NCBI GenBank assembly: GCA_003568775.1
Contig: MWMI01000008.1
Location: forward strand, 1-11,567
Reading direction: 5' to 3'
Source of the DNA: Candidatus Nanoclepta minutus
GTDB lineage: Archaea > Nanobdellota > Nanobdellia > Nanobdellales > Nanobdellaceae
Length of the DNA: 11,567 nt
Shown: one piece after another, positions 1 to 11,567 of the stretch
Layout: every line of letters begins with the position of its first letter
Numbering within the stretch: position 1 is the first letter of the stretch
The notes under the pieces: generated by a model
The model's database searches: none
Told to the model about the DNA's origin: nothing
Seen by the model: the letters and a program-made list of their open reading frames with translations, nothing else
Translations under genes and position numbers: made by a program

Positions 1-1
1 A

Positions 2-169
2 TCTGTTGCATCTTTAACCAGTAAGAAACCAACGTATGGAGAATTTATGTCTATTAACCATCCATTTGCTGTTCTTATATTTGGAAATCCATTTGTTGCT
101 TTAGCACTTCTAATAATGGAAGTTGTAGTTTATTCGAGAATAGAACATAGAATTTTTTATCATAAATAA
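2..169 (+). CDS. 3' end of an ORF entering from upstream of the window (hypothetical, hydrophobic C-terminus)
   Basis: Frame 2 is open from the window edge to TAA at 167-169. The translated tail is ...SINHPFAVLIFGNPFVALALLIMEVVVYSRIEHRIFYHK, with one hydrophobic helix. No family recognised. Confidence 0.35.
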   Translation, partial: SVASLTSKKPTYGEFMSINHPFAVLIFGNPFVALALLIMEVVVYSRIEHRIFYHK

Positions 170-174
170 ATAGC

Positions 175-194
175 AAAAGTTTATATTTTATAAG
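175..194 (+). promoter_or_regulatory. TATA-box-like element for the 212-910 gene (leaderless-type spacing)
   Basis: aaaag-tttatatt (TATA-like 180-187) is centred about 28 nt upstream of the ATG at 212. No purine-rich SD lies between them. Confidence 0.4.
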
Positions 195-211
195 ATACTA
201 TTATTCAAATT

Positions 212-910
212 ATGGATGCCCTTCAACCACTTTGGGATCTTTTCTTACCAGTGATACCACAAAATTATAAAATAATTGCACAATCCTGGGGTCTTTATGG
301 ACCGGCAGGAGGAATTTTAGCATTTCTAGCAGCTGTAGCATTAATATTTGGATTATTCTGGTTAGGTATGTTACTAGCCTTTGGAAAAATTATAGAAGGA
401 AACCCATATGCACATAGAGCCTTGATATTAATAGCTGCTGGATTAGGTATAATAGGAGCTTGGTATGGTGCAGGTGTTATGTTCTATATACTATCAAACA
501 TAGCATATTTAATGGGATCCTTTGCTGCTATAATAGTATTTGGCTCAGTTATTAGAGCTTTGATCGCAGGATGGCATGGAGCTGGGGCAACAATGCAAGA
601 AGCCATAGCACTTGAGGAAGCAGAAAAAGCAAAAGTATTTGAATATAAAAAGACTACAATTATGGGGGCATATGAATTACTGAACGAGATAATATTAAAG
701 ATATACAATAATAATCCAAAAGCAGAAAATGCAGAAATAGCCGAAAGCGTAATCGACTTCTTAAAAAAAGAAAAAGCTTTAGCAGAAAAGTTGTTTGGTT
801 TCAAAAGAGGGTCTTTATATGATTATTATATAAAACTCTTTGGGAGCTATACTAAACTAAAAGATTATATAGAAAATAAAATTAAGGAATTCAGACAATA
901 CAAAACATAA
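212..910 (+). CDS. Hypothetical membrane protein: Gly/Ala-rich N-terminal transmembrane region plus Lys/Glu-rich helical C-terminal half
   Basis: 232-aa ORF with a promoter-like box upstream. The N-terminal ~125 aa contain three to four hydrophobic helices (e.g. GILAFLAAVALIFGLFWLGMLLAF, ALILIAAGLGIIGAWYGAGVMFYIL). The C-terminal ~100 aa are charged and helical. No family recognised. Confidence 0.7.
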   Translation: MDALQPLWDLFLPVIPQNYKIIAQSWGLYGPAGGILAFLAAVALIFGLFWLGMLLAFGKIIEGNPYAHRALILIAAGLGIIGAWYGAGVMFYILSNIAYLMGSFAAIIVFGSVIRALIAGWHGAGATMQEAIALEEAEKAKVFEYKKTTIMGAYELLNEIILKIYNNNPKAENAEIAESVIDFLKKEKALAEKLFGFKRGSLYDYYIKLFGSYTKLKDYIENKIKEFRQYKT

Positions 911-920
911 ATAATACAAT

Positions 921-930
921 ATTTTTTGAT
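921..930 (+). terminator. Possible oligo-T terminator after the 212-910 gene
   Basis: A T6 run (923-928) lies 13 nt after the stop codon in a 36-nt convergent spacer. Archaeal termination commonly uses oligo-T. Confidence 0.25.
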
Positions 931-946
931 ATACTTTTCAACATTT

Positions 947-2092
947 CTAAATTTCTTCTACCTTCTTTTTTATAACCAAACTTTCTGCATAATCATCTGG
1001 ATCCATTGTTATGATATATCCCTTTGAAACCTCTTCCAACTTATGTCCTGCCCTCCCAAACCTCTGTACCGCTCTAATAACCTGTCTTGGTGACATATAC
1101 TGTATTACTGCATCTACATGACCTATATCAATTCCAAGCTCTAATGAAGATGTAGCAATTATTGCCTTTAACTTTCCTTCCTTAAACAACCTCTCATTCC
1201 TTTCCCTAACTTCCCTAGACAAACTACTGTGGTGTATTTCTATGGGATAATCCGGTAACCATTTCTTAAACCTTGAAACCAATAATTCTGCCATTTCCCT
1301 CGTATTTACAAATATTAAGACAGACCTATGCCTATCCAAGATCTCCTTTATCTTTCTTAAACTCCAAACTATTTTAGGACTCCATTCCAGCTTCCTACTT
1401 AATTCAAAGTCTTCTTCAGTAATCCTGGGATAGAATACCTCTATATCGTATCTCTTAACTCCATACCAATATGCAATATCAAAATCTCTATATCCAAAGA
1501 TAAACCTACCTGCTAGATCTAAATCACCAATCGTTGCAGATAATGCTATCCTTTGAAAATCTCCAGCAAAGTTAACTAACCTCTCTAATCCCAAAGATAA
1601 CTGGACACCTCTCTTATCATCCAATAACTCGTGTAACTCATCTACTATAACGAACTTTACATATCTTAAGTGATCCTTCAATTTTTTTCCTAAAAATAAT
1701 GCTTGTAAAGTTTCAGGGGTTGTTATTAGGAATTCTGGAGGTCTCTTAGACTGTTTTGTCCTCTCACTTTGGGTAGTATCTCCATGTCTTACTGCAATTG
1801 AAATATCTAAATTGTTACACCACCAGTATAATCTATCTAAAAGATCCCTATTTAAGGCCCTTAGTGGAGTTATATAGATAGCCAAAATCCCTTTCACCTC
1901 TTCCCTCTCTCTTATATCTAGGATTCTTGAAAAAACTGGAACTACTGCTGCTTCTGTTTTTCCAGCCCCCGTTGGTGCAACTATTAAGGTATTCTTACCA
2001 TAAAAAACTTTAGGAATAGCTAGTTCCTGTATTTTATTAAAGTTCCCAAACCTTCCCTTGAAAAGTTCTAAAACTTCCTTTCTTATATCCAT
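947..2092 (-). CDS. lhr: Lhr-type superfamily-2 DEAH/DExH helicase, RecA-core-only (N-terminal module of a split or truncated Lhr)
   Basis: SF2 motifs occur in order: I APTGAGKT, Ia YITPLRALNRD, II DELH, III SAT, VI QRFGRAGH. The start overlaps the upstream MPE-type phosphoesterase gene by 10 nt, a classical Lhr-MPE pairing. At 381 aa, the winged-helix and domain-4 half of Lhr-core is absent. Confidence 0.85.
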   Translation of the reverse strand: MDIRKEVLELFKGRFGNFNKIQELAIPKVFYGKNTLIVAPTGAGKTEAAVVPVFSRILDIREREEVKGILAIYITPLRALNRDLLDRLYWWCNNLDISIAVRHGDTTQSERTKQSKRPPEFLITTPETLQALFLGKKLKDHLRYVKFVIVDELHELLDDKRGVQLSLGLERLVNFAGDFQRIALSATIGDLDLAGRFIFGYRDFDIAYWYGVKRYDIEVFYPRITEEDFELSRKLEWSPKIVWSLRKIKEILDRHRSVLIFVNTREMAELLVSRFKKWLPDYPIEIHHSSLSREVRERNERLFKEGKLKAIIATSSLELGIDIGHVDAVIQYMSPRQVIRAVQRFGRAGHKLEEVSKGYIITMDPDDYAESLVIKKKVEEI

Positions 2093-2748
2093 ACTTCCTT
2101 CAATAAGACTCCTTCAAGCGTAAATACGTTGTATGCCTTTATCTTCTTTGCTATAGGACCATGGAAATTCCCTACTTCCCAATAACCGGCTAGATCAGAA
2201 AAGGCAGGGAGTATTATAACCTCCCTCTCATCAAAAGTTCCAGAAACAAAAACCTTCTCATAGAAGGATTCACCAATAATACTCCTTATATTAATAACAA
2301 AATGATGATGTCCTATAACGAAAACTTTTCCATCTAAAACATTCCTCTTATGACCATGAGAAAAAACAACTTTACCTATTTTAATTTCCTTCAGTATCTT
2401 TATATTATCCTTCTTCTCAACTATCTTCTCTAAGCCCCCATCATGGTTACCCTTCAGGATGTATATCCTTTCAAAATATTCCGATATTTTATCTAAAAAG
2501 TATGGTATTTCCCTCATCTCCATTAAACTAACCTTCGGCACATTATGCTTTAGATCTCCAACAATTATCAGATTACTAACCTTACTCTTGCTATATATAT
2601 CCTCTAACTTCTTTATCAAGTAATCGGTAACTGCTGGCAGGTTTATTCCTCCAGTAAACAACTCTCTCTCTATTCCAATATGTAAATCAGAGATTACTAG
2701 GTACTTATCCTTAAAGATTAATGCCTCCTTCCCGGTAAATTTAAACAT
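2083..2748 (-). CDS. Calcineurin-like metallophosphoesterase (MPE / SbcD-Mre11-related archaeal phosphoesterase)
   Basis: Motifs in canonical order: SDLHIG (D-x-H), VGDLKHN (GD), GNHD, SHGH, GHHH. The ATG shares one base with the upstream stop (TAATG), and the 3' end overlaps the helicase start. Confidence 0.85.
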   Translation of the reverse strand: MFKFTGKEALIFKDKYLVISDLHIGIERELFTGGINLPAVTDYLIKKLEDIYSKSKVSNLIIVGDLKHNVPKVSLMEMREIPYFLDKISEYFERIYILKGNHDGGLEKIVEKKDNIKILKEIKIGKVVFSHGHKRNVLDGKVFVIGHHHFVINIRSIIGESFYEKVFVSGTFDEREVIILPAFSDLAGYWEVGNFHGPIAKKIKAYNVFTLEGVLLKEVWI

Positions 2749-4481
2749 TATTTTGCTATTGAATATTCTATAAATACTTTATCTAATACTTTGATTACAT
2801 TTTTATCTAAATAATTCAATAACTTACTGAAATCTTTAAGTATCTCTTTTATATATTCCTTATTAAATTCTCCTATCTTATTTCCATCGTAATCATATAA
2901 TAAGACCTTATCCGAGATTACTATCAGCTTATCTGAGAATACTAATAAGTTTAAAACCTCCCCACCTTTCAATAATATCTTAAAACTATACAAACTTATT
3001 ATATCCTCAACTAAACCCTGTAAATAATCCCTAAAGGCCCTAATTAAGATATATATTTTCTCCTTAAATATATTATACTCTAAATCCTCTGTTTTTCCTT
3101 CTAAAAACTTTCTAATATACTGATTAACTTCTTCAAAGATATTCCCCAACAATGAAAACTTTTCCTGTATGATTTCGTTTATACTCTTCTTATAAATCTC
3201 TTCCAACCTTGATTTAAGGACGTTATATTCCTCAATATAATACATTATCTCTTCTTTCTCCTTTTCTCTATCTATTAGCTGCTTTAAAGCATTCATCCTA
3301 TTAATAAAGCTTTCGGCTTTGGAAATCCATTCGTTTAAGTCTTTATAATCAAAACCCTCTATTTCTCCATGCTCATGCATTTTTCTTAACTTCCATATAT
3401 CCTCCAAATCCTTTGCATAACTATCTTCCAATATCTTTTTCTCCTCAACAAATACCTTTCTTAAGGATTCTATCGTCTCCTTTGGATCCAACGGAGAGAA
3501 ACCATATCTAACCAAAACTGCTTGAGCAGCTGTTAACATAGATACAGCAACATCATTAACTAATAAAGAATTAATTGTATTCCTTATTCTGTCCTTCGAA
3601 TCTTTTAACATCATGTTAGCAACGTTCAGATGCTTTTCTGCAGCCTCTCTCGATGGCTTTAATATTCCCTTTAATAGTAACTGTTTCCAAGCTATAAATG
3701 TACCTCTATCGTAGAAGGCTATGCCATCTCTCAAGAAAGTATAAATAACTGGATTATATTCGGATAAAGCATACCAGAATTCAGTTAAAGTATAAACTTG
3801 AGGATGTATAACCTTCTTTGAATTCAAAAACATCTGAACTTTTAATGCTTCTGTAGTTACTACTTCATATAACTTAGCTTTTAGCTCTTCAAAAGTATGC
3901 ATCTTTACATCAGTATCATCTATTATAACATAAACGTCTACATCAGACTTATCTACATTCCTTCCCTTTACTTGAGATCCAGCTAATGCATATGCAACAA
4001 CATATTTAGAAAATATCTCTAAAAGGGAATTCTTATGTAATGTTACCAATTTAAATATTTCAAAGATACCTTTATCATACAGAATTTCTAGACTGGATAA
4101 GAAATCTAATAGATCAAATCTAGAATCCATAGAAATTTCCATTATATCGCTCATTAGTAATGGATGAATCCAAATCTTCAATCCTTTTTCTTTTATAAAC
4201 TTCAGCGATTCTTCTAAAAATTCTGCCTTAAGCTTTATTTTATCGTTTATAGTATTCAGATCATAATCAGAAAGGATAATTATAATATGTTCGTATTCCC
4301 TTATTTCCTTCTCATGCTTTTCCCTTATATTATCAACGTTTAGCTTATCAATAGAAGAATATCTCAAAAGATCTCCTAAGAACCTTAAGTTTTCCTCCTT
4401 TTTACCATCAGCTTTTCCTATTCCAATTATTCTTTCTTTATCTTTAGATTTAAGAACATAATCCACGAACTCCTGGCTCAT
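2748..4481 (-). CDS. Large multidomain protein: degenerate NTase-like repeat, intact minimal (MNT/pol-beta type) nucleotidyltransferase, HEPN-like helical region with Rx4H, coiled coil, and a beta-rich C-terminal domain
   Basis: G168-S-x10-D180-x-D182 (AGSQVKGRNVDKSDVDVYVIIDD) is the pol-beta/MNT signature. An upstream segment repeats the pattern (SDYDL...IWIHP...LYDKGIF versus SDVDV...VIHP...FYDRGTF). Downstream, LRKMHEHG fits Rx4H. 577-aa ORF. Confidence 0.7.
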   Translation of the reverse strand: MSQEFVDYVLKSKDKERIIGIGKADGKKEENLRFLGDLLRYSSIDKLNVDNIREKHEKEIREYEHIIIILSDYDLNTINDKIKLKAEFLEESLKFIKEKGLKIWIHPLLMSDIMEISMDSRFDLLDFLSSLEILYDKGIFEIFKLVTLHKNSLLEIFSKYVVAYALAGSQVKGRNVDKSDVDVYVIIDDTDVKMHTFEELKAKLYEVVTTEALKVQMFLNSKKVIHPQVYTLTEFWYALSEYNPVIYTFLRDGIAFYDRGTFIAWKQLLLKGILKPSREAAEKHLNVANMMLKDSKDRIRNTINSLLVNDVAVSMLTAAQAVLVRYGFSPLDPKETIESLRKVFVEEKKILEDSYAKDLEDIWKLRKMHEHGEIEGFDYKDLNEWISKAESFINRMNALKQLIDREKEKEEIMYYIEEYNVLKSRLEEIYKKSINEIIQEKFSLLGNIFEEVNQYIRKFLEGKTEDLEYNIFKEKIYILIRAFRDYLQGLVEDIISLYSFKILLKGGEVLNLLVFSDKLIVISDKVLLYDYDGNKIGEFNKEYIKEILKDFSKLLNYLDKNVIKVLDKVFIEYSIAK

Positions 4482-4503
4482 TAGTCTTTATTCTCTTACA
4501 TAT

Positions 4504-5013
4504 TTATATTTCTTTCCTCAACCATTTTAACATACTATTTATATCGATATCTGCTTTTTCTTTTTCTTCCTGTTGTTTAGTTTCTTCCTTTTTTTCTTCC
4601 TTAAAGCTTAAGTATTCTAAAATCTTGTTTCTCAATGCTTCTAATTCATTAAGTTCTACTTTTCTCCTTGGCAAGATAACCTTAATCCCATCTTCTTCAA
4701 ATCTAGGAACTACTTCTAAATATATATGCTTACTTTTCTCATATTCTCTAAAAGTATTTATGGATAATAGATATCCGACCGGCTTAAATATCAATTGAAG
4801 GACATTTGTCAATCTTTTCGCTAAAATAATCATCTTAACTAAAGTTTCATCATCTAATAACTCTATCCTCTCAACATGTCTCCTTGGGAATATTAAGATA
4901 TGGCCTGGGTTAGAAGGAAATATGTTTAAAACACAAACAATATCTTCATCCTCGTATATTTTAAAGGATGGTACTATATTCTCTGAAATCTTACAAAGAC
5001 TGCACTCGTCCAT
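4504..5013 (-). CDS. HIT-superfamily (Hint-like) protein with a degenerate histidine triad and an acidic/lysine-rich C-terminal tail
   Basis: N-terminal CSLC and VLNIFPSNPGHILIFPRRHVE match the HIT fold core. The HxHxHxx position reads H96-I-Y98-L-E100-V-V followed by PR. First gene of the minus-strand operon. Confidence 0.8.
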   Translation of the reverse strand: MDECSLCKISENIVPSFKIYEDEDIVCVLNIFPSNPGHILIFPRRHVERIELLDDETLVKMIILAKRLTNVLQLIFKPVGYLLSINTFREYEKSKHIYLEVVPRFEEDGIKVILPRRKVELNELEALRNKILEYLSFKEEKKEETKQQEEKEKADIDINSMLKWLRKEI

Positions 5014-5050
5014 AAACTTTTTATAAGGTTATCAGAGAAAATAAAGATTT
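5014..5050. promoter_or_regulatory. 37-bp divergent promoter spacer with two opposed TATA-like boxes
   Basis: tttttataa (5018-5026) is centred ~29 nt upstream of the ATG at 5051. On the other strand, tttatttt (complement of 5038-5045) is centred ~28 nt upstream of the ATG at 5013. There is no room for 5' UTRs or SD. Confidence 0.45.
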
Positions 5051-5989
5051 ATGCTAGGATATATATTAACTATATCTGGAATACTATTCTCCTCAATTGC
5101 TTCATATTTCTCATCAAAAGTAATAATAAAACATATCTATTCATATGCAGAAAGCTTCTATAAGAGACCTATAAATTTCCTAATGTTCTATACTGGTCTA
5201 ATAATCAGTTTACCAGTTTACATATCTTCTATAAACTTAACAATACTAAATAAACCTCTATTAGGCTATTATATACTGCTTTTTAACGTTGTCTTAGATT
5301 TATCGATAGTCTTTGGAATACTCATATTATTTAAGAAAATAAGAAAGTTTGAGATTTCAAAGGATTTCATTTTCGCTTTATCTGTAGTTTTTACCCTACA
5401 TTTATTCTTAATATTAAAGAAAAGTCTAAACTTAATAGACTCCATAATATTATTTATAACTTTTATATCTATTTCCATATTTCTAATTAATAGAGAGAAA
5501 GAAGAAAAATCGTTGAAAATAAGAAAAATTAGCACTATGGATTTCCTAACTATGTTACCTATTTTTATTTTATCTCTATCAATCATTTATGCATCTTCAG
5601 TTTTAATCTCTATGTTTGCTATAAACTTAAACAACCTGCTCGGTAGTACCCCTCTATCAGCCTATATTATAAATCTTATCAATACAATGTCTCAAAACGT
5701 AATTATTTCAATGGTAATACTAGAAGAGAGGAATAAAACGGAAGAAAGTTTATTACCAATAATTGGAGAAGCTATTTATACCTTTACAATATATATAGGA
5801 ACAATATGTGGAATAAGTCCTATTCTATTCTCAGTTGAGATGCTTTTGCCAACAATATCTGCAATATTCTTGGTTTATATATCTTTAGTATTCCTAAACT
5901 TACTGAATTATGATATTCCCCCACCAAGGGAAGTTGGACTTTTAATAATAATCCTATGCATTATATTGGGCCTTTTGACAATGGTATAA
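5051..5989 (+). CDS. Polytopic membrane protein, probably a divergent CaCA (Na+/Ca2+ exchanger, YrbG-like) family member
   Basis: 312 aa with about 10 hydrophobic helices in two halves, separated by a charged loop (NREKEEKSLKIRK). The first half has FYKRPINFLMFYTGLIISLPV...LLFNVVLDLSIVFG, matching the spacing of the alpha-1 repeat (..P..iG.t..a.GTSLPE...GSNifNil..lG). The second half has a weaker copy (LGSTPLSAYIINLINTMSQN...GEAIYTFTIYIG). Confidence 0.6.
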   Translation: MLGYILTISGILFSSIASYFSSKVIIKHIYSYAESFYKRPINFLMFYTGLIISLPVYISSINLTILNKPLLGYYILLFNVVLDLSIVFGILILFKKIRKFEISKDFIFALSVVFTLHLFLILKKSLNLIDSIILFITFISISIFLINREKEEKSLKIRKISTMDFLTMLPIFILSLSIIYASSVLISMFAINLNNLLGSTPLSAYIINLINTMSQNVIISMVILEERNKTEESLLPIIGEAIYTFTIYIGTICGISPILFSVEMLLPTISAIFLVYISLVFLNLLNYDIPPPREVGLLIIILCIILGLLTMV

Positions 5990-6018
5990 TTATAAAACTT
6001 ACTGTATGAGAAATATTA

Positions 6019-6135
6019 ATGAAAAGGAGCTCAAGAAGGTGGAAAAAGTATAAAAGGTCTCGATGGAAATGGCAAAAGAAAAGAATGAAAGAAGAAAAGA
6101 GACTTAGGAAACTAGCGAGACTAAGGGCTATATAA
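6019..6135 (+). CDS. rpl41e: Small basic ORF resembling ribosomal protein L41e (eL41)
   Basis: 38 codons: MKRSSRRWKKYKRSRWKWQKKRMKEEKRLRKLARLRAI. It is Arg/Lys/Trp-rich, with an RWKWxKKRM...RLRK core like archaeal and eukaryotic L41e. TATA-like ttataaaa (5990-5997) sits ~25 nt upstream. An in-frame TGA at 6007-6009 fixes the start. Below the ORF-track size cutoff. Confidence 0.6.
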   Translation: MKRSSRRWKKYKRSRWKWQKKRMKEEKRLRKLARLRAI

Positions 6136-6146
6136 GTTTTTAAATG
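6134..6146 (+). promoter_or_regulatory. Candidate 16S rRNA promoter (BRE/TATA-like aag-tttttaaat)
   Basis: tttttaaat (6137-6145) would place the transcription start near 6165-6170, exactly where composition switches from AT-rich to GC-rich (ccccc at 6171). An alternative box, catatata (6163-6170), would start inside the leader hairpin. Confidence 0.35.
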
Positions 6147-6170
6147 CTATTGAGATAATTATCATATATA

Positions 6171-6314
6171 CCCCCGTATGGTCTCTCCTACAGAAACATG
6201 AAGTAGGGATCCCGTACGGGGAACAAATGTGGAGTATATCCGAAATGGGTAAGGTTATCCCAGATTTGCGGCCGTACTTTTCGGGTTAGGCCCGCGGTGG
6301 GATATACCCACCGA
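6171..6314 (+). other. GC-rich structured 5' leader (ETS) of the 16S rRNA
   Basis: It contains a 50-nt imperfect hairpin at 6172-6221: ccccgtatgg/ccgtacgggg, 10 bp with one G-U; an inner 6-bp stem tcctac/gtaggg (6186-6191/6203-6208, one G-U); and an 11-nt loop. Further elements are the 5' strand of the BHB stem, a bulged hairpin at 6268-6295, and a 7-bp/5-nt-loop hairpin at 6295-6313 (cggtggg-atata-cccaccg). Confidence 0.6.
6242..6263 (+). other. 5' strand of the bulge-helix-bulge (BHB) pre-16S processing stem
   Basis: gaaa (6242-6245, outer helix), tggg (6246-6249, central 4 bp), taa (6250-6252, 3-nt bulge), ggttatcccag (6253-6263, inner helix). It pairs with 7813-7834. Confidence 0.6.
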
Positions 6315-7803
<1,489 letters not shown>

Positions 7804-7812
7804 TAGTTAAAG

Positions 7813-7834
7813 CTGGGATAACCCCCAAAATTTC
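7813..7834 (+). other. 3' strand of the BHB pre-16S processing stem
   Basis: ctgggataacc (7813-7823, inner helix, perfect complement of 6253-6263), ccca (7824-7827, central 4 bp), aaa (7828-7830, 3-nt bulge), tttc (7831-7834, outer helix). Confidence 0.6.
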
Positions 7835-7837
7835 AAA

Positions 7838-7853
7838 CTTTTTTGTTTTTATT
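7838..7853 (+). terminator. Oligo-T tract: probable rRNA transcript terminator, possibly overlapping the tgtA promoter
   Basis: cttttttgtttttatt lies directly after the BHB outer helix, with T6 and T5 runs. It ends 14 nt before the tgtA ATG. Confidence 0.4.
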
Positions 7854-7866
7854 CATCTTCTAAATA

Positions 7867-9114
7867 ATGTTTGAAATAAAACAAAGGGATATTGCTGGAA
7901 GAATAGGAATATTAAACATAAAAGGGAAAAGATTGGAAACTCCAACAATTTTACCAGTAATTAATCCAAACAAGTTAACAATAGATCCAAAAGATATTAA
8001 GGATAGATATAGAATAAATGCAATTATTACAAATGCTTATATAATTTATTCTAAACCAGAAATCAGAGAAAGAATATTAGAAATTGGTATTCATAAATAT
8101 TTAGACTTCAATGGGATAATAGAAACTGATTCTGGATCCTACCAAATGCTACACTATAAAAAGGATTTAGACATAGATAACAAAACGATTGTAGAATTCC
8201 AGATAGAGATAGGGAGCGATATAATAAACGTCTTGGATATACCAACGGATATCGATAAAACATACGAAGAGGCAAAAGAAGAACTTAAAATTACCCTAGA
8301 AAGGATAAGAGAGAGTATAGAAATAAGGAATAGAATTTCTAAGGATACTTGGATAAACGGTGCAATTCAGGGAGGAACATTCATAGATTTGAGGAGAGAA
8401 TCAGCAATCGAAGTTAGTAAATTACCTGTAGACATCTACGCAATAGGTACTATTGTACCATACCTAATAAAGTATAGGTTCCTAGACCTCTTCAAGACAA
8501 TCATTGAGCCAAGAATATTACTTCCGTTAAATAAACCTGTACACCTCTTCGGTGTAGGGCATACGCTAATACTACCGCTTTCCGTATCTATAGGATCGGA
8601 TATATTTGATTCTGCATCCTACGTACTCTTTGCAGAAGATGATAGGATTATAACGAACTATGGAACCTTCAAATTGGATGAACTTGAAGATTTCTATATA
8701 GAAACTAAGAATAAATCCTATCACACATCAGAAATAAAAGAAATGGAAAAGAAGGAAAGAGTAAAAATTCTATCGGAGGCCAACCTTTATTATTTAGTTA
8801 AAGAAATATCTATCATAAAAGACGCTATAAAAAACCAATACTTAATGGATTTGGTATGCTACAAAGCCCATATGCATAGATCAGTCTATGAAGCCACCAG
8901 GTATATACTAGAAAACTATTATAATTGGTTAAAGTCATTGGATCCTATAAGGAAGAGGAGTGGAATAACCTATTATGGAGATTTACTTGAAATAAGAGTA
9001 GAAGTTAGGAGAGCACTAGAAAGGTTAAAGGAAAGGGTAGATATAAGGGATATGGAATACCTGTACGATTATGTATTTCCGTTTAATTCTCTAAAAAATG
9101 ATAGAAAAATATAG
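7867..9114 (+). CDS. tgtA: Archaeosine tRNA-guanine transglycosylase, catalytic TIM-barrel module only (no C2/PUA domains)
   Basis: N-terminus MFEIKQRDIAGRIGILNIKGKRLETPTILPVINPN, ETDSGSYQM (catalytic Asp region), PVHLFGVGH and DIFDSASYVLFAEDDR all align with ArcTGT as I recall it. At 415 aa it is much shorter than the ~580 aa of full-length ArcTGT. Confidence 0.85.
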   Translation: MFEIKQRDIAGRIGILNIKGKRLETPTILPVINPNKLTIDPKDIKDRYRINAIITNAYIIYSKPEIRERILEIGIHKYLDFNGIIETDSGSYQMLHYKKDLDIDNKTIVEFQIEIGSDIINVLDIPTDIDKTYEEAKEELKITLERIRESIEIRNRISKDTWINGAIQGGTFIDLRRESAIEVSKLPVDIYAIGTIVPYLIKYRFLDLFKTIIEPRILLPLNKPVHLFGVGHTLILPLSVSIGSDIFDSASYVLFAEDDRIITNYGTFKLDELEDFYIETKNKSYHTSEIKEMEKKERVKILSEANLYYLVKEISIIKDAIKNQYLMDLVCYKAHMHRSVYEATRYILENYYNWLKSLDPIRKRSGITYYGDLLEIRVEVRRALERLKERVDIRDMEYLYDYVFPFNSLKNDRKI

Positions 9115-9589
9115 AAAAAACATAAAAAGAAACATAAGAAAGACCAAGCTATTTAAAAAGGGAAATAAGATAAGAATAGCAACTTTGTTATCAAATACTA
9201 GAGACTTCTCCATAGATATAATAAAAAAAGTAAATGAAAAGCACAATCTAAATTTAAAAATAGAAACAATAGAATATAGAAACTTGGAGGAATTCTCATT
9301 TGATAATTCAGATATAATAATTGTTCCATTAGAAGGTGTCTTTCTTTCTTTCCTACTATATTCTTATACAAAAGAACCTATATTTTTGAAAATATTCAAA
9401 TCCATCGATACTAACATTACTTATAACGTATCAGAGCTTTACATATCTAAATACCTTAAGAAGAACCCATCAATGTTCTCTTTAAAGTATAGAGAAATCT
9501 TAGAATTCGTTTATAGGATCATGGAAAGAAACGAAAAGTATGTAAGCTCTCTTTCAAACTTTCTATCTTATTTCAGAAAATATTATTAA
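9098..9589 (+). CDS. Hypothetical protein, possibly a degenerate or truncated PP-loop ATPase-like relic
   Basis: 163-aa ORF overlapping the tgtA end by 17 nt. The N-terminus IKRNIRKTKLFKKGNKIRIATLLSNTRDFSIDIIKKV follows the TilS/TtcA/Ncs6/QueC lead-in pattern (..I.k..l...gdkv.va.SGGxDS..l..l), but SGGxDS is replaced by SNTRDFS. Assignment is pattern-level only. Confidence 0.55.
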   Translation: MIEKYRKNIKRNIRKTKLFKKGNKIRIATLLSNTRDFSIDIIKKVNEKHNLNLKIETIEYRNLEEFSFDNSDIIIVPLEGVFLSFLLYSYTKEPIFLKIFKSIDTNITYNVSELYISKYLKKNPSMFSLKYREILEFVYRIMERNEKYVSSLSNFLSYFRKYY

Positions 9590-9612
9590 GCTTTTCAGTC
9601 AAAATATATACC

Positions 9613-10020
9613 ATGCCTGAATTTAGACTGAGGGGATATACATTAGAAGACCTTCAGAAGCTATCAATTGAAGAATTTGCTAAGAAAGTAGCTGATGCTA
9701 GATTAAGAAGAACTCTCTTCAGAAGGTTAAAGTTAGGTTTTCCCCCTCAATGGGAAAGGTTCTTTGAAAAATGTAAACTACAGAAAGAAGGAAAATACAA
9801 AAAAACTGTAAAGACACATGCTAGAGAGATACCAATTCTACCCTTTATGGTTGGATGTAAAGTTGCCGTCCACAATGGTAAGGAATTCGTAGAGTTTGAG
9901 ATAAAACCTGAAATGATAGGAAAGAGGTTAGGAGATTTCTCGCATACTACGAAGAAAGTAAAACACTCCGCTCCTGGTATAGGTGCATCTAGATCTACAA
10001 AGTTCATGAAGGTTAAGTAA
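9613..10020 (+). CDS. rps19: 30S ribosomal protein S19 (uS19)
   Basis: RGYTLEDLQKLSIEEF..., THAREIPILPFMVGCKVAVHNGKEFVEFEIKPEMIGKRLGDFSHTTKKVKHSAPGIGASRSTKF is a close match to the archaeal uS19 core (NGKEFV.VEIKPEMIGH.LGEF..T...V.HG.PG.GATRSSKF). Confidence 0.92.
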   Translation: MPEFRLRGYTLEDLQKLSIEEFAKKVADARLRRTLFRRLKLGFPPQWERFFEKCKLQKEGKYKKTVKTHAREIPILPFMVGCKVAVHNGKEFVEFEIKPEMIGKRLGDFSHTTKKVKHSAPGIGASRSTKFMKVK

Positions 10021-10022
10021 AC

Positions 10023-10856
10023 TTATATATTCCCCATAGAGGCTATATCTACAATAATAGCTCCTTTTGGAATTAATGGTAATAATAGCTTAAATATGAT
10101 TAGAGTTAGTGTCAGGAAGATTAAGGAATGTTTCAGCCCATACCTGTATGATCCTTTATACATTTTTCCCAAAGCTAAACCAGCAAAAAAAGATTGAATT
10201 ATGGATATTAAATAAAGGTTATTTACTATTTCGCTAGAATTAATCGCAACTTTTTCTCCAGGTAATGAAAGATCCAAAAATGGTAATAGAAATATTATTA
10301 AGATTACTGAGGTAGCTAGGAAGAAGAAGAATACAATATATGAATGTAAAATGTTTTCATGTAATACACTCTCCCTCTGTTTTCTTAGCTTCTTTATATC
10401 TCTAACAGCTCTAACTGATGCCTCTAAACTTTCTACAAGTGATCCACCCGATGTATATATGTTTATAATGTTCTTTACAATTAAAGAGACTGATCTACTC
10501 TCGCTCTCCTGAGCAAACTTATTGAAAGCCTCTATAGTACCAACCCCCCAATCTATCCTTGCAGATAGGTTCCTTATTAAAGGATTTAGCGGTCCATAGT
10601 CTGCCTTTTCTAAATGATTGAGGGCTATAGGCAAGGTAAGCCCGGTCCTCAATAGATCTGCAAGATCCATTGCAAACCTAATAAAGTTCTCTTCCTTCTT
10701 TTCCTCATCCATCGCTCTCTTCGTTTGTAATATAAGATATGGAATTAAAGAGATAACTATAGAAGTTAATAGAGCGTTATCTAAAGATACATTTAAGTAT
10801 ATCTGAAAGATCAAAGAAAGGATAAAAACTAAGATAAATAATAGATCTATCTTCAT
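10023..10856 (-). CDS. Type II secretion system F-domain membrane protein, equivalent to the C-terminal half of FlaJ/ArlJ or TadC
   Basis: N-terminal TM helix, then FIRFAMDLADLLRTGLTLPIALNHLEKADYGPLNPLIRNLSARIDWGVGTIEAFNKFA...GGSLVESLEA (T2SSF pattern), followed by C-terminal TM helices. The ATG overlaps the upstream ORF stop (ATGA). Confidence 0.8.
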   Translation of the reverse strand: MKIDLLFILVFILSLIFQIYLNVSLDNALLTSIVISLIPYLILQTKRAMDEEKKEENFIRFAMDLADLLRTGLTLPIALNHLEKADYGPLNPLIRNLSARIDWGVGTIEAFNKFAQESESRSVSLIVKNIINIYTSGGSLVESLEASVRAVRDIKKLRKQRESVLHENILHSYIVFFFFLATSVILIIFLLPFLDLSLPGEKVAINSSEIVNNLYLISIIQSFFAGLALGKMYKGSYRYGLKHSLIFLTLTLIIFKLLLPLIPKGAIIVDIASMGNI

Positions 10857-11567
10857 GTTTCTAACTTAGAAATAAAGATTAGAAAGCCTATATTAACTAT
10901 AGGTATTAGTATTAGAGTAATAACGGATAGAAACTGCGATAGTGTCATACCGAATATTTTTTCAGAAATAGTTGCCAGCATAACTGCTATGGAGATAAAA
11001 ATCATAGGAACGGTTAAAATTATTCCTACATATAAATCTGAAAAAGTCTTCATAGTTTGGTTCAACTTCTCTAAATCTGATCTGTACAAGGCTAACTGCA
11101 TTTCAGAATAAGTTATAAAGAAATCCTTTATACTTCTACCAGATTTTAACGTTAAAAGTAGTTCATCTAAGAATTCTGAAAACCTTTCAGATACTGTAGT
11201 ATCTCTAATATGGATTAAAGTATCAGTTAAACTAACTCCAATGGATAAAAGATCTGAAATCCTCTTGAACTCTTTAGATAAATAACCATATTCCTCTATC
11301 TCTGATAATAAGAAAAAAACTTTTTCTATATCAACTCCCGTTTGAAGTAAAGATAGCATATGTATTATAGCAAAGGGAAGGTTGTTATCTATACTGTTTC
11401 TTTTCGTATTCTTAGAATACTCTAGGAATAAAAAGATTATGAATAAGGAAAGGATTATTAGAGCTAAGGGTAATACTATTGCCCAGATCTTAAATATAAA
11501 AAGGAATAAAACTATACCAACAATAACGGAAAACGTTAATATTGTAAATAATATTGATAGAAAGATC
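10853..11567 (-). CDS. Type II secretion system F-domain membrane protein, equivalent to the N-terminal half of FlaJ/ArlJ or TadB; 5'-partial and running off the window
   Basis: The ORF track starts it at M(11359), but I translated the same frame and it is open to the window edge, adding two hydrophobic helices (...ILTFSVIVGIVLFLFIFKIWAIVLPLALIILSLFIIFLFLEYSKNTKRNSIDNNLPFAIIH). NLPFAIIHMLSLLQTGVDIEKVFFLLSE...LKSGRSIKDFF is a typical T2SSF domain. Confidence 0.8.
   Translation of the reverse strand, partial: IFLSILFTILTFSVIVGIVLFLFIFKIWAIVLPLALIILSLFIIFLFLEYSKNTKRNSIDNNLPFAIIHMLSLLQTGVDIEKVFFLLSEIEEYGYLSKEFKRISDLLSIGVSLTDTLIHIRDTTVSERFSEFLDELLLTLKSGRSIKDFFITYSEMQLALYRSDLEKLNQTMKTFSDLYVGIILTVPMIFISIAVMLATISEKIFGMTLSQFLSVITLILIPIVNIGFLIFISKLET

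Follow-up and report, generated by a model that had tools for sequence, protein, structure and literature searches.

A four-gene row in Candidatus Nanoclepta minutus as a probable composite of an MPE/split-Lhr pair and a DPANN-wide nucleotidyltransferase/HEPN-like protein

Gene order, junctions and promoter-like boxes

The window analysed here, a stretch of 11,567 nt, is the entire 11.6-kb contig of Candidatus Nanoclepta minutus. It carries on one strand a row of four genes for a HIT-like protein, a 577-aa nucleotidyltransferase (NTase)/HEPN-like protein, an MPE-type phosphoesterase and an Lhr-family helicase (Table 1). The HIT-like and 577-aa ORFs are separated by a 22-nt gap, the 577-aa and MPE ORFs overlap by 1 nt (TAATG), and the MPE and helicase ORFs overlap by 10 nt; a preliminary description of this DNA had given the same four same-strand ORFs, and its coordinates and junction lengths proved exact. 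Since 92% of the window is coding and its remaining same-strand junctions are of similar size (-17, +23 and -4 nt), tight or overlapping junctions are the norm for this genome, and the cluster does not stand out by them. The TAATG and 10-nt overlaps are, however, kept in relatives that share just 56-74% identity in the 577-aa protein, and such retention of overlapping stop and start codons makes co-expression of the four genes likely in the Nanoclepta clade, which could reflect function. The overlaps also fit a single, translationally coupled transcript, and the row is probably co-transcribed.

Table 1. Features of the four-gene region, in coordinates of the window
Feature	Position	Strand	Details and basis
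Divergent spacer, 37 bp	5014..5050	minus	common to the HIT-like gene and a 312-aa membrane-protein gene; sequence reading
HIT-like ORF, 169 aa	5013..4504	minus	Pfam HIT; alignments to 3IMI and 1Y23; alignment of 18 DPANN HITs
TATA-like box ATATAAAT	4502..4509	minus	covers the HIT stop codon; 28 nt upstream of the ATG of the 577-aa ORF
NTase/HEPN-like ORF, 577 aa	4481..2748	minus	
Domain 1, degenerate NTase copy, residues 1-140	4062..4481	minus	lacks GS and DxD; AF2 model pLDDT 87
Domain 2, active-looking minimal NTase, residues 141-275	3657..4061	minus	motifs, Pfam, Foldseek
Probable HEPN domain, residues 281-396	3294..3641	minus	Pfam profile match, alignment, Foldseek
Long helical/coiled-coil region, residues 397-494	3000..3293	minus	AF2 secondary structure
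C-terminal beta-rich domain, residues 495-577	2751..2999	minus	AF2 pLDDT 92
MPE ORF, 221 aa (MPE-type binuclear metallophosphoesterase)	2748..2083	minus	TIGR00024, TIGR04123, Pfam Metallophos, motifs
Lhr-family helicase ORF, 381 aa (N-terminal half of split Lhr, RecA1 + RecA2 motor)	2092..947	minus	profile, homologue boundary, 5V9X

Counted from the HIT ATG, the divergent spacer upstream of the HIT-like gene has CTTTATTTT spanning -33..-25 and CTTATAAAAAG spanning -15..-5, and it is likely to be a promoter region giving a leaderless or short-leader transcript. It had been described as the only place with promoter-like A/T boxes, a view that did not survive closer reading. The 4.1-kb region has just six strict WTATAAAW matches on its coding strand. 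One of them, the box ATATAAAT, is a candidate internal promoter upstream of the 577-aa ORF; the related lineages L081, L083 and L004 all have a TATA-like core at this position (TATATAAA in L083, ATATAAAT otherwise). Furthermore, in Nanopusillus acidilobi and its relatives the Lhr gene follows a spacer of 170-230 bp that holds a TATA-like box; in N. acidilobi itself this spacer measures 170 bp and contains TTTATAAAA at -34..-27. With TATA-like boxes before internal genes, a single promoter cannot be established from sequence alone.

Domain content of the four proteins

The 169-aa protein has the HIT fold that had been proposed for it (Pfam PF01230, scoring 58.9 bits where the cutoff is 21.5) and matches 41 solved structures by sequence. 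Where HxHxHxxPR is expected, it reads HIYLEVVPR, with Tyr at the site of the nucleophilic His and Glu at that of the third His; HIYLEVV aligns to HFHLHLI and HYHMHII of solved HIT structures, the middle His being the one that is missing. In an alignment of 18 DPANN HIT proteins, all 11 Nanopusillaceae orthologues share this degenerate triad without the nucleophile. The protein is therefore no classical de-AMPylase, as the adduct-removing role suggested for it would demand, and is predicted to have no HIT hydrolase activity. Its other features are an N-terminal CxxC, a linker rich in K and E, and a C-terminal tail, WLRKEI, that is conserved as W[LF]xK[RE]I. At most, this pseudo-HIT may bind nucleotides or partners by way of the tail.

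The MPE assignment was confirmed by a match to TIGR00024 (SbcD_rel_arch) above its cutoff (119.2 against 115.2 bits), accompanied by matches to the PdeM model TIGR04123 (E 1e-21) and to Pfam Metallophos. All of its motifs are intact: D21xH23, G64D65, G100NHD103, H131/H133 and G146HHH149.

The helicase, which had been called an Lhr core, does carry an Lhr-family motor but only the RecA1-RecA2 half of the core. Motifs I (APTGAGKT), II (DELH), III (SAT) and VI (QRFGRAGH) are intact, the profiles PRK13767 and TIGR04121 match at E 2.4e-99 and 1e-88, and the best solved-structure match is the Mycobacterium smegmatis Lhr-core (5V9X, E 9e-51). Coverage of PRK13767 extends over positions 20-413 of 877, and the ORF ends at the boundary between RecA2 and the winged helix (WH), into which longer homologues run on; the WH domain and domain 4 (DEAD_assoc) are absent both from the 381-aa ORF and from the cluster.

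The 577-aa protein contains the duplicated NTase that had been noticed earlier: domains 1 and 2 match each other in hhalign with a probability of 98% (E 2.9e-13), one copy being dead and the other retaining GS-x10-DxD. The catalytic motifs of domain 2 are G168-S169-x10-D180-x-D182 and IDDTD188-191. Among 20 DPANN homologues, G168, D180, D182, D188, D189 and D191 are invariant and S169 varies (GT in P0089, GG in P0097). Pfam Polbeta scores 23.5 bits on the window protein, slightly under the cutoff of 26.9, and matches 18 of the 20 family members. The top Foldseek matches of the 577-aa model are KNTase/ANT enzymes and MntA, with the HEPN protein AF_0298 also among them.

The proposed HEPN-like module is probably a HEPN domain, with a full-length match to the Pfam HEPN profile, though at only E 0.01 in the window protein (seven of the 20 members match, best E 1.6e-6). 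The window protein has the RφxxxH motif as R366-K-M-H-E-H371, of which the R or the H is replaced in seven of the 20 homologues. The HepT-type acceptor is absent: the Tyr of RφxxxHxY was found in none of the 20 aligned homologues, where position +2 after the His is E, K, L, I, A or T. For the C-terminal domain, which is modelled with confidence, Foldseek against the PDB returned no significant solved-structure match (best E = 1).

Gene neighbourhoods and the reading of the cluster

The preliminary description had joined the four genes into a nucleotidylation-controlled module for end-processing, repair or defence, in which the NTase would write AMP or NMP on the HEPN domain, on the partner proteins or on the ends of nucleic acids, with the HIT protein as eraser and Lhr-MPE as executor. 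The overlapping same-strand genes and their conserved order across Nanopusillaceae are consistent with such a module, as are the intact NTase motif and the RφxxxH of the window protein, and AMPylation of HEPN by an NTase has a precedent in MntA/HepT and FhepTA. The gene neighbourhoods point the other way. The four-gene order is confined to 11 Nanopusillaceae loci, and linkage of the NTase gene with lhr or mpe did not extend beyond these syntenic kin: neither MPE nor Lhr lies within 10 kb of the NTase gene in any of 73 loci from Woese-, Pace- and other DPANN archaea outside the family. Within Nanopusillaceae, the four genes are part of a larger syntenic block (TGT, 16S, a membrane gene, the four-gene cluster, Rrp41, Rrp4 and CBS) that is shared family-wide, so conservation of the four-gene order amounts to no more than background synteny. 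Moreover, the Nanopusillus/Nanobsidianus clade has a ribosomal protein gene, rpl35ae, between the NTase and MPE genes. The integrated module is unsupported because the linkage is limited to one family and interrupted there by rpl35ae, the HIT nucleophile is missing, only half of an Lhr is encoded, and the Tyr acceptor is absent; the vertical, housekeeping character of the NTase family, its lack of copies among 2.9 million viral contigs and its lack of defence-model matches beyond generic NTase ones also count against it. We consider it decidedly unlikely.

A narrower alternative is that the HIT-like and 577-aa proteins form a Nanopusillaceae-specific unit independent of MPE-Lhr, with the pseudo-HIT as a regulatory subunit of the NTase that binds nucleotides or adducts. 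Pseudoenzymes frequently serve as regulators, and the conserved C-terminal tail suggests a docking motif. The two genes are adjacent in all 11 Nanopusillaceae loci, at ~45-77% identity, with a spacer of 22-43 nt in nine of them; the other two, L001 and L005, show apparent gaps of ~150-160 nt because their tblastn matches were not fully extended. However, this adjacency is conserved no better than the surrounding synteny, and in other DPANN a HIT-like gene never adjoins the NTase gene, lying 4.6-9 kb away in six of the 73 loci and being absent from the other 67. Also, a TATA-like box is conserved between the HIT-like and NTase genes, which suggests a capacity for independent transcription of the latter. 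A dedicated unit of this kind is therefore improbable.

The reading that we prefer, with a probability of roughly 0.65, is that the cluster is a composite, brought together as the genomes of Nanopusillaceae were compacted, and not one functional module. One part would be the Lhr/MPE repair pair already known from archaea, here the MPE with the N-terminal half of Lhr. To yield a 3'-to-5' translocase, the 381-aa ATPase motor half would have to join a WH/domain-4 half that is presumably encoded elsewhere, and the assembled Lhr would work with the MPE, which, judging from characterised homologues, would be a Mn-dependent ssDNA endonuclease. The other part would be the 577-aa protein as a pseudo-dimeric nucleotidyltransferase, composed of a dead NTase, a live GS-x10-DxD copy, the HEPN domain, the coiled coil and the C-terminal domain. 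Its architecture and neighbours suggest that it most likely moves NMP onto an RNA or protein involved in translation or RNA processing, and that its HEPN domain acts as a nucleotide- or substrate-binding partner, as in KNTase/ANT enzymes. Outside Nanopusillaceae, the same-strand downstream neighbours of the NTase gene include a CBS-pair/Zn-ribbon gene (23 loci), rpl10e (eight) and rpl35ae (seven), and rpl35ae also follows it in six Nanopusillaceae loci. The latter gene is a widespread and probably the ancestral downstream neighbour, and the direct NTase-MPE junction would have arisen by its loss from this position in the Nanoclepta clade.

Relation to known systems

Several parts of this composite have been published: the split of Lhr in Nanoarchaeota, the Lhr-MPE pairing in DPANN and the DPANN MNT-HEPN fusion in housekeeping contexts. 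The HIT-like protein resembles the Hint branch (Bacillus subtilis Hit 1Y23, and 3IMI) in fold, N-terminal CxxC and FPxxxGHxLxxP, with ~110 residues aligned at E 1e-13, and differs from it in having HIYLEVV for HxHxHxx, and hence no nucleophile, and in its C-terminal extension, which is charged and ends in a conserved motif.

As in the Lhr-core/MPE pairs (M. smegmatis Lhr-core and Pseudomonas putida MPE; archaeal aLhr2 and TIGR00024), the MPE gene lies directly upstream of the helicase gene and overlaps it, but the window helicase stops after RecA2, at 381 aa against ~850. The pairing has been reported in DPANN before (PMC8301817, PMC7437997). The truncation corresponds to the split "large helicase-related protein" of Nanoarchaeota, the halves of which are unlinked (Podar 2013, PMC3655853 Table 1; NEQ003/NEQ409, Nst1 172/239), which concerns the same family of organisms, and the Nst1 locus (L002) has an orthologous ~380-aa N-terminal half in the same position.

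For the 577-aa protein, the best Foldseek matches are ANT(4'), ANT(9), AadA and LinB, which share an NTase and a helical HEPN-like domain over ~275-308 alignment columns; these matches to kanamycin/aminoglycoside nucleotidyltransferases are weak (E 1e-3 to 1e-1, 10-15% identity). A C-terminal domain of HEPN type is listed for KNTase/ANT enzymes (PMC3710099). ANT enzymes are 250-aa homodimers, whereas the 577-aa protein has its dead NTase copy in cis together with extra domains, and nothing ties it to antibiotics.

A resemblance to type VII TA systems is also apparent, and the protein could be read as a fused, FhepTA-like MNT-HEPN, a selfish or defence element beside repair genes. Like HepT/MntA and FhepTA, it combines a GS-x10-DxD NTase with a HEPN-like domain that has RφxxxH, in the order MNT then HEPN, and Foldseek matches MntA (6M6U, 7BXO, 7AE9); Makarova 2019 judged that the MNT-HEPN cluster of DPANN most probably derives from a TA system (PMC6393860). 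A defence-system search gave weak NTase matches (padloc PDC-S09), on which this reading can draw, and no meaningful match. Against this reading, the family lacks the Tyr of the acceptor motif, defined for type VII TA as RφxxxHxY (PMC13000451), and varies in the R and H of the motif; its second, dead NTase copy, coiled coil and C-terminal domain are foreign to TA modules. The family has at least 585 genome matches in DPANN, and its members are conserved in length and lie beside housekeeping genes; its loci are always chromosomal and vertically inherited, and no relatives of the NTase were found among 2.9 million viral contigs. This is not the patchy, mobile-element-associated distribution of a type VII TA, and we rejected that assignment as very unlikely.

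A further counterpart is the "MNT fused to HEPN in housekeeping context" that Makarova 2019 flagged in DPANN (PMC6393860). The 577-aa protein very probably belongs to this DPANN-wide family (cls.004259/NEQ050), to which it was matched by description and not by sequence: both are NTase-HEPN fusions spread across DPANN, with ribosomal protein genes, among others, nearby. The text of that paper describes neither the internal duplication of the NTase nor the coiled coil or the C-terminal domain, all of which our analysis adds.

Genomic linkage of the four genes

The evidence favours reading the four minus-strand genes as a composite cluster, not as the single nucleotidylation-controlled module for end processing, repair or defence proposed in the preliminary description. 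One part would be the known repair pair of a metallophosphoesterase (MPE) and a (split) Lhr helicase, and the other a DPANN-wide pseudo-dimeric nucleotidyltransferase (NTase)-HEPN enzyme, preceded in Nanopusillaceae by a HIT-like protein that is catalytically dead; loss of a gene as the genome shrank would have brought the two parts into direct contact. The window is an entire 11,567-bp contig, and it encodes proteins that match records of Candidatus Nanoclepta minutus and Nanoarchaeota archaeon NZ13-N at 100% identity. The row of four ORFs and its junctions (a 22-nt gap, a 1-nt overlap at TAATG and a 10-nt overlap) were recovered exactly as first described. Since 92% of the window is coding and its remaining same-strand junctions measure -17, +23 and -4 nt, tight packing is the rule here and no mark of the four-gene cluster.

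Features of the window and predicted parts of the 577-aa protein (nucleotide positions unless given as residues)
Feature	Position	Strand	Length	Basis or match
Multi-pass membrane protein gene, flanking the cluster	212-910	+		no Pfam match
Lhr-family helicase ORF	2092..947	-	381 aa	ORF listing, direct reading
MPE ORF	2748..2083	-	221 aa	ORF listing, direct reading
577-aa ORF (NTase gene)	4481..2748	-	577 aa	ORF listing, direct reading
577-aa protein, alpha/beta domain	residues 1-136			AF2
577-aa protein, NTase	residues about 140-260			AF2
577-aa protein, helical bundle	residues 278-400			AF2
577-aa protein, long helices	up to residue 498			AF2
577-aa protein, beta-rich end	residues 495-577; 2751-2999	-		AF2
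TATA-like box ATATAAAT	4502-4509	-		
HIT-like ORF	5013..4504	-	169 aa	ORF listing, direct reading
Multi-pass membrane protein gene, flanking the cluster	5051-5989	+	312 aa	no Pfam match
16S rRNA gene	6315-7810	+		
TGT-domain ORF	7867-9114	+	415 aa	Pfam TGT, E 1.5e-61
ORF following the TGT-domain ORF	9098-9589			no Pfam match

No tRNA genes were found in the window. The 312-aa membrane protein gene diverges from the HIT-like gene across a common 37-bp spacer and adjoins it in all Nanopusillaceae loci. The TGT-domain ORF, which overlaps the next ORF by 17 nt, corresponds to the N-terminal piece of archaeosine tRNA-guanine transglycosylase, an enzyme that is split in Nanoarchaeota (Podar 2013, PMC3655853).

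Using the window proteins as queries, we searched 80 genome loci that carry a homologue of the 577-aa protein, with ±10 kb flanks, and 3 loci of closer relatives (all labelled L below). The MPE gene lay downstream of the 577-aa gene in 9 loci and the Lhr N-terminal half in 8, all from Nanopusillaceae; in other DPANN neither was found within 10 kb of it (0/73 loci), and the proposed linkage of the NTase gene with lhr/mpe is thus absent beyond closely related, syntenic genomes. A Nanopusillaceae-specific partnership of the HIT-like protein with the NTase is a possible minority reading: the HIT-like gene is directly upstream of the 577-aa gene in 11 loci, all of this family. In other DPANN it occurs in 6 loci, 4.6-9 kb off and never adjacent. 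Conservation of the four-gene order adds no weight to the single-module proposal, because the surrounding genes are likewise syntenic across the family (TGT, 16S rRNA and the divergent membrane gene, and Rrp41, Rrp4 and CBS past the cluster).

Within Nanopusillaceae, the Nanoclepta clade (577-aa identity 56-77%) has the tight layout of the window; in the Nanopusillus/Nanobsidianus clade (45-49%) rpl35ae lies between the NTase and MPE genes, and a 170-230 bp spacer precedes lhr. As the NTase-rpl35ae adjacency is seen in distant orders too, the simplest history is that the Nanoclepta clade lost rpl35ae from this site, which gave rise to the TAATG junction. By Pfam-based identification, rpl35ae is downstream of the 577-aa gene in 13 loci (7 outside Nanopusillaceae), rpl10e in 8, and a CBS-pair/Zn-ribbon gene on the same strand in 23. 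The last is the commonest same-strand downstream neighbour outside Nanopusillaceae; it follows the NTase gene immediately (L014, L016, L019 and others), and its product, about 183 aa long and carrying a CxxC...CxxC zinc ribbon at the C-terminus, could be a functional partner of the NTase. In 18 woesearchaeal loci (L009, L013 and 16 more), the stretch 1-5 genes beyond the NTase gene, on its downstream side, contains clustered tandem paralogues (37 copies) of a protein that is about 180 aa long and unmatched in Pfam.

Promoter-like A/T boxes, previously described only from the spacer upstream of the HIT-like gene, are present there but not only there. ATATAAAT spans the HIT stop codon, 28 nt ahead of the NTase ATG, and a TATA-like core recurs at the equivalent site in four lineages (the window, L081, L083 and L004; ATATAAAT, with TATATAAA in L083), so that transcription initiation inside the cluster is possible. 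Within the 4.1-kb region, the coding strand has only six strict WTATAAAW matches, and the N. acidilobi spacer ahead of lhr carries TTTATAAAA at -34..-27. The box, which precedes the start of the 577-aa ORF by 22-31 nt, is built from the last HIT codons and stop (AAA GAA ATA TAA); it could act as the internal promoter of a leaderless mRNA and may constrain the HIT C-terminus.

The HIT-like protein and the 577-aa NTase-HEPN protein

The HIT-like call stands for the domain itself (58.9 bits to Pfam HIT; E about 1e-13 when aligned to Hint-type proteins of solved structure), but the catalytic triad is degenerate. The window protein reads HIYLEVVPR against HFHLHLIPR and HYHMHIIPR in solved proteins, the middle His being replaced by Tyr and the third by Glu. 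Hint and Fhit use this middle His as their nucleophile; in our alignment of 18 DPANN HIT-like proteins it is absent from 11/11 Nanopusillaceae orthologues (Y, S, I, V, F or T instead) and from 7/7 proteins of woesearchaeal-type loci. With this residue missing, a role as a classical AMP-adduct hydrolase is very unlikely. The Tyr of HIYLE was rejected as an alternative nucleophile, since the position varies among orthologues. A charged linker and a W[LF]xK[RE]I end at the C-terminus are retained in every Nanopusillaceae copy. Triads of the other-DPANN proteins read HFMLH, HAVLH, HFCFH and HFAIN (ORFs including those of L011, L030, L044, L055 and L067); their genes are often tandem pairs, and the proteins close with a conserved [DE][YW][LF]xKQ[LM]xR[LV]P tail. 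The HIT-like proteins lacking the nucleophile may constitute a DPANN-wide pseudo-HIT family. In L081, the public metagenome call of the HIT gene (4367-4855) starts at TTG and is probably 5 codons too short; starting from the in-frame ATG that lies 15 nt further upstream yields MDECSLC, the same as in the window.

The 577-aa protein has at least 111 homologues of about 570-660 aa in the protein database, from Nanopusillaceae, Woesearchaeota, Pacearchaeota and Aenigmarchaeota (JGI label "UPF0332 family / predicted nucleotidyltransferase"); species-representative genomes yield at least 585 matches. Its AF2 model (pLDDT 87) has five parts. The suspected NTase duplication was confirmed by profile-profile alignment of residues 6-140 with 150-262 (probability 98%, E 2.9e-13); GS and DxD are gone from the first copy. 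Among 20 diverse aligned members, G168 and D180-x-D182 of GS-x10-DxD are invariant, S169 differs in 2/20, and IDDTD188-191 is common to all. Residues 281-396 span the whole Pfam HEPN profile, but the match is weak (E 0.01); 7/20 members match it, with a best E of 1.6e-6. The HEPN motif is R366-K-M-H-E-H371 in the window protein, its R or H being replaced in 7/20 homologues. The Tyr of RφxxxHxY, the residue AMPylated by MntA (motif as defined in PMC13000451), was found in 0/20 aligned homologues. A writer/eraser module controlling Lhr-MPE is therefore not borne out: wider linkage is lacking, the eraser is lost with the HIT nucleophile, and the HepT-type acceptor Tyr is absent.

The best solved Foldseek matches of the model were the aminoglycoside NTases ANT(9), AadA and KNTase, together with MntA, Hailong HalB, LinB and the HEPN protein AF_0298 (E 1e-3 to 0.2); a sequence search of solved structures gave no match. 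For the reading of the NTase as a CCA-adding enzyme or a poly(A) polymerase, there were only faint MTPAP-like matches. The C-terminal domain (495-577), modelled alone (pLDDT 92), is a small beta-meander with two helices whose fold is conserved across the family; it had no significant solved-structure match in Foldseek (best E = 1) and so gives no clue to the substrate. A defence reading was rejected, as PADLOC returned only generic NTase, HIT and helicase similarities and no defence-system signature; the 577-aa protein had no relatives in the viral contigs scanned. A domesticated-TA origin of this protein is a possible minority reading. Its elaborated form strikes us as a long shot: the protein would by now be a DPANN-specific core enzyme that nucleotidylates RNA or a translation/repair protein; in Nanopusillaceae it would have recruited the dead HIT protein as an adduct- or nucleotide-binding subunit, and its own co-expression with split Lhr/MPE would reflect its marking or unmarking of their nucleic-acid substrates.

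The MPE-Lhr pair and relation to known families

The MPE call was upheld: the 221-aa protein passes the TIGR00024 (SbcD_rel_arch) cutoff, resembles PdeM and retains every metallophosphoesterase motif, with no match in a sequence search of solved structures. The 381-aa protein is of the Lhr family as proposed (PRK13767, E 2e-99; solved structure 5V9X, E 9e-51), but the cluster encodes only half a helicase: it spans profile positions 20-413 of 877 and stops where longer homologues run on into the winged-helix domain, its Nanopusillaceae orthologues all have 374-388 aa, and the "large helicase-related protein" is split in N. equitans (NEQ003/409) and Nst1 (172/239) (Podar et al. 2013, PMC3655853). 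Queries with the C-terminal parts of longer homologues found no C-terminal half in the window or the 83 loci, and the split thus rests on the published Nst1 and N. equitans data. Several Lhr homologues of only 409-455 aa also occur on 61-252 kb contigs of non-nanoarchaeal archaea (e.g. the homologues P0139, P0143, P0154, P0179, P0219 and P0228); splitting or truncation of Lhr may extend to other lineages.

What deserves attention is the 577-aa family, found in hundreds of DPANN genomes of several orders, with an intact NTase centre, a dead internal duplicate, a HEPN domain mostly with the RNase-type motif, and ribosomal-protein neighbours. Knowing its substrate would close one of a small number of functional gaps that span DPANN. 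A second, lesser puzzle is posed by the HIT proteins without the nucleophile that are seen across DPANN. The family is very probably the DPANN-specific cluster cls.004259 (NEQ050), a close fit judged by description rather than by sequence; that cluster is present in 36/67 DPANN genomes and was flagged as an MNT-HEPN fusion in a housekeeping context (Makarova, Wolf and Koonin 2019, PMC6393860). Should NEQ050 prove to be the orthologue, the distance of its locus tag from NEQ003 and NEQ409 would add a further case of non-linkage. Lhr/MPE pairing is documented, DPANN included (PMC8301817, PMC7437997). The four-gene juxtaposition is lineage-specific, and as a "module" the row matters little: the repair pair and the split helicase are already published, and the DPANN MNT-HEPN family very probably is too.

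Follow-up and report, generated by a model that had tools for sequence, protein, structure and literature searches.

The window (the whole stretch of DNA analysed here, 11,567 nt of a contig of Candidatus Nanoclepta minutus) is AT-rich and comes from a genome of 0.58 Mb in 9 contigs. Its minus strand encodes, at positions 4504 to 5013, a protein of 169 aa that is an open reading frame with a match to the Pfam HIT family (E 8.2e-16) and which we describe as HIT-like, or pseudo-Hint. A divergent spacer of 37 bp (5014 to 5050, unstranded) separates this gene from the plus-strand gene of a 312-aa membrane protein, for which searches of Pfam, NCBIfam and the PDB gave no lead. The spacer carries A/T-rich TATA-like boxes some 26-35 nt upstream of both start codons and, read in this way, would be a candidate divergent promoter region.

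Downstream of the HIT-like gene and on the same strand lie three further genes. As the sequence-only reading had noted, an NTase-domain gene follows after 22 nt (2748 to 4481, minus strand); its product of 577 aa is a fusion of an MNT-type NTase with a HEPN (UPF0332) domain, with extra N- and C-terminal regions. The Pfam matches to Polbeta (E 6.3e-5) and NTP_transf_2 (E 1.4e-3) are weak, both below the gathering scores, and the NCBIfam MntA score of 19.3 bits falls short of the cut-off of 60. A profile built from 33 homologs retrieves PDB entry 2hsb (UPF0332 protein AF0298) with an E-value of 2.5e-7, and the motifs GS..G..D.D and RKxxEH (Rx4H-like) are conserved in the NTase-HEPN family. Type VII MNT-HEPN toxin-antitoxin systems consist of a separate small MNT and a HEPN protein, whereas here both are fused in one protein. 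A homolog of the fusion was found in 151 of the 151 Nanoarchaeota genomes sampled; such universal retention is unlike that of the usual mobile toxin-antitoxin pairs and the distribution resembles that of a housekeeping gene. The NTase stop codon is overlapped by 1 nt by the gene of an MPE-type metallophosphoesterase (2083 to 2748, minus strand; Pfam Metallophos), which scores 119.2 bits against NCBIfam TIGR00024 SbcD_rel_arch (cut-off 115.2) and 77 bits against PdeM. This gene in turn overlaps by 10 nt the N-terminal half of an Lhr-type helicase with two RecA-like domains (947 to 2092, minus strand), which covers positions 20-413 of the 877 of NCBIfam PRK13767 (E 2.4e-99). The helicase is split; its DEAD_assoc C-terminal part lies on another contig (G000:C1:140321-140839, plus strand) in a frame of 522 aa. 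Lhr-Core/MPE repair gene clusters of bacteria and archaea likewise place an Lhr-type helicase beside an MPE/PdeM-type metallophosphoesterase, but in the window the helicase is split, the MNT-HEPN fusion and the pseudo-HIT gene precede, and the cluster holds no ligase or exonuclease gene.

The close relatives (L003-L005) have the same gene order as the window. The junction of a HIT-like gene followed by the NTase gene, with a gap of 23-25 nt, recurs in all 16 Nanopusillaceae loci examined, where the HIT-like proteins have diverged to 31-53% identity. Outside Nanopusillaceae, no NTase and HIT-like genes lay within 1.5 kb of each other in 29 Nanoarchaeota genomes; a few genomes have them 4-6 kb from each other, separated by unrelated genes. 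Pairing of the two is therefore confined to a single family. Co-expression of the HIT-like gene with repair-type genes would thus be a family-level trait, which fits a functional link without proving one. In Nanoarchaeum equitans (L069:311-2357, minus strand, corresponding to AE017199.1 at ~189.8-191.9 kb) the ortholog, which has 'GQ' for 'GH', has no NTase neighbour and shares 14 nt with the gene that encodes the C-terminal half of the split alanyl-tRNA synthetase, in which the editing motifs HTAVH and CSGTH were read by eye.

At the level of the fold, the protein belongs to the HIT superfamily. Residues 14-105 align to positions 4-96 of the 98 of the Pfam HIT profile (PF01230) with 58.9 bits, well above the Pfam cut-off of 21.5, and a phmmer search of the PDB returned 43 HIT chains at E<=0.01. 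The catalytic triad, by contrast, is degenerate. The plus strand at 4708 to 4728 reads aactacttctaaatatatatg, whose reverse complement, cat ata tat tta gaa gta gtt, encodes H96-I-Y98-L-E100-V-V followed by P-R, where the motif of catalytic HIT hydrolases and transferases is H-Φ-H-Φ-H-Φ-Φ. In the phmmer alignments khiylevvp falls beneath HFHLHLIP of 3imi and HYHMHIIP of 1y23, free of gaps near the motif. As this alignment and the Pfam match agree, the register of the triad is firm: the first His alone is retained, the position of the nucleophilic middle His is occupied by Tyr and that of the third His by Glu. This bears out the triad reported from the letters alone, and the 169-aa protein has no HxHxH elsewhere. 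To our knowledge, the middle His is the covalent nucleophile in all characterised HIT enzymes, and the third His of the triad acts as the general acid. Since the defining catalytic motif fails, neither 'HIT hydrolase' nor 'Hint' is a proper annotation for the protein.

The CSLC motif (C4, C7) and NPGHILIFPRRH (H38, H46), which the earlier reading had described as intact, are both present. C4-S-L-C7 (4993 to 5004, minus strand) is the CxxC half of a structural zinc site, the other predicted ligands being H46 (4876-4878) and H96 (4726-4728) on the same strand. The protein thus carries, at the sequence level, the CxxC, the PKxH His and the first triad His of the Hint branch. C4, C7, H46 and H96 align in phmmer with Cys7, Cys10, His49 and His104 of Candida albicans HINT (6iq1), which bind Zn (PMC6354057), and by homology they would be the structural zinc ligands of HIT proteins. 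In the nucleotide pocket N86 and H38 are kept. The ribose-binding Asp has become N30 and AGQ is replaced by E-Y-E/K-S-K, at positions that vary among orthologs, and the canonical 'NNG..AGQ..H' loop reads INTFREYEKSKH in the genus of the window. The pocket thus appears to have been eroded further in this genus, with the phosphate-binding AGQ loop largely lost and Asp changed to Asn30.

To follow the triad across related organisms, we gathered full-length orthologs, those of sister genera (L007-L009) through a search of whole genomes and others from named genomes, namely Nanopusillus acidilobi, Nanobsidianus stetteri, Nanobdella aerobiophila, strain YN1, MC-1, several MAGs and Nanoarchaeum equitans. 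Seven close metagenomic homologs (63-95% identity) retain the length, the frame, H96-x-Y98-L-E/D100 and the last ten residues; with the window protein included, Y98 is found in 8/8 and position 100 is Glu in 7/8 and Asp in 1/8. Further afield this pattern breaks down. The 16 Nanopusillaceae loci with the HIT-like-then-NTase order carry the triads HISIE, HTVIQ, HITIQ, HIIIQ, HIVIQ, HIVIN, HIVIS, HIFIQ, HIVLH and HTYIY, and the N. equitans ortholog has HVAIY, so that S, T, V, I, F or A stands in place of Tyr98 and position 100 reads E, Q, S, N, H or Y. When 16 orthologs are aligned, C4, C7, I9, E21, I31, P33, G37, P43, H46, H96, P103, R104 and D108 are invariant and W164 nearly so. H38 (replaced by S/T/Q/D), position 98 (Y/S/V/I/L/C/A) and position 100 (E/N/Y/Q/S/H/F) vary freely; position 98 is never His and position 100 is His in three aligned orthologs only. 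Because the invariant residues are those of the structural zinc site and the fold, it is these, and not the active site, that selection retains. Indeed, the gene is under strong purifying selection, with dN/dS of 0.054-0.10 (Nei-Gojobori, pairs with unsaturated dS only). The same 0.58-Mb genome also encodes a canonical Hint of 130 aa with CxxC and HVHIHIVPR, a paralog that would supply the real Hint activity of the genome; as a working Hint enzyme is encoded there, the divergent copy is kept in addition to it.

How widespread such proteins are was assessed by a HMMER scan of 1.84 billion cluster representatives (without taxonomy labels), which gave 5309 matches at E<=1e-3. Among the best 150 of these, 30 are canonical, and in 115 no HIT domain has the middle His. 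Across 183 aligned domains, position 98 is M in 37, H in 36, I in 25, L in 24, S in 13 and Y in 12, and C4, C7, H46 and H96 are each present in 172-175; all four zinc ligands occur in 135 of the 146 nucleophile-less domains. In an unrooted FastTree tree the domains without the nucleophile fall into one group of 143 rows (SH-like support 92), and the canonical HHH proteins lie outside it. By this tree the window protein sits in a large nucleophile-less HIT clade, which in this analysis is mainly nanoarchaeal. The loss of the nucleophile is apparently old, and the Tyr of the window one of many replacements; a single ancient loss is something we infer, as the tree is unrooted and its support moderate. 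The literature covered by our search yielded no account of archaeal or DPANN HIT proteins that lack the nucleophile. Some Micrarchaeota and Acidobacteria HIT-like proteins (L133, L139, L143) carry another non-canonical triad, 'NHLHAKLYP' (HxHxK), without PR after it.

Members of the clade are built alike: the HIT core is followed by a flexible linker rich in K/E and then by a short C-terminal motif that is conserved. Three tail classes follow the linker. In class a the triad is of the HFMIH type and the C-terminus reads 'LDxIxxLFG'; its 65 rows make up one clade (support 99). Class b combines HxxxN/H triads with the ending 'YLxxQLRRIP'. Class c, to which the window protein belongs, ends in '[DN][YFI]xxΦxxW[FL]x[KR]xI', and its clade (22 rows, support 88) is nested within rows of the b type. 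The a ('HFMIHIIPR ... LDxIxxLFG') and b relatives share with the window protein the tree clade, the core-linker-motif plan and the zinc ligands. They differ from it in that the third His is mostly kept, or is Asn, and in that the AGQ loop is kept, whereas the pocket of class c is more eroded; they also occur as tandem or fused a+b pairs, whereas class c is encoded by a stand-alone gene and has the W-motif tail. In several Nanoarchaeota genomes a class a gene is followed in tandem by a class b gene, and in others the two are fused in two-domain proteins (adjacent genes at L017:842-2073(-), L024:1402-2497(+), L066:300-1461(-) and L068:458-1611(-), with P0010 and P0020 also among the tandem or fused cases). 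Such pairing suggests an a/b heterodimer that would mirror the HIT homodimer.

The class a tail 'LDxIxxLFG' resembles the C-terminal ends that aP1, the ribosomal stalk protein, has in the same genomes (…EEAAAGLGALFG, …GLSALFG, …GLAALFGL). Class a proteins (triad HFMIH) with a stalk-like tail include L066:883-1461(-), L068:976-1611(-), P0035, P0044, P0063, P0079 and P0147, among others. A tail of the form Φ-x-x-Φ-x-x-Φ-Φ that ends within 5 aa of the C-terminus is present in 34 of 73 single-domain HxH proteins, and in 14 of the 73 a final L[FL]G stands no more than 4 residues from the C-terminus. This tail could be a mimic of the stalk tail aimed at translation GTPases. The window protein has no stalk-like 'LFG' ending, which is confined to its class a relatives.

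We modelled the window protein with AlphaFold2. An earlier alignment of 8 sequences gave a pLDDT of 62.5; with one of 58 sequences the mean pLDDT was 84.3, residues 1-135 of the core lay mostly above 85, residues 140-155 fell below 50, and residues 158-168 formed a C-terminal helix. Foldseek against the PDB placed the Bacillus HIT proteins 3imi and 1y23 on top (TM 0.83, target-normalised, rmsd ~2.1 A over ~137 columns) and C. albicans HINT next, with a probability of 1.00 to 3imi, 1y23 and 6iq1. The prediction of a HIT fold is thus a highly confident one and agrees with solved HIT structures. Compared with the Hint-branch CxxC-zinc proteins of B. anthracis (3imi), B. subtilis (Hit, 1y23) and C. 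albicans (HINT, 6iq1), the model has the same fold (TM 0.82-0.84, target-normalised, rmsd 2.0-2.8 A), and the zinc ligands (CxxC, His and first triad His), YEDxD, PR and a helix after the core are common to both. The window protein differs in having Tyr and Glu for the middle and third His, in the replacement of the AGQ phosphate loop, and in the addition of a K/E linker of ~20 residues and a conserved C-terminal W-helix.

The linker (residues ~139-157; 4543 to 4599, minus strand) is predicted to be disordered. The stretch KEEKKEETKQQEEKEKADID (residues 138-157) is 75% K/E/D, and among orthologs the composition is kept as length and sequence vary. It leads to the C-terminal amphipathic helix motif I-N-S-M-L-K-W-L-R-K-E-I (4507 to 4542, minus strand), identified from the alignment and the model. 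The consensus [DN]-[YFI]-x-x-Φ-x-x-W-[FL]-x-[KR]-x-I is retained in all Nanopusillaceae orthologs; in N. equitans the motif is not at the extreme C-terminus. That the Lys/Glu-rich tail is atypical for Hint had been remarked upon before; this was right but understated, since the linker with its C-terminal motif is a defining conserved feature of the protein.

Taken together, we consider it probable that the product of the gene is functional although catalytically dead, a non-catalytic pseudo-Hint that serves as an adaptor or binding module. It retains the HIT fold and the four predicted structural-zinc ligands (C4, C7, H46, H96) and has lost the nucleophile (Y98) and the general acid (E100). 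By homology the HIT core would act as a non-catalytic binding or scaffold module, probably a dimer, and the tethered C-terminal W-helix would dock onto a partner protein. In Nanopusillaceae the HIT-like gene appears as the first of a tight four-gene unit (HIT-like, MNT-HEPN fusion, MPE phosphoesterase and Lhr N-terminal half), and because of this position the partner or process is probably one of nucleic-acid repair or processing. The ligand pocket is poorly conserved in the ortholog group, so that the core may or may not bind a ligand. One or more genes with a HIT fold that are unable to perform HIT chemistry are kept beside a real Hint in the examined Nanoarchaeota, whose genomes are among the smallest of cellular organisms, which suggests that the fold has a conserved role other than catalysis.

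A more specific proposal names the partner: the C-terminal motif might be a degenerate PIP box that tethers the protein, and perhaps the repair enzymes of the operon, to PCNA. A PIP box reads Q-x-x-[LIM]-x-x-[FY]-[FY], often at the C-terminus after a flexible linker (PMC4929162). The end of the HIT-like protein, INSMLKWLRKEI, offers x-x-x-h-x-x-a-[a/L] at the extreme C-terminus behind such a linker, in which h is M or L and 'aa' is W-L here (M161..W164-L165) and W-F in the sister genera (L..W-F in Nanopusillus). In the same genome FEN1 ends in QKSILGFFK, RNase HII in QKNIKDFFK and Nre, a known PIP-bearing client of PCNA (PMC4929162), in ERKIKEWLK, and the presence of repair-type enzymes in the operon would also fit. 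However, the defining Gln is missing in all orthologs, which have I, Y or F instead, and the N. equitans motif does not lie at the very C-terminus. A regular-expression scan of all ORF C-termini of the genome for W-[LF] tails gave a mixed set (Nre, uL22, a TmcA-like protein, a secretion ATPase and DUF357), so that the pattern is unspecific and the W-[LF] motif alone defines no partner. Moreover, the class nests in the tree with 'RIP-tail' HIT-like proteins, whose tails (NYLxxQLRRIP) are not PIP-like. We therefore regard a PIP box as an unlikely candidate.

The adaptor reading can also be extended to the whole clade. More speculatively, and with little confidence, we propose a phylum-wide and undescribed family of natural nucleophile-less HIT 'reader' or adaptor proteins, with a non-hydrolysing HIT core and tethered short C-terminal motifs that would pass the signal on to core machines. 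Within this proposal, classes a and b would probably still bind AMP-type ligands (Ap4A, aminoacyl-AMP or AMPylated targets), the aP1-like tail of class a (LxxIxxLFG, compared with GLxALFG) would be directed to translation GTPases, and the class of the window would use its PIP-like W-helix. The zinc-stabilised core, charged tether and short docking motif would be the common design. The best functional analogy for the wider clade is provided by engineered Hint mutants, which also have a HIT core without the nucleophile: human H112N and E. coli H101N are non-hydrolysing AMP binders, H112N binds AMP ~150-fold more tightly, and H101N has been used to capture AMPylated proteins (PMC12375108). Such a family would be a natural counterpart to these engineered 'dead Hint' AMP binders used for the detection of protein AMPylation. 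The engineered mutants, however, keep the rest of the pocket; in the window protein the third His, the ribose-binding Asp (now Asn) and the phosphate loop are all altered, and AMP binding there is therefore uncertain.

Could the protein still be an enzyme, one that dispenses with the covalent His intermediate through water activated by E100/H96 or acts on a different substrate? The strong purifying selection is compatible with this, as are the retention of H96, H38 and N86 and the acidic position 100 in the genus of the window and its sister clade (HIYLE, HISIE). Yet positions 98 and 100, H38 and the phosphate loop are unconserved across the ortholog group, which is unexpected for a common active site, and the residues that are conserved are the zinc ligands and those of the fold. 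We know of no HIT enzyme that lacks the middle His, and a search of the literature for one found none. A cryptic activity is thus improbable in our view.

The sequence-only reading had left two options, a pseudoenzyme or binding module on the one hand and, on the other, Tyr98 as a covalent nucleotidyl acceptor or as a residue AMPylated by the MNT-type NTase whose gene lies 22 nt downstream. The first is supported here; the second we judge very improbable. In type VII toxin-antitoxin systems the MNT-type NTase AMPylates a Tyr of its HEPN partner. Together with the weak MntA-like match of the neighbouring NTase, and with an invariant Y98 and acidic position 100 in the 8 closest sequences, this speaks for the idea. 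A clade of H-x-Y-x-E variants does exist, but at the genus level only, and the varied triads at the 16 loci and in N. equitans mean that Tyr is a conserved feature neither of the ortholog group nor of the NTase pairing: orthologs beside the same NTase have S, T, V, I or F at this position, and N. equitans, which has no NTase neighbour, has A. Among related domains Y is found in just 12 of 183, scattered. The NTase occurs throughout the phylum without regard to this class of HIT-like proteins, and its own fused HEPN domain would be the expected substrate of Tyr AMPylation, which weakens the idea further. Y98 and E/D100 are nevertheless fixed in the genus-level clade of the window and may have a lineage-specific role there.

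Finally, a decaying remnant without function, as might be suspected from the loss of catalytic residues and the presence of a second, canonical Hint in the genome, is refuted by the selection and conservation data (dN/dS of 0.05-0.10, an intact frame and conserved length in >20 genomes of a lineage with 0.5-0.8 Mb, and conserved zinc ligands and C-terminal motif), and we give it practically no weight.

Beyond the divergent membrane protein gene, the window holds a complete archaeal 16S rRNA gene (6315-7810, plus strand; 1400 bits). It stands alone, with no 23S rRNA or tRNA gene in the window, and the six-frame ORF list contains spurious GC-rich ORFs over it. It is followed by a gene of the TGT family (archaeosine/queuine tRNA-ribosyltransferase; 7867-9114, plus strand) that encodes 415 aa only. 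The end of this gene is overlapped by 17 nt by an ORF of 163 aa without a Pfam match (9098-9589, plus strand), which may be the separated C-terminal part of the TGT enzyme.
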